DNA from: Candidatus Kaiserbacteria bacterium
Lineage (GTDB): Bacteria > Patescibacteriota > Minisyncoccia > Phycocordibacterales > UBA918
Length of the DNA: 56,151 nucleotides
Assembly (NCBI GenBank): GCA_043729945.1
Contig: JAYTKW010000008.1
Coordinates: 1 to 56,151 of the forward strand
Direction: 5' to 3'
Shown: piece after piece, positions 1-56,151 of the stretch
How positions within the stretch are numbered: the first letter of the stretch is position 1
How the letters are laid out: every line of letters begins with the position of its first letter
Notes under the pieces: model-generated
Seen by the model: the letters and a program-made list of their open reading frames with translations, nothing else
What the model was told of the DNA's origin: nothing
The model's database searches: none
Position numbers and translations under genes: made by a program

Positions 1-27
1 AGCCATGGGGAATAAAACAAAATTAAT

Positions 28-101
28 TGCCGATTCGTCTAATGGTAGGACTCTGGTTTCTGGTACCAGCTATTGGGGTTCGAGTCCCTGATCGGCAGCC
101 A
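28..101 (+). tRNA. tRNA-Gln (anticodon CTG), CCA encoded
   Basis: Cloverleaf folded by hand: acceptor TGCCGAT/ATCGGCA (U1-A72), D stem GTCT/GGAC, anticodon stem CTGGT/ACCAG with loop TTCTGGT, T arm TGGGG-TTCGAGT-CCCTG, discriminator G followed by CCA. Confidence 0.85.
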
Positions 102-191
102 ACTCGAGGTAGGTTATCGCGCACGAGACGCGTCGAGACCACTCGAGGACTATTCTGAAATAGCATACCTGCTGAGAGCAGTATCCAAACT

Positions 192-220
192 AAAAAGCCA
201 CCCAAATTGGGTGGCTTTTT
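192..220 (+). terminator. Intrinsic (bidirectional-looking) terminator after the tRNA trailer
   Basis: AAAAAGCCACCC-AAAT-TGGGTGGCTTTTT: GC-rich stem flanked by an A run and a T run. Confidence 0.65.
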
Positions 221-338
221 AGTTACACGAACTCCACCTACTTTACGAAGTCTTCACCTTGCTCCCATACACTCACACTATGACGAATACTTCTGTCATT
301 AGCGCCACTTATTAAATAGACTCAACTTTATAAAAAAT

Positions 339-1745
339 ATGAATACTATTGCAACACCAGCAACCCAACTGGATCAATCAAACGATTCACCATCGCTTGC
401 TCGAACGTTGTTAAACAAAGTTCCAGAGATCACTATATTTTTTTGGATTATTAAAGTCCTTTGTACAACTGTCGGTGAAACGGCGGCTGACTTTCTGAAT
501 GTAAATTTAAATCTTGGTCTTACTGGTACTTCTGTTATCACTGGTATCCTTTTGGCGATTGCCCTTTTCTTCCAGTTTCGAGCAAAGAAGTACATACCAA
601 GTATCTATTGGATTGCCGTAGTACTGATAAGTGTGTTTGGAACACTGGTTACCGACAACCTTACCGACAGCATGGGAGTACCACTCGAAACAAGTACCAT
701 ATTCTTTAGTATTGCTCTGGCACTGACGTTTGCGTTTTGGTATGCAAAAGAAAAGACACTTTCCATCCATTCCATTTTTACGAGACAACGAGAAATGTTC
801 TACTGGTTAGCGATTCTCTTTACCTTTGCTCTTGGTACGGCAGCGGGCGACCTTATGGCTGAGGGACTAGGACTAGGGTATCTACTTACGGGAATCATTG
901 TGGCTGTGACGGTCGCACTATTTGCAGGTGCATGGAGGTTTGGACTTAATTCAGTGTTGGCATTCTGGCTTATATACATCATGACGCGACCTCTCGGTGC
1001 GTCCTTAGGAGACTTCTTGTCCCAATCACAAAAGCACGGGGGCTTAGGTTGGGGTGCAACAATCACGAGCGTTGTTTTTCTCACTGCAATCCTTGCTGTA
1101 GTCACCTATCTTTCAGTCACGAAGCGAGATGTGATCAAAAGAGCATTAACCGAAGAAAAGGTATCATCTCGACAAAACGTCTTTATGCAGACAGCACTCA
1201 CGATGGGTGTATTGGCACTAGTTGCAGGCACTGGGTATCACTTCAGACAATCGTCACTCCAAGGTGAAATTACAAACGCTACTTCAGAAGAGACGGGACA
1301 AGTAGCAGTTTCTGAAACAAATACGGTAGTTACAAATTCGACTAATAGTCCTGATCAAACAGGGGAACCAGTGAAAGTGAACAGTGGAGATGTTGTGACA
1401 GAAGAAACCCCAATTGTTGCGACTACTCCTGTAGTTAAACCTGTTGCGATTCCGAAGCCAGTAGTAAAGACGTCACCACTTGGCGACTTGTCCAGCTTTA
1501 AGACCATTACCCAAGATACTTTGAATTTTGTTCTCGCAGGGAAACCCGCTGACGCAAAAGAACGTATTGGAGACTTAGAGTATGAATGGGATAACGCCGA
1601 AGCGAAATTAAAGCGAATGGATGGTGCAAAGTGGACTGAAGTAGATGATGCTATTGATGCGACACTGCGACAAGTACGTGCAGTGAAGCCGGATGCACAA
1701 AAGAGTGAGTCGTCAATCAAGGCGTTACTTGCCGTACTCAATTAA
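339..1745 (+). CDS. Multi-pass membrane protein (COG4705-like N-terminal domain) with long Thr/Pro/Val-rich and helical C-terminal extension
   Basis: 468-aa ORF. It has repeated FW..K...TT.GE...D-type membrane motifs and about 8 hydrophobic segments. The family call is from memory only. Confidence 0.7.
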   Translation: MNTIATPATQLDQSNDSPSLARTLLNKVPEITIFFWIIKVLCTTVGETAADFLNVNLNLGLTGTSVITGILLAIALFFQFRAKKYIPSIYWIAVVLISVFGTLVTDNLTDSMGVPLETSTIFFSIALALTFAFWYAKEKTLSIHSIFTRQREMFYWLAILFTFALGTAAGDLMAEGLGLGYLLTGIIVAVTVALFAGAWRFGLNSVLAFWLIYIMTRPLGASLGDFLSQSQKHGGLGWGATITSVVFLTAILAVVTYLSVTKRDVIKRALTEEKVSSRQNVFMQTALTMGVLALVAGTGYHFRQSSLQGEITNATSEETGQVAVSETNTVVTNSTNSPDQTGEPVKVNSGDVVTEETPIVATTPVVKPVAIPKPVVKTSPLGDLSSFKTITQDTLNFVLAGKPADAKERIGDLEYEWDNAEAKLKRMDGAKWTEVDDAIDATLRQVRAVKPDAQKSESSIKALLAVLN

Positions 1746-1760
1746 CTACCATCAAAATAC

Positions 1761-2054
1761 ATGAACGGAGACAAGTCATCGCACATCATGAATGCATCAA
1801 CAAACCTTGTTGGTTTTACGTTCATTGTACTCACTTCACTGAAGGCATTTTACTTGGGACAAAATGCATTTATTGACGAAATGGTAGCAGTATCGGTTGT
1901 AGGCTTCATGTTGAGTACGCTACTTTCTTTTTCGTCAATGCGAACCACTAAAAAAGAAAGAAGTGTGCGATATGAGCTTTTTGCCGATTATGTATTCTTT
2001 GGAAGCCTCCTCATGATGTTCTTAGTCTGTATGTTACTCACCATTTATGATTGA
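1761..2054 (+). CDS. Small membrane protein (3 predicted TM helices)
   Basis: 97-aa ORF with hydrophobic segments, positioned between the membrane protein and the response regulator. Confidence 0.5.
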   Translation: MNGDKSSHIMNASTNLVGFTFIVLTSLKAFYLGQNAFIDEMVAVSVVGFMLSTLLSFSSMRTTKKERSVRYELFADYVFFGSLLMMFLVCMLLTIYD

Positions 2055-2104
2055 TAATTACCACTTTATGCAAACTTCACCAAACAGGAGTATGCTACAA
2101 ACGT

Positions 2105-2770
2105 ATGAAAATACTTGTCGTTGAAGATAACAAAAAATTAGCTGCAAACCTGAAAGAAGGCTTGGAACAAGACGGCTTTGCGGTCGATTGTATTCATGAC
2201 GGTATGGAGGCTGAGCGAAAAATACTCATCAATCGAAAAGAGTACGATGTGGTCATTCTTGACCTCATGCTTCCAAGTAAGGATGGAGTTGAAGTATGTC
2301 TTTCGTGGCGTGAACAGGGCGTGGTAATTCCTGTCCTTATGCTCACCGCACGGGACGCAACCGACGACAAAGTGAAGGGTCTCAATATGGGTGCAGACGA
2401 TTACCTCGCCAAACCATTTGCTCTTGAAGAAGTGACAGCACGGGTACGAGCACTCCTACGCCGTCCAGTGATAACAGAAAACGTTGTTCTCCAACTTAGC
2501 AACATCACCCTCGATACCATCAGCCACAAGGTTGAACGGGACGGAGTGGAAGTGGAACTCACTCTCAAAGAATACATGGTGCTTGAGTATCTCATGCGCA
2601 ACCAAGGAAGAGTGGTTACGCGGGATGCGCTCTACGACCATGCATGGGACTATGCAGATGTATCCTTTAGTAATACAGTAAACGTCCACATAAAAAACCT
2701 ACGAAAAAAATTACATGATGATGGAACCCATATACAAACAATACGTGGCGTTGGCTACAAAATGGAATAA
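2105..2770 (+). CDS. OmpR/PhoB-family response regulator
   Basis: MKILVVEDN start, receiver motifs (DLMLP, K at LAKPF) and a C-terminal winged-helix ending RGVGYK. The start is moved to the ATG at 2105 inside ORF 2051..2770. Confidence 0.93.
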   Translation: MKILVVEDNKKLAANLKEGLEQDGFAVDCIHDGMEAERKILINRKEYDVVILDLMLPSKDGVEVCLSWREQGVVIPVLMLTARDATDDKVKGLNMGADDYLAKPFALEEVTARVRALLRRPVITENVVLQLSNITLDTISHKVERDGVEVELTLKEYMVLEYLMRNQGRVVTRDALYDHAWDYADVSFSNTVNVHIKNLRKKLHDDGTHIQTIRGVGYKME

Positions 2771-3746
2771 GGATGTCCTTTTTCGTGCACGCATTCAACT
2801 CACCCTAGCGTATATTGTTGTATCAGCTTTTATCGTGGGTATAGCAAGTCATCTACTTTTTAACGCACTTCTTGTCAGTCTCGCTGATTCAATTGCAGAC
2901 CAAGTACCAAGTATTAGAGATCAAGCCCGTCTTTTTGAGCAAGCTGAAGGGGTGTTGGAGTTTAAGATCATCCTTGCTGATATTTTCATAATAGTAATAA
3001 TCTGTGTGTGTGCTTATATACTGACCGAAATTGCCCTTCGTCCTATTCGTGAAGCGAGAAATCGTGAGCGACGTTTCCTTGCTGACGCCGCTCACGAATT
3101 ACGCACACCCCTTTCAGTGATGCGCTCGGGTAATGAGGTGGTATTGCGTGGTGAGAAAAATCTGTCCCCTCGTGCCATTCGTCAATTCACCGAGAATATT
3201 GAAGAGATTGATACGCTTACTCGTATTGCAAATGGACTCCTTGCACTTACCAGCAAAAAGCAGATGGCACTAGACGGTGAATCTGTAATACAGGTAGGAG
3301 AACTCTTGAAAAGTGTGATTCAAAAACTTCGCCCATTGGGCACTGTAAAAGGAGTTGGTCTTTCTTTGACTACAGACGCGAATATTGAAAAATGCAGTGT
3401 CCGTGGTGACCACGCAACGCTCTCTCGAGCATTTGAAAACCTTATTGAAAATGGAATTAAGTACACGAAGCCAGAAGGTTCTGTACTAGTTACCTTAATA
3501 CAGCAAAGAAACTTTGTGGTGATAGAGATTAAGGACACAGGCATTGGTATCGCTCCCAAGGATCTACCATACGTTACTGAACCCTTCTTTCGTTCTGATG
3601 TAGCGCGTACTGCAAACGAAGGTTCAGGACTTGGTCTTTCTATTGTTTCGGAAACTATTGAAGCGCAGGGTGGAAATCTCTCAATTGAAAGTGAGCTCGG
3701 CGTAGGTACTATTGTTACCGTCTCTCTTCCAATTGTAAAAGGATAA
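2715..3746 (+). CDS. Sensor histidine kinase (HisKA + HATPase_c)
   Basis: Two N-terminal TM segments, H-box AAHELRTPL, N-box ENLIENGIKYT, and G-boxes DTGIGI and GSGLGLSIV. It overlaps the response regulator's 3' end, and the exact start is uncertain. Confidence 0.9.
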   Translation: MMMEPIYKQYVALATKWNKDVLFRARIQLTLAYIVVSAFIVGIASHLLFNALLVSLADSIADQVPSIRDQARLFEQAEGVLEFKIILADIFIIVIICVCAYILTEIALRPIREARNRERRFLADAAHELRTPLSVMRSGNEVVLRGEKNLSPRAIRQFTENIEEIDTLTRIANGLLALTSKKQMALDGESVIQVGELLKSVIQKLRPLGTVKGVGLSLTTDANIEKCSVRGDHATLSRAFENLIENGIKYTKPEGSVLVTLIQQRNFVVIEIKDTGIGIAPKDLPYVTEPFFRSDVARTANEGSGLGLSIVSETIEAQGGNLSIESELGVGTIVTVSLPIVKG

Positions 3747-3867
3747 TCCTCTTTACCAAGAGTTCACCATGAGTGAGTAGTATGAATGAGTACTCAACGT
3801 GAATGCATATAACAGCAGTATGCGGTCTGAGATACACCATTATTTACTTAAGATATAAAAACTAGAA

Positions 3868-3889
3868 AATAAGGGGACAGGCACATTTA
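3868..3889 (+). repeat. Left 22-bp inverted repeat flanking the RAYT-like gene
   Basis: AATAAGGGGACAGGCACATTTA is the reverse complement of 4634..4655 with one mismatch. Confidence 0.8.
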
Positions 3890-3918
3890 ATTCAGAAAAA
3901 GCATGGCATAATTTATCT

Positions 3919-4609
3919 ATGGCACGAGCAGCTCGAGTTGATATCGGTGGTCAGATATACCACGTTATGAATAGGGCTGTTGGCAGATTGCAGATATTTA
4001 ATACCGACGAAGATTATCTCACGTTTCTAAACATCCTTCGTGAAGCTGGTGAAACTAGTGTGGTGGAAGTGCTGGCATATTGTTGCATGCCAAATCATTG
4101 GCATCTCGTACTTCGTACTAAAGCAGATGGTGATCTAGGAAAGTATATGCAGGCTCACCAATGCACATACCCGTTTTGTACATACAAAAACACAAACTGT
4201 TGGAACTGGACCTCTCTACCAGGGAAGATACAAATCATTCATGGTTGACGACGACATACATCTCAAAACGGTTATAAAGTACGTTGAACGAAATGCTGCG
4301 CGGGCAAATCTGGTAGTCAAGCCAGAAGACTGGCGATGGGGGAGTGCTTGGCTGCGTATGAATGGAAACATTAAGCAAAAGAAATTACTGACGGAATTGC
4401 CTTTTGAACAAATTAATTATTTTGTCTGGCTCAATACAATTGACACCGAGAAAGAGTTAGAGCAAATCAGAAACTCAGTAAAGCGCGGAGTGCCATTTGG
4501 TCGTGAGAGGTGGGTTGACGCAATGGTAGAGAGGTACGGACTGGAATCGACCGTGCGTACTAAGGGGAGACCAAAGAAAGGGCAGGTGAAGGTTTTGGCT
4601 AATGAATAA
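3919..4609 (+). pseudogene. REP-associated tyrosine transposase-like (IS200/Y1 HUH family) gene, frameshifted
   Basis: ORF 3919..4248 carries the HUH motif (PNHWHLVL). ORF 4241..4609 carries the YVERNAARANLV..PEDWRWGS tail. Frame +1 from about 4154 reads LTNAHTRFVHTKTQTVGTGPLYQGRYKSFMVDDD and joins the two ORFs, so a 1-2 nt indel lies near 4150-4156. Confidence 0.8.
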
Positions 4610-4633
4610 AATTAGAACACAATTTTTGTAAAA

Positions 4634-4655
4634 TAAATGTGCCTGTCCCTTTATT
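4634..4655 (-). repeat. Right 22-bp inverted repeat flanking the RAYT-like gene
   Basis: TAAATGTGCCTGTCCCTTTATT pairs with 3868..3889. Confidence 0.8.
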
Positions 4656-4681
4656 ATCTATGCCTGTCCCTTTATTATCTA
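4640..4681. repeat. Perfect 21-bp tandem duplication TGCCTGTCCCTTTATTATCTA x2
   Basis: Units 4640..4660 and 4661..4681 are identical. The last CTA of unit 2 is the complement of the relE stop codon. Confidence 0.9.
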
Positions 4682-4930
4682 TCGGTAGGCCTCTGAACGT
4701 TTACTTATTTTATAGACGATAATTATCTCATCATTAAGTTCAAAAAGAATTCTATAGTCACCTATGCGCTTTCGATAACTGGGAAATGGAGTTTGTAGTT
4801 TTCTGGTATTTGAAGCTTTTATGCCAAAGGTAACCATGTCATCAAAAGCTGTGGCAGCTTTTTTACGTGTCTCTGGTAGTAAATTGGAAAACTCTTTCTC
4901 TGCTTTTTTGGTGAGCAGTATTTTATACAT
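4679..4930 (-). CDS. relE: RelE/ParE-family type II toxin
   Basis: 83 aa with the pattern KKA.KEF..L....RKK........L........K.L......YR.RIGDYRI.F......I.V..I..R..AY. It overlaps the upstream antitoxin by 8 nt. Confidence 0.85.
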   Translation of the reverse strand: MYKILLTKKAEKEFSNLLPETRKKAATAFDDMVTFGIKASNTRKLQTPFPSYRKRIGDYRILFELNDEIIIVYKISKRSEAYR

Positions 4931-5168
4931 GTGTACTACGAATCAAGGCCCAGTCAATGAGGGGCTCCAAACGGTTTTCTTCACGGGCAATAAGGAGATC
5001 AAGGGCGTCATGCATATCTTCAAGTTGTTCAGTATTAATGATCGTGGCAACAGCGATACCACCCTTTTCTAGGCTGATTTGTTCGTTTTTTGTTCGAACC
5101 CGTTCAACTACGGCACCAAGATTAATCCGGGCTTTGGTGATAGGCATTGAGATTTGTTTTGAAGCCAT
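4923..5168 (-). CDS. Phd/YefM-family antitoxin
   Basis: 81 aa with an N-terminal ISMPITKARINLGAVVERV motif typical of Phd/YefM. It is translationally coupled to relE. Confidence 0.82.
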   Translation of the reverse strand: MASKQISMPITKARINLGAVVERVRTKNEQISLEKGGIAVATIINTEQLEDMHDALDLLIAREENRLEPLIDWALIRSTHV

Positions 5169-5176
5169 AACGTATA

Positions 5177-5204
5177 TTGATTAATGTTGATTAACATTGA
5201 TTAA
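5177..5204 (-). promoter_or_regulatory. Putative TA operator: three phased TTGATTAA repeats
   Basis: TTGATTAA occurs at 5177, 5187 and 5197, exactly 10 bp apart. The array starts 9 nt upstream of the antitoxin ATG and overlaps AT-rich -10-like hexamers. Confidence 0.45.
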
Positions 5205-5307
5205 TATAGATGGCATACTTAGTTTTGTCAATACTAATTCAAATACAAATAACCATGAGGGGGGGTCACCAGAAGAGCCATTCACTATGAGCAAACAGCG
5301 ACGAGTC

Positions 5308-5340
5308 AAGCTTAGCCTAGGGAAGGCCTAGGCGAAGCTT
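5308..5340 (+). other. Strong 13/14-bp hairpin in the divergent intergenic region
   Basis: AAGCTTAGCCTAGG-GAAG-(G)CCTAGGCGAAGCTT, found by hand pairing. Confidence 0.5.
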
Positions 5341-5382
5341 TAACTGCCAGGAGGTTTAGAACTTATGTTATGCTAGTGTAAT

Positions 5383-6771
5383 ATGAGTGAAAAATATGAA
5401 GATGGCAACACATCAGCTTCTGAAAATAGCTTGACAGAGAAGGACAAAAAACTAAACGCTCTTAGTTCGGAGTTATTAGATGTAACAAGAGACCTTTCAA
5501 TTGAGGTAATTAATACTATTGGTACAGCTGACTTTGAAATACCGGATCAGCACGCTGAAGTTAATGAAGAGTCTTTGGCAAAATTAAAATTGCAAATTCA
5601 GAGACTACAAGAATTAATTTTCAAAATTGAGTTTTTGTCTGAAATACATAGCTTAGCGGAAGCTATTGAATTTAGTAACGGGAGGGTTGAGTTAGTGTTT
5701 CAGCCGAAGACAGTAAATGTGCCTGAAAGTCGACCACTTAGCGAAATAGTGAGTGCTCCTGCTTTTGAGCTACCTGATATTAATGAGGTGGATGAGTATA
5801 ATGCACCAGAGGCATACATGGCTGCGCTACAAAATGAATCTGTTGTGAAAAGTGGGGTATATGAATGGGTGGCGGGGCGTATTGGTTATTTGCCAAAAGT
5901 AGAGGGTAAAAAAGTAGTTGAGGTGGTGGCGAAATTAGTTGCCCAAATTGATCCAGACAACCCTTGGTGTTTGGCTACGCTTACTGAATTAATGGCATTT
6001 GCTGTATCTCATCCAGAGCGAGTCGGTCATCACCCAATTGTAGCGGGCGGTGAAACTGATCCAAATCATTATCCAATGTGTTTGCAGCGTACGAGTACGG
6101 GCATGCGCCTGGATATGTATAGAGGAGGATTGTCACAAGAAGGAACAATCATCCTTCTTTCACGAGCTGGTGCAATAGATGTTGAAAATGCTGCAGGGGA
6201 TAGAGACACTGAAATTGATAGCGTAGTTGAAGAACCTCAATCATATGAAGCGAAAGTGCAGGAGTTCTATCGAGAGTTAGAAAAAGTTTCAGAGAGCGAT
6301 AGAGAGAAACTACGGAGCGTTGTCGAAGTAACTCAATTGCTAGGTTATGACTTTGCCAACCTACGTAGTAGATTGGGTGATATTGTTGTCGATAAAATAA
6401 TGAATGAAGTAATTGGTGCCAGAATTCCGACTAAAACACCTGGACCTGATGGATTGTATAGGATAGCGCCAGAGCGGGAGGAAATTTGTTTGGCAAATAT
6501 TGAGCGGGCCGGTCAAGTGGTTGATACAGACATGAGGGAAGAAATACTAACTATACTACGTAACCCGGATTTATTAAATTCTGATGTGATGAATTTGCGT
6601 GAGCGGGCAAGAGTATCACACGGTGTCCTCGTAGAACTTTTGAAATCTCTTGAAGTTGAGGCGGCATTTCCAAGAGCAGAACTAGACGAGCTCACAAAAC
6701 AGAGGAAAATATTGTCGAGCGCTATCGGCAACCAAAACAAACTAAATGTAATTCATCCACTTGTCAGCTAG
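5383..6771 (+). CDS. Hypothetical acidic protein with coiled-coil-like segments
   Basis: 462-aa ORF with balanced composition and no recognisable catalytic motif. Confidence 0.7.
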   Translation: MSEKYEDGNTSASENSLTEKDKKLNALSSELLDVTRDLSIEVINTIGTADFEIPDQHAEVNEESLAKLKLQIQRLQELIFKIEFLSEIHSLAEAIEFSNGRVELVFQPKTVNVPESRPLSEIVSAPAFELPDINEVDEYNAPEAYMAALQNESVVKSGVYEWVAGRIGYLPKVEGKKVVEVVAKLVAQIDPDNPWCLATLTELMAFAVSHPERVGHHPIVAGGETDPNHYPMCLQRTSTGMRLDMYRGGLSQEGTIILLSRAGAIDVENAAGDRDTEIDSVVEEPQSYEAKVQEFYRELEKVSESDREKLRSVVEVTQLLGYDFANLRSRLGDIVVDKIMNEVIGARIPTKTPGPDGLYRIAPEREEICLANIERAGQVVDTDMREEILTILRNPDLLNSDVMNLRERARVSHGVLVELLKSLEVEAAFPRAELDELTKQRKILSSAIGNQNKLNVIHPLVS

Positions 6772-6843
6772 CAAGGACTGTCGAGGTAACGCTAGGTGGA
6801 ATAAGTAAAATAAAATATATAGCCATTTCTAATTCTGATACTG

Positions 6844-6849
6844 TATACT
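6844..6849 (+). promoter_or_regulatory. -10 box TATACT, 7 nt before ATG 6857
   Basis: Leaderless-type geometry shared with many genes in the window. Confidence 0.45.
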
Positions 6850-6856
6850 TTTGTAT

Positions 6857-8047
6857 ATGCGTAAAATACTTTTGGGTGGGGTATTGGTATTGGCACTAGG
6901 TGTTGGATTTGTGGTGTATCAAAAACAGGTGACGAACGTAGAGCCGGTAGTGGTGTCTGAACGTCCGATTGTAGAAGAAGAGATGGTGGGTGAGGTGGTG
7001 CCAATTGCTACGACAACGCTGCCTGACCCTAGTGCCGGTACGACTACGCTCATTGAGAATAACGCGGAGACAAAACCGGCACCACCAATTCAAGCGGCTG
7101 CCAAGCCTGTAACTGTTCAGGCAGTAGATGCAGATGACGCGCCGACCGTCCTTCAGACCTATTACGAGAAACTGGTAGCGTCTTCGGGCGTCGCAGCGGC
7201 GTTTGTTGAGTTAAAGAAGAATTATGAAACGTCGCCGGCGGTACAAGCGGAGTGTCATCAAATTACACATTCTATTGGGCATGCGGCCGCGGGTATTGCC
7301 GGAGGTGTTGGTAAAGCGTTTGCGCAAGGCGATCCGATATGTTGGTCGGGGTACTATCATGGAGTAATGGAAGAGACCCTCGAAGCTGTTGGTACGACGA
7401 CCCTAAAAACAACGATTAACAACATTTGTTCTGATGTGCCGGGTAAAAGTGCCTATTCGTTTGATTATTACAACTGTGTGCATGGTCTCGGACATGGGAT
7501 TATGCTTTTGTACAATTTTGATTTGTTTGCGTCGCTTGATGTGTGTAGCACGCTTACGGGGGAGTGGGAGAAAAGTTCGTGTGGGGGAGGAGTATTTATG
7601 GAAAATATTATGGTCGAATCACGCGGGGGAACGTCTGATTTTCTTAAGCCGGAAGACCCGGTGTATCCCTGCAACGCTGTCCCCGAAGCGCACAAATCAC
7701 AGTGTTATATGATGCAGACGTCGCACATTCTCACGGCGGTTGGTGAAGACTTTAGTAAAGTGTTTACAATCTGTAGTACGGTTGAGGAGGATTACCGGGA
7801 TACCTGTTACCAAAGTCTGGGGCGAGACGCCTCGGGTCGGAGTGTAAGTAATGTTGAACGTACTGTCGCCAGCTGTAACCTGGCACCGTCTCCGAGTGGC
7901 TTACTCAATTGTGTGATTGGAGCAGTCAAAGATTTCATCTCGTTCCATCACTCGGATGTTGAGGCAAAACTTTTATGTGCCCAATTTGAACCGACCGTAC
8001 AACAGACGTGTCTAGAAGTGACAAAAGACTATTATGCAACGTTTTAG
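6857..8047 (+). CDS. Membrane-anchored exported Cys/His-rich repeat protein, unknown function
   Basis: N-terminal TM segment (ILLGGVLVLALGVGFVVY) followed by a Thr/Pro/Ala linker. About 17 Cys occur in recurring C..(H)..G(H) helix-like units: CHQITHSIGHAA, CVHGLGHGIM, CYMMQTSHIL, CYQSLGRDA, CVIGAVKDF. Confidence 0.78.
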   Translation: MRKILLGGVLVLALGVGFVVYQKQVTNVEPVVVSERPIVEEEMVGEVVPIATTTLPDPSAGTTTLIENNAETKPAPPIQAAAKPVTVQAVDADDAPTVLQTYYEKLVASSGVAAAFVELKKNYETSPAVQAECHQITHSIGHAAAGIAGGVGKAFAQGDPICWSGYYHGVMEETLEAVGTTTLKTTINNICSDVPGKSAYSFDYYNCVHGLGHGIMLLYNFDLFASLDVCSTLTGEWEKSSCGGGVFMENIMVESRGGTSDFLKPEDPVYPCNAVPEAHKSQCYMMQTSHILTAVGEDFSKVFTICSTVEEDYRDTCYQSLGRDASGRSVSNVERTVASCNLAPSPSGLLNCVIGAVKDFISFHHSDVEAKLLCAQFEPTVQQTCLEVTKDYYATF

Positions 8048-8168
8048 GTAGTAAGAGAGCCGGTTAGTAGTAAATCATAAGTTTTGGAGCACAAATTGTC
8101 GCCACAAGATCAGGCTTTGCCATCGTTGCATATGGGTAAAAAAATGTAATAGCGGAGGACTGTAATGA

Positions 8169-8174
8169 TAGTAT
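8169..8174 (+). promoter_or_regulatory. -10 box TAGTAT, 6 nt before ATG 8181
   Basis: Spacing is consistent with a leaderless start. Confidence 0.4.
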
Positions 8175-8180
8175 GTATAT

Positions 8181-9407
8181 ATGAAAATTATGTATCGATT
8201 TGTTCCCGCTTTAATTATTTGCGTATTATTTGTTGGTTTGATTGCTCCGGCTAATGCTCAGACAGCAAACACTCAAAGTCAAAGTCTAATTCAGGCATTA
8301 CTAAATCAGCTGGTTCTTTTGCAAGAGCAGTTGCGACTACTTACGGGGCACTCAAGTTATAAGCAACCTGCAATTAATCAAACTGCCAACAAAGTACCGT
8401 CCGTGGTAACCCCATCTTGGGAGAAGCGTTTTGTCACCAGTCCAGCTCAGATACCAACCAATGCCTTGCGTGCGTTTTATTTTGATACAAAAAAGCCCGG
8501 GATAATTATTTATGATGAAGTAGTCAACGGAGCGGATACTCACTACCTGCCTGAGAATCCAAAATTAGGCTCAATCGCCCACGATAGTTTTGGAGGATAT
8601 TGGATCGGTAATTATGTGTTTACCGCTACACAAAAATATACCATCCACCTATCACAAGGGAGTTCGGAGTCCCGTATTCGTATCGATGGAATAATTGTCT
8701 ATGAGGGGACAGAATCAAAATCATTCGATCATACCTTTACTCCCGGGACGCATAAAGTAGAAATTGAGCAGGTGAATAAAAATTGGACGATGTCTGGATC
8801 GACTATATTTCTTCTCCCTCTGGCAAGATCCTATTCTGTGTCTGAGCTCAAGACCGTCCTTGAACCACAGTGGAAAAACAAAAATTCACAAATCTGGTTA
8901 GCGAGCCCATATGATATTTCTGGTTCTGATAGAATTGTAAAAATAGTACTGAAGCCAACTTTACTTCCAACTACGCTTGTCCTCAGTTCATATATTGCCA
9001 CTACCTGGTCGTACCCAACTAATTCTCAAGCAAATATCAAAGCAATTGTTATAAGTTCTCAAGACAAGGGTTCTAGTATTAAGAATGTACCGCCAAATAT
9101 ACCAGTATATGTTCTGGATGAATGGATTGAGCAGGTGGATGCAAGTAACCTCGTGACCATCTGTCCTGTTTCAGAGGACTACTGTTCACAAGAAAGCGAT
9201 ATACGTCCTGTTGCATTAAAAGTGGCAAATTTTTTTGGAGGTAAAAAACCGATAGGCATTGGTGCTATGACAGATTCGAGAGTGTTAGTTGTTCCTTTTG
9301 TGACGCTCGATCAATCGGCTTATCAAAAATTAGACGCAGCGGTCATTGCTAACGATAAGGCTCGAAGTGAGTATCAAAAGAGCGGTCAACTAAAAAGTGT
9401 ATTTTAG
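8181..9407 (+). CDS. Secreted protein, possible PA14-like beta-barrel region
   Basis: Signal peptide ending PANAQ. The segment GGYWIGNYVFTATQKYTIHLSQGSSESRIRIDGIIVYEG resembles PA14-type domains, but this call is weak. Confidence 0.75.
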   Translation: MKIMYRFVPALIICVLFVGLIAPANAQTANTQSQSLIQALLNQLVLLQEQLRLLTGHSSYKQPAINQTANKVPSVVTPSWEKRFVTSPAQIPTNALRAFYFDTKKPGIIIYDEVVNGADTHYLPENPKLGSIAHDSFGGYWIGNYVFTATQKYTIHLSQGSSESRIRIDGIIVYEGTESKSFDHTFTPGTHKVEIEQVNKNWTMSGSTIFLLPLARSYSVSELKTVLEPQWKNKNSQIWLASPYDISGSDRIVKIVLKPTLLPTTLVLSSYIATTWSYPTNSQANIKAIVISSQDKGSSIKNVPPNIPVYVLDEWIEQVDASNLVTICPVSEDYCSQESDIRPVALKVANFFGGKKPIGIGAMTDSRVLVVPFVTLDQSAYQKLDAAVIANDKARSEYQKSGQLKSVF

Positions 9408-9570
9408 CCTACCAGGCTTCAAGCCAAAGCCTCGCCTAGGACCGTTCTAGGCAAATCGTGGTGTGGTAGCAATAATTGATATTATTAGTATGTAACTTAG
9501 CGACTTGTCTGTGTTCTCTGCCTGCCTGCGCTGTTTTTTGTAGTTGCAGCGCTTATTAATAGCTATTTGT

Positions 9571-10059
9571 ATGGATTTTTATCTCGTGTTTGTTAGTTTG
9601 GGGTTTGTGGTGGTGTATGGGGGTTTGCTGGTGCTATTTCCGTATTTTTTTGTGCAGCCGTGGGGTTCGGTTTGGGCGGGGTCGTGGTGGTCGGTGGGTT
9701 TGATTTTGTTACTCAGTAGCGTGGGATACGCGATTGCGTTTTCTCTACCCGGTCTCGAGGCAGGTAATCGTTTTCTCCATGCGTACGGGGGTGGAGGTAT
9801 GGGGATGGTCACCTGTTTTTTGGCGTGGCGTAATTCGGGGGTGAAGGCTGGTACATTTCAGTTTTATGTTCTGGCCAGTTTCATTGTGATTGCCCTCGGG
9901 GTTGCGAGCGAAATTGCTGAATTTATATTGCAACAATTAACCGGAGTGGTGTTGGCGCGCAGCGTGACGGATACCTGGCTTGATCTAGTGAGTAATGTTG
10001 TCGGGATTATAGTAGCCGGTGTATGCCTGGTGCCGTTTTTGAGAACTTTTAAAAAATAG
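9571..10059 (+). CDS. Integral membrane protein (about 5 TM)
   Basis: Hydrophobic ORF. I prefer the ATG at 9571 over the TTG at 9544 used in the ORF track. Confidence 0.6.
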   Translation: MDFYLVFVSLGFVVVYGGLLVLFPYFFVQPWGSVWAGSWWSVGLILLLSSVGYAIAFSLPGLEAGNRFLHAYGGGGMGMVTCFLAWRNSGVKAGTFQFYVLASFIVIALGVASEIAEFILQQLTGVVLARSVTDTWLDLVSNVVGIIVAGVCLVPFLRTFKK

Positions 10060-10215
10060 CCAGAGAATAACGCACCTAATGTAAAAAGGAGTAACGAAGC
10101 TAACTTCCTCACGAAGGTTCAGTCTGCGTGAGGGGTAATTTTTACCAGAAATTTAAACCTTTTGATTTAATAGAGCGTCCTTAGACACTAGCATAATTCG
10201 GTTTTACTTTAGATT

Positions 10216-10224
10216 TGCTATACT
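10216..10224 (+). promoter_or_regulatory. Extended -10 TGcTATACT, 6 nt before ATG 10231
   Basis: TGn plus TATACT with no Shine-Dalgarno sequence in between. Confidence 0.5.
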
Positions 10225-10230
10225 CTAGGC

Positions 10231-10698
10231 ATGCCGATACTTCATATTATTTGCGGTGTGCCGGGCTCTGGCAAGTCGACTTTGGCGAAAAAAATCGCGA
10301 GGGAATCCCGGGCGTTGCGTCTCACTCCTGACGAGTGGATGGATCGGATTGTGGGGGATGGATTTAATGAAGAGAGACGAGCAGTCGTCGAGCAAATGCA
10401 GTGTGAATTAGCCCAGCAGGTGCTGGGACTTGGTGTGAGTGTGGTGCTCGAACATGGGTTTTGGATGCGAGCCGAACGCGATGAAATGCGAACGCTCGCC
10501 AGGCGAGCCGGAGCAATACCAAAAGTCTACTATTTTGATGTTGCACCTGAGGAACTACGCCGGAGATTACACTCCAGAAATGAAAATCTGCCAGCGCATA
10601 CCTTTCCCATAGATGAAGCACGACTGGCTGAAGCGCTTTTGCGCTTTGAGGTACCTACAGTTGATGAGCCTGATATAACGGTGATTACTCCCTGGTAA
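10231..10698 (+). CDS. P-loop ATPase/kinase (AAA_33-like)
   Basis: Walker A motif ICGVPGSGKSTLA at the N-terminus; 155 aa. Confidence 0.85.
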   Translation: MPILHIICGVPGSGKSTLAKKIARESRALRLTPDEWMDRIVGDGFNEERRAVVEQMQCELAQQVLGLGVSVVLEHGFWMRAERDEMRTLARRAGAIPKVYYFDVAPEELRRRLHSRNENLPAHTFPIDEARLAEALLRFEVPTVDEPDITVITPW

Positions 10699-10859
10699 TA
10701 TCAGTTGCCTGATACACCTATCTGTAATGTCTCTGTCGAGATAACGGCTTTTTGGGTATGGATAAAAAACGATTATATCGGAGTAAAACAAATAAAGTTT
10801 TTTATGCGGTTATTTGTGGAGGGGTAGGTGAGTATTTTTGAAAAGAAGGGTGATAATTT

Positions 10860-10868
10860 TGGTATACT
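10860..10868 (+). promoter_or_regulatory. Extended -10 TGgTATACT, 6 nt before ATG 10875
   Basis: Same geometry as 10216. Confidence 0.5.
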
Positions 10869-10874
10869 CAGAGT

Positions 10875-11360
10875 ATGGCACATCCTGAAACTAGAGTAGG
10901 TCACATTCATTTGACGGTTAGCTCGCTGACGCGGTCTCTGGAGTTTTATCGTGACTTGCTAGGTTTTGAAATATCAGCTCGATATGGTGAATCGGCGGTA
11001 TTTTTATCAGCGGGCGGGTATCATCATCATATAGGACTCAATACCTGGGCCGGAGTCGGTGCAACGGGGGCGCCTGCGGGACACACTGGTATGTACCATG
11101 TAGCTTTTTTGTACCCAAACCGGCGCGAGTTGGCGATGGTTGTACAAAATTTACTAGCTGCCAGCTACCCAATTGATGGATTAGCTGATCATGGAGTGAG
11201 CGAAGCCATTTATCTAAGGGATCCAGACGGCAATGGTGTCGAGCTGTATGTCGATCGACCCAAAGCACAGTGGGAAGTGGATAATGATGGGCTGTTCGAA
11301 ATGGTTACAGAGCCACTGGATCTCCAGAGTCTATTACGTGCACTTGACGATACCGTATAA
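10875..11360 (+). CDS. VOC/glyoxalase-dioxygenase superfamily protein
   Basis: The motifs VGHIHLTVSSLTRSLEFYRDLLGFE, HHHIGLN and YLRDPDGNGVELY are typical VOC-fold metal-ligand contexts. Confidence 0.88.
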   Translation: MAHPETRVGHIHLTVSSLTRSLEFYRDLLGFEISARYGESAVFLSAGGYHHHIGLNTWAGVGATGAPAGHTGMYHVAFLYPNRRELAMVVQNLLAASYPIDGLADHGVSEAIYLRDPDGNGVELYVDRPKAQWEVDNDGLFEMVTEPLDLQSLLRALDDTV

Positions 11361-11415
11361 GCCGATGTCGCTTAAATGAGTTGTCAGGTTAGGTACTGGA
11401 GCTGAGTTTATATGG

Positions 11416-11421
11416 TAGTAT
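11416..11421 (+). promoter_or_regulatory. -10 box TAGTAT, 7 nt before ATG 11429
   Basis: Spacing pattern only. Confidence 0.35.
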
Positions 11422-11428
11422 TTGAGAT

Positions 11429-12637
11429 ATGAGAGACGTACTAAGAAAAAACAAATGGGGTTTTTTGATGGTGGTTCCGCTGGTATTTGGGGGGAGTTAC
11501 GCTGTCAGTGCTTTGAATATCGGTACGGTGACCTATGTAAAAGGTGATCCGGTAGGCAGCACTAGTACTAGTGGCACCAGTAGTAGAAACGATGGTACAG
11601 TCGGTGGCGTAGTTGCTATTGCAGAGAACACCCAACCGGCCTGGCCGCTACTTCTTGATACCGCTGAATACGACAAGCGGTTGCTCGTACTGGCAAACTA
11701 CCTCCCGCCTAAACCTCCGGCTACATCTACTGCATCGATTTCAGCCACAACCACGTTCAACACTGTCCCTAAATTACCCATCTACAGCAGTAGCAGTAAT
11801 GTCACAGTTCCGGGAAAATTATGGCCCGCGGCAGCTGTTTATCCACATGGCGGCGCGATCGTGCCGTTTAAAAGAATCCTCTCGTATTACGGGAATTTCT
11901 TTTCCCGTCATATGGGTATTTTAGGTGAGTATGAACCGGATGAAGTGTTGCGGCGACTCTCGGCGACGCAGGCATTGTGGGAGGCGGCTGATCCAAATAC
12001 TCCGGTGCAACTGGCGATTGAATATATTGCCATGGTGGCCCAAGCAGATGGTGGTAAAGACGGCATGTACCGCGCCATGATGCCAGCTAAAGAAATAGAG
12101 AAAGCATATGATTTAGCAAAAAAAGCTAACGCGATTTTGATTCTTGATTTGCAGATTGGGTTAAGTACTATTGAACGTGAGTTGCCAAAATTTAAAGAGT
12201 ACGTTATGCGCCCCGAAGTACATATAGCGCTTGATCCAGAATTTTCGATGAAGACAGGTGACAGGCCCGGAACAGTGATTGGTACACATAATGCCGCTGA
12301 TATTAATTACGTGATTAACTATATGTCAGAGATAGTTAAGGCGAATAAATTACCACCCAAGGTACTCTTGGTGCACCGGTTTACTCAGAATATGGTCACG
12401 GGCAGTGCCCAGATCACTTCTACCCCTGAAGTTCAAGTTATCATGGTGATGGATGGCTGGGGTTCAAAAGACCTCAAGCGAGGGACGTATTCGCATGTGA
12501 TTGTGCCCGAACCAGTCCAATTTGCTGGAATTAAGATTTTTTACAAAAATGATCTCAAGCCACCGAGTACAGGACTGCTTACCCCGACGGAAGTCTTGCA
12601 ACTCAATCCCAGGCCGATTTTTATCCAGTACCAATAA
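11429..12637 (+). CDS. Exported hypothetical protein (N-terminal TM/signal, Ser/Thr-rich linker, globular C-domain)
   Basis: 402-aa ORF with good coding character. Family not recognised. Confidence 0.78.
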   Translation: MRDVLRKNKWGFLMVVPLVFGGSYAVSALNIGTVTYVKGDPVGSTSTSGTSSRNDGTVGGVVAIAENTQPAWPLLLDTAEYDKRLLVLANYLPPKPPATSTASISATTTFNTVPKLPIYSSSSNVTVPGKLWPAAAVYPHGGAIVPFKRILSYYGNFFSRHMGILGEYEPDEVLRRLSATQALWEAADPNTPVQLAIEYIAMVAQADGGKDGMYRAMMPAKEIEKAYDLAKKANAILILDLQIGLSTIERELPKFKEYVMRPEVHIALDPEFSMKTGDRPGTVIGTHNAADINYVINYMSEIVKANKLPPKVLLVHRFTQNMVTGSAQITSTPEVQVIMVMDGWGSKDLKRGTYSHVIVPEPVQFAGIKIFYKNDLKPPSTGLLTPTEVLQLNPRPIFIQYQ

Positions 12638-12665
12638 GTATGAGACGAAGTTCACTAGTAGGTAT

Positions 12666-13085
12666 ATGAATGAAAAAATTAAAAAAATGTATCTGGGGGT
12701 GAAGACTTTTCCTGATCGGATGTATCCTTTTCGTTCCGAAATCGAGGGTAGTTTTGTCAGAGGCCGCGCCTCTTATGAACGGGCAGTGGAGCTCGCCAAA
12801 GAAAAATATGGTCCACAGCATTTAGGTTATAAACTAACCGCGTATCGTGAAGCGTTTCACTTTTCAGGATCAATAGTATTTTTGCTGGTAACAGCGGTAC
12901 TGTCACAGCAATTTTTTAACAGCGAAGTCGCTTTTTATGTAGTGGTGGCTGGAGCGATTATAGCTCTCTTTGTACAAGAATTTTACTACCATCCAAAGTA
13001 TTACGCTCAGACGACCCTAAAGGGTGTCACTGACTGGCTCGCCTGGATTATTCCGATGGTGTTATATATTACGTTTATCCAATAG
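12666..13085 (+). CDS. Small membrane protein
   Basis: The ATG at 12666 (MNEKIKKMYLG) lies inside ORF 12501..13085. The upstream part of that ORF overlaps the previous gene. Three hydrophobic helices are present in the C-terminal half. Confidence 0.6.
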   Translation: MNEKIKKMYLGVKTFPDRMYPFRSEIEGSFVRGRASYERAVELAKEKYGPQHLGYKLTAYREAFHFSGSIVFLLVTAVLSQQFFNSEVAFYVVVAGAIIALFVQEFYYHPKYYAQTTLKGVTDWLAWIIPMVLYITFIQ

Positions 13086-13137
13086 CATAAATATCCTAGG
13101 TCTTATGGCGTTTTGAAATGGGTATGAATGTGCTACA

Positions 13138-13605
13138 GTGCCTATATTATCTATGCAACCAACGCTTGAATATACTACAAATCCAGAGTTGTTTTCGGCC
13201 GTGGCTCTGGCCTTCTTTGCTGACAATGATCTGACTGCATACACCGACCCGAGCGAAGCCTTGCAATTTATTTTGGCCGTTGATGAGATTGTCGAATTAT
13301 ATACAGCAAGGCTAGCCGCTGATGAGATGGCGTTACCAGAGGAGCTGGTGGTGCAACTCGGGAGTGCGCTGGGCGAGGCATTTATTGTGGTATTTGGTGG
13401 GGTGTGGGAATACGTTGAATCAATTGGCCGCTGGCAAGTTGGTTTGGTGTTACCAAGCAACGATTCCATTTCGATTAATGTGTTTCATAAACTCGAAAAA
13501 AGATTCGAAAATGGTGACGATGATTCAATTTCGTATCTGTTTGAAATGATTCGCAAAGTTTATTTAGAGGAAATGGATTTATTTCCAGAAGAGCCTGCCC
13601 AGTAA
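13138..13605 (+). CDS. Acidic cytoplasmic hypothetical protein (DUF3806-like impression)
   Basis: 155-aa ORF. The ORF on the opposite strand is Ser/Ala/Thr-rich and looks spurious. The start may instead be the ATG at 13153. Confidence 0.62.
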   Translation: MPILSMQPTLEYTTNPELFSAVALAFFADNDLTAYTDPSEALQFILAVDEIVELYTARLAADEMALPEELVVQLGSALGEAFIVVFGGVWEYVESIGRWQVGLVLPSNDSISINVFHKLEKRFENGDDDSISYLFEMIRKVYLEEMDLFPEEPAQ

Positions 13606-14047
13606 AGCTATCATAAACCCCACAGCCAAAAAATCCCTCCACGGGGTAACACTACAGGTCGTGACCTAGCTGCTGGTGGCCGAATACGTTTGGGATGTGT
13701 TGGGTACAAAAATTTCTATCAAATGTTTTTTAGATAATCCTAGCGTTAAATCAAGTCTGATATTTTGCGTAAAACTCCTTGGGTGAGACAAAATACCCAG
13801 CGTCTCTTTTTTCAATTCTACTTATGCAAGTGCGACGATTCAGTTTAATTGAGTTCTATGCGGAAATATGGCCGATTTTGCAAGCATAAGTCAGTTTTTT
13901 GCCAGTGACAAGTAAAAAAACAAGTGTATAATAATAGTGTAGCAAGAGGTTGCTTGCCCATTTCAGTGAACAAATAGTTTATATACAACACAGAAGTGAA
14001 GGTATTACTTGTCGTTTTCCATTCGGAGTGACGTAACAATATTTACC

Positions 14048-14779
14048 ATGCATATACAACGAGAGTTGGAACGTCTAGGCTATAATCATAACGAGATTAC
14101 TGTGTATCTTGCAATGATGAGGCTTGGTGAGACAACGGTAACTGAAATTGCTCGTAAGACCCAATTACCGCGATCGACCACCCAATTGACTGTTCAGAGT
14201 CTGCAGAAGAGAGGACTCGCCGCCCTTACTATACGACGTAATAATTGGGTCTGGATTGCCGAAAATCCAAGTAAATTTTTACTTGATTTGCATGATAAAG
14301 AAGTGTTACTCCAGAAACTACTACCCGAGTTACAGTTACTCCGTCATGAATCGAAAAAAAAGCCAATTCTGAAATTTTATAGTGGCATTAATAGTATAAA
14401 TGTCATTTTAGAGACCGTGGTACAGTCTCAGTATTCAGTAAAGGTTCTTGGCTCTGTGCCACATATGTGCCAGTATTTAGGTGTCGAGATGGTGGAAGAC
14501 TTTTTTGAAAAAATGTTTAAAGGTAATGTTCAAATTCAATTACTCTCAACAACGTCTGATTTTGTTTTAAACTTAAAAAAGCAGAGTGAATCAGGAAAAA
14601 ATCGCGTGCGATTATTTGATGATGAACATCTGACGCAAGTGGTTTACATACTCTTTAATTCACAAGTCGCAATCATCTTGTTGAGTGCTCAAGAATCTAT
14701 AGGCGTAGTATTTGCAGATGTTGGTATGGCTGAGTCCACGAGTTTATTCTTCGATCAGATTTGGAAAAATAATACTTAA
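14048..14779 (+). CDS. TrmB-family winged-helix transcriptional regulator
   Basis: N-terminal LERLGYNHNEITVYLAMMRLGETTVTEIARKTQLPRSTTQLTVQSLQKRGL. The start is moved to the ATG at 14048. Confidence 0.82.
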   Translation: MHIQRELERLGYNHNEITVYLAMMRLGETTVTEIARKTQLPRSTTQLTVQSLQKRGLAALTIRRNNWVWIAENPSKFLLDLHDKEVLLQKLLPELQLLRHESKKKPILKFYSGINSINVILETVVQSQYSVKVLGSVPHMCQYLGVEMVEDFFEKMFKGNVQIQLLSTTSDFVLNLKKQSESGKNRVRLFDDEHLTQVVYILFNSQVAIILLSAQESIGVVFADVGMAESTSLFFDQIWKNNT

Positions 14780-15507
14780 AGTGTCACAACAAAAATGTGA
14801 CGAGCTACTTTGTGGTCTATAAAATTTTCTTTGTAAGGGCAAACAATTTATTTGCGTAAATCAATGGTTTTTTATGAGTGTGTTTGACACTACTATTTTT
14901 TATTATATAAAGAAATGTCTACAAAAAATTATTTTTGTTATTGATGCAGATGAGGCATACTCACTCACAGATTGTTCTTTGTGAAAGGTAACTTTTTGGA
15001 CATCAACAATTGTCACTCACTCTACTTTACATTAATCTAGCTAATTTTTGTGCAGAGTCGTTGTGGATAATTAGGTAGTATGTCCGGGCTACTCATTGTG
15101 AGTTTTACAGTACGCAGTCATGCGATGATTCTGCTATAGCTCATAATAATTGACGCCTTGTGTAATCAGGTGTTAGTCGTAGTGTAGTCCCATACAAAAG
15201 TTTACTTGGATAAAATAAGACACATTATTTATAAGCTCTAGTAATAATACACACTATGTCATTGATTAAGTGGGAAGAAGTTACAGATGATTTTGAGCAA
15301 GTTTTCGATGTCTTACCCGCAATTCCTTTTTCGAAAATGAGCCATGATTTGTATATGGGTAATTATAAACAAGATGATGTCGGAAAACCTAAAGCACTAG
15401 TTGGCGATAAGCACCTGAAAACAAGATATAGATAGAAGTATCTGCACATCTCTTTAGTTTTCAGAATTCAATTATCTCTGACAATTTATAAGTTTAATTT
15501 TAAGAAT

Positions 15508-15699
15508 ATGTTACAAATATGGATAACTGGGGTGGTGGGAGTAGCCATTGTTATTGTCGCTTATATGTCACTTGATATATCAGTTTTGCAATGGGTGCTG
15601 ACGATAGCTGGTCTAGTATTGGTTGCAAATAGTATTTGGTTGGCCTCAGAAAAAAATGACAATTACATGCGACGAATGTCAAAAAGAACGAGTCAATAA
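15508..15699 (+). CDS. Small two-TM membrane protein (tentative)
   Basis: 63-aa ORF with two hydrophobic helices and a basic tail. It sits isolated in a long AT-rich spacer. Confidence 0.35.
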   Translation: MLQIWITGVVGVAIVIVAYMSLDISVLQWVLTIAGLVLVANSIWLASEKNDNYMRRMSKRTSQ

Positions 15700-15921
15700 A
15701 GGTGGGTTCCGGCTGGGTATCTTTGTGTCGTTATGTATTGATGTAACGTGTCAAATTACTAAAGTAGATCCGAATGTACTTAAGATGTAAACAGCATACA
15801 AAGTAAACCCTGATAATTCTTGAAGTTGTATAACGTATGAGATTTAAAGTGCTTGTAACTAGGACTACTAGTGATGAGCCTGAGCAAATTCACCTTTACT
15901 CACAACGTAACTTACAACAAT

Positions 15922-16611
15922 ATGTTCTTTGATCGTCATATGGCAGGGGAACTCCTTGCAAAAAAGCTTACTAGGTTTAAGTATCGTGATGTAGTGTTAT
16001 ACGCGTTGCCAAAAGGAGGTGTTCCCGTAGGGTATGAAGTATCGAAGGCACTAGGTTTGCCACTTGATTTTCTCACGGTACAAAAAATTGGCCATCCTTT
16101 GTATCCTGAGTATGGTATTTGCTCTGTATCAGAAACGGGAAACCTTATTTGTGATGAAAGCGGCATATGCGGCCTTGATCGCAATTGGCTATCCAATGAA
16201 ATCCGCTTCAAAGAAGAAGAGGCCTACCGTCGACGGGCTCTATATAAACGAGGTGAACCGTCAGCATCGCCAGAAAATAAAATCGCTATCATCATTGATG
16301 ATGGCATCGCCACCGGCATTACAATGAAAGCCGCTGTACAAGCTATTCAGGATAAGTGGCCAGAGCAGATAATTATTGCGACACCGGTTATGCCTCACGC
16401 ATTGATCAGTGAATTTAGAAAACTATCCGATGCCGTGGTGACACTCATTGACGATCGGGAGTATTTGGGGACTGTTGGTGCCTATTATTCATATTTTGCT
16501 GAAGTGACTGATTACGAAGTTACATCACTGCTAGCAAAAGCCAACCATCACTTTGTGCAGAGTTTGCCACAAATGTCCGAATCAGCAGTGCGTTATAAAA
16601 ATAATAATTAA
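15922..16611 (+). CDS. Phosphoribosyltransferase-family protein
   Basis: The motif IAIIIDDGIATGITM is a PRPP-binding loop, and the N-terminus FFDRHMAGELLAKKL..LPKGGVPVG is typical of the putative PRTase family. The start could be as early as 15871. Confidence 0.83.
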   Translation: MFFDRHMAGELLAKKLTRFKYRDVVLYALPKGGVPVGYEVSKALGLPLDFLTVQKIGHPLYPEYGICSVSETGNLICDESGICGLDRNWLSNEIRFKEEEAYRRRALYKRGEPSASPENKIAIIIDDGIATGITMKAAVQAIQDKWPEQIIIATPVMPHALISEFRKLSDAVVTLIDDREYLGTVGAYYSYFAEVTDYEVTSLLAKANHHFVQSLPQMSESAVRYKNNN

Positions 16612-16649
16612 CTCGTGCCGAAATTAAATGCCAATTTCCCGCAGGTGCT

Positions 16650-16694
16650 AGTCCACACAGAAAAGTACCTCGTCACCGTATTTTTCTGTGTGGA
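16650..16694 (+). other. 14-bp perfect-stem hairpin 39 nt after the PRTase stop
   Basis: GTCCACACAGAAAA / TTTTCTGTGTGGAC, extendable by GTAC/GTAT. The loop contains CTCGTCACC. No T run follows. Confidence 0.55.
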
Positions 16695-16810
16695 CCAGAT
16701 AACCGCGGTTCACACACATGACGTTTACTTTTGATTTATTCAACAATCAATTAAGGACGTGTATGTATAAATAAAATGAGTACATTTATCATTTATATTA
16801 GTAAATTAAA

Positions 16811-16816
16811 TAATAT
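16811..16816 (+). promoter_or_regulatory. -10 box TAATAT, 7 nt before ATG 16824
   Basis: Supports the 16824 start, which yields a signal peptide. Confidence 0.4.
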
Positions 16817-16823
16817 CCAACTT

Positions 16824-17921
16824 ATGATTAATACATTAAAACAAATTACTGCATCTATTATTGCTGTTGCACTGACAGCCTGGTTAGTTAGTATGCCTGC
16901 CCTGGCCTACGAAAATGACTCGGTAGTGGTAACCAGTAATAATTCGGCTACTATTTCTAATGTGGCTATTTCTTCAGCAAATACGGGGGGTAACACCTCA
17001 CGTGGCGGCCGGGGTGGCCGGGGCGGGGAGGGTGGCGACGGTGGTAGCAATGCCGGTGCCGGCGGGTCAAGTATAAACTCTTCTCCTGGAGGTAGTACTC
17101 AGGAAGCTGGTGATGGCGCCCAAGGTGGTAACGGTGGTAATGCTGAGGGTGACGTTGACGGTATTGACGCACTCCAGCAAGGTGGTGCTGGTGGTAGTGG
17201 TGGTAGTGGTGGTAATACTGGCGCCGGTGGTACGGGGGGTAATAGCGGTACTGGTGGCACTGGCGGTTCTACTGGCGCCGGTGGTCATGGCGGTGATGGC
17301 GCCCAAGGTGGCAATGGTGGTTTGATTGAGACTGGTGAAGCGGTTGTAACATCAGACATTTCTAATGATGTAAACAACAATGACACTACGATCACTCGTG
17401 GCGCATCGTCTACGGCTGACCTTGATGAGACATCTGCTACCTCAACTGGTGATAATCAAGTCACGTTATCAAACGAGGCTGAGGCCACTGCCGATACTGG
17501 TAATAATGAATCGAAGGGTGGTAAAGGTGGTTCAGGTAACGAAGGTGGCGACGGTGGCAACAGTGCTGGTACCGGTGGTACTAGCGAGAACTCCTCTGCT
17601 GGAGGTAGTACTCAGGGGGCTGGTGATGGCGCCCAAGGTGGTAACGGTGGTAATGCTACGTCAACCCCTCCCTCTGAAGTTGATGGCACACAGCTAGCTG
17701 GCAATGGTGGCGCTGGCGGTAATGGTGGCGCTACTGGCGCCGGTGGTGTCGGTGGTAACAGCGGAACAGGCGGGGCTGGTGGTAATACCGGAGTCGGCGG
17801 ATCAGGCGGCAACGGTGCAGCTGGCGGTGAAGGGGGGATTGTACGAACCGGGCGCGCTGATTCATGGAGTAACGTCGTCAATGTTGTTAATCGCAACATT
17901 ACTCGTATCACTAGAAATTAA
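16824..17921 (+). CDS. Secreted glycine-rich repeat protein (GGxGGxGG tracts), internally duplicated
   Basis: Signal peptide ending PALAYE. There are two homologous modules, each of the form ...NTGGN/NTGNN - Gly tract - GSTQxAGDGAQGGNGGNA. The protein ends in a VVNVVNRNITRIT beta-strand-like motif. Confidence 0.8.
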   Translation: MINTLKQITASIIAVALTAWLVSMPALAYENDSVVVTSNNSATISNVAISSANTGGNTSRGGRGGRGGEGGDGGSNAGAGGSSINSSPGGSTQEAGDGAQGGNGGNAEGDVDGIDALQQGGAGGSGGSGGNTGAGGTGGNSGTGGTGGSTGAGGHGGDGAQGGNGGLIETGEAVVTSDISNDVNNNDTTITRGASSTADLDETSATSTGDNQVTLSNEAEATADTGNNESKGGKGGSGNEGGDGGNSAGTGGTSENSSAGGSTQGAGDGAQGGNGGNATSTPPSEVDGTQLAGNGGAGGNGGATGAGGVGGNSGTGGAGGNTGVGGSGGNGAAGGEGGIVRTGRADSWSNVVNVVNRNITRITRN

Positions 17922-17941
17922 GTAGCCTGATTAGGTATACA

Positions 17942-18018
17942 CGGAGTTGGTCTTTTTGCCTTTGTCGAGCAAAAAGACCCTCCGATGAAGACGGGAGTAC
18001 TGTTGGTCTCCTGTCTTC
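17942..18018 (+). other. Two consecutive strong hairpins between the Gly-rich gene and the next gene
   Basis: Hairpin 1 (17942..17984) has CGGAG..GGTCTTTTTGC / GCAAAAAGACC..CTCCG. Hairpin 2 (17987..18018) has GAAGACGGGAG / CTCCTGTCTTC. Neither is followed by a T run. Confidence 0.6.
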
Positions 18019-18057
18019 ACGGAGGGTACATATAAAAATTTCATATCATAAATTATT

Positions 18058-18531
18058 ATGAAAACACAACCTGTTTACTTGCTGGTAACACCGCTCATAC
18101 TGATGATGCTATTTAGTAGTATTTATCAAAAAGCAGAAGCAATCACTATTGTAAATACCGTCAGCGCGGCATCGAACACGGGGGTAAATGGTCAGAACGG
18201 ACAAAACGGACAAGTTGGTACTGATGGTAGTCGAGGACAGGATGGACAGAGTGTTGTAACTGATGTTTCTCACGCCTCGGTATCTGTTAAATCTGTTATC
18301 AACGGGGTAACGGTTATTGATAGTGAGCAAGATGTCTCCGGCACAGGAACACAGTCTGTTGTGATTGACTTGAGTACAACTACCGGTACTACAGATCCAG
18401 TAACAATCTCCATAACGTTGAATAATGAATTACTGACTGCAAACGAGACATTAGAACGACTGAAATTCTGGCAAGATCTACTTACTCGCGCCCGTAATCT
18501 TTTACAGTTATATGTCAGTATGCATTTCTAA
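18058..18531 (+). CDS. Secreted protein with short collagen-like G-x-y tract
   Basis: Signal peptide ending QKAEA, then GVNGQNGQNGQVGTDGSRGQDGQ. It shares the IVNTVSAASNTG motif style with its neighbours. Confidence 0.72.
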   Translation: MKTQPVYLLVTPLILMMLFSSIYQKAEAITIVNTVSAASNTGVNGQNGQNGQVGTDGSRGQDGQSVVTDVSHASVSVKSVINGVTVIDSEQDVSGTGTQSVVIDLSTTTGTTDPVTISITLNNELLTANETLERLKFWQDLLTRARNLLQLYVSMHF

Positions 18532-21355
18532 AGTACAAGCGGGTGTGCGTTGTTTTTGTATAGTAATTTTATTGTTATCAGTATCTCTGGCGCCTTTACC
18601 TTATCAGGTTTTGGCCATGTCGACTGATGGAGTGGGTGGTATAACTGGTGATCAGGGTTTAATTGGTAACGTTACAATTTCGATGAATAGCAGTAATGAC
18701 CTCAATGCAGATACTGACGCAGGTTTAGCGGGGGAAACACTCAGTTCACTTGATACTACTGGTGGAGTAGCGACCAGTAGTGAGGCGACTGTTGTTGTGC
18801 AAACGGGGGACGCCTCCGCGGGGGTCTCGCTTTCAACGGATGTAAATTCTAATGAGGTGCAAAGTGGGTTAGGAACCTCGACCCTATTAGTTGATTTTGA
18901 TACATACGTCCTGACTGCGTCGAGGACTAATGATGCGGTGGTCATGAACTCAGCTATAGTAGCAGCGCTGACAGGAGATAATATAGCTGAATCAGCCAAT
19001 GAAGTGGTAATAGGTACGGGGAATGTGCTGGCGGTCGCCAATATTGCGAACGTGGTTAATACGAACGTCATCAACTCAAACGGTTTTATGTCACTATTGA
19101 ACCAAGTGATTGACAGTATGTCCTCATGGAATCTACAAGATTTATTTTTTCCCGGCGGTGCGGCGTCAGTCCCGGATGCGCACATATGTACGTTAATGTC
19201 ATGTGCGGCCGAAGACGTGACGTATACTATTTCAAATACTAATACGGGAGAGGTGACAAATATGGTCAATCTAGATGCTGTGAGTGGACAAAATATCGGA
19301 GTGGGAGACGTGGTGGTGATTGATACAGGGGACGCGTATGCGGCGGCCAATGTTATCACTATTGCAAATAGTAATATTATTGATTCCAATTACCGTCTCC
19401 TGACTGTTAACGGTATTGGTACCTTAAACGGAGATTTGGTGCTGCCAACAGGAGCCCTTTTTAAAGCATTCTATGGATTATCAAATGGTATGAATCAGGT
19501 TGAAGATGAGACTGATGTAAAAATTACTGATGTAAATGTGAACAACGCAAGTATCGATAATGCACTCGCTACGTATGCTGAATCTGGTTTAAACGATGTG
19601 ATCACAACAGTGCACGGTGCTACAAAGACGGGTACCAGCTCAGCTCATTCCAATGTGGTGAACGAGGTAAATAAAAATCTCTTTGGAGGTGATTCATTGT
19701 ATTTGTTGATTCGGGTGCATGGGGCGTGGAATGGCAACGTTTTTGGTTTGCCTGAGGGTTTGTCATGGGTAGAGTCTGCGGAGGGAATTGTCATTTACAA
19801 TACGGATGCTGAGATTGTCCCGTCAGAAATACTCAACTATGATGTGGATACTTATAAAGCAGATTTTTCAAATAACAACACCATTGCAATTAACAATGAT
19901 CTAAATATAAATGCCGTCACTGGAAAAAATAATCTTGACGCTAGCCTGGGAACTGTAAATACTGGTGACGCTTATGCGGGGGCAAATGTGATGAATATCG
20001 CGAATACGAATGTAATAGGTCGTAATTGGATTATGGCAATTATGAATATTTTTGGTGACTTTAACGGTAACGTTTCATTTGGTCAGCCGGATTTGTGGGT
20101 TGGAGGTGAAGTACAGTCGATGGCGACACCCGTTGGTCCTGGTGCAAAGGTAGTCTATACTTTTACCGTCAAAAATAATGGTGACCTGACAGCGACTGAT
20201 GTAACTTTACATAATGAGCTACTAGGTGCCCGAATTACTTACCGGGGCGGTGCGGGCGAACAGCGCGAAGCGCGTACTCGGGATGAATTGATTGGTACCT
20301 TACTACCTGGCGAAACTAAGTTGGTATCGTTTGATGCGTATGTTGATGATACATTGCCGGTTGGTATCACCCCAGTCTTGGTCAAGGCTGGGCTAGCGCT
20401 TCGTGAATCCGATCGAAACCAAGTCAATAATCATGAGCTGGTGACACTCAACGCTGAGTACGCCCTGCCGGTGGTAATTGGTGGCAGTAGTGGCGGTTCT
20501 TCTGGTGGTGGTAGCAACAGCAGCACATCAGGAAATAGTTCTTCAGGTGGTGGAGGAGGGTCTAATCGTGCTTCGTCCGGTAAGTTACTCAGCAAAACAG
20601 CCGTGGTATCTAAAGTAAAAGTTGATAAGAAGGCGCCTCCAAAAATTTCTGTGACAAAAACAGCCAACGTTAAATCCACTGAAATTGTAAAAGCAGGTCA
20701 AGAAGTGATTTACGTAGTGGTGGTAACTAACGATGGAGGCATAGCCTATGATGCAAAAGTATCTGATCAGCTCTTGAACCCAATTGGCTCTGTGGTCAGT
20801 GAACAATCTTGGGACTTAGGCACCATTGGTGCTGGTGAAAAAATTAACCTCACCTATACCGTTAGTTACGCCTCTACGACTCCGAGTGGTGTGTACACGA
20901 ATACTGCTCGAGTTACTGCTAATCGCCTCTTAGCTAATGGAACAAAATCACCGCTCTCCATAAAGTCCGCCGTGTATACCGTGATGATGAGTGGTCAAGC
21001 TCAGTCTGTTGGTAATGTCGGCATCACTATGTTCGCGCCGATTGGGACGAGTCAGTCTGCTGCCATCCTGGCTTGGGAGACGATTCAGCCAACAGATGGT
21101 CAAGTGTTTTTTGGACCCGCTGGTACGGGTACTAGCTCACCGTACAGTCCGTACCTAGCAAATTATGGATACGCACAAGCCAGTTATCGTTCGCCACTCC
21201 TAACCACTAAACACTTTATTGTGTTGACAGGCCTGAGAGATGGTGTGGCATATAACTATCGCTTGCGATCGGTAAATGAAACTGGTGAAATTATTAGTAC
21301 ACAATATTCGTTTGTGGTACCGACTGATGCTTCTTTGGCACTACAGTTGCATTAA
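18512..21355 (+). CDS. Large exported surface protein: N-terminal TGDAxAxANVxNxANxNVI repeats, two DUF11-like domains, Gly/Ser linker, C-terminal FN3-like domain
   Basis: 947 aa. The repeats include TGNVLAVANIANVVNTNVI, TGDAYAAANVITIANSNII and TGDAYAGANVMNIANTNVI. DUF11-like strands are VVYTFTVKNNGDLTATDVTL and VIYVVVVTNDGGIAYDAKV. The FN3-like tail reads ILAWETIQPTDGQVFFG...YNYRLRSVNETGE. Confidence 0.85.
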   Translation: MSVCISKVQAGVRCFCIVILLLSVSLAPLPYQVLAMSTDGVGGITGDQGLIGNVTISMNSSNDLNADTDAGLAGETLSSLDTTGGVATSSEATVVVQTGDASAGVSLSTDVNSNEVQSGLGTSTLLVDFDTYVLTASRTNDAVVMNSAIVAALTGDNIAESANEVVIGTGNVLAVANIANVVNTNVINSNGFMSLLNQVIDSMSSWNLQDLFFPGGAASVPDAHICTLMSCAAEDVTYTISNTNTGEVTNMVNLDAVSGQNIGVGDVVVIDTGDAYAAANVITIANSNIIDSNYRLLTVNGIGTLNGDLVLPTGALFKAFYGLSNGMNQVEDETDVKITDVNVNNASIDNALATYAESGLNDVITTVHGATKTGTSSAHSNVVNEVNKNLFGGDSLYLLIRVHGAWNGNVFGLPEGLSWVESAEGIVIYNTDAEIVPSEILNYDVDTYKADFSNNNTIAINNDLNINAVTGKNNLDASLGTVNTGDAYAGANVMNIANTNVIGRNWIMAIMNIFGDFNGNVSFGQPDLWVGGEVQSMATPVGPGAKVVYTFTVKNNGDLTATDVTLHNELLGARITYRGGAGEQREARTRDELIGTLLPGETKLVSFDAYVDDTLPVGITPVLVKAGLALRESDRNQVNNHELVTLNAEYALPVVIGGSSGGSSGGGSNSSTSGNSSSGGGGGSNRASSGKLLSKTAVVSKVKVDKKAPPKISVTKTANVKSTEIVKAGQEVIYVVVVTNDGGIAYDAKVSDQLLNPIGSVVSEQSWDLGTIGAGEKINLTYTVSYASTTPSGVYTNTARVTANRLLANGTKSPLSIKSAVYTVMMSGQAQSVGNVGITMFAPIGTSQSAAILAWETIQPTDGQVFFGPAGTGTSSPYSPYLANYGYAQASYRSPLLTTKHFIVLTGLRDGVAYNYRLRSVNETGEIISTQYSFVVPTDASLALQLH

Positions 21356-21422
21356 ATCAGTATCACCGAGAGTATTACTTAAACAAAAATAGGTACATTC
21401 CCTACACTAACTATACATATAT

Positions 21423-23135
21423 ATGAACACAATTACTCATACAATTACTACTCACACGCGGGACACCAGATTGATTAGTTGCGTGGTGGTGGGATTAATT
21501 CTGACTTTTCTTAGCGGTGCAGTACCGCTTGGTTCAGTGACCGCGTTTGCTCAAGCAGAACCAACGGTGACTTTTATGCTGGAAAAAAAACTCAGTGACG
21601 CCTATCCGGTAGGGTATACAGCTGATCAATTTTCCTTTACTGTCAGTGGGTATACCACCCCGGTTACGCTCACGGCCTTTAATCCGGATTCGGCCAATGG
21701 CACTATCAATTTACCGGTTGGTACTTACACCCTTAGTGAGGTTGGGCCAATTGGATTTGTCCCGGGCGAGTGGACGGTCCAGTGGTCGGGGGCCGGCTGT
21801 GCCAATCAGTCTGGTCCGGTCACCACAATTACCGTTACAACGAGTGATATTGGTTTGGGAAACTTTGGCTGTCGTGCGGATAACCAGTGGCGCCCCGGTA
21901 CCCTGCGGGTGATTAAACAGATAGTTGGCACAACTACTCCTTACGAAAATTTTGATTTTACAGTGACTCAGGGGGTGACGGAACGGTTTTCGGGCCCGTT
22001 TGACGCCGACGGCGATAATGATGTGACTATAGCTGCGGGAGCGTACACCCTGACCGAAGCTAGCTACCCAGGCTACGTGCCGTCTTACTCAGCCGATTGC
22101 ACTGGCATAATTGCGCAAGGTGGTAGTAAAACCTGTACGATTACAAATACATATACGGCAACAACCAGTAGTAGTACATTCCCCGGTACCATTATTATTG
22201 AAAAACAGACGTTACCAGACGGCAATCAAACCAGTTTCACTTTTAACCCAAGCTGGAGTGAGGCTGATATTGTTCTGCAGGACGGTGGCCGAAGTACCTC
22301 AACTCCGCTTGTCCCGGGTATGTACAGTATAGTGGAAATTGTACCTGCTACTTGGGTGCAGAGTAGTGTTGTATGTAGCGATGGTAGTTCACTCGCTGCC
22401 CTCGTGCTAGCCTCAGGTGAGACTATTAATTGTGTAGTGACCAATACGCAAAATGAAACCTCAGGAGGCGGGGATAGTGATTTACAATACCGTCTCGTTT
22501 TTGGCTATGTTTGGCACGATCAGAATAGCAATACCGTATGGGATGTCGAGCAAACTAATCCAACTGACGACGAAAGTGATTTGGCTGGTTGGGTCATTAC
22601 TATTACAGACGGCAGTACTACCCTATCAACGGTAACGGATGAGATGGGATATTACTCCTTTATGGTGCCACAAGGAACCTGGACAATTTCTGAAGAGTTA
22701 CAACCAGAGTGGGGTCTGACATTTCCGGCAGTGAATCAACATGTGGTCAACATTAATAATGTGGAAACTGTGTTGTTGAATCCTAAAACTCAAGCCAGGT
22801 ATTTCTTTGCGCGCTTATTTGAATATGTGTTGCCAACTGCATATGCCCAAACAAGCAATAATTACGGACCGTACAATTTTGGTAATGTGCAATTTGGGAC
22901 AGGTGGTGACGGAGGGTCCAGCAGTGTCGGTGGCAGTAGACGGAGCAATCAACACAACGTACCTATGACCAGTCCTCAGCCCTTGGTACTTGGTGAGGCG
23001 GTCAGCGTACTACCAGTTGGAGCTCCAAATACCGGTGCTGGTGGCACTGCGACCCCTCAAGTACCAAAACCAATTCTAATTATTTTTGGTAGTGGTGGTG
23101 AGGGTAAGACGCGCTTACTGATGAGAAAACGGTAG
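21423..23135 (+). CDS. Exported multi-domain Cna-B/SpaA (prealbumin-fold)-like protein with LPXTG-like C-terminal signal
   Basis: Four repeats of the G.YT(L/I)SE..P.G(F/W)... pattern, each with paired Cys. The C-terminus is LPVGAPNTGAGG, then a short hydrophobic stretch, then KTRLLMRKR. Confidence 0.82.
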   Translation: MNTITHTITTHTRDTRLISCVVVGLILTFLSGAVPLGSVTAFAQAEPTVTFMLEKKLSDAYPVGYTADQFSFTVSGYTTPVTLTAFNPDSANGTINLPVGTYTLSEVGPIGFVPGEWTVQWSGAGCANQSGPVTTITVTTSDIGLGNFGCRADNQWRPGTLRVIKQIVGTTTPYENFDFTVTQGVTERFSGPFDADGDNDVTIAAGAYTLTEASYPGYVPSYSADCTGIIAQGGSKTCTITNTYTATTSSSTFPGTIIIEKQTLPDGNQTSFTFNPSWSEADIVLQDGGRSTSTPLVPGMYSIVEIVPATWVQSSVVCSDGSSLAALVLASGETINCVVTNTQNETSGGGDSDLQYRLVFGYVWHDQNSNTVWDVEQTNPTDDESDLAGWVITITDGSTTLSTVTDEMGYYSFMVPQGTWTISEELQPEWGLTFPAVNQHVVNINNVETVLLNPKTQARYFFARLFEYVLPTAYAQTSNNYGPYNFGNVQFGTGGDGGSSSVGGSRRSNQHNVPMTSPQPLVLGEAVSVLPVGAPNTGAGGTATPQVPKPILIIFGSGGEGKTRLLMRKR

Positions 23136-23508
23136 GTTACAAGTGCACGAGAGTAGCGTTATGTTACGAAAATCGGAGCAGGTCTTTGTTAAAAATGATT
23201 GTATACATTGAGAGTGTTGTTACAAAATGTCAGTGGTACACATGTCTAAATGTGGGTCGCTGCTTTTAGGTATTGTCAGAGTAGCTCTCGTCGAAGCGGC
23301 CGTAATTTTAAACCCTGCAGTAGTGTTTATACTTAATTAAGTTAGATGGTTACTTGGTCGATCTGGTTTTAGTAGAGTTTGTTGCATTTAACATGTATTA
23401 CTATCTGACTAAATAGTTAGTCCTTAGAAATAACCTCGTTTAAAATCAGACTGGTTATTTTTATTTTAGTTGGATAAACGGACATGCATCGTGTATTATG
23501 ACTGTCTT

Positions 23509-25434
23509 ATGAAATACTCGGCAGAAACCTTAAGAAAAGAAATGGAGCAGGAGAGGTGGGCGTTAGTGTTAGATAGTTTGCTAACTTTGGCCACGTTAGT
23601 TGGTTTAATTGGGGGTATCATCATGGAGATTTGGGAGTTTCCGGTATGGTACGCGTGGTCATTTTTTGGAGTAGCTTTTATCACCGGTGGCTTTAGAGCC
23701 TTAATTGGCGCACTCGCTAGTTTGTTTAAGGGTAAATTGGATATTGATTTACTGATGGTGTTGGCTGCTTTGGCGGCAGCTGGGGTGGGTGAAGTCCGCG
23801 ATGGGGCAATTTTGTTGTTTCTGTTTAGTTTGGCCGGAACTCTCGAGGCGTATGCAATGGGTAATACAAAGCGCGCAGTGGCTGGTTTAATGAAGCTGCG
23901 TCCAGATGAGGCGTATCTTGAACAGTCTGACGGTTCGCTTGTTCGCGTAGCAGTTGAGAAGCTCCGGATTGGAGACAGCGTGGTAGTAAAGCCTGGAGAA
24001 CGTATTCCCGTAGATGGAACAATTACTCGAGGCTCAAGTGTCATCGATCAGTCATCTGTGACAGGTGAATCAGTCCCGGTTGATGCGCTGGTGGGGAGTA
24101 GCGTGTACGCAGGTTCGGTCAATGGGTACGGGGTGCTTGCGCTACGGGTTGATGTGGTCTCGGATCAGTCAACTCTGGCCCGTATGATTGAACTTGTAGC
24201 ATCAGCCCAGGCAGAACGGTCACCTAGTGAGCGCTTCAGTGAGTGGTTTGGCTCTCGTTATACGTTTGTCGTACTCTTTGGCAGTATTGCTTCGCTCGGG
24301 ATTTTTTTGTTGCTCGGGATACCGCTTACGCTTGCGCTCTATAAAGCCGCCACGCTCCTGGTGGTTGCTAGTCCGTGCGCGATTGTCATTAGTGTGCCAG
24401 CGGCAGTGTTGTCAGCGCTCGCCTACGCTGCACGGCACGGGATGTTGTTTAAAGGCGGCGCCGCCCTCGAAGAGTTCGGTACGATCAAGACCATTGCCTT
24501 TGATAAAACTGGTACTTTGACTACTGGTGCTATGGCAGTGACAAAAGTCCTCTCGTTTGGTATGCCTGAAACGGACCTACTCAAAATTGCGGTGACTCTC
24601 GAGGCTCACTCTGAACACCCGCTCGCTAAGAGTATTTTGCTATATGCTGCTCACCAAGGCATTACTCCGCACGAAACTGCCGCTAGTACCGCCACCGCTA
24701 TTCCCGGCAAAGGAATGGAAGCGGTGATTGACGGCGTACCCTATTGGGCAGGAAACCGACGGTTTTTATCTGATAAAGGGTTGACGCTCGGGCACGACGA
24801 ACGTACGCAACTTGAGCAGTTGGAAGCTATGGGTATAACGGCAATTATTTTGGGTGATGCCACGCGCATTATCGGGTTTATCGGTATTGCGGATACCGTA
24901 CGGGACTCGGCTCTGGAAGCGATTGCTCTGTTGCGTAGTTCAGGTATCAAACGGATTGTAATGCTAACCGGGGATCATGCTAGTGTGGCTAATGCTGTTG
25001 GGGCTACGCTCGGTATATTACCGAGTGATATACACGCTGGTCTGCTGCCCGAAGACAAAGTAGTGATTTTAAAAAAACTCGAAGAGGAAGGCCCGGTAGC
25101 TTTTGTTGGTGATGGGGTAAATGACGCAGCAGCGCTGGCTGTTTCAAATGTGGGAATTGCGATGGGGGTGGCGGGCACCGATGTGGCGCTCGAAGCCGCT
25201 GACGTGGCCCTGCTGTCTGATGATTTACGAAAACTAGTGGCAGCGTTACGCTTGTCCAAGCGGACTAATCAAATTATAAAGCAGAATTTAGTATTTGCAT
25301 TGGGTATATTATTTATAATGGTGATGATCACAACGTTCTGGTATTTACCATTGCCGCTTGGTGTTATTGGTCACGAAGGGGGGACATTGTTGGTGGTTGC
25401 AAATGGACTCAGGCTCTTGTGGGGGTACCGGTAG
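23509..25434 (+). CDS. P1B-4-type heavy-metal (Co/Zn/Cd-class) translocating P-type ATPase
   Basis: Motifs DKTGTLT, TGES, GDGVNDAAAL, the TM4 motif SPC (VASPCAIV) and HEGGT in the last TM. There is no N-terminal metal-binding domain. The start is set at the ATG at 23509. Confidence 0.92.
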   Translation: MKYSAETLRKEMEQERWALVLDSLLTLATLVGLIGGIIMEIWEFPVWYAWSFFGVAFITGGFRALIGALASLFKGKLDIDLLMVLAALAAAGVGEVRDGAILLFLFSLAGTLEAYAMGNTKRAVAGLMKLRPDEAYLEQSDGSLVRVAVEKLRIGDSVVVKPGERIPVDGTITRGSSVIDQSSVTGESVPVDALVGSSVYAGSVNGYGVLALRVDVVSDQSTLARMIELVASAQAERSPSERFSEWFGSRYTFVVLFGSIASLGIFLLLGIPLTLALYKAATLLVVASPCAIVISVPAAVLSALAYAARHGMLFKGGAALEEFGTIKTIAFDKTGTLTTGAMAVTKVLSFGMPETDLLKIAVTLEAHSEHPLAKSILLYAAHQGITPHETAASTATAIPGKGMEAVIDGVPYWAGNRRFLSDKGLTLGHDERTQLEQLEAMGITAIILGDATRIIGFIGIADTVRDSALEAIALLRSSGIKRIVMLTGDHASVANAVGATLGILPSDIHAGLLPEDKVVILKKLEEEGPVAFVGDGVNDAAALAVSNVGIAMGVAGTDVALEAADVALLSDDLRKLVAALRLSKRTNQIIKQNLVFALGILFIMVMITTFWYLPLPLGVIGHEGGTLLVVANGLRLLWGYR

Positions 25435-25438
25435 AGGG

Positions 25439-25447
25439 TGATATACT
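25439..25447 (+). promoter_or_regulatory. Extended -10 TGaTATACT, 8 nt before ATG 25456
   Basis: Same pattern as the other leaderless-type promoters. Confidence 0.45.
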
Positions 25448-25455
25448 AACGCTAT

Positions 25456-27357
25456 ATGGTTACTCGTCCGTACTGGAATAAGCGATTTGTTTTGTGGTCA
25501 CTCGTTTCAATTAGTGGAGGAATCGGCATGGTACTATTTGGAGCGTATATGAGCCTCTGTTTTGAGTCGGTACCTACAACGGCCGACGCCAGATGGCTGG
25601 ACACGACACTTGATACCGAAGCCCGGGTTGAAGATCTGCTTCAACACATGACCCTGCGCGAGAAAATTGGTCAGATGGCGCTCGTCGAGAAAAATAGTCT
25701 CGCTAACATTGGTGATGTTGCACAGTACGGTCTGGGGGGTATCCTCAGTGGTGCCGGAGCCAAGCCGGCTACCAATACGGTGTCTGGGTGGTCGACTATG
25801 ACCACTGAATTTAAAGAAGCGGCGCTACAGTCGCGTCTCGGCATTCCTATTTTATATGGAGTCGATGCCGTGCATGGGCATTCGCTTGTCCCTGGGGTCA
25901 CGGTTTTTCCGCACCAAATTGGCTTGGGTGCGGCCGGTGACGCCGATCTTGTTTACAAAATTGCGCAAGTCACGGCCCGTGATCTGCAGGCTACCGGTGT
26001 GAATTGGAATTTTGCCCCAAACCTCGATCTACCTCAGGACATGCGTTGGGGGCGCGTTTATGAAGCCTATTCTGATGATCCGGTGTTAGTTAGTCGACTT
26101 GCAGCGGCCTACGTAGCGGGACTGCAGTCACAGACCCGGGCGGGTACCACCTCAGTTAGCGGCGTACTGGCCACCTTGAAGCACTATGTGGGACTCGGTG
26201 CTATGCAGTGGAATACGTCGGCCAATAAAAATTTTATGATTGATCAGGCAGTTACACCGGTTGACTCGCTCGCGTTACAGACAAAATATCTCCCTCCATT
26301 TGACGCCGGGATTGATGCAGGAGCACTGTCAGTGATGGTCGGTTTAAATACGTGGGACGGTAAACGGCTCATTACTAATCACGATCTTATTACTATTGCG
26401 TTAAAGGAGAGGTTAGGTTTTAGTGGCTTTGTCGTGTCTGATTGGTATGGTGTCTATGAAGGGAGACGTAGTCAGTTTTTAGCTACGGTGCAAGCCATCA
26501 ACGCGGGGGTTGATATGGTCATGCTTCCGTTTGATTACCAGACATTCGTTCGTCAGATGGTTGTTGCCAATCGGCTTGGACTGATTTCTATAAAGCGGAT
26601 CGATGATGCCGTCGCACGGATACTCCGAGCTAAATTTGTGGCGGGAGTATTTGATGATTCGACACTACCTCGAGCGGCTGTTGTGGTTGACGAGAGTGCA
26701 CTCGCTCGTAGCGCTGTAGCGCAGTCGCTGGTCTTACTGAAAAACGAACACGCTGCGTTACCGCTTGGTTTTGCAGCACGTCACATCAGAGTCGCTGGTA
26801 GTGCCGCAGACAACGTCGGTCTGCAGTCAGGCGCCTGGACAGTAGAGTGGCAGGGGGTGGATGGTAATTGGTTGCCTGGGGGCACGTCAATTTTGGCGGG
26901 TATTCGAGCCCGCGCTCCGCAGACAACCCGACTTGAATATGCAGCGAGCGGTACTTTCCCCGGTCAGACTATTGCTGATGTGGGTATTGCGGTGGTAGGT
27001 GAAACTCCGTACGCCGAAGGTTGGGGCGACCGACTGCTTCCTACCTTGAGTGCCAATGACCTTGCTGTCATCGCGGCGCTACGTCTCTCGTGCAAAAAAG
27101 TGGTAGTAGTTATGGTGTCGGGTCGACCGCTACTAATTGAGCATGAGTTGGACAAAATAGATGCGCTCGTAGCGGCGTGGCTGCCTGGTACCGCTGGTGG
27201 TGGGGTGGCGGATGTATTATTTGGAGGTCAGAATTTTAAGGGGACACTGCCCCTGTCGTGGCCAAAAACAGCCGAGCAATTACCGCTGACGCTCTCGGGC
27301 GAAACGGCTGATGGTACGGCGGTATTGTTTCCTCGTTACTTTGGGTTGTCATATTAG
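25456..27357 (+). CDS. Glycoside hydrolase family 3 (beta-glucosidase/beta-N-acetylhexosaminidase class), membrane anchored
   Basis: GVDAVHGH, KHYVG and the GFVVSDW nucleophile motif, with an N-terminal TM segment. Confidence 0.92.
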   Translation: MVTRPYWNKRFVLWSLVSISGGIGMVLFGAYMSLCFESVPTTADARWLDTTLDTEARVEDLLQHMTLREKIGQMALVEKNSLANIGDVAQYGLGGILSGAGAKPATNTVSGWSTMTTEFKEAALQSRLGIPILYGVDAVHGHSLVPGVTVFPHQIGLGAAGDADLVYKIAQVTARDLQATGVNWNFAPNLDLPQDMRWGRVYEAYSDDPVLVSRLAAAYVAGLQSQTRAGTTSVSGVLATLKHYVGLGAMQWNTSANKNFMIDQAVTPVDSLALQTKYLPPFDAGIDAGALSVMVGLNTWDGKRLITNHDLITIALKERLGFSGFVVSDWYGVYEGRRSQFLATVQAINAGVDMVMLPFDYQTFVRQMVVANRLGLISIKRIDDAVARILRAKFVAGVFDDSTLPRAAVVVDESALARSAVAQSLVLLKNEHAALPLGFAARHIRVAGSAADNVGLQSGAWTVEWQGVDGNWLPGGTSILAGIRARAPQTTRLEYAASGTFPGQTIADVGIAVVGETPYAEGWGDRLLPTLSANDLAVIAALRLSCKKVVVVMVSGRPLLIEHELDKIDALVAAWLPGTAGGGVADVLFGGQNFKGTLPLSWPKTAEQLPLTLSGETADGTAVLFPRYFGLSY

Positions 27358-27363
27358 ACTGCT

Positions 27364-28611
27364 ATGAAAAAACAAACTACCTCGGTCTGGGATGTGATTG
27401 TAATTGGTGGTGGTCCAGCTGGTTTAATGGCCGCTACTACGGCCGCTGCTCGTGGTAAATCAGTGTTGGTGCTGGAAAAAAATCCTAGCCCGGGTAAAAA
27501 ATTACTAATTACCGGTGGTGGTCGCTGTAACGTAACGAATAATAAACCAGATATTCGCACTATGCTGGCTCAGTATGGCCTGGCCGGCAAATTTCTCTTT
27601 TCGGCCTTTGTGCAACATCCAGTTCCAGATACGATTGCCTGGTTTGCCCAGCGTGGTGTACCGTTTGCTGAAGAAAACGAAGGGCGACTGTTTCCTGTCA
27701 CTAACACCGCACAAACAATTTACGACACGCTTCTGGCAGATTGTAAAAAAACGGGAGTGGTAATTCGCAGTAAATCAACCGTGCAAACCCTCGCCACCAC
27801 CCCGGCTGGTATCAAGGTCACCCTAGCTACGGGCGAGACGTTTGCTACCACGTCGTGTATCGTTGCCACCGGCGGCACGTCTCGCCCGGAAACTGGATCT
27901 ACGGGGGACGGTTTTATGTGGCTCCGGAATCTGGGTCACACAATTGTGCCAAATAATTACGCCCTGGTACCAATGATTAGTTCTGATGCGTGGGTGGCAC
28001 TCGTATCGGGAGTGTCGTTGTCTGGAATTAAAATTACGCTCTTTAGCGATAATAAAAAGCATAGCAGTCAAGTTGGTAAACTACTCTTTACCCACGTGGG
28101 TTTAAGCGGTCCGACCATTTTGAATATGAGCAAAACAGTAGGGGAGTTGCTCACACATAGTACCGTCACCCTGCGACTAAACTTATTACCCGCTCTCGAC
28201 GCCGGTGCGTTAAAACAGACTCTCAAAGAACGCTTGGCCACCTCATCAAATAAAAAAATTCGAAACGGCCTCGCTGAGTTACTGCCAGCAGCTTTAGTCT
28301 CGCCACTTTTGACCATTGCTGGCATTGATCCTGATACGGTGTGTCACAGTGTTCGTACCGCTGAACGAACCACCATCGCGCACCTCATTAGCGCTCTGCC
28401 AATTTCAATTAGCGGCTTACAAGGCGCAGACAAAGCCGTCATATCAAGTGGCGGTATCCCGCCCGGCGAAATTAATTTTAAGACTATGGCCTCAAGAGTC
28501 GTGCCAGGATTGTATGTGGTTGGTGACGTACTCGATATCAATCGTCCGACCGGTGGCTATGGACTCCAGTTATGTTGGACGACCGGGTATGTTGCCGGCA
28601 CCCATTGTTAA
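27364..28611 (+). CDS. HI0933/BaiN-like FAD-dependent oxidoreductase
   Basis: N-terminal WDVIVIGGGPAGLMAA, GGGRCNVTN, and a C-terminal GGYGLQLCWTTG motif. Confidence 0.9.
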   Translation: MKKQTTSVWDVIVIGGGPAGLMAATTAAARGKSVLVLEKNPSPGKKLLITGGGRCNVTNNKPDIRTMLAQYGLAGKFLFSAFVQHPVPDTIAWFAQRGVPFAEENEGRLFPVTNTAQTIYDTLLADCKKTGVVIRSKSTVQTLATTPAGIKVTLATGETFATTSCIVATGGTSRPETGSTGDGFMWLRNLGHTIVPNNYALVPMISSDAWVALVSGVSLSGIKITLFSDNKKHSSQVGKLLFTHVGLSGPTILNMSKTVGELLTHSTVTLRLNLLPALDAGALKQTLKERLATSSNKKIRNGLAELLPAALVSPLLTIAGIDPDTVCHSVRTAERTTIAHLISALPISISGLQGADKAVISSGGIPPGEINFKTMASRVVPGLYVVGDVLDINRPTGGYGLQLCWTTGYVAGTHC

Positions 28612-28716
28612 GATAAAATTTTTGTGATGATTGAGTATGGTATTTGGGATAGGACCTATCGGATATCTGTGCTAAACTGCCCACTCGGTTTTAATAAATC
28701 CAACCGTCATCGTAAT

Positions 28717-28851
28717 ATGAACACAGAACCCGAGACTATCGTAGCAGATGACGTTGTAGCTGAAGTGGCTGCAACTGAAGAGACGGTAGCAAACGAAGAA
28801 GTAGTCTCAGAAGTAGAAGTTACCCCAGAGGCCGAAGTAGCTGCAGAATAA
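28717..28851 (+). CDS. Tentative 44-aa highly acidic peptide
   Basis: MNTEPETIVADDVVAEVAATEETVANEEVVSEVEVTPEAEVAAE, directly followed by a strong terminator. There is no other support. Confidence 0.3.
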   Translation: MNTEPETIVADDVVAEVAATEETVANEEVVSEVEVTPEAEVAAE

Positions 28852-28854
28852 GCC

Positions 28855-28886
28855 AAAAACCGACCCCCTCAAGGGGTCGGTTTTTT
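28855..28886 (+). terminator. Intrinsic terminator
   Basis: AAAAACCGACCCC-CTCAA-GGGGTCGGTTTTTT. Confidence 0.85.
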
Positions 28887-29091
28887 GTTAACCAGAATCA
28901 AGCATTGTGTATGTTACGTAGTTATGTAGATCGAACCTAGGTAAAATTCTAATAGGATACTGTCAATTCATAGTCCCCGGTCCGTACTTCCTTACTTGAG
29001 TAGGGTGTATAGGTGGGATTTTTGGTTTTGAGGGTGGGGTATACTAAATTTAACCACTGCTTGGTGCAGGGTTATTAGATAATTTATAATT

Positions 29092-29481
29092 ATGCCCACA
29101 CAAAGACTTTTACTACTTGGTGCCCTAGTTTTGGTTCTGGGTAGTTGTGCCATTTGGTATATGAAGATGATTTTACCGGAAGCGACAACTATTGATGAAA
29201 CAGTAGCGGTAAAAGTTCCCACCAACCTCCCAAATATGGATGAGAAGACAGCTGGTATGGCTGATGATGCAATTACGACTAATGCTCCAGCTACTGCTCC
29301 TGGGGCGTCCGCCCCGACTCTGCCCCCTCCGTCTGCTACAGCGCCAGTAGTCTCGGGTTCAATTGATGCAGACGTGGCAGCAATTTCCGATGCCGTTGAT
29401 GCGCCTTATGATGACAGTAGTCTCGATGCACAGTTTACTAGCGAGGGAGCGGCTGCGATAACTGCTGATTATGATCTCTAA
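29092..29481 (+). CDS. Membrane-anchored/lipobox-like exported Ala/Pro/Thr-rich protein
   Basis: N-terminal LLLLGALVLVLGSC followed by a low-complexity acidic region. Confidence 0.6.
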   Translation: MPTQRLLLLGALVLVLGSCAIWYMKMILPEATTIDETVAVKVPTNLPNMDEKTAGMADDAITTNAPATAPGASAPTLPPPSATAPVVSGSIDADVAAISDAVDAPYDDSSLDAQFTSEGAAAITADYDL

Positions 29482-30232
29482 TACACGTTCAACCAAATTC
29501 ATTACCGCTACATTGGTAGCGAGTATGTTTATCCCGATGCTCGCGGGAGCTGCGCAGATAGAGGGTAGGGCCAGTAGTACCAAAGACCGAGAAGGAAAAG
29601 ATGTCTGCGCCGAGCTTCCGGCTCTGCGCACCAAAGCCACCATGAAATTAACTGAACGAGTAACGACCATGCAAGGTAAAAAAGGCGACCGAAAAACCAA
29701 GTTCGAAGCAGGTAAGGAAGAACGAGCGAAAACCCTCAGTACAAAACGTACTGATCGTGACGCAGACAGAGCTGCTCGGTATGCTAGTTTGCGGGCCAAA
29801 GCTACCACCACAGCGCAAACTGCTGCAGTAGCTGCTTTTGAAAAAGAAGTCGAACGACTTGTTGTCGTCCGAAAGAGCGCGATAGATGCCAAGATCAAGG
29901 CCTTTGAAGAAGGTGTATCGGCTCTTCAGTTGCAGTCAGATGGTGCGGTGACCACTCTCTCAGATAAAGTCGCCTCTGACCTCGACGCTATTTTTGACAC
30001 TGCCGAAGCATCATGTGCAGCCGGTAAAACCGGACTAGAGGTCCGTACTGGTATCAAGTCAGGTATGGAGGCCATGCGAGCTAATCGCAAAAACGAGACT
30101 TCCGCAACTAATTTCAAAACGCAATTTGAAGCCTTGCGTAAAACACGTATTGCTGCCACTGAAGCCGCTATTGCTGAATTTAAAACCGGTATGGAAAAGG
30201 CCGTCTACGATCTAAAAGCTGGTAAAGGCTAA
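29471..30232 (+). CDS. Secreted Lys/Ala/Glu-rich alpha-helical protein
   Basis: Signal peptide ending LAGAAQ. The composition predicts helices. It overlaps the previous gene by 11 nt. Confidence 0.7.
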   Translation: MISNTRSTKFITATLVASMFIPMLAGAAQIEGRASSTKDREGKDVCAELPALRTKATMKLTERVTTMQGKKGDRKTKFEAGKEERAKTLSTKRTDRDADRAARYASLRAKATTTAQTAAVAAFEKEVERLVVVRKSAIDAKIKAFEEGVSALQLQSDGAVTTLSDKVASDLDAIFDTAEASCAAGKTGLEVRTGIKSGMEAMRANRKNETSATNFKTQFEALRKTRIAATEAAIAEFKTGMEKAVYDLKAGKG

Positions 30233-30253
30233 TCGTATCTACCACTAACAATG

Positions 30254-30283
30254 CCCTATCCGAATGTTCGGAGGGGTATTTTT
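30254..30283 (+). terminator. Probable intrinsic terminator
   Basis: CCCTATCCGAA-TG-TTCGGAGGGG followed by TATTTTT. Confidence 0.55.
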
Positions 30284-30322
30284 AGTAGTGAACAAATAAT
30301 CATATAATCGACACAAGCAAGG

Positions 30323-30328
30323 TATACT
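30323..30328 (+). promoter_or_regulatory. -10 box TATACT, 8 nt before ATG 30337
   Basis: Spacing pattern only. Confidence 0.45.
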
Positions 30329-30336
30329 AATGGTAT

Positions 30337-30606
30337 ATGAAAGTCATTATATTAATCCAGTCCATTATTATATTACTCGGTGCGTATTATATGTATACGA
30401 TGAGTCAGCGGGTTGAAGTAGTAGCAGAGCCACCTATTGTCGAGATGACGCCAATGAAGGTGCCAGATACCCTCGAAGGGTATACACCACCAACTAGTAA
30501 TCCACCAGCGGATGAAACAACAGTTGAATCGGGTACCACTATCAAAGGACCAAATGATGCTGGTATGGAATATCCCGTGATGGACGGTACGGCTGAGGTT
30601 CAATAG
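30337..30606 (+). CDS. Small membrane-anchored Pro/Thr-rich protein
   Basis: 89 aa with an N-terminal TM helix. Confidence 0.55.
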   Translation: MKVIILIQSIIILLGAYYMYTMSQRVEVVAEPPIVEMTPMKVPDTLEGYTPPTSNPPADETTVESGTTIKGPNDAGMEYPVMDGTAEVQ

Positions 30607-30612
30607 TGCGCC

Positions 30613-31368
30613 TTATTTTGCAAAGGCATCTTTCTCGACGTAGATTGAGACGGTACGGCGTTTCCGCGCTTTGCCTTTGAGTATATGCCGGTGCGAGCGG
30701 TAGACTTTGTGGATGATAAATTTCTCTTTAAGGAAATCAGTTAGTCCTTCTTCATCATAGACGAATTCATCGACCCCGATAACTGGATGGATGTAGCTGC
30801 CAACTTCTTTGCCGGGACTTTCGCGCAAAAGACGTCTGGTGTGGAGGTCGCCGTCGGCGAGGAACGTTTTCATAAACATAAACCCACCCGGCATCAAAAC
30901 CCGGTGTATTTCATCACGTAGCACTGTCCGTTCGGGGGCAGATAGAAAGTGCGACGTCATCATATCGATGACCAGGCTCTGCGAATTATCGGGGAGGTCG
31001 AGTGCCCCAGCGATACTGCGAGCCGCGTACTGCAGATCAAACCCTAGGGAAGCTCCTTTAGCAATATCAATGGCTGAAGTCGAGATGTCGTACCCCACAC
31101 CCCGCATGGCAAATTCCCGGGCGAGGAAAATAAGGTTTCGACCATTACCGCACCCAACATCAAGGACTGATTGTCCGACACCTAAAATCTGCCCCCGTTT
31201 TGCGCGAATGACGTAGCGAGTAAACTTTTCCAAATCCTCACTATGATCAGTCGAGAGTTTCAGGTGGTCAGCATTTTTGTATTCGAGGTCCCAAAAGGTA
31301 GTACCATGGGCTTTTCGCTTTGGTTTGCGAATAAAGGGGCGTTTGCTCATTTTTAAATTATAGCACAA
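30613..31368 (-). CDS. Class I SAM-dependent methyltransferase
   Basis: Motif I VLDVGCGNGRN followed by an acidic loop GYDIS. Confidence 0.9.
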   Translation of the reverse strand: MCYNLKMSKRPFIRKPKRKAHGTTFWDLEYKNADHLKLSTDHSEDLEKFTRYVIRAKRGQILGVGQSVLDVGCGNGRNLIFLAREFAMRGVGYDISTSAIDIAKGASLGFDLQYAARSIAGALDLPDNSQSLVIDMMTSHFLSAPERTVLRDEIHRVLMPGGFMFMKTFLADGDLHTRRLLRESPGKEVGSYIHPVIGVDEFVYDEEGLTDFLKEKFIIHKVYRSHRHILKGKARKRRTVSIYVEKDAFAK

Positions 31369-31416
31369 ATAACTGTTATTTCAAGGTGGATGAGTGGGGT
31401 TTGTCTGAAAATTATT

Positions 31417-31425
31417 TGCTACAAT
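31417..31425 (+). promoter_or_regulatory. Extended -10 TGcTACAAT, 7 nt before ATG 31433
   Basis: Argues for the 31433 start rather than 31424. Confidence 0.5.
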
Positions 31426-31432
31426 GGGGGAT

Positions 31433-32176
31433 ATGAAAAATCCTTGGGTAGCGATTGGTGTGATTTTAGTAGTGTTGCTGGGGGGGTCAGTCGCGTATTC
31501 GCTGTCAGTCGCAAAAACGTATAACGAAGGGGTGGTGGTTGCTCCGCATATTAAAGGTGGTACTGACGCGAAAATTTCACTCGTCGAATACAGCGATTTC
31601 CAGTGTCCAGCCTGCGGGCAGTTTGAACCGATTGTAGCCGAGGTGCTAGCTGCGCACGGCGACGCCCTCAAATTTGAATACAAACATTTTCCCCTGATTC
31701 AAATCCATCCTTTTGCCCAGCCAGCAGCCCTGGCTGCTGAAGCGGCTGGTCAACAAGGTAAATTCTTTGAATACCACGATATGTTGTTTGCTAAACAAGA
31801 AGAATGGAGTAAAGGCACAAATCCAGCTGGATTTTTTACGCAGTATGCGCAGGCCCTTGGTCTTGATATGGCCTTGTTTGCAAAGCATCAACGCTCGTCA
31901 CTTTTACAGGACGCTGTCCGCGCCAGTTTCGACGAAGCCCGTTCAAAGAATCTTACTGGCACCCCGTCATTTTTTCTCAATGGTACCAAAATGGACATTA
32001 AAAGCCCTGACGATTTCAAAGCCCAAATTGCGTTAGCTATAAACCCAAACGCCAATTTTAACGTGACCGCCGGCGACGAGACTCTTAAGGCAGTACAAAT
32101 TGAAGGGGATACCACGATTGCTCCGACCGAGGTTGCGCCTATGCCACCTACACCGGCTGTTAAGTTTGGTATTTAA
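31433..32176 (+). CDS. DsbA-family thiol:disulfide oxidoreductase, membrane anchored
   Basis: N-terminal TM segment. The CPAC active site sits in YSDFQCPACGQFEP. GTPSFFLNG is present near the C-terminus. Confidence 0.9.
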   Translation: MKNPWVAIGVILVVLLGGSVAYSLSVAKTYNEGVVVAPHIKGGTDAKISLVEYSDFQCPACGQFEPIVAEVLAAHGDALKFEYKHFPLIQIHPFAQPAALAAEAAGQQGKFFEYHDMLFAKQEEWSKGTNPAGFFTQYAQALGLDMALFAKHQRSSLLQDAVRASFDEARSKNLTGTPSFFLNGTKMDIKSPDDFKAQIALAINPNANFNVTAGDETLKAVQIEGDTTIAPTEVAPMPPTPAVKFGI

Positions 32177-32281
32177 ACTCTGTGTAAAAGAGGTCTGGAC
32201 AAACTGGTTTTTTTGTAGTATCTTAGTGAAAATTATTTAACTGCCACTGGGGCCTCTCTCTCATCTAGCTACCTTCGTAAT

Positions 32282-33562
32282 ATGCGAACCACTAAGAATA
32301 TCATTGCCTTTGTTGGCGGGATTAAACCTAATTCACTTGAGGCAATTCGCGAGTATGGCAAAAAAAATGGAGTCAAATACCAGATAATGTTGATTCAAGA
32401 CAAGCGGCATGAACGAAAAAATGAGGAACCGAGTACCCGTATTCCCCAACAAGACATTACAGTGCAGGTAGATTTCTCTAAACCGGAAAAGATTACCGAA
32501 GCCCTCTTGCCATACGAGGACTCATTGTTGGCGATTTCCTGTCGGAGCGAAGTGCATATTGCCCGCTTTGCAAAAATTATTCCCTGTGTACCGTATTTAC
32601 GTACACCAACGAGTGAGTCACTGACGTGGGCCACTGATAAATATGAGATGCGCAAACGATTTAAACTGTACGATCCGAAAATTACCCCATCCTTTACTCG
32701 CGTCAAAGATACTACGGCTGGTGAACGACAACGACTGATTACCAAAATTGGGTTTCCCATGATTATTAAACCGGCTAATCTCTCGGGTAGTTTGTTTGTG
32801 AGTATTTGTTATCACGAAGAAGATTTAAAAAAAGACCTTGCGACCTGTTTTCGTAAACTTCGCAAAGCCTATGAAAGCGATAAGCGTCTGGAAGAGCCCA
32901 AAGTAATTGCCGAACAATACATGGAAGGAGATATCTATTCGATTGATAGTTATGTCAATTCGCGCGGGTCGGTATATCACTTGCCACTAGTGCGGGTAAA
33001 GACGGGGAAAGACATTGGACACCAAGATTTCTATGGCTATCTGCAAATGACTCCAACTATTTTAAAACGCGAAACGATTAAGCGCGCTGAGGCTGTTACC
33101 GAAACGGCGATCCATGCGCTCGGATTACGGAGTACTACCGCCCACACGGAACTCATGAAGATTGACGGCGAGTTCAAAGTAATCGAGGTCGGACCTCGTA
33201 CCGGTGGGGCGCGTGATGTACTGTATAAACTCAGTTGTGGTATTGAGCATTATCTCAATGACGTGCTAATTCGGATGCCGAAAAAGCCAATCATACCTAA
33301 AAAATGTAACGGGAACGCTGTCTATATGAAATGGTTTTTACCAAAAGAGGGAATCATCGCCTCGATGACCGGTATCAAGAAAATAGAACAATTAGAATCA
33401 TTTTATAAAATTGAAGTGAATAAAAAAATTGGCGACCGGGCGACGTTTGCGCGTAGTGGTGGGCGGTCAGTGTTTAATCTCTATATGTATAACGCTGATC
33501 GGGGACAGTTGTTGGCTGATATACGGAGAGTCGAACAGTTGGTAAAAATTAAGCTTCGGTAG
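32282..33562 (+). CDS. ATP-grasp domain protein (carboxylate-amine ligase class)
   Basis: GFPMIIKPANLSGS, EQYMEGDIYSIDSY and KVIEVGPRTGG are ATP-grasp signatures. Confidence 0.83.
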   Translation: MRTTKNIIAFVGGIKPNSLEAIREYGKKNGVKYQIMLIQDKRHERKNEEPSTRIPQQDITVQVDFSKPEKITEALLPYEDSLLAISCRSEVHIARFAKIIPCVPYLRTPTSESLTWATDKYEMRKRFKLYDPKITPSFTRVKDTTAGERQRLITKIGFPMIIKPANLSGSLFVSICYHEEDLKKDLATCFRKLRKAYESDKRLEEPKVIAEQYMEGDIYSIDSYVNSRGSVYHLPLVRVKTGKDIGHQDFYGYLQMTPTILKRETIKRAEAVTETAIHALGLRSTTAHTELMKIDGEFKVIEVGPRTGGARDVLYKLSCGIEHYLNDVLIRMPKKPIIPKKCNGNAVYMKWFLPKEGIIASMTGIKKIEQLESFYKIEVNKKIGDRATFARSGGRSVFNLYMYNADRGQLLADIRRVEQLVKIKLR

Positions 33563-33565
33563 AGA

Positions 33566-33686
33566 GGAACGCCAAAAATCGCGAATTCCTGCGTTACGCT
33601 ACAGTAATTTTCGTTCACCGTACAAAAAGTACGGCTCACGCTAATTACTTTGCGTGCCTTGAACTCCATCGATTTTATGACGTTCC
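33566..33686 (+). repeat. Extended-hairpin 3'-UTR element, copy A (121 nt)
   Basis: Outer stem GGAACGcCAAAAATCG / CGATTTTaTGaCGTTCC, middle stem AGTAATT / AATTACT, and apical hairpin CACCGTAC-AAAAA-GTACGGCTCAC. It starts 4 nt after the ATP-grasp stop codon. Confidence 0.8.
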
Positions 33687-33721
33687 ATTGAGCGCTTGTG
33701 ATTATGTAAGATTATAAAAAG

Positions 33722-33769
33722 ACGAGGCAAGACCTCGGACTTTTATGTGAGGACGAGGTCTTGCCTCGT
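33722..33769 (+). other. Perfect 16-bp inverted repeat hairpin
   Basis: ACGAGGCAAGACCTCG - 16 nt - CGAGGTCTTGCCTCGT. An A run precedes it, and no T run follows on the plus strand. Confidence 0.6.
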
Positions 33770-33825
33770 ATGGGGAGGTGGGGAAGTTTGGGGGGATTTG
33801 GTGTGGAGTGCGGTATGATGGGGGC

Positions 33826-34614
33826 ATGATTCGGACTCGGGATTTGTTGTTGTTTTTGGCGACGGGGGGGTTCCTCGTGGTGGCGATTTTAGTGACTCTG
33901 CTAGTAATTCATCCGGGCGCGAAATCAGCGGCGTTTGCGGTAACAAACTTCGATACGACCACTGCCTCGTACACGGCGCAGGTGGTGCCAGCGGTTGATA
34001 CTAAAGGTGATAGATTGGCTGCCCTCAGGCAAAAACTAGCTCAGCAGACGGACATTACCGCAGCGCCTGAAGACACTATTTCAGCACCAGAGATCCCGGC
34101 CACCCAAACAGCCATGGCTACAGCAACTGCTCCTGTAGATGAACCTACAGCTACTGTTACCAGCTGTCCCACCATCAGAAACACAGCAACTCCATGGGTC
34201 GGCACGACACAGCTCTACGCGGAACGAGAAAACAGGCGAGTATTTTATAGTGAGACGGTGATGCCGTCTTTTAGTACTACGACTACCCCCGAACGCACTG
34301 AATCAGCAGTGGCGTTTACGTTGCCGCTACGCTCTGTGCCATTACCGAAATCAACGTGTATTGGTTCGGATGTAGTGGCCTTTACTCCGACCGGTAGTCC
34401 AATTATAAACTCGGACTACGCAAATTATCGCGATTCGGCAGCGAGTGTTTTGCTCGGGTACACGCTTGATGGGTTCGAGCTCTATGGGGCAAAAAACGCA
34501 CCAGAGACTGATGCCTGCGGTGGAGTCTTCAAGGATGGTGTCTATAGGTACTATATTTTGCCGGGCAGACCCGGAGTGCTTGGTTGTTTTGCAGGGATAC
34601 CGGTGACACTGTAA
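33826..34614 (+). CDS. Membrane-anchored protein with degenerate YHYH-like C-terminal domain
   Basis: N-terminal TM segment. The C-terminal DACGGVFKDGVYRYYILPG resembles the DxCGGH....YHYH motif with both His pairs replaced. Confidence 0.68.
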   Translation: MIRTRDLLLFLATGGFLVVAILVTLLVIHPGAKSAAFAVTNFDTTTASYTAQVVPAVDTKGDRLAALRQKLAQQTDITAAPEDTISAPEIPATQTAMATATAPVDEPTATVTSCPTIRNTATPWVGTTQLYAERENRRVFYSETVMPSFSTTTTPERTESAVAFTLPLRSVPLPKSTCIGSDVVAFTPTGSPIINSDYANYRDSAASVLLGYTLDGFELYGAKNAPETDACGGVFKDGVYRYYILPGRPGVLGCFAGIPVTL

Positions 34615-34637
34615 ATTAAGTTACCCACTCCCCATCT

Positions 34638-35366
34638 ATGCGCACACTCATTCTCGATATTGAAACCGTTGGTGAGGCGTGGAGCGAAATCGACGAGGTG
34701 ACCAAACGTGTGCTCGAACGACCGATTGAACGACGCGTAGAGGACCCGTATGATTGGATAGAACAGACGGCCGCTATGCAGACAGATTTGGGACTCTGTC
34801 CACTGACTGGTTCAATTATTACCCTGGGCCTCTATGATTTAGAACGAGCAGCTGGTGCGGTCTATCATGTGGGTAGCAAAACCGAGCTACCAAACCAGGT
34901 CGACGGATTTGTGTGTAAAAATCGTACCGAGACAGAATTGCTGCGTGAATTCTGGGAGGGAGCACTCGAATATGATACGTTTGTGACGTTCTCTGGCCGG
35001 TCCTTTGACCTGCCGTTTATTTTGCACCGCAGTCTAGCCTGTGTCGTGCGGCCCACGAGGGAACTAATGAAATATCGCTATCTCTCCCAGCAATCAGCTC
35101 CGTTTCATATTGACCTGCAGGAAGAGCTAACATTTTACGGAGCGATGCGCCGCCAACCGCTCCATTTATTTTGTCGAGCCTACGGTATAAACATCAGCAA
35201 AGCTGGTGATATTACAGGGGCAGATGTCGGTGACCACTACCGGTCAGGTAAACACCTCGATATCATCACCTACAACATTAGCGATGTCAGGGCTACCGCT
35301 GAACTCTACGAAAAATGGCGTACTAATGTAGCTCCACAGAGTTTTCTTGATACCATTGATTTGTAA
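34638..35366 (+). CDS. RNase H-fold 3'-5' exonuclease-like protein (PolB-exo related)
   Basis: The ExoI-like motif LILDIETVG, then FSGRSFDLPFI, then YNISDVRATAELYEKW. Confidence 0.83.
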   Translation: MRTLILDIETVGEAWSEIDEVTKRVLERPIERRVEDPYDWIEQTAAMQTDLGLCPLTGSIITLGLYDLERAAGAVYHVGSKTELPNQVDGFVCKNRTETELLREFWEGALEYDTFVTFSGRSFDLPFILHRSLACVVRPTRELMKYRYLSQQSAPFHIDLQEELTFYGAMRRQPLHLFCRAYGINISKAGDITGADVGDHYRSGKHLDIITYNISDVRATAELYEKWRTNVAPQSFLDTIDL

Positions 35367-35390
35367 GGTAATAGAAGGTACACTTCGTCC

Positions 35391-35888
35391 ATGAAAATTA
35401 AACCACAGGGGTTTCTTAGTCAGTGTGCTGACCTCGCAATGCTTCCTTTGATGTATCTGCTTCAGGGAACATTACGTGAAGTGCCTCAACGGACACATCG
35501 CTGGAATAATGTGAAATTTCCCGTGCAAGATTTAGCGCATTTACAGAGCGATCTCTTAGTCACCGTACCGGGAGACGTTCAGGCAGTGCGTCGGTGGTGG
35601 GGTCCGTTGCCAATTTTTCATATTCCCATGTTCGGAGGTTGGTCAAAATTTGCTGTTATTGAACCAAAAACACCCGTTTCAGACGTTTGGTATATTGGTT
35701 GGATCGCAGGGGATACCGTAGCGGGGGTGTCACAGATACCATTATTAAGCCAAGTGCGTTTACTGGTTGGGCCGGGACCAGCCCAGTTTTTTGGTTTGAC
35801 TGCAAATGGCGATCAGATTTCAGTGCACGTCGTTGGACATGGACGAATCAGACAGTCAGGTAAATTTGCCAAAGTGCCACTCTTATAA
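35391..35888 (+). CDS. Hypothetical protein
   Basis: 165-aa ORF with no recognisable motif. Confidence 0.55.
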   Translation: MKIKPQGFLSQCADLAMLPLMYLLQGTLREVPQRTHRWNNVKFPVQDLAHLQSDLLVTVPGDVQAVRRWWGPLPIFHIPMFGGWSKFAVIEPKTPVSDVWYIGWIAGDTVAGVSQIPLLSQVRLLVGPGPAQFFGLTANGDQISVHVVGHGRIRQSGKFAKVPLL

Positions 35889-35890
35889 TC

Positions 35891-35899
35891 TGCTATACT
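35891..35899 (+). promoter_or_regulatory. Extended -10 TGcTATACT, 6 nt before ATG 35906
   Basis: A canonical leaderless-type promoter. It drives the displaced GH1 5' fragment rather than the full-length GH1 start. Confidence 0.5.
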
Positions 35900-35905
35900 T
35901 TCCCC

Positions 35906-36049
35906 ATGATTACTGACAAGAAATTTCCTGAGGGTTTTTATTGGGGTGCGAAAGCCTGGGAGGCTTTCGCAAGACCTTGCCTGCTGTTTCTGGAGGAAAC
36001 GAACAGAAACAGCGACAAGGTATACCGTCTCTGTAAGAGACAGCAATAG
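35906..36049 (+). other. Duplicated GH1 5' end fused to a structured spacer (47-codon uORF)
   Basis: MITDKKFPEGFYWGA duplicates the GH1 N-terminus: 35921..35950 matches 36061..36090 at 26/30 nt. Three hairpins follow (35948..35970, 35974..36021, 36027..36041). The stop TAG lies 2 nt before the GH1 ATG. Confidence 0.7.
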
Positions 36050-36051
36050 AT

Positions 36052-37278
36052 ATGAAAAAAACATTTCCCGAAGGGTTTTATTGGGGTGCGGCTACAGCGT
36101 CCTATCAAGTGGAAGGTGGAATTGATAACTGTGACTGGGCGCAAGCGGCGCGGGCGGGCCAGGTGCCGGTTTGCGGGCTGGCTTGCGATCATTACAATCG
36201 GTATGAAGCCGATTTTGATTTGGCAAAGAGTCTCGGACATACCGCACACCGCCTCTCAGTCGAGTGGGCGCGAATTGAACCTCAACCAGGGCAGTTTAAT
36301 ACGGAGGCTATTGCTCACTACCGGGAGGTGCTACAGGCGCTCCATAATCGGGGGATGAAACCGTATGTGACAATTTGGCATTTTACCCAGCCATTGTGGT
36401 TTTCTGAAGCGGGGAGTTTTGAACAAAAAAATTCGCCAGAAATTTTCGCACGCTACGCAGCCTATGTGGTCGCGCAGCTAGGTGACCTCTGCGACCATTT
36501 CTCGACCATGAATGAACCTAATGTGTTTGGTAGTAACGGTTGGTTGCGTGGTACTTGGCCACCATTTAAGCGCTTTGTTCTCACTGATACCGTTTCGATC
36601 ACAAATTCTGGTAGACAATTTGAGGCCAAAGCTAGTCGTGGATTTGCGCCATTGTTTGCGTATTTGCGAGTGATGAAAAATTTAGCCCGGGCGCACAACG
36701 CGGCGTATGTATCGATAAAAAAAGTTTCACCGCAGACGGAAGTGAGTTTTGTGCACCACGTTATTGTGTTTGACAGCACCTCTAATCCACTCCTCAAAAT
36801 TAAAGCCGCAGTGGCAAATTATCTCTGGACATATAAATTTATGAACCGTACTGCGCGCTATTGTGACTCGGTAGGTCTCAATTACTATTTCTATACCCAG
36901 TTTGGTGATACACGAGAGTGGCGGAAAACTGATATGGATTGGAATTTTGCACCGGAGCATATTTATGATGCCTTGATGATGTTGGCAAAATATAAAAAAC
37001 CACTTTTTGTGTCCGAGGGAGGGATTGCTGACGCAGCTGATTCTGGTCGGGCCGAGTATATTCAAAGACAAGTCGCCGGAGTGTGGCGGGCGATTGCAGA
37101 TGGCGCTGACGTGCGCGGGCATATGTATTGGTCGCTCCTGGATAACTACGAGTGGGCCCTTGGCTTTGGTAAGCGTTTTGGTTTGATTGAAGTTAATTAC
37201 AACACACAGGAGCGGACCATTAGGCCGTCTGCTTACGTGTATAAACAAATTTGTGAGACAAACGCCGTAGTAGAATAG
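36052..37278 (+). CDS. Glycoside hydrolase family 1 beta-glucosidase
   Basis: FPEGFYWGAATASYQVEGG, the acid/base motif TMNEPNV, the nucleophile region FVSEGGIA, and YWSLLDNYEW. Confidence 0.93.
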   Translation: MKKTFPEGFYWGAATASYQVEGGIDNCDWAQAARAGQVPVCGLACDHYNRYEADFDLAKSLGHTAHRLSVEWARIEPQPGQFNTEAIAHYREVLQALHNRGMKPYVTIWHFTQPLWFSEAGSFEQKNSPEIFARYAAYVVAQLGDLCDHFSTMNEPNVFGSNGWLRGTWPPFKRFVLTDTVSITNSGRQFEAKASRGFAPLFAYLRVMKNLARAHNAAYVSIKKVSPQTEVSFVHHVIVFDSTSNPLLKIKAAVANYLWTYKFMNRTARYCDSVGLNYYFYTQFGDTREWRKTDMDWNFAPEHIYDALMMLAKYKKPLFVSEGGIADAADSGRAEYIQRQVAGVWRAIADGADVRGHMYWSLLDNYEWALGFGKRFGLIEVNYNTQERTIRPSAYVYKQICETNAVVE

Positions 37279-37285
37279 GGTCATC

Positions 37286-38269
37286 ATGGCGGCTTGGATT
37301 TTACTGGCAACGGCCGGACAATTTGTGAATGCCATTGTGGCGTTCTTGGACAAATATATCGTGTCTGATGAAACGGCGTTGCCAAAACCGTTTATCTACG
37401 CGTTTTACTCGTGTCTGCTTACTGGTGGGTGGATTGTAATTTATTTGATTGGATTTGTGCCGGGGTTGAGTACCCTTGGTGTACCACATTTAGCCAATGT
37501 ACACACCCCGTCGATTCAAGTAGTGGCAATGGCGTTTTTGTCCGCCTATACTTTTTTTATGGCGCTGGTATCGATGTATTCGGCCTTGCGTAGCGCCGAG
37601 GCGGTGAATGTGATGCCGGTCATTGGGGTAATTTCGGCGATTTCCTCACTCGGAATGGTGTATTTGTTCCTGGACGTAGTGCTCGAACCAAATTTTATTT
37701 GGGGGATTGTGGTATTGTCTCTCGGCACGCTCTTGGTAGCACAAACCCTACCGCACATTGATACCGTAATCCATGTCATTCATAGTGGAGTATTTTTTGC
37801 TCTCCATTTCATTACCATGAAAGGACTCTTTCAAGAAACTAGTTTTGATGATGGGTTCTTTTGGTCGAGGATTTGTTTTGTGTTGTTTGCTCTATCATTG
37901 TTACTAGTTCCTACGTACTATAAAAAGATCCGTGAACAAACAGGACTTACTACTAAAAAAACCGGGGCGCTGGTACTTGTGACAAAGATCCTGGCGGGTG
38001 TTGGTGCCTTTATGATTTTGAAAGCCACCGACATGGGGGATGTGGCCGTAGTGCAGGCGCTTGATGGGGTCAAATTTGTATTTATTTTACTGATTACAAT
38101 TTTCTTTGGGGCGTTATTACCGGATAGCGCAGTCGAACATGTGACCAAACCAAGCGAAGTCATGCGGCGGGTGCTGTATGTGCTCGTGATTGCGGCGGGC
38201 TATTTCATCCTGTTTGGTAGTGTCGATTATTTATATCTTTTTACCCAAGTCTATGCGCCGATTACGTAA
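37286..38269 (+). CDS. Polytopic membrane protein (about 10 TM, DMT/EamA-like impression)
   Basis: 327-aa hydrophobic ORF between two glycosidase genes. Confidence 0.78.
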   Translation: MAAWILLATAGQFVNAIVAFLDKYIVSDETALPKPFIYAFYSCLLTGGWIVIYLIGFVPGLSTLGVPHLANVHTPSIQVVAMAFLSAYTFFMALVSMYSALRSAEAVNVMPVIGVISAISSLGMVYLFLDVVLEPNFIWGIVVLSLGTLLVAQTLPHIDTVIHVIHSGVFFALHFITMKGLFQETSFDDGFFWSRICFVLFALSLLLVPTYYKKIREQTGLTTKKTGALVLVTKILAGVGAFMILKATDMGDVAVVQALDGVKFVFILLITIFFGALLPDSAVEHVTKPSEVMRRVLYVLVIAAGYFILFGSVDYLYLFTQVYAPIT

Positions 38270-39260
38270 AATTTTATACTGGATACTGGGTATTCTCGTG
38301 CTGCTGGGCCTTACAGTGGCGTGGCTGGCGTATAAGCCGGTACCTGAGCAGATTACCTACGGTATGTCGTTTAATACCGTCTATGCCCGGGAGCTGGGGC
38401 TCGACTGGAAAGAAACCTACGATGCGATTTTGCATGATCTGGGGGTGCGTAACCTGAGACTAGCTGCCCACTGGCCAATGGTTGAACCAGCCCGTGACAC
38501 CTATAATTTTGAGGAGCTTGATTACCAGATATCTGAAGCCGAGAAAGCAGGTGCCACCATTGTGCTAGCCGTGGGCAGACGTTTGCCCCGGTGGCCTGAA
38601 TGCCACATTCCTACCTGGGCCCGCGAAGAGAGTTGGGACGACCAGAAAATTCAATTACGTGAGTATATCACCGCCGTTGTCGAGCGGTACAAAAATAGCC
38701 CGGCTATTAATTACTGGCAGGTCGAGAATGAGCCGTACCTAGCGTTGTTTGCCTTTGAGCACTGTGGAGCGCTCGATGAAGATTTTTTGAAAGAAGAAAT
38801 TGCCTTGGTACATGAGCTTGATCCCAGCAGGCGAGTGCTCGTGACCGACAGTGGAAATTTAGGAACCTGGGCTGGAGCCTATCGTAACGGGGACGCGTTT
38901 GGCACGAGCGTGTATGTGCATTTTTGGAATCCCGAGTTAGGTCAGTTCAAAACATTTCTCCCGCCCTGGTTTTATCGTGCTAAAGAAAAAGTCATCGCTT
39001 TGCGATACGGCGAGAAACCGACGTTTTTGATTGAGCTATCAGCTGAACCATGGCTGGTTGAGCCGGTAGTCAATGTTCCAATAGATATCCAGTACACTCG
39101 AATGGATGTTGCAAAATTTAATGAAATTTTAGACTATGCCCGCCATACTAGGTTCGATCAACAATATCTATGGGGGGCCGAATGGTGGTATTGGCTGAAG
39201 CAACAGAACGAGCCGGCAATGTGGGATAGAGGTAAAGAACTATACGACACAAGTAAATAA
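38253..39260 (+). CDS. Membrane-anchored clan GH-A (TIM-barrel, GH5/GH42-like) glycoside hydrolase
   Basis: The ATG at 38253 gives a TM anchor. RLAAHWPMVEP is present, as is the acid/base motif WQVENEPYL. Confidence 0.78.
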   Translation: MRRLRKILYWILGILVLLGLTVAWLAYKPVPEQITYGMSFNTVYARELGLDWKETYDAILHDLGVRNLRLAAHWPMVEPARDTYNFEELDYQISEAEKAGATIVLAVGRRLPRWPECHIPTWAREESWDDQKIQLREYITAVVERYKNSPAINYWQVENEPYLALFAFEHCGALDEDFLKEEIALVHELDPSRRVLVTDSGNLGTWAGAYRNGDAFGTSVYVHFWNPELGQFKTFLPPWFYRAKEKVIALRYGEKPTFLIELSAEPWLVEPVVNVPIDIQYTRMDVAKFNEILDYARHTRFDQQYLWGAEWWYWLKQQNEPAMWDRGKELYDTSK

Positions 39261-39261
39261 A

Positions 39262-39377
39262 ACTTCCAAAAATTGCACATCGCGTTGTTGTCCTGCAAAA
39301 AAATATCATTCACCTTACAGTGGTAAGGCTCAAGTTATTTTTCTAGTACGCCTAGCGCTGTATCAATTTTAGAAAGT
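39262..39377 (+). repeat. Extended-hairpin 3'-UTR element, copy C1 (116 nt)
   Basis: Outer stem ACTTCCAAAAATTG / CAATTTTAGAAAGT, middle stem AAAAATA / TATTTTT, and apical hairpin CACCTTAC-AGTG-GTAAGGCTCA. It starts 2 nt after the stop codon. Confidence 0.78.
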
Positions 39378-39488
39378 CTCTTCGAAATCCTTTCAGTGTT
39401 CTCCGTCGAAAAATAATGTGCACCTTACAGTAAGTAAGGCTCACCTTATTTTACTTTTCCCCCTATCTCAGCATCTATTTTATGAAAG
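39378..39488 (+). repeat. Extended-hairpin 3'-UTR element, copy C2 (about 111 nt), abutting C1
   Basis: Outer stem CTCTTCGAAAT / ATTTTATGAAAG, middle stem AAAATAA / TTATTTT, and apical hairpin CACCTTAC-AGTAA-GTAAGGCTCAC. Confidence 0.72.
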
Positions 39489-39630
39489 TCTATTGGTTAC
39501 TTGCAACTCCTGTAAAGTGACTTTGAAAGTCAATCGTATAGGTCCTATATTAAATATGTAAGCTTTAGGTGGTGTTGATAGTTTGTTTTTTATGATTTTT
39601 GAGTTGATACACTGTGATTGATACTTTCTT

Positions 39631-39813
39631 ATGAACTTTTGGCATTTTGTTTTTGGGTTTCTTTACACTCGTGATTGGCACACTGGTCACCCTGAGTTGT
39701 CTCGCCCGCGCGTGGCTTTGTTTGGGGCAGGCGTGTTCTTGGTCGTGTTGGCCTTGCTACTGGTGGCCTATTTACAGGCGCCGGTGGTGTACCTCCCACC
39801 AATCCAGTTATAA
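39631..39813 (+). CDS. Tentative small membrane protein
   Basis: 60-aa ORF with one clear TM helix. Confidence 0.35.
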   Translation: MNFWHFVFGFLYTRDWHTGHPELSRPRVALFGAGVFLVVLALLLVAYLQAPVVYLPPIQL

Positions 39814-39819
39814 TTTTGT

Positions 39820-39909
39820 ATGAATTATCTACGGCTGTTTGTTGGTATCTTTGTGTTAGCCTTTGTGGCAGTGGTGCTGGTATTTGGTTTATTGCAGTGG
39901 TACCTCTAG
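39820..39909 (+). CDS. Tentative 29-aa single-TM peptide
   Basis: MNYLRLFVGIFVLAFVAVVLVFGLLQWYL. It is not in the supplied ORF track because it is under 60 aa. Confidence 0.25.
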   Translation: MNYLRLFVGIFVLAFVAVVLVFGLLQWYL

Positions 39910-39941
39910 CTTGTTCTCTTGAAATTTGACAGGGATTAAGT

Positions 39942-39947
39942 TATAAT
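39942..39947 (+). promoter_or_regulatory. -10 box TATAAT, 7 nt before ATG 39955
   Basis: Favours the start at 39955, which gives the signal peptide MKYLGILSMVAIVCVLALPQMVSA. Confidence 0.45.
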
Positions 39948-39954
39948 GCCTTAT

Positions 39955-41082
39955 ATGAAATATCTCGGGATTTTATCTATGGTCGCCATTGTTTGTGTGC
40001 TTGCGCTACCGCAAATGGTGTCTGCTAGTACTATCGTCCGCACGGGGGATTCGGTGATGGTAACAGCCGATCAAACAGTCGACGGAGCTTTTTATGCCCT
40101 TGGTGGCTCGGTAGCGCTATCGGGCGTGATTAAAGGTGACGCCTTGATTGCAGGTGGTGAAATTACCGTTAACGGTCAGGTGACCGACGATTTACTGGTG
40201 CTAGGAGGCACTGTGGCAATGAATGCCTCTGGAACCAAAGACGTGCGAATTGTAGCCGGCAATGTCACCATTTCTCAGCCGATTACTGGTAGTTTGGTGG
40301 TAGTGGGTGGTCGACTGACCATTTTATCGACGGCATCAGTGTCTGGTGACGTACTATTTTATGGTGAAGACGCAACCATTGATGGGGCAGTGGGTGGGCA
40401 GATTCTCGGTAACGTCCGTAATCTCCGGGTTAACGGAAAAGTTGCTAAAGGTATTGATGTAACCGTTCGGGCACTGACTCTGGGGGATCGGGCGGACGTG
40501 ACGGGGGATGTGCAGTATGCGAGCCAAACGGAACTAGTCCGGGCGCCAAACGCGGTGGTTACAGGCAATGTGGTGCAGGGGGCGGCCGCAACTACGGTGG
40601 CCGAAGACAGCGCCGCTGCCTTTCGCCAGAGTGCCATCGTTTTTCTGATTTCACTCTTTGCTACACTGAGTCTTTATCTACTTGCTAGGCGTTTTGTAGA
40701 AACAGTGACTGCGGCAGCCACACAGTCCGTTGCCCTTAAGTTCCTGGTGGGATTTGCCGCTTTGGTGTTGCTGCCGATTTCAATTGTGATTTTGCTTGCG
40801 AGCATGTTGGGTATACTCATTGGTGTCCTCGGAGTGGTTACGTTGCTACTACTGGTTGTGCTTGCTGTAACCCTCATGAATGCTGTCTGTGGGGCGTTAC
40901 TCGCTCGGGCAGTGACCAAACAAACCAAGCTATCAGTGCCATACATTATTGCCGGCGCGGTGGTGGTGCAAATTTGTTTCTTTATTCCTTTGGTTGGGTC
41001 GGTATTGCTAACCGCTCTCTTTTTTACTACTGCCGGTACCCTGGTGACGTTGCTCTATCAATCAGTAACTAGTCGAGGGTAA
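39955..41082 (+). CDS. Exported bactofilin-like beta-helix repeat domain fused to a C-terminal multi-TM domain
   Basis: A signal peptide, then about 190 aa of G.V.(I/V).G-type repeats (GDALIAGGEITVNGQVTDDLLVLGGTVAM...), then 4-5 TM helices. Confidence 0.75.
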   Translation: MKYLGILSMVAIVCVLALPQMVSASTIVRTGDSVMVTADQTVDGAFYALGGSVALSGVIKGDALIAGGEITVNGQVTDDLLVLGGTVAMNASGTKDVRIVAGNVTISQPITGSLVVVGGRLTILSTASVSGDVLFYGEDATIDGAVGGQILGNVRNLRVNGKVAKGIDVTVRALTLGDRADVTGDVQYASQTELVRAPNAVVTGNVVQGAAATTVAEDSAAAFRQSAIVFLISLFATLSLYLLARRFVETVTAAATQSVALKFLVGFAALVLLPISIVILLASMLGILIGVLGVVTLLLLVVLAVTLMNAVCGALLARAVTKQTKLSVPYIIAGAVVVQICFFIPLVGSVLLTALFFTTAGTLVTLLYQSVTSRG

Positions 41083-41146
41083 TCACCCTAATCGCTATAC
41101 TATACTTGAACCTCCGCAAACGGTGAATGAAGAAATAAGCGAAAAA

Positions 41147-41155
41147 TGCTATACT
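41147..41155 (+). promoter_or_regulatory. Extended -10 TGcTATACT, 8 nt before ATG 41164
   Basis: Same pattern as the other leaderless-type promoters. Confidence 0.5.
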
Positions 41156-41163
41156 ATTAGCAC

Positions 41164-42099
41164 ATGTATACATTCTGGCTCGTAATCAAAGAGTTATTTT
41201 GGTTCGTGATGGGTACAGATACCCCTGTACCTTTGGCGGTTAATGTTGAGTGTAAAACGCTTCCTCCGAAAACAACGTTTGTGGAAATTGCTCCGCCGAC
41301 ACCCGTTACGTTACTGGGGTCGGTACCGGGTGTCGGTAGTATACCCGGACCTGAAATGACCACTTTGGCTCCTGAGCCGACGTTAGTTCCTGATAGATCT
41401 GAGAATACAGCGGTGCCGCCAGTAGATCAGTCTCTGACCCAGGCTCTTTTGTATGCGCCAGTGATAATGTATGTGAGTGCTGCTGCTGGGACGCCATTTC
41501 AAATTGCCCCCCAGCAGGAATTTGATGGCGTAACCGAGGTGTTGCCTTATGGGTCGGCAGTGACGGTAGTGGGCTATCGTGGACGGTATGCCAGTGTACT
41601 GAGGCACCATACCGGCTTTGTGCTCAAAGACCATCTTCAATCAGATAAAACTATCGTCTGGCCACAATTTGTCTCGGGTACTACCTATCTGGCGTCTGAT
41701 CCGGTAACTATAATGGTGCGTTCTATCATTGCTGATGAATTTGGGGCCGGGGCCCTCGCCATCCCACTGCAAGCGGGGGAGTATATTGTTGAGCGACTCC
41801 TCGTTGATGGTCGGCGGATTACCTGGAGTAACGAACGCCCGCGTCTACCGGGTACCTGGCAGAATCTCCTCAAAGGCACCACTGGTATTCATAGTGGCAT
41901 TGCCCCAAAAACCGATAGTGTTATGGAATGGAATACTGACGGAGGCGAGGGGAGATTGGCGTATGTCGAAACTGTGGCCCCCGACAGCAGTATCCAGGTA
42001 TCTCTCGTAGGTCTAACCGAAGCTGGCGTGTATGAGACAAAAGTATTCACCAGCGGGCAGTGGCGAGAATTACGCCCAGTTTTTATTGAGGTTGCGTAA
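41164..42099 (+). CDS. Hypothetical protein with Pro-rich linker and SH3b-like segment
   Basis: 311 aa. The segment VTEVLPYGSAVTVVGYRGRYASVLRHHTGFVLKDHL resembles bacterial SH3 domains. Confidence 0.72.
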   Translation: MYTFWLVIKELFWFVMGTDTPVPLAVNVECKTLPPKTTFVEIAPPTPVTLLGSVPGVGSIPGPEMTTLAPEPTLVPDRSENTAVPPVDQSLTQALLYAPVIMYVSAAAGTPFQIAPQQEFDGVTEVLPYGSAVTVVGYRGRYASVLRHHTGFVLKDHLQSDKTIVWPQFVSGTTYLASDPVTIMVRSIIADEFGAGALAIPLQAGEYIVERLLVDGRRITWSNERPRLPGTWQNLLKGTTGIHSGIAPKTDSVMEWNTDGGEGRLAYVETVAPDSSIQVSLVGLTEAGVYETKVFTSGQWRELRPVFIEVA

Positions 42100-42126
42100 A
42101 GATTTTTTTGTGTTAAAGTGCATGTG

Positions 42127-42263
42127 TCCGGTCCGCCTTACCCAGGGCACCCCAAGGGTCGGAATTGTGGCACATTGCCCCAAGATGTCGCCACGGCGCG
42201 GGAGTCATGAATTAACATGACTTCCGCGTTCGCCAAAGTCCAGCCATCCGCTTGGCTTTTTTT
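42127..42263 (+). ncRNA. Candidate small RNA or terminator-containing leader (about 137 nt, GC-rich, 4 hairpins)
   Basis: Upstream extended -10 TGtTAAAGT at 42111..42119. Hairpins: 42128..42162 (CCGGTCC/GGGTCGG with two G-U pairs), 42167..42194 (9 bp), 42197..42228 (13 bp with one G-U pair). A terminator follows at 42242..42263 (AGCCA-TCCGCT-TGGCT plus a T7 run). Class unknown. Confidence 0.4.
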
Positions 42264-42267
42264 ATTG

Positions 42268-42273
42268 TATACT
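42268..42273 (+). promoter_or_regulatory. -10 box TATACT, 9 nt before ATG 42283
   Basis: Spacing pattern. It lies directly after the T run of the preceding terminator. Confidence 0.4.
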
Positions 42274-42282
42274 AGAGCCACT

Positions 42283-42987
42283 ATGCAACCAGTCGCATTT
42301 TTTGATATTGATGGAACGGTGTTTCGTTCGAGTTTGTTAATTGAACTGGTCGATGCGCTGATAGCAGATTCGGTGTTTCCACCCGAGGCACGAGATGTCT
42401 ATCGTGATGCTCATACCGCTTGGCGCAATCGCGAGGGTACCTACGAAGCCTACATAAAGGCCGTGGTAACAACCTACATGACTCATATCAAAGGTGTCCA
42501 CTACGGCACGCTCGCTGATATTGGTAAACGTGTGGTTGCGGTTCAGAGTAAACGAGTCTACCGCTACACTCGCGATTTAATTGTTGATCTAAAAGCGGAG
42601 GGGTACTACATTGTCGCCATCTCCCAATCACCTAAAACAGTACTCGATGCTTTTTGTCTGCAGTATGGTTTCGATAAAGTCTACGGTCGCATTTACGAAA
42701 TTGGTCCCCAGGACCGGTTTACCGGTATCATGACTGACGTTCATTTGATAGAAAACAAAGCCACGATTGTTAAACGTGTATTTGAACAAAACCCCAACCT
42801 TACCCCCGCCGAATCAATCGCTATTGGCGACACCGACGGCGATATCTCACTTCTCTCCGCCGTCGCACACCCTATTTGTTTCAACCCAAATAAAGCCCTC
42901 TACATCCACGCCAAACGCCAAGGTTGGGAAGTGGTAGTAGAACGCAAAGACGTCATTTACGACTTGTCTGGCGGGAGTATTTCCTAG
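42283..42987 (+). CDS. HAD-IB family hydrolase (SerB-like phosphatase class)
   Basis: Motif I FFDIDGTVF, SQSPK, and motif IV GDTDGDISLL. Confidence 0.87.
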   Translation: MQPVAFFDIDGTVFRSSLLIELVDALIADSVFPPEARDVYRDAHTAWRNREGTYEAYIKAVVTTYMTHIKGVHYGTLADIGKRVVAVQSKRVYRYTRDLIVDLKAEGYYIVAISQSPKTVLDAFCLQYGFDKVYGRIYEIGPQDRFTGIMTDVHLIENKATIVKRVFEQNPNLTPAESIAIGDTDGDISLLSAVAHPICFNPNKALYIHAKRQGWEVVVERKDVIYDLSGGSIS

Positions 42988-43001
42988 GCTTCGTTAGCTA
43001 G

Positions 43002-43115
43002 CTAGAAGATATTAAACGTGAAGTGGACCGCGTGATACATTACTTCAACGAAGAACGACCGCAATGGAATAAAAAAAAGATGACTCCGATTGAATACCGA
43101 AACCATCTTCTTTCA
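43002..43115 (+). pseudogene. 3'-terminal remnant of an IS3-family (DDE/rve) transposase
   Basis: LEDIKREVDRVIHYFNEERPQWNKKKMTPIEYRNHLLS matches the characteristic C-terminal I..YI.YYN..R....L...TP.EYR motif. A stop codon lies immediately upstream at 42999. Confidence 0.6.
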
Positions 43116-43271
43116 TTAGTTTGGGGTGTTTTTAACTGTACGGGATTTGAGGGAGAGATCATTGTGGTGTTTTTTAGTCTTCCTCAGGTTCTTCTTTCAT
43201 CATCGAGATAAATTTTGCTTCTTCCGAATGACCGACCTTCGATAAGTTGTGAGGACGACAGGGGGGAAGTT

Positions 43272-43280
43272 TGGTATACT
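43272..43280 (+). promoter_or_regulatory. Extended -10 TGgTATACT, 10 nt before ATG 43291
   Basis: Spacing pattern only. Confidence 0.4.
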
Positions 43281-43290
43281 GGTGGTATTT

Positions 43291-43506
43291 ATGGCTAAAA
43301 AATTATATCGGGAGGAGGATCAGGTGATGGTAGCCGGGGTGGTGGCGGGGCTGGCTAATTATTTTAAACAAGATCCGACGTTGTTTCGGGTATTCGCTGT
43401 AACATTTCTAATACTGACTGGTGTATTTCCGGGGTTGTTGTTGTATCTGGCTGCGTGGTTTGTGATGCCTAGGCGGCCGAAGGCTGATTATATTATTGTG
43501 GAATAG
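43291..43506 (+). CDS. PspC-domain membrane protein
   Basis: VAGVVAGLANYFKQDPTLFRVFAVTFLILTGVFPGLLLYLAAWFVMP. Confidence 0.85.
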   Translation: MAKKLYREEDQVMVAGVVAGLANYFKQDPTLFRVFAVTFLILTGVFPGLLLYLAAWFVMPRRPKADYIIVE

Positions 43507-43508
43507 GC

Positions 43509-44891
43509 ATGGTAGATCCTCGCCGAATTCGAGCTCGAAATGATCAGTTAGTACAGGTTGGTGCACCGGTGCTGTACTGGATGCAGCGTGATCAAAGGGT
43601 TCAGGATAACTGGGCACTGTTGTATGCGGCGCAGTGTGCTGCAAAAGCTAAGCAGCCACTACTGGTTGTATTTAACCTGGTCTCCCGATTTGGGGAGACG
43701 ACAGCCCGGCATTATGATTTTATGTTTCGTGGCCTCGAGGAAGTCGAAACAGAGTTACGTGCACTAGGGATCCTGTTTCATCTAATCACCGGTAACCCTA
43801 GGGATTCAATCCCTACGTTTGTGAGGCAGTACCAGATTGGGCACGTTGTGACGGATTTTAATCCCCTGCGGTTTACCGATGATTGGCGAACAGTGGTCGG
43901 GAATGGCCTCAAGGTGCGTCTGACCGAAGTCGACGCCCATAATGTTGTCCCGGCCTGGTGCGCTAGCCCTAAACTCGAATTTGCAGCCCACACGCTGCGG
44001 CCAAAGATCCACCGGCTACTCCCAGATTTTTTGACCCCCATACCCCGTCTAACTAGTTCACTCGTTTCTGGAAATATGCCAGCACCGATTGATTGGGAAT
44101 TACTGCGTACGAAGCAAGTAATTAATTATGCTGTCGAGCCTGTGACCTGGCTGAAACCAGGCAGTCAGGCGGGGTTGGGCCGACTAGGAGAATTTTGTCG
44201 CGCTGGGCTTGCAGACTACGCAACGGAGCGTAATGATCCGGTTTTAAATAATTTATCCCACCTCTCGCCATATCTGCATTTTGGACAAATTGGTGCGCAG
44301 CGGGTGGCTTTGTCTATTAGTGCTAGTCAGGCAAACCGAGAATCACGCGATGCCTATCTAGAGGAACTAATTGTCCGTCGCGAACTAGCTGATAATTATT
44401 GTCTCTATAATCCTGACTATGACAAAGTAACCGGGGCGCACGCCTGGGCCCAGTCTACGATAGGTGCACATGCAACCGACAAGCGAGATTATATGTACAC
44501 CATAGAGCAGTTCGAAACAGGGGAGACCCATGATGATTTGTGGAACGCCGCCCAACAGCAGATGGTGCAGACGGGTAAAATGCATGGCTTTATGCGCATG
44601 TACTGGGCCAAAAAAATCCTGGAGTGGACCCCTGACGCCCAGACAGCGATTGATACTGCTCTCTATCTAAATGACAAATACGAATTGGACGGGACAGACC
44701 CGAGCGGTATCACGGGGGTGATGTGGTCAATTTGTGGGGTGCATGATCGAGCCTGGACCGAACGTCCCGTGTTTGGAAAAATCCGCTACATGAACTATAA
44801 CGGTTGTAAACGAAAGTTTAATCTAGCGGAGTATGTTGATTTCTACCCATCTAATAGTAGCCAGGCTCTTTTTGATAGTGACCTAACTTAG
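43509..44891 (+). CDS. phr: Class II CPD deoxyribodipyrimidine photolyase
   Basis: N-terminal VLYWMQRDQRVQDNWALLYA, plus the C-terminal FAD-binding region WNAAQ..MV.TGKMHGFMRMYWAKKILEW. Confidence 0.92.
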   Translation: MVDPRRIRARNDQLVQVGAPVLYWMQRDQRVQDNWALLYAAQCAAKAKQPLLVVFNLVSRFGETTARHYDFMFRGLEEVETELRALGILFHLITGNPRDSIPTFVRQYQIGHVVTDFNPLRFTDDWRTVVGNGLKVRLTEVDAHNVVPAWCASPKLEFAAHTLRPKIHRLLPDFLTPIPRLTSSLVSGNMPAPIDWELLRTKQVINYAVEPVTWLKPGSQAGLGRLGEFCRAGLADYATERNDPVLNNLSHLSPYLHFGQIGAQRVALSISASQANRESRDAYLEELIVRRELADNYCLYNPDYDKVTGAHAWAQSTIGAHATDKRDYMYTIEQFETGETHDDLWNAAQQQMVQTGKMHGFMRMYWAKKILEWTPDAQTAIDTALYLNDKYELDGTDPSGITGVMWSICGVHDRAWTERPVFGKIRYMNYNGCKRKFNLAEYVDFYPSNSSQALFDSDLT

Positions 44892-44904
44892 TTACACACG
44901 CTGC

Positions 44905-46131
44905 CTACTTAGTATCGTGTAAAAAGAGCGTGAGGAAAATACCGATTGTCATACATAAAGCGAGCACGAGGAACGCTAATTTAAATGGTAAAAACAGCAG
45001 GGTAACACTCCCGAGTAGGGCTCCGAGGAGGGTCGCCAGTGACCGCATGAGGCGAAATAGGCTGATGAGTTCAGCGTCTTGGCCGTCGACTTTTTTAAAA
45101 AAGTAACTCTCGGTGGTGACCTCAACCAAACTCGCCCCTAGTCGACTAACAAACATTAACAACATCCACATCACAGTGACGGTGGTAGCGAGGGCGGTAA
45201 TTCCGGCACTCGTGATGGCTAAAATCAAAAAACCCACCGCCATCATTTCTTTTTCTCCCCAGTAATTATCGGCCATGATACCAATTGGGTATTCCCACAC
45301 CAAGTAGCTAAAGAGTCCGGCCGCAATAATATACCCAATAGCCGACCAACTGAGTCCTACGACTGTTTTTAAATACAGAGGAATATAAATCATTGACCAG
45401 GTAAAAAATATCTGGAGAATAAAATGGGTCATCATCACAATCCGGATATCAATCGTGCGCCAGGCACTTTTGATTAGCGTACTGCATTTGATAACGGTGT
45501 ATTCAGGATCATAAAAATGGCGAAAGACGCCGACGATTATCACCATAAACAGTAGTCCGAGAACAATAGCTACGGTGTACAGTTGTGCCAAATCGTTGCC
45601 TTCACCAACGAGATAACCCATAAGCAAGGGGGCAGCGAGCGCCGCACCACTCATCAGGGCAAGTGCGAGTCCGCGTTTATGTCCAGTACCGCCTTCACGT
45701 TTTCCAATTAATGTTTCGGAGAAAATATCTATATTGAGATGAATGAGGGGGTTCAGGGCTTGGAAAGCGACAAAACTGACGATGACGATAAATGCCGAGA
45801 GACCACTCCCCACAAACCACAAGGTAATAATTGAACCTAACATCAACACCAAGGTAACGAGGACGTTACCAAACTGGCGTAACAGTGCCGGTAGGGAGAG
45901 AAAAATAAAAATCGAAAATAATGACCCAACTGAATACAATAGTCCAATATAGCTCGGGTTAATAAACCCACCCATATAGGTCGAGCTTGAATAGGCTACC
46001 AAAAGCGTCTGGAACATAAAAACCACCGCAATTAAATAGGTATACCAAAATTTTATATTGTGCATCCGACTAATCTCCGGCCTCAAGTACTGACTCAAAT
46101 ACATACGTAGAGTAAGTGTACTAGATTTCAA
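44905..46131 (-). CDS. MFS-type transporter (12 TM)
   Basis: 408-aa hydrophobic ORF with a two-fold 6+6 helix layout. Confidence 0.75.
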   Translation of the reverse strand: MKSSTLTLRMYLSQYLRPEISRMHNIKFWYTYLIAVVFMFQTLLVAYSSSTYMGGFINPSYIGLLYSVGSLFSIFIFLSLPALLRQFGNVLVTLVLMLGSIITLWFVGSGLSAFIVIVSFVAFQALNPLIHLNIDIFSETLIGKREGGTGHKRGLALALMSGAALAAPLLMGYLVGEGNDLAQLYTVAIVLGLLFMVIIVGVFRHFYDPEYTVIKCSTLIKSAWRTIDIRIVMMTHFILQIFFTWSMIYIPLYLKTVVGLSWSAIGYIIAAGLFSYLVWEYPIGIMADNYWGEKEMMAVGFLILAITSAGITALATTVTVMWMLLMFVSRLGASLVEVTTESYFFKKVDGQDAELISLFRLMRSLATLLGALLGSVTLLFLPFKLAFLVLALCMTIGIFLTLFLHDTK

Positions 46132-46181
46132 GGTTCTAAATTATCCTATGATGTGGAGAAGAATGCGTAGAATACCGCCGG

Positions 46182-46424
46182 CTACACATTTGTAACCGGC
46201 GGCATCAACACATCAAGATTGTGGTAAACCAAAGTGCAATCAAGCCAGAATTGCTCAACACTGCCAGGATACCCAATCAGGGTAATATAACAATGATTGT
46301 GGGGAGATTCACGACCTGGTTCTTTTAGGTACATATAATCGCCCCTCGCATAGGTTTGATGACTAAAGAACGAAACGCCCCACCAATTTTCAAGATCATG
46401 ACACTCAGTAATTCCATAAGACAT
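46182..46424 (-). CDS. Hypothetical small protein
   Basis: 80-aa ORF with AGGAG 6 nt upstream of the ATG and a TATACT box further upstream. Confidence 0.55.
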   Translation of the reverse strand: MSYGITECHDLENWWGVSFFSHQTYARGDYMYLKEPGRESPHNHCYITLIGYPGSVEQFWLDCTLVYHNLDVLMPPVTNV

Positions 46425-46492
46425 CGTTTTCTCCTATGTTTTCATAGTATATGATTACTATAAAAAACATAAAAGTGCAAGCATCCCCAGCC

Positions 46493-46526
46493 AAAAACCC
46501 CAGAGCCGTAAGGCTGTGGGGTTTTT
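46493..46526 (-). terminator. Bidirectional intrinsic terminator downstream of rnj and element D
   Basis: AAAAACCCCAGAGCC-GTAA-GGCTGTGGGGTTTTT. Confidence 0.78.
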
Positions 46527-46592
46527 GGTTTTCGTTTCAACAAGTGATGAATCTGTTTTAGAAATGCGCTCGTTTTACTAGAGCCACGCCAA

Positions 46593-46710
46593 CTGCTGCA
46601 GAAAATCTGCTAGTACGAGGCGGCAAGGAGGAAATACGTGAGCCGTACTTTTGTACGGTAAACGTATTTCTGACGCGGACAACGAAGTAATCGCTGATTT
46701 TATGCAGCAG
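46593..46710 (-). repeat. Extended-hairpin 3'-UTR element, copy D (118 nt, minus strand)
   Basis: Read on the minus strand: outer stem CTGCTGCATAAAATC / GATTTTCTGCAGCAG, middle stem GAAATACGT / ACGTATTTC, and apical hairpin ACCGTAC-AAAA-GTACGGCTCAC. It starts 5 nt after the rnj stop codon. Confidence 0.8.
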
Positions 46711-46714
46711 TGTG

Positions 46715-48793
46715 TTATAAGCCGATAAGGACTGGGATGACCATTGGAGATTTCTGAGTCCGCTGCATCAAAAACTGACTCACAATATCTGTTAGTTCGT
46801 CTTTGACGTAATCGAGATCAAGCGGGTTCATTTTCTCGGTATATTTTTCAATAGTTTTCTTGATCAATACACGTGCTTCGGAGAGGAGTAATTGATTCTC
46901 ACGGAGGTAAATAAAACCGCGGGAAATGATGTCTGGTGATTTGCGTAATTTACCAGTTTTGGCGTTGACGGTTGCAATAATGACGAACATACCGTCTTGA
47001 GAGAGAGACATACGATCACGCAAAACGACTTCTTGGCGCGCACCAACGGTAAAGCCATCGACGACCACCATCTCTGTTGGAATCTTGGTCTTGTGGCGGA
47101 TGATTTCGGTACCGTTTTTAATATCGATGATAGTACCGTTATCTGGCACTACTACATTTTCCTTAGGGAAGCCGTTTTCAACCGCTGCAAACATGTGGCT
47201 CTTGAGGTGGTAGTGGTGGCCGTGGACGGGGATGAGGAATTTTGGTTTGATAGTTTGATGTACCCAGACCAGTTCACCCGCGTTACCATGTCCTGAGGCG
47301 TGGACGTGTGAACCTTGGAAGTTTACGACTTTGACGTTCCGTCGGTAAATATTGTCTTTGAGTTTCTGGACAGCAATTTCATTACCGGGAATAACCGATG
47401 ACGACAACACTATCGTATCCCGTTCGTTGAGGATAATTTGTTTGTGTTTATCCTGAGCCATCCGCATGAGGGCGGCGAACTCTTCACCCTGGGCCCCAGT
47501 AGAGAGGATGACAATTTGGTCTGCTGGGTAATTTGGGATGTCGCCGGCACTAATGAACGTTTGTGGTTTAGCGACCAGCATTTTAGCCTGGATAGCAATT
47601 TCAATAGCGACTTTGATACTCCGTCCTTCCATCACGACTTTTTTACCCAATGCTTCACAGACATTAATCACACCAATGAGGCGGTCAAATTGTGAGGCAA
47701 AGGTACCGATAATCATACGACCTTTGGTAGTGCGAATAATCTCTTCGAGGGTGAGGAACACTTTGGCTTCTGACACCGAGAAACCGCTGCGGTCAGCGTT
47801 GGTTGAATCACAAATTAGAACTAGGTTGTTGTGAGTACCAACTTCTTCCCAGGATTTTTTTTCTTCGACTACAACTTCGCCGTTTACGTTATTGAGTTTA
47901 ATGTCTCCGGTCACCACAACGTCACCGTGTTTAGTTTCGATGGCGAGACCCATAGCGTCAGGAATCGAGTGGGTGACAGGAAATGTCCGGATGCGGGTAC
48001 TGCCGACCGTAAAAGCCTCACCCTCTTTGACAACATGAATATCAACCGGCTCCATGTGCGGGAACTCTTCTTGACGTTTGAGAATCATCAGTGAGGTCAG
48101 GTATTGGGTGTAGATTGGTGGGTTACCGAGGCGCTCCATCACAAATGGGATACCACCGATGTGGTCGAGGTGGCCGTGGGTGACCACGAGTGCGCGGATT
48201 TTATCTTTGCGCTCTTCGAGGTACTGTGTATTTGGCAAAATGTACTGGATACCCGGCGCGTTGCTCTCTTCGGATACAAATTGGAAACCAGCATCGATAA
48301 CAATGATGTCAGCGGCTGTTTCAACGATAATCATGTTACGGCCAATTTCTTCTACACCAGATACCGGAATGATACGAACCGTGTCCAGGTCCGTGATGGT
48401 TGGCAATATCGGATTTTTCTCATCGGTGACGGTCATCCGGTGGGTGAGAGCGGGGCTCGTCATCGGCCGACGACCATTACCGCCGCCATTTCGTTTGCGA
48501 TTATTGTTACGTCCACCACGCTTGGCAGGTGCTGTGCCTGTGCCTGCGGACGCAGCAGCGCTGTCAGTTGGTCTCCTCGCGGGAGTGTGAGGTAATCTGC
48601 GGGCTGGTGCTTGGTGTAATCCGGCGCCAGTACGTGGCGCAGATGATTGGCCTGGTCGAGAGCCCTGGGGTCTACTACCACGATTAAAAGGGCGACGTTG
48701 TGGTCGAGCTTGATTGAGGTTGGTGGATGTTGTGGTCGGGACAGGATTTGCGGGTGCGGTGGGTTGGTGCGGCTGTGATTGTGGTGTGTTCAT
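46715..48793 (-). CDS. rnj: Ribonuclease J with about 130-aa Arg/Gly/Pro-rich disordered N-terminal extension
   Basis: The metallo-beta-lactamase motif VTHGHLDHIGG, a beta-CASP region and a conserved C-terminal domain. The N-terminus is rich in RGG/RRP/NNRKRNGGG. Confidence 0.95.
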   Translation of the reverse strand: MNTPQSQPHQPTAPANPVPTTTSTNLNQARPQRRPFNRGSRPQGSRPGQSSAPRTGAGLHQAPARRLPHTPARRPTDSAAASAGTGTAPAKRGGRNNNRKRNGGGNGRRPMTSPALTHRMTVTDEKNPILPTITDLDTVRIIPVSGVEEIGRNMIIVETAADIIVIDAGFQFVSEESNAPGIQYILPNTQYLEERKDKIRALVVTHGHLDHIGGIPFVMERLGNPPIYTQYLTSLMILKRQEEFPHMEPVDIHVVKEGEAFTVGSTRIRTFPVTHSIPDAMGLAIETKHGDVVVTGDIKLNNVNGEVVVEEKKSWEEVGTHNNLVLICDSTNADRSGFSVSEAKVFLTLEEIIRTTKGRMIIGTFASQFDRLIGVINVCEALGKKVVMEGRSIKVAIEIAIQAKMLVAKPQTFISAGDIPNYPADQIVILSTGAQGEEFAALMRMAQDKHKQIILNERDTIVLSSSVIPGNEIAVQKLKDNIYRRNVKVVNFQGSHVHASGHGNAGELVWVHQTIKPKFLIPVHGHHYHLKSHMFAAVENGFPKENVVVPDNGTIIDIKNGTEIIRHKTKIPTEMVVVDGFTVGARQEVVLRDRMSLSQDGMFVIIATVNAKTGKLRKSPDIISRGFIYLRENQLLLSEARVLIKKTIEKYTEKMNPLDLDYVKDELTDIVSQFLMQRTQKSPMVIPVLIGL

Positions 48794-48832
48794 AAATGTA
48801 GGTGTTACTGAGGGATAAATGTTAAAAATTAT

Positions 48833-50599
48833 TTATTGAAAGAGAGGCCAGAGTCGGTCAGTATTCATGTGCCACTGATTACTATTCATAAAGCGTTCTT
48901 GTGGTTTACTGATCCCGTCCATCGGGGTAACGCTCGCAGTACTGTCTAATACATACACAAAGTTTGGGACATAGAGGAATGAGGCAGGCACCTCACGAGT
49001 CAAGATACTAGCAACTTGAGTATTGGCATTTATCCTAGCGTCGGTTCCGGTGGCGGTGCGGGCTTTTTGGAGCAGGGTGTCGACTTCGATGTTGGCGTAG
49101 CCGGCGATGTTGAGTCCCGGATCAGTCCTTTGCGAAGAGTGCCAAAATGGATATAAATCCATAGCCCGACTCATATCAAGACCAAATAAAAGTCCTTCAA
49201 AATCGCGGGGCCGAATGACTGATTGTAACAGGTCGCTCTGCTCGAATTGTTCAATTTGCACTTCGACACCTAGTTCACGCCAGGTGCGGGCAATTATTTC
49301 TGTGGTCCGTTCAAACAGAGGCGTATTCGCTGTTCGTAGGGTGATCCGTAAGGTTTCTGTCTGGCCGTCGATCTTTTTTTCGTACCCACCGCTACTATTT
49401 TTGGTCCAGCCGGCTTTGGCTAGGATAGTACTGGCACGATCTAGAGTGCTAGTACTGGCGGTTTCGGTACTTTCATTCTGACTGGTTGATTCTACCTCAC
49501 GACTCGTTTCTGGTATAGGGGTAGAGATGGGGACGCCGAAACCATCAAGCGCCTGAGTCACAATATCAGCACGATCAAGAGCGGTACTCAGGGCCAATCG
49601 TACCGCAGTGTCACGCAGTACGGGTGATTTATTTTGGTTAAAGAACACTGCAAATACTCGAGGTAGTGGCTCTGTGATAACGGTGTAGGCACTGTTACTG
49701 TTGAGACCATTTACCGTACTGGCTGGTAAATAGGCGGTACTGGTAATTTCATGATTGGAAAATGCCGTGACAAGAGACTCTTCGTTTTTATAAAATTGTA
49801 ATACTAAGGTATCTAGTTGGACATCAGTATTTTTTGAAAACGCCGTGAGGCGGTAACTGTTGATTAGGCCGGCTTCGTCAGTAACTGTTTTGTAGACCAT
49901 AAATGGTCCAGCGCCAACGGGGTTGGTATTTAGTTTACTAAACGGCACTTGCTCGACCGGTACTGTACCCCACAGGTGTTTCGGGAGGATTCCCAAAGTA
50001 AAGTTTTCTGAAAACGGAGCGTACGGTTCAGTAAGAACGATGTTGAGCTCGTATTCGTTGATTTCCTCAATGGTCACATCTGTCCAATTACCGCGTAACG
50101 GGCTCTTGAGATCCGGGTTTTGAATCAAGCGAATGGTAAACGCGACGTCGCTTGCTGTCAGAGGCGTGTCGTCGTGGAAACGAAGGTTCTTACGCATAAT
50201 AACATTGTACGTTTTTCCATCATCTGAAACAGTGATGCTCTCAGCCAGGTCAGGCGCTAGGGCACCCTCAGGGTTGATTTTCATCAGTCCCGCGAAAATT
50301 AGCGCCGTGGCATCGAGGTCGGCCCTGGTTACCGCGAGAGTAGGATTAATAAAACGTGGTGTACCAACCAGGCCTTCAATCAAAGTCCCGCCCTGGGCTG
50401 GTACTTCCGCAGTGTGGTTGTTGTTCCATAAAATAAGGGCACTAAGGGTACTGCCGATTATCACAAAGAACGCAATCCGGAGAATAATCCGATCACTGGT
50501 TGGTCTGGCTTCGATTACATTCAGTAATCGTTCGACGAGACTGCGGTATCTACTTTTGGGGTGCGAAAAACGGAGTGACATAATGGGTGTGTTGACCAC
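48833..50599 (-). CDS. ABC-transporter family-5 solute-binding protein (peptide/nickel class), membrane anchored
   Basis: N-terminal TM segment. The TLIEGLVGTPRFINP start is typical of SBP_bac_5. 588 aa. No cognate permease or ATPase gene is present in the window. Confidence 0.88.
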   Translation of the reverse strand: MVNTPIMSLRFSHPKSRYRSLVERLLNVIEARPTSDRIILRIAFFVIIGSTLSALILWNNNHTAEVPAQGGTLIEGLVGTPRFINPTLAVTRADLDATALIFAGLMKINPEGALAPDLAESITVSDDGKTYNVIMRKNLRFHDDTPLTASDVAFTIRLIQNPDLKSPLRGNWTDVTIEEINEYELNIVLTEPYAPFSENFTLGILPKHLWGTVPVEQVPFSKLNTNPVGAGPFMVYKTVTDEAGLINSYRLTAFSKNTDVQLDTLVLQFYKNEESLVTAFSNHEITSTAYLPASTVNGLNSNSAYTVITEPLPRVFAVFFNQNKSPVLRDTAVRLALSTALDRADIVTQALDGFGVPISTPIPETSREVESTSQNESTETASTSTLDRASTILAKAGWTKNSSGGYEKKIDGQTETLRITLRTANTPLFERTTEIIARTWRELGVEVQIEQFEQSDLLQSVIRPRDFEGLLFGLDMSRAMDLYPFWHSSQRTDPGLNIAGYANIEVDTLLQKARTATGTDARINANTQVASILTREVPASFLYVPNFVYVLDSTASVTPMDGISKPQERFMNSNQWHMNTDRLWPLFQ

Positions 50600-50699
50600 A
50601 GTGCAAGCATAGTTAGATAGTGAGCACCGTCGGGTCTACCTTATTTACTGATAAACAGCTACCAGGGTACAGACTACTTTTCGGTCGAGAAATGGATAC

Positions 50700-50939
50700 T
50701 TACGCGAGGATATTAATCAAGGCTGAAGCTACGAACAAAACGGCGATTCCAATCGAAAACTTGAACAGGAAAAGCTCTGCGCCACGGCGTTTGTGAAAAG
50801 CTGAACTAAAGTTGTCACCACCAAAGGCGCCACCTAAACTTGATCCGCGCTGTTGTAGTAAAATAGCGGCAATCAGGAGAACGGCGAGCGTAATTTGGAT
50901 AAATGGTAGTGCTGGCTGCAGCAAGTGGATAATTTCCAT
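50700..50939 (-). CDS. secG: Preprotein translocase subunit SecG
   Basis: Two TM helices flank LLQQRGSSLGGAFGG. The start is set at the ATG at 50939. Confidence 0.85.
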   Translation of the reverse strand: MEIIHLLQPALPFIQITLAVLLIAAILLQQRGSSLGGAFGGDNFSSAFHKRRGAELFLFKFSIGIAVLFVASALINILA

Positions 50940-51027
50940 GTGACGGCAATGGTAGCACAACTATCGGTAAATTGCAAAATAAGGATACGGATATTCTGTG
51001 GAATGCATCTGCAGGGTCCGCCCTAAC

Positions 51028-51100
51028 GCCCACTACTATTTTACAGCCCGGTCCTCGCTCCAGGCATGGTCGCTGCGGGGGCTGTAAAATAGTAGTGGGC
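51028..51100. repeat. Perfect 22-bp inverted repeat with 29-nt GC-rich spacer
   Basis: GCCCACTACTATTTTACAGCCC (51028..51049) and GGGCTGTAAAATAGTAGTGGGC (51079..51100). The repeat overlaps the last 20 codons of the ORF 51041..51613. Confidence 0.9.
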
Positions 51101-51613
51101 TACGGGCTGCTGGATGTAACGTAAAAAGAAACCGCCCGAACCCACGTTGCGAGGCCGGGAGGGTCTCTTGTAGGTTCGGGCAGATTTCACACGACTTGGA
51201 TTTTTCTTTTTGTCGAGTAACAACCTATTCATATCTGCCCAGGCACGAGGTGGCTCAGCCTTGAAAAGCTCCTGGTATGAAAACATCGTATCGAACATCC
51301 CACGGTGGTCAGTGTGACCACGCCAAGCGAGATCTCGCGGATGCATAAACTTTCTAAAGTAACTTATGCAATCATTATAATACTGAACTCGGTCTGATTC
51401 ATGAACTCGTTGTACGGCCATGATTGAACCTGGTGCGACAACTCGTTTTTGCGGGAAGTTGAGTATTAGTCGCCAAAAACGCTTGTATTCTTCGACTAAT
51501 TCTGCCAGTAGATCCTGGCTAGCGTTATGGGCCGGATACCACTGTGCCAGTGTTATTTTGAGTCCAGACTCAGGCAGAATTGGCGGTCCATAGTGTGGAG
51601 TTGTTACATTCAC
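51041..51613 (-). CDS. Hypothetical protein (GRDP/DUF1399-like impression); C-terminus runs into the inverted repeat
   Basis: 190-aa ORF. The segment YKRFWRLIL..P...V.P...M..VQRVHESD...Y..DC loosely matches DUF1399. The family call is low confidence. Confidence 0.6.
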   Translation of the reverse strand: MNVTTPHYGPPILPESGLKITLAQWYPAHNASQDLLAELVEEYKRFWRLILNFPQKRVVAPGSIMAVQRVHESDRVQYYNDCISYFRKFMHPRDLAWRGHTDHRGMFDTMFSYQELFKAEPPRAWADMNRLLLDKKKNPSRVKSARTYKRPSRPRNVGSGGFFLRYIQQPVAHYYFTAPAATMPGARTGL

Positions 51614-51723
51614 GTGCGTTACCCCCGGTGCTGTTTCTATTTATAAATGTAGCCCAAATGTTGTCTTTAGACAAGTTGAGTTCTAGGTTTATCAAAATAA
51701 AATAATGTGGAGATGTTTGAACT

Positions 51724-51751
51724 TTGACTCTGACTTTTTCTGCCGTATAAT
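51724..51751 (+). promoter_or_regulatory. Sigma-70-type promoter of groES-groEL (TTGACT-16-TATAAT)
   Basis: The -35 box TTGACT is at 51724..51729 and the -10 box TATAAT is at 51746..51751. This leaves a leader of about 77 nt before groES. Confidence 0.6.
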
Positions 51752-51834
51752 AGCGACGCACGGCGGCGAAACTTTTTCGTTCGGGTTGTGTATATAAATA
51801 ATTATTCGCAACTGAAAATATAAAAAACAAAAAT

Positions 51835-52167
51835 ATGTCAGAAAATATAAACCAGGTTGCTTGTCCAATTAAACCGCTGGGAGATCGCGTGGTCGTCAGA
51901 CCATTAACGGAAACCGAAATGGGGACGATGTCACCGTCGGGGATTATTATTCCGGAGACCGCCAAGAAAGAAAAACCAGAGCAAGGAATGGTGATCGCAG
52001 TTGGTACTGGCAAGTGGGACGAAGACGGCGAGAAGCGTCTTTCAATGGAAGTTAAAGTGGGGGACAAGGTACTCTTTTCAAAATATGGTTATGATGAAGT
52101 AAAGATTGAAAACAAAGAGTATTTTATTGTGTCTGAACAGAGTATTCTCGGAATTTTTACTAGTTAG
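51835..52167 (+). CDS. groES: Co-chaperonin GroES
   Basis: IKPLGDRVVVRP, the mobile-loop region, and GMVIAVGTG. Confidence 0.95.
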   Translation: MSENINQVACPIKPLGDRVVVRPLTETEMGTMSPSGIIIPETAKKEKPEQGMVIAVGTGKWDEDGEKRLSMEVKVGDKVLFSKYGYDEVKIENKEYFIVSEQSILGIFTS

Positions 52168-53821
<1,654 letters not shown>

Positions 53822-53823
<2 letters not shown>

Positions 53824-53942
53824 AAGCTTAAAATCGGCCAGCTACTTTGTTGCACTGCAGAAATTTACCATCACCCTACAGTAAGTAGGGCTCACGTAAA
53901 TTTCATTGTGCGCCTCGTATCTGTCTCGATTTATAGACTTTT
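53822..53942 (+). repeat. Extended-hairpin 3'-UTR element, copy E1 (121 nt)
   Basis: Outer stem AAAAGCTTAAAATCG / CGATTTATAGACTTTT, middle stem GAAATTTAC / GTAAATTTC, and apical hairpin CACCCTAC-AGTAA-GTAGGGCTCAC. It overlaps the groEL stop codon. Confidence 0.82.
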
Positions 53943-53958
53943 AACTAAAAATAAAACA

Positions 53959-54077
53959 GAACGGTAAAATCACTGCATCTGCTTCGTTAGCCTTCAGAAA
54001 ATTATTCTCAACGTACAGAAAGTACGTCTCGAAAAATTTTCCTCGTCCGCCTCGCAGCTACAGCAATTTAACCATTC
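53959..54077 (+). repeat. Extended-hairpin 3'-UTR element, copy E2 (119 nt)
   Basis: Outer stem GAACGGTAAAATCACTG / CAGCAATTTAACCATTC (imperfect), middle stem GAAAATT / AATTTTC, and apical hairpin CAACGTAC-AGAAA-GTACGTCTC. Confidence 0.78.
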
Positions 54078-54105
54078 TTATCTACTCTTCATTAAGATAA
54101 AAACA

Positions 54106-54132
54106 GAAAAAGAGCCTGGCGGCTCTTTTTCT
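54106..54132 (+). terminator. Intrinsic terminator of the groESL transcript, downstream of E1/E2
   Basis: AAAAAGAGCC-TGGC-GGCTCTTTTTCTTT. Confidence 0.82.
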
Positions 54133-54258
54133 TTGTTCGTCTTTGCTTAATTGTAAGTGTGGCAATCCACGTTGTGTATTTTGTAAAATAAAATAAGCGC
54201 AGACCATTATAGTCCGCGCCTAGTTAACTGTTTCTTACGTGAGTCCTGATAGTTATCC

Positions 54259-54627
54259 TTATTTTTTATACTGCCTCACCCCATCGTTATCTCTCAATAA
54301 TTGTTCTAAGGTAGGTATTCTATAACCTGCCCCATATAGTGTTTGGATAAAAGAAAAACCAGCTGCTTGATCCTTAAATAGTTTATTCCTGATTCTTTTA
54401 ATATGTGAGGGGATAGAATCTAGCGAAGTCTTTGGATAATCGTTCTCAGATAGGGCACTCCTAAGTTGATCAATGCTACAAAATTTACCTTGTCGCTCCA
54501 TCAATTTCTCAAGCAATAAGAATTCACCTTTTGTGATCTTGCATACGTTGCTAAATACCCTTACTTCAAACTTTTCTCTATCCAAACAAACCCCTAAACA
54601 GTATAGTGTGCTTGTGTCTAAGACCAT
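54259..54627 (-). CDS. Stand-alone OmpR/PhoB-type winged-helix DNA-binding protein (no receiver domain)
   Basis: LTKGEFLLLEKLMERQGKFCSIDQL......D...SLDSIPSHIKRIRNKL......FIQTLYGAGYRI. The ATG at 54627 has GAGGAG 7 nt upstream. The ORF-track start at 54690 is a TTG. Confidence 0.75.
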   Translation of the reverse strand: MVLDTSTLYCLGVCLDREKFEVRVFSNVCKITKGEFLLLEKLMERQGKFCSIDQLRSALSENDYPKTSLDSIPSHIKRIRNKLFKDQAAGFSFIQTLYGAGYRIPTLEQLLRDNDGVRQYKK

Positions 54628-54741
54628 CCCGAATCTCCTCAAAGGCCTATGTTTAGTCAAAATATACGCTTCTGGTAGTGAGCTTGTCAAATGTGGGATT
54701 ATGTTATACTAGATACACTTAATTAGTAAGTTTTATATTTT

Positions 54742-55323
54742 ATGATCACTTGGATTATTTTGGGGGTGGTTGCAGTGCTCGCGGTGTATTTTATTATGAC
54801 GTACAACACGTTTGTTAAATTAACGCAGCGAACCAAAGAGGCTTGGGCTGATATTGATGTGCAGCTCAAACGCCGCTATGACTTGATTCCTAACTTGGTG
54901 GAGAGCGTTAAGGGCTACGCTGCCCATGAACGCGAGACACTTGATGCGGTAATGACGGCGCGCGCGGCTGCTACCCAGGTCCACGTTGATCCAACCGGGA
55001 TTACAGCTGAACAGATTACAGCTATGGCCGGAGCAGAATCAGCTCTTGGTGGCGCCTTGGGTAAACTGATGGCCGTAGCTGAGGCGTATCCTGACCTCAA
55101 AGCCAACCAGAATTTCCTGCAACTACAAAACGAATTAGTAGATACTGAAAATAAAATCCAGGCCTCACGTCGTTTCTATAACGGCAATGCTCGTGATCTT
55201 AAAATCGGACTACAATCTTTCCCAGGCAATGTTATCGGTAATATCTTTCACTTTACCGAAGAGGAATTTTTTGAACTGGCTGAAAACGCCGCTGAGCGAG
55301 AAGTGGTGAAAGTTACTTTCTAA
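54742..55323 (+). CDS. lemA: LemA-family protein
   Basis: N-terminal TM segment followed by YNTFVKL.....EAWADIDVQLKRRYDLIPNLVE.VKGYA.HE..TL..V..AR. Confidence 0.92.
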   Translation: MITWIILGVVAVLAVYFIMTYNTFVKLTQRTKEAWADIDVQLKRRYDLIPNLVESVKGYAAHERETLDAVMTARAAATQVHVDPTGITAEQITAMAGAESALGGALGKLMAVAEAYPDLKANQNFLQLQNELVDTENKIQASRRFYNGNARDLKIGLQSFPGNVIGNIFHFTEEEFFELAENAAEREVVKVTF

Positions 55324-55336
55324 TAGGGTATTAAAT

Positions 55337-56151
55337 ATGGCTACCCCAATTATGCTGGGTGGAAAGAAAATTGGTCGCTTGCGCGCCAGTTTTCTGTTAT
55401 TCAAAGAATCGTGGCGTTTTCTCGCGGCCGATAAGGAACTAGTAGTTATTCCGGTGATTACAGCAGTCCTCAACCTGGCCTTGGTTGGACTCGTATTTAC
55501 GGTATTTATTGTCAGTCAGGGTGGTTGGTCGGCACTGACAGTAGGGGACGGTGCGGACACTGCAATTAATCTGGCTACATACCTGTTTGCATTTATGATC
55601 TACGTGGTCGGAGCGTTTACCTTGGCGGTATCGCAGGCGGCTATTGTCCATACGGTTTACACTCGTGCCCATGGCGGTAATGCCACGCTCGGACAGTCAC
55701 TCCAGGTAGCATTTTCACACACGCCGTCACTTTTGGTATGGTCACTCATTACGAGCACGGTAGGAATGATTTTGCAGCAAATTTCGCAGCGGTCGAAAAT
55801 AATTGGCGCCATTGTAGCATTCTTGCTTGGTACGGCTTGGAACGTTCTGACATATTTCGTTATTCCGGCTATGGTCCTCGATAAAAAATCAGCCTTTGCT
55901 GCCATCCCCCACGCCACTACAGTATTTAAACGAACGTGGGGCGAGACGCTGGTTACCAACATCTCGCTGGGATTATTTTTCTTTGTAGCGTATATGTTGG
56001 TTCTGGCTTCGTTTGTTGGGTTAATGATTGCAGGGATTAGCACCAATAATGTAATCCTCACTATAGTTGCCATAATGTTTGGCGTTGTATGGCTGATTGT
56101 CGCCAGTTTGGTTCAGGCGGCCTTGCAAGGGGTTATTAAAACGCTCCTATA
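55337..56151 (+). CDS. Polytopic membrane protein downstream of lemA, 3'-truncated by the window end
   Basis: Open frame from the ATG at 55337 to the end of the window. It is not in the ORF track because no stop codon is reached. At least 5 hydrophobic helices are present. Confidence 0.72.
   Translation, partial: MATPIMLGGKKIGRLRASFLLFKESWRFLAADKELVVIPVITAVLNLALVGLVFTVFIVSQGGWSALTVGDGADTAINLATYLFAFMIYVVGAFTLAVSQAAIVHTVYTRAHGGNATLGQSLQVAFSHTPSLLVWSLITSTVGMILQQISQRSKIIGAIVAFLLGTAWNVLTYFVIPAMVLDKKSAFAAIPHATTVFKRTWGETLVTNISLGLFFFVAYMLVLASFVGLMIAGISTNNVILTIVAIMFGVVWLIVASLVQAALQGVIKTLL

Follow-up and report, generated by a model that had tools for sequence, protein, structure and literature searches.

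The preliminary description of this locus reported two structured repeats that directly abut each other behind a glycosidase gene, and it raised the question of what these repeats are, how they relate to one another and why the first of them should begin at a stop codon. The window analyzed here is the whole stretch of 56,151 nt in which the locus lies. The two copies belong to a family of hairpin-forming repeats of about 125 nt that is found in one class of Patescibacteria and is apparently undescribed.

The tandem copies behind the glycoside hydrolase gene

The upstream gene (38253-39260, plus strand, from the ORF list) encodes a 335-aa glycoside hydrolase with a GH42/GH10-like TIM barrel (Pfam PF02449, PF00331). 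Its product is 100% identical to P0001 over 335 aa, and the gene ends with a TAA stop codon at 39258-39260. The sequence at 39262-39488 is as originally described, with the second copy (C2) directly abutting the first (C1). C1 is a full-length member of the family on the plus strand. A covariance model built from other copies matched it over model positions 1-128, from 39258 to approximately 39381-39385, with a score of 99 bits using model R1 and 103 bits (E 8e-23) using model R2. Model positions 1-3 are the TAA stop codon of the upstream gene itself, and the hairpin extends over approximately 39262-39377 with a minimum free energy of -24.4 kcal/mol (z -2.7). C2 (39378-39488, plus strand) matched both models only locally, with 36-37 bits over model positions 37-88, which corresponds to 39405-39456. 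Within this segment the apical stem P5, the apical loop and the A/T-rich stem P4 are intact. The pairings of P3 and inner P2 are gone, and pairing of the outer stem is partial. Because the model fit is limited to 39405-39456 and the inner pairings are lost, C2 was considered a degenerate copy adjoining C1. Its fold is weak (-16.8 kcal/mol), though its 3' end retains GAAAGTCT.

The near identity of the two apical hairpins that had been pointed out is real. Both copies carry CACCTTAC...GTAAGGCTCA, in which the third pair is the minority U-A (6 U-A versus 56 G-C in an alignment of 68 copies). It had also been proposed that this is not a simple recent duplication, which holds, but neither are these two unrelated insertions. 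The single copy at the orthologous locus L066 (91% identical) combines a C1-like 5' end with a C2-like interior and has the same rare apical stem. Since one copy mixes parts of both, the sequences point to C1 and C2 being local relatives produced by an old local duplication or its collapse, with C2 apparently decaying. The other tandem pair of the window, D1 and D2, is unlike C1 and C2 in that its members are unrelated to each other.

Downstream of C2, the 13-bp palindrome reported at 39519-39531 is present as GACTTTGAAAGTC (no strand assigned). It resembles the termini of the family joined together (consensus TAGGACTTCC...GAAAGTCCTA) and, by inference from this resemblance, may be the remnant of a third, internally deleted copy. 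The palindrome also shares nucleotides with the -35 hexamer of a promoter-like sequence (39523-39551, TTGAAA-17-TATATT, 10/12 matches). Farther downstream is a small 60-aa ORF (39631-39813, plus strand) that is conserved in relatives, with 72% identity to a 63-aa ORF of L068 (tblastn, E 2e-20).

Distribution and fold of the family

A strict core pattern found 62 loci in 28 species-representative genomes, all of them Patescibacteria of the Paceibacteria/Parcubacteria lineages, compared to an expectation by our own arithmetic of about 1 chance match in 596 Gb; chance was excluded because of the covariance-model E-values. The copies of the window and those 62 loci together gave a set of 105 copies, for which 8-kb loci rather than whole genomes were sampled. 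The covariance model was seeded from 22 copies sharing one register. Plain MAFFT with RNAalifold recovered the apical stems alone, because the outer stems shift register. A search of the whole window against Rfam release 15 gave one gathering-level match, a tRNA, and none to the element, and relaxing the cutoff to E ≤10 on 39200-39600 gave two chance-level matches to eukaryotic families. A full-text search of the literature on Patescibacteria repeats, structured RNAs and MITEs did not find the element described, and a MITE survey of 183,232 genomes does not mention Patescibacteria. No RNA-seq runs containing the groEL locus of the window or L035 were found, and the window sequence is present in DNA metagenomes only.

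The window contains exactly six copies at four loci (best reverse-strand score ≤19 bits), all co-oriented with the upstream gene, and they amount to approximately 770 nt or 1.4% of its length. Copy A (33564-33692, plus strand, R2 107 bits) starts 1 nt past the TAG stop (33560-33562) of an ATP-grasp gene (32282-33562, plus strand, NCBIfam matches). Copy B (46587-46712, minus strand, R2 78 bits) starts at 46712, 2 nt past the TAA stop (46715-46717) of the RNase J gene (46715-48793, minus strand, NF047419 RNase J1). D1 (53820-53948, plus strand, R2 115 bits) has the groEL TAA stop (53821-53823) inside its outer stem, where the minimum-free-energy fold pairs all three stop-codon nucleotides. It is followed by the second tandem copy, D2 (53957-54083, plus strand, R2 93 bits). 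The four stop-adjacent loci of the preliminary description were thus confirmed, with the first copy at each lying 0-2 nt from a TAA or TAG stop or overlapping it. Elsewhere in the window, at 3919-4609, there is a frameshifted gene for a RAYT-like Y1/HUH transposase (PF01797, E 7.5e-9; NF047646, 59 bits, under the model cut-off of 80).

Each copy forms one long hairpin whose base is positioned on the stop codon. The outer stems P1 and P2 are variable, with AAAAU flanking P2 on one arm and AUUUU on the opposite arm, and they are followed by a conserved internal loop whose 5' arm carries GUU and whose 3' arm carries GCCU. Inward of this loop are P3 and then the A/U-rich P4. A 3x3 internal loop (UCA opposite CUC) and a 6-bp apical stem (CCGUAC/GUACGG) closing an A-rich loop are also conserved. 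The unpaired motifs UUCACCGUACAAnAAGUACGGCUCA, GUUG and CGCCUnG are conserved among the 105 copies from 28 genomes; none of the K-turn, the loop E or the 11-nt tetraloop receptor fits the conserved loops, though this was judged by eye only. The consensus termini TAGGACTTCC and GAAAGTCCTA are inverted, but every terminal position is conserved in <75% of copies. A subfamily with TAAAACTTCC ends (C1, L005, L062 and L075) lies behind unrelated genes in different genomes.

The fold is supported by extensive covariation. Across the 105 copies 83.4% of paired cells are filled by pairs, versus 36-46% when the partners are slid, double-sided changes occur at 45 of 46 base pairs, and the covariation score is 0.564 compared to approximately 0.10 in controls and was reached by none of 500 shuffles. 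In orthologous copies (e.g. L014/L017) 136 double changes keep a pair while 86 single changes break one, which is compensation in place. However, only 6 of 228 compensatory changes in orthologous copies went via G-U intermediates and 74 of the 136 were of the transversion type. With so few G-U intermediates, DNA-level hairpin correction or allele replacement fits as well as RNA selection. A sense-strand wobble signature was likewise absent (239 G-U and U-G versus 227 A-C and C-A); outside three conserved wobble positions A-C pairs (223) outnumber G-U pairs (81), and sense-strand mismatches are pyrimidine-rich and G-poor. At variable columns the identity is 40% within genomes and 39% between genomes, with a within-genome 99th percentile of 0.61 and a maximum of approximately 0.77 (8-kb loci only). 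These are old copies that have retained their fold, which argues for selection at each locus.

Stop codons, gene context and orthologous loci

The preliminary description had inferred from its four loci that the element is tied to stop codons, and the distance test that was set beforehand bears this out across the family. A long co-oriented ORF ends within -8 to +16 nt of the element start at 71 of the 105 copies, versus 6% of random positions. The stops at those 71 copies are TAA (41) or TAG (30) and never TGA, against a background TGA share of 9%. The offsets cluster at -4/-3, 0/+1 and +9 to +12, and some ORFs extend 9-18 nt into the element and terminate on its own TAA or TAG. Copies that do not abut a stop are mostly downstream members of tandem arrays, which have at most three copies. 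A single copy (L042) meets a stop codon in reverse orientation, which it abuts via its 3' end. Mixed results were obtained for a rule by which, of two tandem copies, the one next to the stop alone remains intact: C1 is better preserved than C2 and D1 than D2, but the reverse is true in L027, L060 and L021. The two explanations originally offered for this adjacency were targeted insertion and a function in translation termination or at the mRNA 3' end. The adjacency itself is non-random and clade-wide, but the data do not choose between the two.

The upstream genes are diverse housekeeping genes, including those for GroEL, EF-Tu, SecY, sigma-70, MreB, PilB and RNase J. A tie to one gene family was rejected, as 106 Pfam families occur among 70 upstream proteins, and no copies were located after tRNA genes. 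Copy B is inverted together with its own gene between plus-strand copies, which argues against a replication-strand rule. Canonical terminators lie beyond the elements at three of the four loci in the window, as well as at groEL orthologues. Beyond copy A there is a long inverted repeat or terminator-like hairpin at approximately 33718-33770 (terminator scan), while copy B is followed by a terminator hairpin at 46491-46532 and D2 by a bidirectional terminator at 54105-54132. Co-oriented downstream genes start ≤60 nt from the element in 21 of 64 cases, so those copies are intercistronic. A recoding signal (SECIS, PYLIS or a read-through stimulator) was also considered and rejected. No ORF extends beyond the stop, and the upstream genes are themselves full-length homologues. 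The reading frame after the C1 TAA closes again within the element, and the adjacent stops are TAA or TAG, never TGA.

Orthologous loci, the comparison of which had been suggested at the outset, differ by presence or absence of the element with sharp boundaries at the stop codon. Alignment with L072, whose single post-groEL copy is orthologous to D2, places D1 as a 135-nt indel that fits exactly into the interval from the groEL stop to D2. The indel has TAA at its left junction and TTTTAA at its right end, with 12 unexplained nucleotides and no clean target-site duplication visible. The groEL locus is filled in the window, L072 and L075 and empty in five close relatives (L073, L074, L076, L077 and L078), and elements are carried by 2 of 80 groEL loci. 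Three different elements lie 0-1 nt past groEL stops, and the empty relatives have spacers of 20-30 nt between stop and terminator. Copy number behind the glycoside hydrolase gene is two in the window, one in L066 and zero in L068-L071. Such gain and loss between close relatives means that the element is not needed at any single locus, and most genes, including most orthologues of element-bearing genes, have ordinary terminators only. L066 also demonstrates that a true C-terminus can be element-encoded. In L043 and L062 the flanks are 96-98% identical while the elements are only 76% identical, and what appears from the alignment to be rapid divergence or replacement is unexplained.

Function, origin and comparison with known systems

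The best explanation, though one given only an even chance, is that the element is a host-maintained 3'-UTR hairpin, an analogue of REP or ERIC sequences that acts in the protection or processing of mRNA 3' ends or in translation termination. C1 and C2 would then be members of an old, host-maintained structured family of about 125 nt in Paceibacteria-type Patescibacteria, and the element would form the leading portion of the transcribed 3' UTR or intercistronic spacer behind ordinary genes. A terminating ribosome would have to melt P1 and part of P2, and the hairpin would re-form once the ribosome is gone. The closed hairpin would stop 3'-to-5' exonucleases right up to the last codon, and the conserved loops could be recognised by a protein, either an RNase III-like processing enzyme or another binder. 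The predicted result is that the stability or processing of the upstream cistron is set by the element, and possibly the efficiency of termination. Such an action would recall that of REP, ERIC and Correia elements and of the RNase III sites of phage T7. It should be noted that transcription, the role in exonuclease blocking or processing and the protein partner are all inferred, as there are no transcript data. An exonuclease barrier alone would not need conserved loops or nucleotide-precise stop adjacency. The family is likely to have first spread as a mobile sequence. Liang, Rudd and Deutscher (2015, Mol Cell) reportedly found that ribosomes terminating at a stop codon are stalled by REPs when these lie no more than about 15 nt away. 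REP elements influence the stability of mRNAs, with a stabilising effect on upstream mRNA (PMC3184786), and decay of REP-containing mRNAs requires RNase R and PNPase (PMC12320835). RNase III cleaves Correia elements, and transcript levels are altered by ERIC sequences at gene 3' ends (PMC10969869).

A competing explanation, less probable but still to be taken seriously, is a purely selfish, non-autonomous MITE- or REPIN-like element with no host function. A trans-acting enzyme would read the apical hairpin and loops and insert the element precisely at TAA/TAG or at the TA within, and the conserved fold would reflect the needs of mobilisation. The sharp stop-codon boundaries at filled and empty loci are consistent with this, including the 135-nt D1 indel and the three different elements at groEL stops where empty relatives have short spacers. 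So are the inverted termini with the TAAAACTTCC-ended subfamily, the complete bias toward TAA/TAG stops, the ORFs that run into the element and use its stops, tandem arrays of up to three copies, and the scarcity of wobble intermediates, which fits DNA-level events. A RAYT-like transposase is also encoded in the window. However, near-identical copies are absent within any genome and the mean within-genome identity equals that between genomes, so there is no sign of recent transposition, and the compensatory change in orthologous copies occurred in place. Strong variation of the outer stems also sets them apart from the inverted terminal repeats that a transposase binds, and no target-site duplication could be demonstrated. 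A symmetric TA target predicts both orientations, but the ratio is 71 to 1, and orientation tracks the gene rather than the DNA strand (copy B), which does not fit lagging-strand targeting of the IS200/IS605 type. The core pattern gave 0 matches in viral contigs. Finally, the RAYT-like gene is frameshifted and flanked by 52-nt inverted repeats that are unrelated to the family and not dispersed in the window; it was rejected as the mobiliser because of these unrelated flanks and because only 2 of the 151 loci fetched contain a homologue. An unlikely but possible variant is that the element is or was a stop-homing mobile hairpin. It would insert in the sense orientation 0-1 nt from UAA/UAG and never at UGA, its own 5' UAR may become the stop of the gene, and the host would subsequently retain the copies as 3'-UTR devices coupled to termination. 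If this is true, target selection follows a stop-homing rule, perhaps linked to transcription or translation, and to our knowledge no such rule is known for any bacterial transposable element.

The remaining explanations have less support. The hairpin might be excised from the 3' UTR and act in trans, as a small RNA or as a multi-copy platform or sponge for one RNA-binding protein. A conserved apical stem-loop and internal loops with variable stems is the pattern of a protein-recognition scaffold, and each genome carries many copies behind well-expressed genes, but this is improbable given that it does not need a start on the stop codon, that the variable stems have no conserved single-stranded seed and that no RNA data were found. 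It is more doubtful still that the element works as single-stranded DNA, either as an attC-like recombination site bounding cassettes or as a priming or replication signal. Structure is kept over sequence, the site right behind the stop codon recalls integron attC, and the absent G-U bias is compatible with DNA. However, the RYYYAAC/GTTRRRY core sites of attC are absent from the termini, the upstream genes are core housekeeping genes rather than cassettes, the window ORFs that were scanned yielded no integrase, and orientation tracks transcription, being reversed for copy B, which does not fit a replication-strand signal. An integron attC site was rejected on these grounds. A lineage-specific, non-canonical transcription terminator is hardly more credible. 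The location at gene 3' ends, the sense orientation and an outer stem that is often A-rich on its 5' side and U-rich on its 3' side would suit one, but in the window (33.7 kb, 46.5 kb and 54.1 kb) as well as in L072 and L075 the elements are followed by classic GC-rich hairpins with T-runs. One third of copies are also ≤60 nt upstream of the next co-oriented gene, and most genes and orthologues of bearer genes manage with ordinary terminators only. An intrinsic (Rho-independent) terminator in particular was rejected on sequence features alone, as the element is a 115-125-nt A/U-rich hairpin with canonical terminators downstream of it.

Several known repeats resemble the family in part. REP/BIME sequences of Enterobacteria and Pseudomonas and the REPIN-RAYT system are also interspersed extragenic palindromes, mostly in transcribed 3' regions, with compensatory stems. 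However, REPs are GC-rich and 20-40 nt long and REPINs are inverted doublets of one REP with identical arms, whereas the family is a single hairpin of about 125 nt with A/T-rich stems and different, non-complementary motifs on its arms (GUU versus GCCU, UCA versus CUC). REPIN populations cluster around a master sequence, unlike the family with its equal identity within and between genomes (0.40 versus 0.39, 8-kb loci only), and a cognate RAYT is flanked by the same repeats, unlike the RAYT-like gene here. Strict sense orientation and nucleotide-level anchoring to stop codons also separate the family from REP and REPIN-RAYT. The 127-bp enterobacterial repetitive intergenic consensus (ERIC), including Yersinia ERICs, is similar in size, forms one long imperfect hairpin, lies in transcribed intergenic or 3' regions and is patchily present at orthologous loci. 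ERIC duplicates TA. ERIC copies are sequence-conserved over their full length with defined inverted terminal repeats, whereas the family conserves only loops and its stems are near-saturated with change; the hosts belong to a different phylum, and the sequences show no evident relation. Phage T7 intercistronic hairpins are processed by RNase III, which sets the stability of flanking cistrons. These sites and the Correia/NEMIS elements of Neisseria share with the family internal loops within a long helix. However, Correia elements have conserved inverted terminal repeats and promoters, the T7 sites are not dispersed repeats, and neither is anchored to stop codons. Effects of ERIC on mRNA level depend on orientation, and RNase III processing of Correia hairpins in polycistronic transcripts sets the stability of flanking cistrons (PMC10969869).

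The sequences of EFAR (Enterococcus faecalis repeats) and SMAG are unrelated to the family. These are palindromic miniature insertion sequences near ORF ends, whose variable termini derive from target stem-loops. A pre-existing hairpin target of this kind found little support here, as a stop-anchored hairpin of at least 7 bp occurs at only 7 of 348 element-free stops. For QMITE2 of Coxiella burnetii, we know of no report of a conserved-loop/variable-stem architecture or of stop-codon overlap. It is species-specific and sequence-conserved, unlike the family. QMITE2 is a MITE found primarily in the 3' UTRs of ORFs (PMC10969869). TIGR arrays of Patescibacteria and phages, as far as the available part of the source describes them, are tandem, produce 36-nt guide RNAs and lie beside a tas (Nop-domain) gene (PMC12045711). 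Against that partial description a TIGR array was rejected, because the unit of the family is about 125 nt, occurs singly or in arrays of ≤3 and is dispersed behind housekeeping genes, with no Nop-domain match in the window ORFs scanned.

Patescibacteria genomes are only about 1 Mb and leave little room for repeats, so six copies in 56 kb, with compensatory upkeep of the fold across 28 species, are a notable load in such streamlined genomes. The placement at UAA/UAG with nucleotide precision is sharper than in any report on REP, ERIC or Correia elements. On the practical side, the covariance model is usable as a lineage marker for Paceibacteria contigs, and gene callers should be used with caution where spurious ORFs may span elements and C-termini may be element-encoded, as in L066. 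The anchoring to stop codons offers a handle either on how termination is coupled to decay of the mRNA 3' end or on a mobile element that selects its target site in a new way. The family would mark a conserved RNA-protein or DNA-protein interaction that is apparently undescribed in a huge and mostly uncultured lineage.

Element copies and their position at stop codons

The window contains exactly six copies of the hairpin-forming element, and the apical-hairpin regular expression and the covariance model agree on this number. Covariance model matches were found for copies A (33564-33692), C1 (39258-39385), D1 (53820-53948) and D2 (53957-54083) on the plus strand and copy B (46587-46712) on the minus strand. 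These five full copies scored 78-115 bits with R2, one of two covariance models of the family, whereas plus-strand copy C2 scored 36 bits and fits the model only at 39405-39456. Reverse complements of the window copies reached no more than 19 bits with the other model, R1. The preliminary description reported abutting copies after a glycosidase stop codon, and this was borne out: C1 is an imperfect hairpin of about 125 nt beginning with the stop codon (TAA, 39258-39260) of a glycoside hydrolase (GH) gene (335 aa, GH42/GH10-like), and C2, a related unit, follows it directly and extends to 39488. The stop adjacency claimed for four loci, 3' of genes for an ATP-grasp enzyme, the glycosidase, RNase J and GroEL, was found as well, the first copy at each lying 0-2 nt from the upstream stop codon or overlapping it. 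All six copies share the orientation of the upstream gene.

Ordinary terminators follow the elements at three of these loci. In place of a terminator, C2 is followed by a 13-bp palindrome, GACTTTGAAAGTC (39519-39531), which on its sequence looks like both family termini joined and overlaps the -35 hexamer of a promoter-like site upstream of a conserved 60-aa ORF.

The adjacency extends well beyond the window. Across the window and 62 further loci, a long co-oriented open frame ends within -8 to +16 nt of model position 1 at 71 of 105 copies, compared to 6% of random positions drawn from the same DNA, and the offsets cluster. The stop lies at -4/-3, directly before the outermost stem P1, in 18 cases, forms the first three element positions (0/+1) in 23, and falls at +9 to +12, at the boundary of P1 and the next stem, P2, within UAAAAU, in 14. 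In this last class the element itself supplies the gene's final codons; the GH orthologue L066 is an example. Of the 71 minimum-free-energy folds, 54 have one or more nucleotides of the stop codon paired within the hairpin base. The adjacent stops are TAA (41) or TAG (30) and never TGA, against a background in the same loci of 65%, 26% and 9%, respectively (by our own calculation, the lack of TGA has a P of about 0.001 and the surplus of TAG one of about 0.002). Copies not adjacent to stops are mostly second or third members of tandem arrays. The 3' side is unanchored, with the next gene 0 to more than 800 nt away and the 3' end abutting a stop codon in one copy only (L042). Upstream of the copies lie housekeeping genes that are unrelated to each other; 106 Pfam families occur in 70 of the upstream proteins.

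Several other features of the window were recorded. Window 1-33000 has no element copy despite many co-oriented gene ends, all six lying within 33.5-54.1 kb. The ORF at 16776-17921 contains, at 17028-17818, two pairs of direct repeats, one of 117 nt (85% identity) and one of 128 nt (70%), at spacings of 513-516 nt, which implies an internal duplication of about 171 aa in a protein without a Pfam hit. The RNase J ORF (46715-48793, minus strand) encodes 692 aa, of which the RNase J1 model covers residues 139-690 only, leaving an unexplained N-terminal extension of about 138 aa, provided that translation starts at the first ATG. A long near-perfect palindrome at 51031-51101, CACTACTATTTTACAGCCC...GGGCTGTAAAATAGTAGTG, overlaps the 3' end of a minus-strand ORF (51041-51613); it is not related to the family, scoring only 15 bits as a generic hairpin.

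Fold and distribution of the family

The copies align almost without gaps when anchored on the apical hairpin, with the consensus uaggAcuuccaaaauugcC...CuUuGUUG...UUCAcCGUACAAaAAGUACGgCUCA...CGCCUaG...caauuuugaaagUccua. The variable P1 encloses P2, an AAAAU...AUUUU stem, followed by a short inner stem and an internal loop with an invariant GUU 20 nt upstream of the core on its 5' arm and GCCU exactly 18 nt downstream on its 3' arm. Inside this loop are P3, an A/U-rich P4 and a 3x3 loop (UCA opposite CUC), and a 6-bp apical stem (CCGUAC/GUACGG) closes an A-rich loop. In an alignment of the 105 copies, standard pairs occupy 83.4% of cells, compared to 36-46% when partners were slid by 1-3 columns, and two-sided changes occur at 45 of 46 pairs. 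The covariation score was 0.564 compared to about 0.10 in controls, and none of 500 shuffles reached the observed values. One caveat is that this alignment was fitted to the covariance model and is thus biased in favour of structure. Minimum-free-energy folds of single copies, which are independent of the model, have the same architecture. Orthologous copies show this directly: in 17 pairs of them, 136 double changes preserve pairing, 86 single changes destroy or create a pair, and only 6 go through a wobble.

A strict core pattern, CACCNTACARN{2,3}GTANGGCTCAN{18}CCT, for which our own arithmetic gives about one chance match in 596 Gb, identified the 62 loci and occurs in 28 GTDB species representatives. 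All matching records are labelled Patescibacteria or simply "bacterium", with Kaiserbacteria, Parcubacteria/Paceibacteria, Nomura-, Zambryskii- and Yanofskybacteria and Minisyncoccia among the labels and two records labelled Saccharibacteria; eight genomes have 2-8 matching loci apiece. The window proteins themselves occur in metagenome contigs only, with homologues annotated Parcubacteria or Paceibacteria. The 105 copies were found by covariance model in the window and these loci (503 kb in total). The core pattern had no match in viral contigs, no Rfam family matches the element, and no description of it was present in the literature searched.

Gain, loss and divergence of copies

Identity at variable columns is 0.40 within genomes and 0.39 between them, and a copy is usually most similar to its orthologue; nothing in these sequences points to a recent burst. 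The preliminary description had raised targeted insertion near stop codons, and comparison of orthologous loci revealed gain or loss with a boundary defined at the stop. The element is present at just two of 80 metagenomic groEL loci, L072 (93% aa identity) and L075 (82%), and absent from five relatives (78-87% identity), where 20-30 nt separate stop and terminator. The L072 copy, which begins 1 nt after the groEL stop, is the orthologue of D2, and D1 corresponds to a 135-nt indel precisely between the groEL stop and D2. On more than one occasion, therefore, elements have reached the stop codon itself or been lost from it.

At the GH locus, the 91%-identical orthologue L066 has a single copy with a C1-like 5' end and a C2-like interior, and a rare apical stem, CCUUAC/GUAAGG, is common to all three copies. 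Thus either C1 and C2 arose by local duplication of one ancestral copy or L066 collapsed a pair. The more distant GH orthologues, at 76-80% identity, have no copy and instead a gene for a predicted membrane protein of about 100 aa. This gene is conserved directly 3' of GH (L069:3524-3838, L071:3667-3993, L068:1649-1948); window 39262-39630 has lost it and is occupied by C1 and C2 together with about 140 nt of non-coding sequence.

Orthologous copies 3' of a 99%-identical PilB-like gene (L043:6785-6912 and L062:1399-1527) are only 76% identical, whereas their flanks are 96-98% identical. Between them, 11 base pairs have changed in a compensatory manner and the conserved motifs of core and junction (GUUG, UUCACCGUAC...GUACGGCUCA and CGCCUAG) are the same; divergence extends from the last two codons (synonymous changes) to about 20 nt beyond the element. 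Fast local evolution and allele replacement are both possible causes, and the tests made do not explain the divergence.

Some family members are altered. L024:7367-7572 has an insertion of about 85 nt in its apical hairpin that folds as three small hairpins, the first GAAAGTC...GACTTTC; its orthologue L022:1645-1770 lacks it. The copy at L041:2186-2303 is reduced to outer stems, its whole interior missing, and at L078 (about 2176-2200) the groEL stop lies inside a short perfect hairpin, TAAACGTCC-CTGC-GGACGTTTA, that resembles an interior-less outer stem of the family. The latter two and the palindrome at 39519-39531 may be deletion footprints.

The window also contains a RAYT-like or IS200-like Y1/HUH transposase gene (3919-4609, plus strand), split by a frameshift near 4165-4245, with an HUH-like motif (NHWHLVL) and a tyrosine motif (YVERNAARANLV). 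It matches PF01797 (E 7.5e-9) and, read through the frameshift, scores 59 bits on NF047646 (REP-associated tyrosine transposase; model cut-off 80). Its flanking 52-nt inverted repeats with AAGGGACAGGCA (3863-3914 and 4609-4681, one arm duplicated) are not dispersed elsewhere in the window. Because these repeats are unrelated to the element family, the gene is treated as a lead only. Adjoining it at 4679-5168 (minus strand) are two small overlapping ORFs (83 and 81 aa) that, by eye only, look like a RelE/ParE-type toxin and Phd/YefM-type antitoxin pair.

Possible readings: a 3'-UTR hairpin or a selfish element

The elements are oriented with the gene and not by DNA strand, copy B being inverted together with its gene between plus-strand copies. 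The elements lie in the stop-to-terminator interval or between cistrons, and this position and the gene-following orientation place them, by inference without RNA data, within the sense transcript. Conserved loops and variable yet paired stems in old and orthologous copies further suggest selection on each copy. For these two reasons a cis-acting 3'-UTR hairpin maintained by the host is the favoured, though still putative, reading. In the main rival reading, the hairpin is a selfish element with TAA/TAG as its target, and events at the DNA level reshape it. The evidence calling for caution fits this reading equally well: a wobble test of the folding strand gave no support for the sense strand, compensatory changes are seldom via G-U and often transversions, and the element is patchily present among loci. 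The two readings are compatible: for REP elements, both hold.

If the element is a host-maintained hairpin, its base on the stop codon would require the terminating ribosome to open P1 and P2, an inference from the known ribosome footprint. The hairpin would then close again and bar 3' exonucleases up to the last codon. Alternatively, the element may be processed or bound via its conserved loops. In function, the closest precedents are REP, Correia and ERIC. REPs lying no more than about 15 nt from a stop codon stall ribosomes. REP stabilises the upstream mRNA (PMC3184786), degradation of REP-containing mRNAs needs RNase R and PNPase (PMC12320835), and Correia hairpins are cleaved by RNase III, with ERIC effects reported at gene 3' ends (PMC10969869).

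The finding is real and general across a bacterial class, and the family is apparently undescribed so far. The element belongs to a known kind, the interspersed palindromic 3'-UTR repeats, but differs from those known in three respects: conserved loops with variable stems, the age of its copies, which are old, and an anchoring on UAA/UAG with nucleotide precision and in the sense orientation only.

Follow-up and report, generated by a model that had tools for sequence, protein, structure and literature searches.

The gene for RNase J (rnj) in this 56,151-nt stretch of a Candidatus Kaiserbacteria genome (the window, meaning the whole stretch of DNA that was analysed) is followed by a long imperfect hairpin that recurs after other genes of the window and is inverted here together with the gene it follows. 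The question raised by this locus is what kind of element sits so closely against a stop codon and follows the direction of its gene, and whether the mRNA is the molecule in which its fold is conserved. The rnj product carries the beta-CASP, C-terminal and metallo-beta-lactamase domains of RNase J (Pfam), and the features of the locus are the following.

46593..46710, minus strand (mRNA sense): rnj copy of the hairpin element, about 118 nt, from reading of the sequence and folding
46590-46715: covariance-model match of the rnj copy, the better-folding strand being plus
46715-46717, minus strand: rnj stop codon TAA, 4 nt before the strong stem
46715-48793, minus strand: rnj (RNase J) open reading frame, with Pfam RNase J domains
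about 46492..46529, both strands: bidirectional intrinsic-terminator-like hairpin, about 65 nt past the element when read along rnj

The arms of the rnj copy, CTGCTGCA and TGCAGCAG, form a stem closed by positions 46593 and 46710. The initial annotation located this hairpin correctly after the rnj stop codon but gave a gap of 5 nt, whereas the distance from the stop codon to the strong stem measures 4 nt and weaker pairing reaches the stop codon itself. Folded as mRNA-sense RNA the copy has an energy of -42.2 kcal/mol (z = -6.7 against shuffles), and the complementary strand reaches -51.4 kcal/mol (z = -7.6). Its placement between the stop codon and a bidirectional terminator, for which 46493-46526 had been proposed, is confirmed, that interval lying within a G+C-rich hairpin that spans about 46492-46529. 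An A-run and a T-run give this hairpin U-runs on both sides, and it folds whichever strand is read (-27 kcal/mol with z = -4.5 and -32.6 kcal/mol with z = -6.7). This terminator was missed by a simple consensus scan because its stem contains one internal mismatch. The RNase J protein has an N-terminal extension of about 130 aa (48404-48793, minus strand) that is low in complexity, rich in Pro, Gln, Arg, Gly and Asn, and precedes the catalytic domain. The gene belongs to a minus-strand block (44905-51613) that includes an MFS transporter, a small ORF, rnj, SBP_bac_5 and others and runs head-on to the replication implied by the skew; this block may be a local inversion that took the rnj copy along.

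Searches of the window with nhmmer and with an unfiltered covariance model returned exactly six copies of the element and none else at E <= 1, the five in addition to the rnj copy being these.

33561-33687, plus strand: copy after an ATP-grasp ligase gene (32282-33562), with the strong stem 3 nt past the TAG stop
39255-39381, plus strand: copy directly 3' of the stop of a glycosyl-hydrolase-like gene (38190-39260)
39395-39465 (nhmmer 39391-39483), plus strand: degenerate partial copy in tandem with 39255-39381
53817-53943, plus strand: copy directly past the groEL stop, with TAA ... TTA closing the stem
53954-54080, plus strand: second groEL copy, of a different subfamily and 62% identical to the first

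The element takes up roughly 1.3% of the 56-kb window, in which the core motif occurs five times against none expected from shuffles, and identity among the copies of this genome is 45-62%. The second groEL copy forms its long stem on the complementary strand only (-55.4 versus -27.8 kcal/mol). The five copies behind plus-strand genes all point one way and the rnj copy, behind a minus-strand gene, points the other, so that by the covariance model the orientation equals the direction of the upstream gene in six of six copies, in agreement with the earlier reading. The six copies occupy four intergenic regions, of which only three are tandem, so that by itself the window is statistically weak on this point; the orientation rule is made robust by a census in other genomes.

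The core, or apical, motif TGAGCCNTACN{3,4}TGTANGGT was found at no fewer than 116 loci (at least 116, with one genome per species), mostly in Patescibacteria/CPR and often on several contigs of a genome. Hosts among the matches listed are Saccharibacteria, Kaiser-, Pacei-, Zambryskii-, Nomura-, Lloyd- and Vogelbacteria and Minisyncoccia. The relatives of the window's element, RNase J and Y1 transposase suggest indirectly that the genome is probably Saccharibacteria-like. A profile HMM built from the six window copies gave 102-114 mostly full-length matches in the motif loci among the matches listed, and where the motif was matched in other phyla the HMM similarity ended at the motif. Eight core-pattern matches in IMG/VR viral contigs covered the apex only, with no full element, and carriage by phages was rejected on this ground. 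Short forms of the element measure about 115-125 nt and modular long forms up to about 200 nt. Rfam 15 recognised only a tRNA in the whole window at the gathering threshold, and at E <= 10 gave only noise, on the terminator in the case of the element region and likewise for the long form in locus L091. No description of the element was found in the literature on hairpins, repeats, MITEs and ncRNAs of Patescibacteria and Saccharibacteria; the TIGR-Tas arrays that this search turned up, which are arrays of 36-nt guide RNAs, were judged a different thing. The element thus appears to form a previously undescribed family across the Patescibacteria.

Neighbouring genes were called on the fetched loci by a simple greedy ORF procedure; of the 79 copies with two called neighbours, 66 have an upstream gene in their own direction. 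Tandem gene contexts contain 40 co-oriented copies and 6 in the opposite direction (p = 3e-7), and the orientation relative to flanking genes, which a census was expected to find either random or not, is non-random in the fetched loci. Convergent junctions hold 26 of the 79 copies (33%) and make up 14.5% of all gene junctions (p = 3e-5). Position is equally constrained: in 46 of 71 copies the apex lies 49-55 nt from the stop codon, the mode being 51-52, and across the family the stem usually includes the stop codon as its outermost part. Pairing begins with the very first base past the stop in 36 of 57 cases. Outermost pairs examined with 25-nt pads gave no information, as AT-rich flanks pair spuriously there. 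The first base of the 3' flank is T in 20 of 22 copies with TAA stops (TTA in 13) and C in 8 of 12 with TAG stops, a covariation of the third stop base with the flank that has a Fisher p of 2e-4. As TA is self-complementary, this pairing can equally be read as TA-R ... Y-TA, with TA flanks outside a terminal base pair. TGA stops are rarer than in the background (4 of 71 versus 13%), a difference that is non-significant (p = 0.08). The order stop codon, element, terminator recurs in other loci, with a canonical terminator 10-80 nt downstream in about a quarter of the copies, the rnj copy included, and most of these terminators are bidirectional.

C-terminal sequences identify the upstream genes as those for ClpP, GroEL, EF-Tu (two), SecY (three), S10 (three, plus one more), S7 (two), L6, MetK, Pgk and a DEAD-box helicase. 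The same core genes precede the element in distant classes, S10 in four and S7 and EF-Tu in two each. The earlier suggestion that the hosts include highly expressed genes and the RNA-decay nuclease holds in its first half, GroEL, EF-Tu, SecY, S10 and S7 being core and probably highly expressed; the association with rnj is not conserved, the element following rnj in only 4 of about 57 loci. Because many copies lie inside ribosomal-protein operons, the mRNA-sense RNA of the element is certainly made.

A strand-specific insertion into single-stranded DNA had been offered as another source of the fixed orientation. All 4-kb bins of the window show a positive plus-strand GC skew, those of the minus-strand block with rnj among them, and five 8-kb loci (L021, L044, L062, L084 and L091) contain both orientations, each copy matching its own upstream gene. 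Uniform skew and mixed-orientation loci together tie the orientation to the gene and not to the replication fork, which contradicts the replication-linked form of that suggestion; a gene-linked strand-specific insertion is possible.

An alignment of 84 distinct copies yields one long hairpin as its consensus, built from an outer stem and an apical stem-loop together with a pair of AAAAT/ATTTT boxes and two internal loops that are asymmetric and conserved. Paired cells make up 90.5% of the 84-copy alignment, against 67% in column shuffles and 33-45% with slid partners, and compensatory double changes occur at 27 of 29 pairs; none of 500 shuffles reaches the observed values. For a hairpin so nearly palindromic, the informative question is which strand tolerates wobble pairs. 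Across the 84 copies the paired columns contain 236 G-U pairs on the complementary strand and 40 on the mRNA strand, 157 versus 40 when one near-invariant pair is left out, and 296 versus 37 in an independent alignment. That near-invariant G-U and the adjoining tandem G-A/A-G exist on the complementary strand only: the symmetric 5'-GA/5'-GA columns beside it, conserved in 80-81 of the 84 copies, are a classic tandem sheared G-A on the complementary strand and a UC/UC mismatch on the mRNA strand. The complementary-strand fold carries a T-rich apical loop besides.

Folding energies point in the same direction, the complementary strand folding better in 109 of 110 copies (mean -52.9 versus -38.1 kcal/mol) and in the consensus (-17.3 versus -2.6 kcal/mol), a gap that is partly compositional, since shuffles differ between the strands too. 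The excess of C over G on the mRNA strand is confined to the element, absent in the flanks and opposite to the local GC skew. These sequence patterns most probably mean that selection acts on the fold of the complementary strand; a selected base composition of the mRNA strand could be an alternative source of part of the G-U asymmetry. The initial annotation had taken the orientation to argue for a function at the mRNA level, and of this argument the orientation stands, whereas wobble pairs, tandem G-A and folding energy favour the strand opposite to the one on which it was built.

In long forms, further conserved hairpins lie past the apical stem and before the 3' loop, in the order TTCCTTACAGGAAC, then GTCCACTCATTGG...CAATGAGTCTTGCA, then a third small hairpin. 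The extra module replaces the apical stem in some members and is nested in or adjoins the element in others, and for the resulting multi-branched forms of about 200 nt the complementary strand is once more the one that folds better. Long forms or second modules are found at these loci.

L085, 5993-6176
L005, 7762-7960
L091, 5298-5466
L135, about 5500-5650
L019, 195-560
L079, 2786-3050

Such a modular build is more characteristic of structured nucleic acids with a function than of simple MITEs. The apex GAGCC...GGUGA resembles on paper both domain V of group II introns and the hammerhead core; the bulge and upper helix of the former and the CUGA box of the latter are lacking and Rfam reports neither, and both candidates were rejected.

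The distribution of the element at orthologous sites is patchy. Among about 57 metagenomic loci whose RNase J is 67-94% identical, the element follows rnj in four (L120, L136 and L139 = L147), the stems of these four rnj-locus copies are very different, and the C-terminus of RNase J and its stop position are unchanged with or without the element. A second comparison of filled and empty sites is provided by L153/L155 and L157/L152. For 75 of 84 copies the closest relative comes from a different genome, some of these being orthologous sites, and one 89%-identical pair follows unrelated genes in two genomes. After secY, one Kaiserbacteria genome (L093) has a single copy and a relative (L062) has four head-to-tail; the array copies are 48-60% alike, the most distal is an 87% orthologue of the L093 copy, and the downstream flank is common to both. 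This arrangement suggests that new units may be added at the stop-codon side of arrays. The two groEL copies of different subfamilies stand in tandem, and degenerate copies exist. Copies at the same site in distant classes (S10, S7, EF-Tu, SecY) have identities of 0.44-0.62, compared with 0.53 +/- 0.07 for random pairs, and are either independent arrivals at favoured sites or ancient copies diverged to saturation. A long target-site duplication was considered and rejected, the gene-end repeat at L153 and rnj not being general (real mean 5.32, control 5.34). Most relatives are without the element after rnj and have in its stead (L121-L131, L140, L169, L173) a conserved hairpin, AAAAATCCATAGTACAC..GTACTATGGATTTTT, about 30-70 nt past the stop and with the ATG of the next gene inside its 3' arm, which could serve translational or transcriptional control.

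A partner for the element was sought in several forms. No split arms around ORFs, as an autonomous version would have, were found in about 1.4 Mb of fetched loci, for which half-arm HMMs were too weak; no reverse transcriptase was found among the Pfam-scanned genes adjoining the window copies, and no integrase beside them. The flanks had no information content and no -10 peak at a fixed distance, as an antisense promoter or sRNA gene would show, and an independent antisense sRNA gene was rejected on the lack of a positional -10 signal and of a conserved flank. One transposase gene is present in the window.

3919-4609 (unit 3863-4681), plus strand: frameshifted Y1 transposase, RAYT-like/IS200-like (Pfam)

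After repair of the frame this gene gives a full-length Pfam Y1_Tnp match of 60 bits and scores 65.7 bits against the NCBIfam model of REP-associated tyrosine transposases, below the cut-off of 80. Homologues of about 223 aa and 56-61% identity are widespread in CPR, with Kaiserbacteria, Lloydbacteria and Minisyncoccia as named sources, and occur in housekeeping contexts, after rpoBC and near dnaA-rnpA. The window gene is flanked by inverted repeats carrying GGGGACAGGCA, with one extra unit on the right, and the flanks in the window and in six homologous loci consist of inverted GGGGACAG(G/C)CAC units and not of the hairpin element. In 106 kb around homologous Y1 genes the covariance model found one copy of the element, about 7 kb from the gene and after rpsJ. 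The Y1 enzyme was rejected as a cognate RAYT, as it has its own ends and no flanking element; a different flanking repeat and a single copy in 106 kb leave a link between the two without support. The Y1 system looks like a conserved, possibly domesticated system separate from the element, and shows that enzymes acting on single-stranded DNA hairpins are resident in these genomes. Elsewhere in the window, an ORF at 16776-17921 with no Pfam family contains tandem coding repeats of about 513 nt (17028-17818) with Gly-rich GGTGATGGCGCCCAAGGTGG units.

Set against known systems, the element is probably best seen as a variant within a known kind, the interspersed palindromic elements at gene ends, with a real chance of something more unusual. 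Like the REPs, BIMEs and REPINs of Enterobacteria and Pseudomonas, it is a multi-copy extragenic palindrome (six in 56 kb) at the 3' ends of genes or between cistrons, and is co-transcribed. The movement of REPINs, which are long hairpins of some 100 nt, is attributed to a single-copy Y1 (HUH) transposase acting on single-stranded DNA, and REPs near stop codons affect the upstream gene. The element differs in having no GTAG-type foot motif, its conserved parts being internal loops and tandem G-A; in being one long hairpin of 115-125 nt with conserved asymmetric loops and not two short REPs; in the 45-62% identity of its copies within a genome, where those of REPINs are near-identical; in its strict orientation and a stem flush with the stop codon; and in not flanking the Y1 gene of the window, as expected of a REP/REPIN-RAYT pair. 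Correia elements of Neisseria and ERIC/IRU of Enterobacteria, both MITE-like, are likewise imperfect palindromes of 100-155 nt that are co-transcribed and give long RNA hairpins, and the TA-R ... Y-TA flanks of the element may be compared with those of Correia elements, which are TA-flanked and for which no transposase is known. Correia and ERIC/IRU are restricted to a genus or family, have sequence-conserved ends and occur in both orientations, whereas the element has covarying stems with only its loops conserved, ranges over a superphylum, and is fixed in orientation to the gene and in position to the stop codon. As a MITE it would have arms that are complementary but vary and covary in sequence, TA-R ... 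Y-TA fitting either a TA duplication or an extension of the stem, and, unusually for MITEs, loop sequences conserved across CPR classes. Palindromes derived from IS200/IS605 have their active hairpin strand on the lagging-strand template, which makes them follow replication; the element departs from them in the rnj copy, which is inverted under a uniform GC skew, and in the folded strand, which is the leading-strand template in co-directional genes; the gene-tied orientation removes the IS200/IS605-type version of the single-stranded DNA idea.

Among other intercistronic repeats, MIRUs are oriented with operon transcription and overlap the upstream stop codon, a likeness that extends to the element; MIRUs are direct repeats with small ORFs for translational coupling and not hairpins, and the element is a hairpin without this small-ORF logic. 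Intrinsic terminators consist of a short G+C-rich hairpin and a U-tract of 7-9 nt, unlike the element with its imperfect stem of about 50 bp, in which the only U-run is of 4-5 nt and lies inside the outer stem. The msr-msd ncRNA of retrons occurs once per system upstream of a reverse transcriptase, unlike an element in multiple copies beside core genes.

We tentatively put forward the reading of a possible mobile element, non-autonomous and of REPIN/MITE-like kind, which is transcribed with its gene as a 3' hairpin and has a partner reading the complementary strand. New copies would be installed against the stop codon in one fixed orientation relative to the gene, and transcription with the gene would produce a 3'-UTR or intercistronic hairpin with the stop codon in its base. 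Since the fold is conserved on the complementary strand, the partner would read that strand, most likely as single-stranded DNA and less likely as antisense RNA, and would be the machinery that propagates or maintains the element and not an mRNA-binding factor. The weaker mRNA hairpin would be a tolerated by-product, possibly useful as a flush 3' cap, which would account for the persistence of the element in operons and behind core genes of probably high expression. We infer mobility from the patchy rnj loci, the filled and empty sites, the 89% pair after different genes, the arrays and the degenerate copies; what kind of molecule is folded, what its partner is and whether the mRNA benefits are likewise inferred. 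Against mobility stand the lack of a transposase or autonomous version in the fetched loci, the maintenance of the fold at 45-62% identity, which is more like long-term constraint than a young mobile family, and a conservation of loops across CPR classes that is unusual for MITEs. No DNA transposition mechanism is known to recognise a stop codon, so that stop-codon targeting, with no long target duplication, would be without a known mechanism; the best-folding strand is rarely single-stranded in co-directional genes; and the G-U asymmetry could in part reflect selection on which bases the mRNA strand contains. That distant classes have the element behind the same core genes would also fit a function for the host. 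A rather less probable reading, in line with the initial annotation, is that of a cis-acting mRNA element, a 3'-UTR or intercistronic hairpin that would protect the upstream cistron against 3'-to-5' exonucleases or act as a processing or insulator site. It would be kept after highly expressed genes by raising or uncoupling expression, and its flush position would keep the stop codon in trimmed mRNAs. The transcribed orientation, the stem beginning at the stop codon, the frequent position upstream of a canonical terminator and the enrichment at convergent gene ends (33% versus 14.5% of junctions) agree with this, as do the stability of the mRNA-strand hairpin (z = -6.7), the enrichment of GroEL, ClpP, EF-Tu, SecY, S10, S7, L6 and MetK upstream, and within-genome copies that are old by their identity and still fold. 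However, wobble and G-A pairs favour the opposite strand by about 4-6 to 1, conserved positions become A-C and pyrimidine-pyrimidine mismatches on the mRNA strand, most orthologous rnj loci are without the element, same-site copies in distant classes are no more alike than random pairs, and arrays of up to four with degenerate copies are hard to fit to a cis-regulatory need.

That the complementary strand is itself the functional RNA, either as a polar device that terminates antisense transcripts or marks them for cleavage or as a family of small antisense RNAs, is improbable. In its polar form the device would fold only in antisense RNA entering the 3' end of the gene, for instance from bidirectional promoters or convergent genes, and be transparent to sense transcription; G-U pairs, tandem G-A and a purine-rich complementary strand are typical of functional RNA, a short U-run follows the inner hairpin, wobbles at the helix base would weaken the hairpin in the sense direction only, the element occupies the last position before the coding region, and convergent junctions are enriched. 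But the flanks give no positional -10 signal or conservation, antisense transcripts reaching copies in ribosomal-protein operons would already have crossed the downstream genes, the U-run of 4-5 nt is followed by pairing needless for a terminator, and the bidirectional terminators that often lie just outside the element would already stop antisense RNA. More improbable still is a bottom-strand recombination site of the kind of the integron attC or the Xer hairpin of CTX phage, used by a tyrosine recombinase and receiving units at the stop-codon side. An attC site is an imperfect palindrome of 60-140 nt past the stop codon, co-oriented with its gene, folded on the bottom strand and conserved at unpaired positions; the element matches this geometry, varies in its apical part and has arrays that seem to grow at the proximal end. 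The alignment read by eye has no paired RYYYAAC ... GTTRRRY core sites, the only GTT/AAC motif being in an internal loop on the wrong arm; there are no cassette arrays and no integrase beside the window copies, the flanking genes are core genes of conserved operons, and elements occur singly every few genes instead of after each ORF. Unlikely too, if less remote than either of these, is a new genetic unit: a structured single-stranded nucleic acid (template-strand DNA or antisense RNA), spread through the whole radiation and installed at stop codons with single-nucleotide precision by sensing the end of translation or the uncoupling of transcription and translation, or a polar "anti-antisense" guard of core genes, with the long forms as the full-length functional RNA or DNA. 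Recognition of the stop codon is explained by neither the mobile-element, the host, the antisense nor the recombination reading, and beside it stands the paradox of one strand transcribed and the other folded.

Patescibacteria have very small genomes of about 1 Mb, and the element is found inside their ribosomal-protein operons, and behind groEL, tuf and secY, in lineages whose divergence is very old. If it is mobile, its stop-codon-adjacent, gene-oriented specificity of insertion goes beyond any known transposition mechanism; if it is a host element, a third of bacterial diversity would have a major layer of gene-end architecture that is as yet unannotated. The strand paradox, in which one strand is transcribed and the other folds best, is testable in the few Saccharibacteria that are culturable and genetically manipulable. 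A covariance model of the family would improve CPR annotation with respect to gene ends, spurious small ORFs and assembly breaks. Mechanical ORF calling produced spurious ORFs of 70-100 aa running through the element in L068, L005, L082, L062, L077, L038 and others, and false small proteins of this sort have probably entered CPR genomes through automatic annotation.

Follow-up and report, generated by a model that had tools for sequence, protein, structure and literature searches.

The window, which comprises the entire 56-kb stretch of DNA that was analysed, contains six hairpin elements of approximately 119 nt each with one common architecture (Table 1). They follow genes for an ATP-grasp ligase, a GH42-like glycosidase, RNase J, and GroEL, and form tandem pairs at the GH42-like and groEL loci. 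The loci begin 0-4 nt 3' of a stop codon, and the upstream gene is co-oriented. The genome has a further, seventh copy close to the window but outside it, 2 nt 3' of a DUF2207 gene. At groEL, two copies (E1 and E2) are located between the stop codon and an intrinsic terminator, and E1 overlaps the TAA, as had been proposed before and as the sequence bears out. On its left, E1 is flanked by the TA (53821-53822) with which the groEL stop TAA (53821-53823) begins, and this stop codon pairs within the basal helix of E1. The right flanking TA (53942-53943) is followed by an A, so that a second TAA is found downstream of the element. The terminator is shared with a convergent response-regulator-like gene (54259-54690, Trans_reg_C). 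As the copies are located between a stop codon and a terminator, they are very probably co-transcribed as part of the 3' UTR of the upstream gene. A weak terminator-like hairpin was also seen at 33723-33737, 3' of the ATP-grasp ligase copy.

Table 1. Hairpin elements, adjoining genes, and terminators in the window (R1 and R2, covariance models; folds in kcal/mol for the sense strand and its complement)
Feature	Coordinates	Strand	R1 (bits)	R2 (bits)	Sense fold	Complement fold	Remarks
ATP-grasp ligase gene	32282-33562						Pfam
ATP-grasp ligase copy	33566-33686	+	112.1	91.2	-40.2	-56.2	3-4 nt 3' of TAG stop 33560-33562
GH42-like glycosidase gene	38190-39260						Pfam
GH42-like copy, first of tandem	39260-39378	+	102.7	91.8			Overlaps TAA stop 39258-39260
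Degenerate second copy, GH42-like tandem	39378-39489	+	87.6				5' outer stem partly deleted
Intrinsic terminator hairpin	46494-46530	-					CCAAAAACCCCACAGCC...GGCTCTGGGGTTTTTGG; downstream of RNase J copy
RNase J copy	46593-46710	-	96.3	79.3	-42.2	-54.2	Gene orientation; 4 nt 3' of stop codon 46717-46715
RNase J gene	46715-48793	-					Upstream of RNase J copy
groEL	52180-53823	+					Cpn60_TCP1, E 1.4e-64
groEL copy E1	53821-53943	+	109.9	101.9	-36.5	-46.0	Element proper 53823-53941, TA either side
groEL copy E2, second of tandem	53959-54077	+	109.5	105.6	-25.6	-52.4	
Bidirectional intrinsic terminator	54105-54132	.					3' of groEL pair; 12-bp stem, A-run before, T-run after

R1, a covariance model derived from the six window copies, recovered exactly those six in the window at 88-112 bits, with everything else scoring at most 18.5 bits. 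The preliminary description had reported six segments with a single architecture at these coordinates, which alignment, folding, and model search have borne out. The weakest copy, 39378-39488, was not reported by a second model (R2) at default filters and folds weakly on both strands. A candidate seventh window copy at 46455-46567 was rejected, as it corresponds to the RNase J terminator.

Each copy is an imperfect palindrome that comprises a basal helix, an internal loop, an A/T-rich middle helix, and a conserved apex. The basal helix ends in 5'-RRAC...GTYY-3', and the outer ~10 bp differ widely among copies, which is unusual for inverted repeats bound by a transposase. The internal loop is asymmetric and conserved (CtTyGTTG on the 5' side, CGCCTnG on the 3' side), and the apex reads TCAC-CGTAC-loop-GTACG-GCTC, within a stretch that appears in the alignment of copies as TCACC-GTAC-loop-GTAC-GGCTCA. 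Every copy in the window folds into a long hairpin, with sense-strand z-scores of -2.3 to -6.7, and a single long hairpin is formed on both strands.

The family extends far beyond the window. A scan of 185,579 species genomes for the apical motif gave matches mainly in CPR MAGs. The search of other genomes and relatives by covariance model, which the preliminary description had suggested, then yielded 93 full-length copies by R1 and 140 by R2 in 51 Patescibacteria (CPR) assemblies, with lengths of 117-121 nt and including matches of 88-116 bits (E down to 1e-30). Non-CPR genomes that had matched the apical pattern yielded no full-length copy. Nearly all of them lie in MAGs labelled Patescibacteria or unclassified "bacterium", and one weak match (42.7 bits) was found in a MAG labelled Spirochaetales. 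Some genomes carry one copy per 4-10 kb. The absence of a described RNA class, noted at the outset, was confirmed: of 4227 Rfam models applied at the gathering threshold to both strands, only a tRNA at 28-98 matched, and an E-value scan of 53780-54160 returned nothing relevant. No such repeat family is apparent for CPR bacteria in Rfam or from CPR-directed searches of the literature. TIGR-Tas arrays were rejected as an identity because their architecture and context differ. The elements seem to represent a large family of small mobile repeats in CPR bacteria that has apparently not been described before.

In an alignment of 93 copies taken from other genomes, the fraction of cells that pair was 78.5%; shuffles gave 57% and slid controls 33-41%. 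Double changes occurred in 43 of the 44 pairs, including 27 pairs outside the model that made the alignment, which agrees with the early view of a structured family of near-constant length whose internal loops are conserved and whose stems covary. The same view took the mRNA-sense strand to be the folded one, and here it did not hold. Of 132 copies, 131 fold better as the complement of the mRNA strand, with a mean advantage of 15 kcal/mol (-52.6 versus -37.6 kcal/mol), and the complement remains more stable by 13-16 kcal/mol irrespective of context. The mismatches on the mRNA strand are A.C and C.U, which become G.U and G.A on the complement; at pair 17:103, for instance, the copy counts on the mRNA strand are 57 for C.A, 29 for T-A, and 13 for C-G. 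A mutational bias behind the excess of A.C was considered and rejected, as the expected enrichment of G and T on the sense strand runs opposite (GC skew in the window is positive).

The copies are strictly positioned relative to genes. The upstream neighbour is co-oriented for 113 copies versus 15. When ORFs of 60 codons or more are considered, one terminates at the 5' edge of 92 copies, with a further 9 ambiguous, and 2 copies have one solely on the opposite strand, at their 3' edge. The tabulation of copies against stop codons that had been called for thus gives approximately 100 stop-adjacent copies in the sense orientation and approximately 2 in the opposite one. Offsets from the stop codon peak at -7 to -2, and the stop codon together with the next ~12 nt forms the 5' half of the basal helix. 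Persisting copies are nearly confined to the stop codon, 5' of the terminator, where the mRNA carries the strand that pairs weakly and the template the one that pairs strongly, and the rare copies of opposite orientation lie ~18-37 nt past the stop codon. In convergent regions, the element adjoins the co-oriented gene. An orientation set by replication was rejected: 17 of the 92 stop-adjacent copies are on the locally C-rich strand, and orientation therefore follows the gene. A link to particular genes was likewise rejected, since the 93 upstream genes represent 124 Pfam families, mostly of housekeeping function (SecY, S10, S7, EF-Tu, BacA, and others).

Insertion probably takes place at TA dinucleotides. 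TA...TA is the commonest dinucleotide flank of the terminal helix (37 of 140 copies, followed by AT in 21 and AA in 14) and includes many clean TA[R...Y]TA cases; it is found in about a quarter of the copies, and TA is self-complementary, which makes a duplication hard to separate cleanly from a helix that is longer by 2 bp. One filled and empty pair (L005/L032 versus L029) is consistent with insertion at TA, and derivation of the basal stem from the target flank was rejected because the empty site in L029 is without both halves. TGA stops are depleted beside the elements (3 of 101, compared to 112 of 509 elsewhere, p = 5e-7). The first base of the element is a purine, and TA plus R would restore a TAA or TAG stop, so that insertion into a stop codon would leave the protein intact. 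TA duplication may be the mechanism of insertion.

Further evidence for mobility comes from orthologous sites of relatives, which differ in being filled or empty, in carrying one or two copies, and, in one case, by an inversion. Presence and absence were seen for L005/L032 versus L029, for L045/L049/L067 versus L042, and at the groEL and RNase J loci in L119-L122. L121 retains an ortholog of E1, L120 carries an altered form and L119 a decayed one, and L122 has none. E2 is absent at the same site in L121, and L120 retains its 5' half alone. The RNase J copy has an ortholog in L120, which is decayed in L119 and absent in L122. In some genomes, pairs of copies at unrelated loci reach 78-85% identity in variable columns, and there are subfamilies common to several genomes. 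Most copies are old: identity in variable columns is 0.43 within genomes versus 0.39 between them, and orthologous copies persist where flank identity is ~70%. Low identity within genomes and orthologous persistence fit selective retention as well as mobility. A search for an autonomous partner in ~1 Mb of loci, a sample picked for intact apices, revealed no arrangement of 5' arm, ORF, and 3' arm, a negative that carries little weight given how the sample was picked. In sum, the elements are small (119 nt), non-coding, and multi-copy (140), with inverted-repeat ends and presence/absence polymorphism, as is typical of MITEs. The preliminary description had argued for a functional structured RNA as opposed to copied repeats. 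Structure and covariation stand, whereas the contrast with copied repeats is not supported in view of turnover, near-identical copies, TGA depletion, and TA flanks.

A well-characterized repeat with many of these properties is ERIC (also named IRU or RU-1), a 127-bp MITE with TA termini and TA duplication that is intergenic and co-transcribed and has an orientation- and ribosome-dependent effect on the upstream mRNA (PMC2229807, PMC2759123). Its orientation has been described as crucial (PMC2229807). The CPR family is of similar size (119 nt, or ~123 nt with the TA flanks, versus 127 nt), and both are imperfect hairpins over the whole element with their parts in the same order. The 5' motif is GCGTTGG in ERIC and yGTTG in the CPR family, the apex TCAC-TTAC...GTAAG-CTC and TCAC-CGTAC...GTACG-GCTC, and the 3' motif TTGCCGCCTTG and CGCCTnG, respectively, with the exact form CTTGCCGCCT in the RNase J copy. 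In both, the complementary strand folds better (by 10-16 kcal/mol in the ERIC comparison), TA is found at the ends (in the CPR family, of about a quarter of the copies), and copies that abut a stop codon carry the weak strand in the mRNA. De Gregorio et al. reportedly observed in 2005 that ERIC copies overlapping or abutting stop codons share one orientation. Among nine ERIC copies that we sampled, the three that lie at most 12 nt from a stop codon correspond in orientation to the CPR copies, whereas those at least 20 nt away have the opposite orientation. ERIC is likewise not known to have an autonomous partner.

The preliminary description had treated ERIC as a conceptual analogue only, and reciprocal covariance-model matches, the shared strand asymmetry, and the orientation at stop codons indicate more than that. 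R2 matched eight of nine ERIC copies (from six genera) over their full length and in a single orientation, at 16-34 bits (E 5e-8 to 0.013). With a model built from ERIC (R3), the top match in the window was the RNase J copy (46591-46712, 28.1 bits, E 8.4e-5), and the top ten included four further copies at 10.5-11.7 bits, all on the right strand. These models score sequence and structure jointly, and their E-values are rough. A link by sequence alone was rejected: nhmmer found nothing between the CPR family and ERIC, a sequence-only profile alignment of the two gave z = 1.2 with 39 of 400 shuffles as high, and detection was achieved solely by models that include structure. The central core of ERIC, GTGAATCCCCAGGAGCTTACATAAGTAAGTGACTGGGGTGAGCG, has 100% identity in E. 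coli, and the window copies are without its CCCCAG/CTGGGG helix; the apex frame TCAC..TAC...GTA..CTC is the sole part of this core that they share. The G+C-rich helix of ERIC contrasts with an A/T-rich one in the CPR family, in which the termini are also much more variable and the copies mostly far more diverged from one another. ERIC occurs in Enterobacterales and Vibrionaceae, whereas the CPR family belongs to a different phylum, Patescibacteria. RNase E, which has been invoked for ERIC, may be missing from these genomes, in which RNase J is present. The relation of the CPR family to ERIC is remote and not one of membership.

Other known systems share some of these features. The MITEs Correia/NEMIS of Neisseria and RUP of Streptococcus pneumoniae are, like the CPR family, small and abundant in intergenic regions and, like part of the CPR copies, flanked by TA, a likeness drawn from their descriptions. 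They are ~100-155 bp long, form long RNA hairpins, are co-transcribed, and can affect mRNA processing (PMC2229807). Unlike the CPR family, they have well-conserved terminal inverted repeats, and RUP has a candidate IS630-type partner. We know of no stop-codon or one-orientation rule for either. REP/BIME and REPIN elements are extragenic palindromes that also occur at the 3' ends of genes and can stabilise the upstream mRNA; REPs measure 20-40 nt and have a GTAG or CGTC head (PMC3733652). In contrast to the CPR family, REP/REPIN elements are mobilised by RAYT and are without TA flanks. According to Liang, Rudd and Deutscher, who are said to have reported this in 2015, REPs that lie at most ~15 nt from a stop codon hinder the ribosome during termination. 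Integron attC sites are imperfect palindromes of 57-141 nt located directly 3' of the stop at which the preceding ORF ends; conservation concerns their structure more than their sequence, and it is the bottom strand that folds and is active. The attC apex is variable, whereas that of the CPR family is conserved and the CPR copies follow housekeeping genes. No cassette arrays, intI gene, or RYYYAAC/GTTRRRY cores were seen at CPR copies, the cores being judged without a formal search.

The data can be explained in several ways. A dedicated cis-regulatory RNA, in which the mRNA-sense strand serves as a structured 3' UTR element that is selected in place to bind a protein or stabilise the mRNA and does not move, would account for core motifs that are kept across the phylum, the constant length, and the strong covariation. 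The retention of orthologous copies despite flank divergence, the position at stop codons in the sense orientation, and the location upstream of terminators would also be expected of it. However, it is the mRNA strand that folds worse in all copies except one, with A.C and C.U where the complement has G.U and G.A. Gain, loss, inversion, and decay among close relatives, groEL included, recent copies at unrelated loci in some genomes, the lack of a tie to particular genes, and the resemblance to a known MITE likewise disagree with selection in place, and we regard this explanation as unlikely. Ordinary terminator-like hairpins or chance look-alikes of similar composition would explain A/T-rich stems and nothing more. 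Match scores of 88-116 bits, covariation well above shuffles, conserved non-palindromic motifs, and separate canonical terminators that come after the copies make this reading scarcely credible.

The superior folding of the complementary strand raises the possibility that this strand is the active form, either as ssDNA for an HUH enzyme (RAYT or IS200/IS605-like) or a tyrosine recombinase, in the manner of REP/REPIN elements or the bottom strands of attC sites, or as an antisense RNA. Its greater stability whatever the context, mismatches that turn into G.U and G.A, an apex of UGAG-CCGUAC...GUACGG-UGAA with tandem G.A pairs, and a resemblance to attC sites in lying directly 3' of stop codons and folding best as the bottom strand all argue for it. 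An antisense RNA gene was nevertheless rejected, as no conserved, promoter-like motif was found at a fixed distance on the antisense flank, and many copies lie within ribosomal-protein operons, where antisense transcription is unlikely. For the ssDNA variant, TA flanks are foreign to HUH transposition, and an unsystematic look at proteins and sites showed no GTAG/CGTC head, attC R''/R' cores, cassette arrays, or nearby integrase or RAYT. ERIC, moreover, is asymmetric in the same way and is classed among the MITEs that duplicate TA. An active complementary strand appears about as improbable as a cis-regulatory RNA.

We consider it likely that the elements are non-autonomous, MITE-like mobile repeats of the ERIC type, probably TA-inserting, that are widespread in Patescibacteria (CPR). 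The hairpin family is best read as a further case of ERIC-type repeats rather than as a new RNA class. By analogy to ERIC in Yersinia, the weak hairpin on the mRNA strand may be kept open by the terminating ribosome, and its opening could couple 3'-end protection or nuclease access to translation. In copies of opposite orientation, which begin ~18-37 nt past the stop, a strong hairpin could remain folded. On the same analogy, such MITE-like repeats may influence the fate of the mRNA. A bolder reading, to which we give a lower probability and which is best treated as tentative, is that the family represents a phylum-wide domesticated stop-codon module that is gated by translation, governs 3' ends, and forms one superfamily with ERIC. 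The terminating ribosome would then open a weak hairpin whose basal helix holds the stop codon, and this opening would set 3'-end protection or access of RNase J/Y for a large fraction of CPR housekeeping mRNAs. ERIC and the CPR family would be two branches of an ancient cross-phylum superfamily, with the conserved asymmetric loops binding a putative protein.

For CPR/Patescibacteria, whose small genomes are poorly understood, the family is relevant to the annotation, binning, and assembly of MAGs. The rule of approximately 100 to 2, with the stop codon in the basal helix and the weak strand in the mRNA, is also found in ERIC, which may point to a constraint that applies generally to hairpin repeats next to stop codons. 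Should the ERIC of Gammaproteobacteria be linked to the CPR family, a classic repeat family would span more than one phylum, and a much larger and more diverse alignment would become available for questions of loop binding and mobilisation, which are likewise posed by ERIC.

All six segments to which the preliminary description had assigned one architecture were confirmed, with a mean column identity of 67% in their alignment. They share a 5' block (C-T-n-C-t-T-y-G-T-T-G), an apical block (TCACC-GTAC-(4-5 nt)-GTAC-GGCTCA), and a 3' block (C-G-C-C-T-n-G), and each is predicted to fold into a single long hairpin. When the six copies were turned into a covariance model (R1), it recovered precisely these in the window, with scores of 88-112 bits; the RNase J terminator came next with 18.5 bits and is not a seventh copy. 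A seventh copy of this genome is located just outside the window end, 2 nt past a DUF2207 gene. An Rfam search of both strands returned no family matching the element, in agreement with the preliminary description, which had not recognised it as a described RNA class. Each of the four window loci starts 0-4 nt past the stop of a gene in the same orientation. The tandem groEL pair (E1, E2) is followed by a terminator, as had been described, and this terminator is bidirectional. The contig was found in three ENA metagenome samples.

Coordinates of repeat copies and other features of the window, with the state of copies in four relatives (L119-L122)
Feature	Position	Upstream gene	L121	L120	L119	L122	Remark
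Copy	33566-33686	ATP-grasp ligase
Copy	39262-39377	GH42-like gene
Copy	39378-39488	GH42-like gene
Copy	46593-46710 (minus)	RNase J	locus not syntenic in fetched stretch	present	decayed	absent
Copy E1	53822-53942	groEL	present	rearranged	decayed	absent
Copy E2	53959-54077	groEL	absent	5' half only	none detected	absent
Terminator	46494-46530						after RNase J copy
Terminator	54105-54132						bidirectional, after E1/E2
Terminator	54194-54222 (minus)						strong; just past convergent response-regulator-like gene near groEL
tRNA gene	28-98						only Rfam match of the window
Two adjacent ORFs	16776-21355						381 aa and 947 aa; rich in glycine-rich GGxGG-type DNA repeats (families D1-D4), including 117-128-nt units ~515 nt apart
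Inverted repeat	3863-3914 / 4609-4660						52 nt, 79% complementary, around two small overlapping ORFs (3919-4248, 4241-4609); could be a mobile unit or a small cassette (e.g. toxin-antitoxin)

A scan for the apical motif over one genome per species (185,579 species) yielded at least 114 stretches. Most of the listed matches come from MAGs of Patescibacteria (CPR), including Kaiser-, Paceibacter-, Sacchari-, Nomura-, Zambryskii-, Lloyd-, Vogel-, Yanofsky-, and Doudnabacteria, and the non-CPR matches among those listed had no model match, except for a weak one (42.7 bits) in a MAG labelled Spirochaetales (L094). R1 detected 93 full-length copies in the first 80 loci, and a refined CPR model (R2) detected at least 140 copies in at least 51 assemblies, nearly always 117-121 nt long. 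The multi-copy structured family is real and far larger than six copies. Three copies are overlong (~190-200 nt) with extra sequence near the apex (L020:2951-3138, L060:3272-3461, and L049:7368-7567, where a structured insert of ~80 nt splits the apical hairpin). Orphan half-elements occur at L017:4345-4394 and L058:2793-2836, one an extra 3' arm directly behind a full copy and the other a lone 5' arm.

That the stems vary and yet stay complementary was borne out by the R1 alignment, in which 78.5% of the cells of a 44-pair full-length hairpin are paired, compared to 57% in shuffled and 33-41% in slid controls, and 43 of the 44 pairs show double changes. Because 27 outer pairs are absent from the structure of R1, the alignment was not fitted to them.

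The strand expected to fold as RNA is, by contrast, the weaker one. Mean folding energy is -37.6 kcal/mol for the mRNA strand and -52.6 kcal/mol for its reverse complement, which is more stable in 131 of 132 copies; the window copies likewise fold better on the complement. The sense alignment contains 419 A.C mismatches against 181 G.U pairs (leaving out one conserved U.G), the rest being mostly C.U; at pair 17:103, for example, 57 copies have C.A, 29 have T-A, and 13 have C-G. On the complement, A.C and C.U become G.U and G.A, non-canonical pairs that are typical of folded single strands. Mutational bias was rejected as the source of this asymmetry, since the expected bias has the opposite direction. 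The advantage of the complement is alike in stop-adjacent copies (15.6 kcal/mol) and all others (13.0 kcal/mol), and the asymmetry is therefore intrinsic to the family. No promoter-like conserved motif was found on the antisense side of the elements.

An ORF of at least 60 codons terminates at the 5' edge of the element in 101 of 141 copies; only 2 copies have just the mirror image, in which an ORF on the opposite strand terminates at the 3' edge. Stop-codon offsets show a main peak at -7 to -2 and a minor one at +6 to +8, within the element. Crude ORF calling gave 113 copies a co-oriented upstream neighbour and 15 an opposed one; the distance from the stop to the element is mostly -11 to +8 nt, and that on the downstream side spans 20 to 600 nt. 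The few antisense copies are located 18-37 nt past a stop codon. Replication as the cause of orientation is ruled out by the 17 of 92 stop-adjacent copies, the window RNase J copy among them, that are carried on the locally C-rich strand; orientation therefore tracks the gene. Upstream of the elements lie housekeeping genes that are unrelated to one another (124 Pfam families over 93 genes), such as SecY, S10, S7, EF-Tu, IF3, MreB, and FtsA, so that several copies are inside ribosomal-protein operons. The basal helix usually reaches 3-5 bp past the model, with the stop codon base-paired to its complement (TAG to CTA, TAA to TTA, TGA to TCA).

Many copies can be read as TA[R...Y]TA. E1 is flanked by TA at 53821-53822 and TA at 53942-53943, then A, which insertion into the TA of an original TAA stop would produce. 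TGA stops are depleted beside elements (3/101 vs 112/509, p = 5e-7), and TA is the commonest flanking direct dinucleotide (37 copies; AT 21, AA 14). These data support insertion at TA and do not prove it, because TA is its own complement and such flanks are seen in only about one copy in four.

Variation between relatives does not support the contrast that had been drawn between a functional structured RNA and recently copied repeats. Flank mapping revealed orthologous sites that are filled in L005/L032 and empty in L029, or filled in L045/L049/L067 and empty in L042. At one intergenic site of related Kaiserbacteria the element is inverted, as L067:3962-4081 is sense, 8 nt past the stop, and L045:1646-1765 and L049:7368-7567 are antisense, ~20 nt past it; L042 has no copy. 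Another site holds one copy in L068 and two in L073, and two lineages have a copy after EF-Tu where two others have none. In relatives of the window genome with 89-95% identical GroEL, copies are present, absent, decayed, or rearranged (table), and L121 carries six in 21.6 kb and L122 none. In the E1 ortholog L120:11661-11821, the apex is now a perfect palindrome, GAACCTCACCGTAC-GTTT-GTACGGTGAGGTTC, followed by a ~40-nt insert, which looks as if template switching had 'corrected' one arm against the other. Copies that share a genome mostly differ from one another as much as copies of separate genomes do (variable-column identity 0.43 within and 0.39 between genomes), and a few genomes contain copy pairs at 0.78-0.85 at unrelated loci. 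Basal stems are locus-specific and kept between the orthologs L045:457 and L049:6233, whose middle helix and apex differ wholly; the same holds for E1 and L121:11649-11767, where the L121 apex matches that of E2, not E1. Such replacement of the interior suggests that copies undergo gene conversion with one another. Overall, the behaviour is that of mobile or unstable repeats.

Because this behaviour resembled that of ERIC, a 127-bp MITE with TA termini and a TA duplication (PMC2229807, PMC2759123), ERIC was tested. The sample comprised one chromosomal copy (L118), eight plasmid-borne copies (L123-L130), and the published E. coli consensus (PMC2759123, Table 1a), together from six genera. R2 matched 8 of the 9 copies at full length and in one orientation only (16-34 bits, E 5e-8 to 0.013). 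The nine ERIC copies were in turn used to build a model (R3), which ranked the RNase J copy first in the whole window (28.1 bits, E 8.4e-5) and had four further copies among its ten best hits, all of them on the correct strand. ERIC, proposed earlier as a conceptual analogue only, is thus probably a distant relative. The 5' loop is GCGTTGG in ERIC and yGTTG in the CPR family, the apex TCAC-TTAC...GTAAG-CTC and TCAC-CGTAC...GTACG-GCTC, and the 3' loop TTGCCGCCTTG and CGCCTnG, respectively. The link depends on models that score sequence and structure jointly; sequence-only tests between the two gave no significant similarity, so the relationship is remote. For this reason, and because the core is not conserved and the host phylum differs, the CPR family is not ERIC sensu stricto. 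All 5,426 E. coli genomes contain the ERIC core at 100% identity.

ERIC shares the strand asymmetry, as in 8 of 9 copies the aligned-sense strand folds less stably (mean -49.2 vs -59.9 kcal/mol), with differences of 10-16 kcal/mol. We know of no earlier statement of this asymmetry in energetic terms. Three ERIC copies lie no more than 12 nt from a stop codon, namely those of ybhI, potI, and an ABC-transporter gene; all three match the CPR sense orientation, and in this small sample those abutting a stop codon place the weak strand in the mRNA; copies at least 20 nt away have the opposite orientation. De Gregorio et al. in 2005 reportedly found that ERICs adjoining stop codons favour one orientation.

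From the proposal of a new structured RNA, a real, large, and apparently undescribed family remains. It works in the manner of ERIC, and its best classification is as an ERIC-type miniature mobile repeat of Patescibacteria, not as a new structured-RNA class. Of its two strands, one folds strongly and the other weakly, and at stop codons only insertions with the weak strand in the mRNA would survive. The resulting weak hairpin, probably co-transcribed and with the stop codon in its base, may plausibly link the fate of the mRNA 3' end to translation termination.
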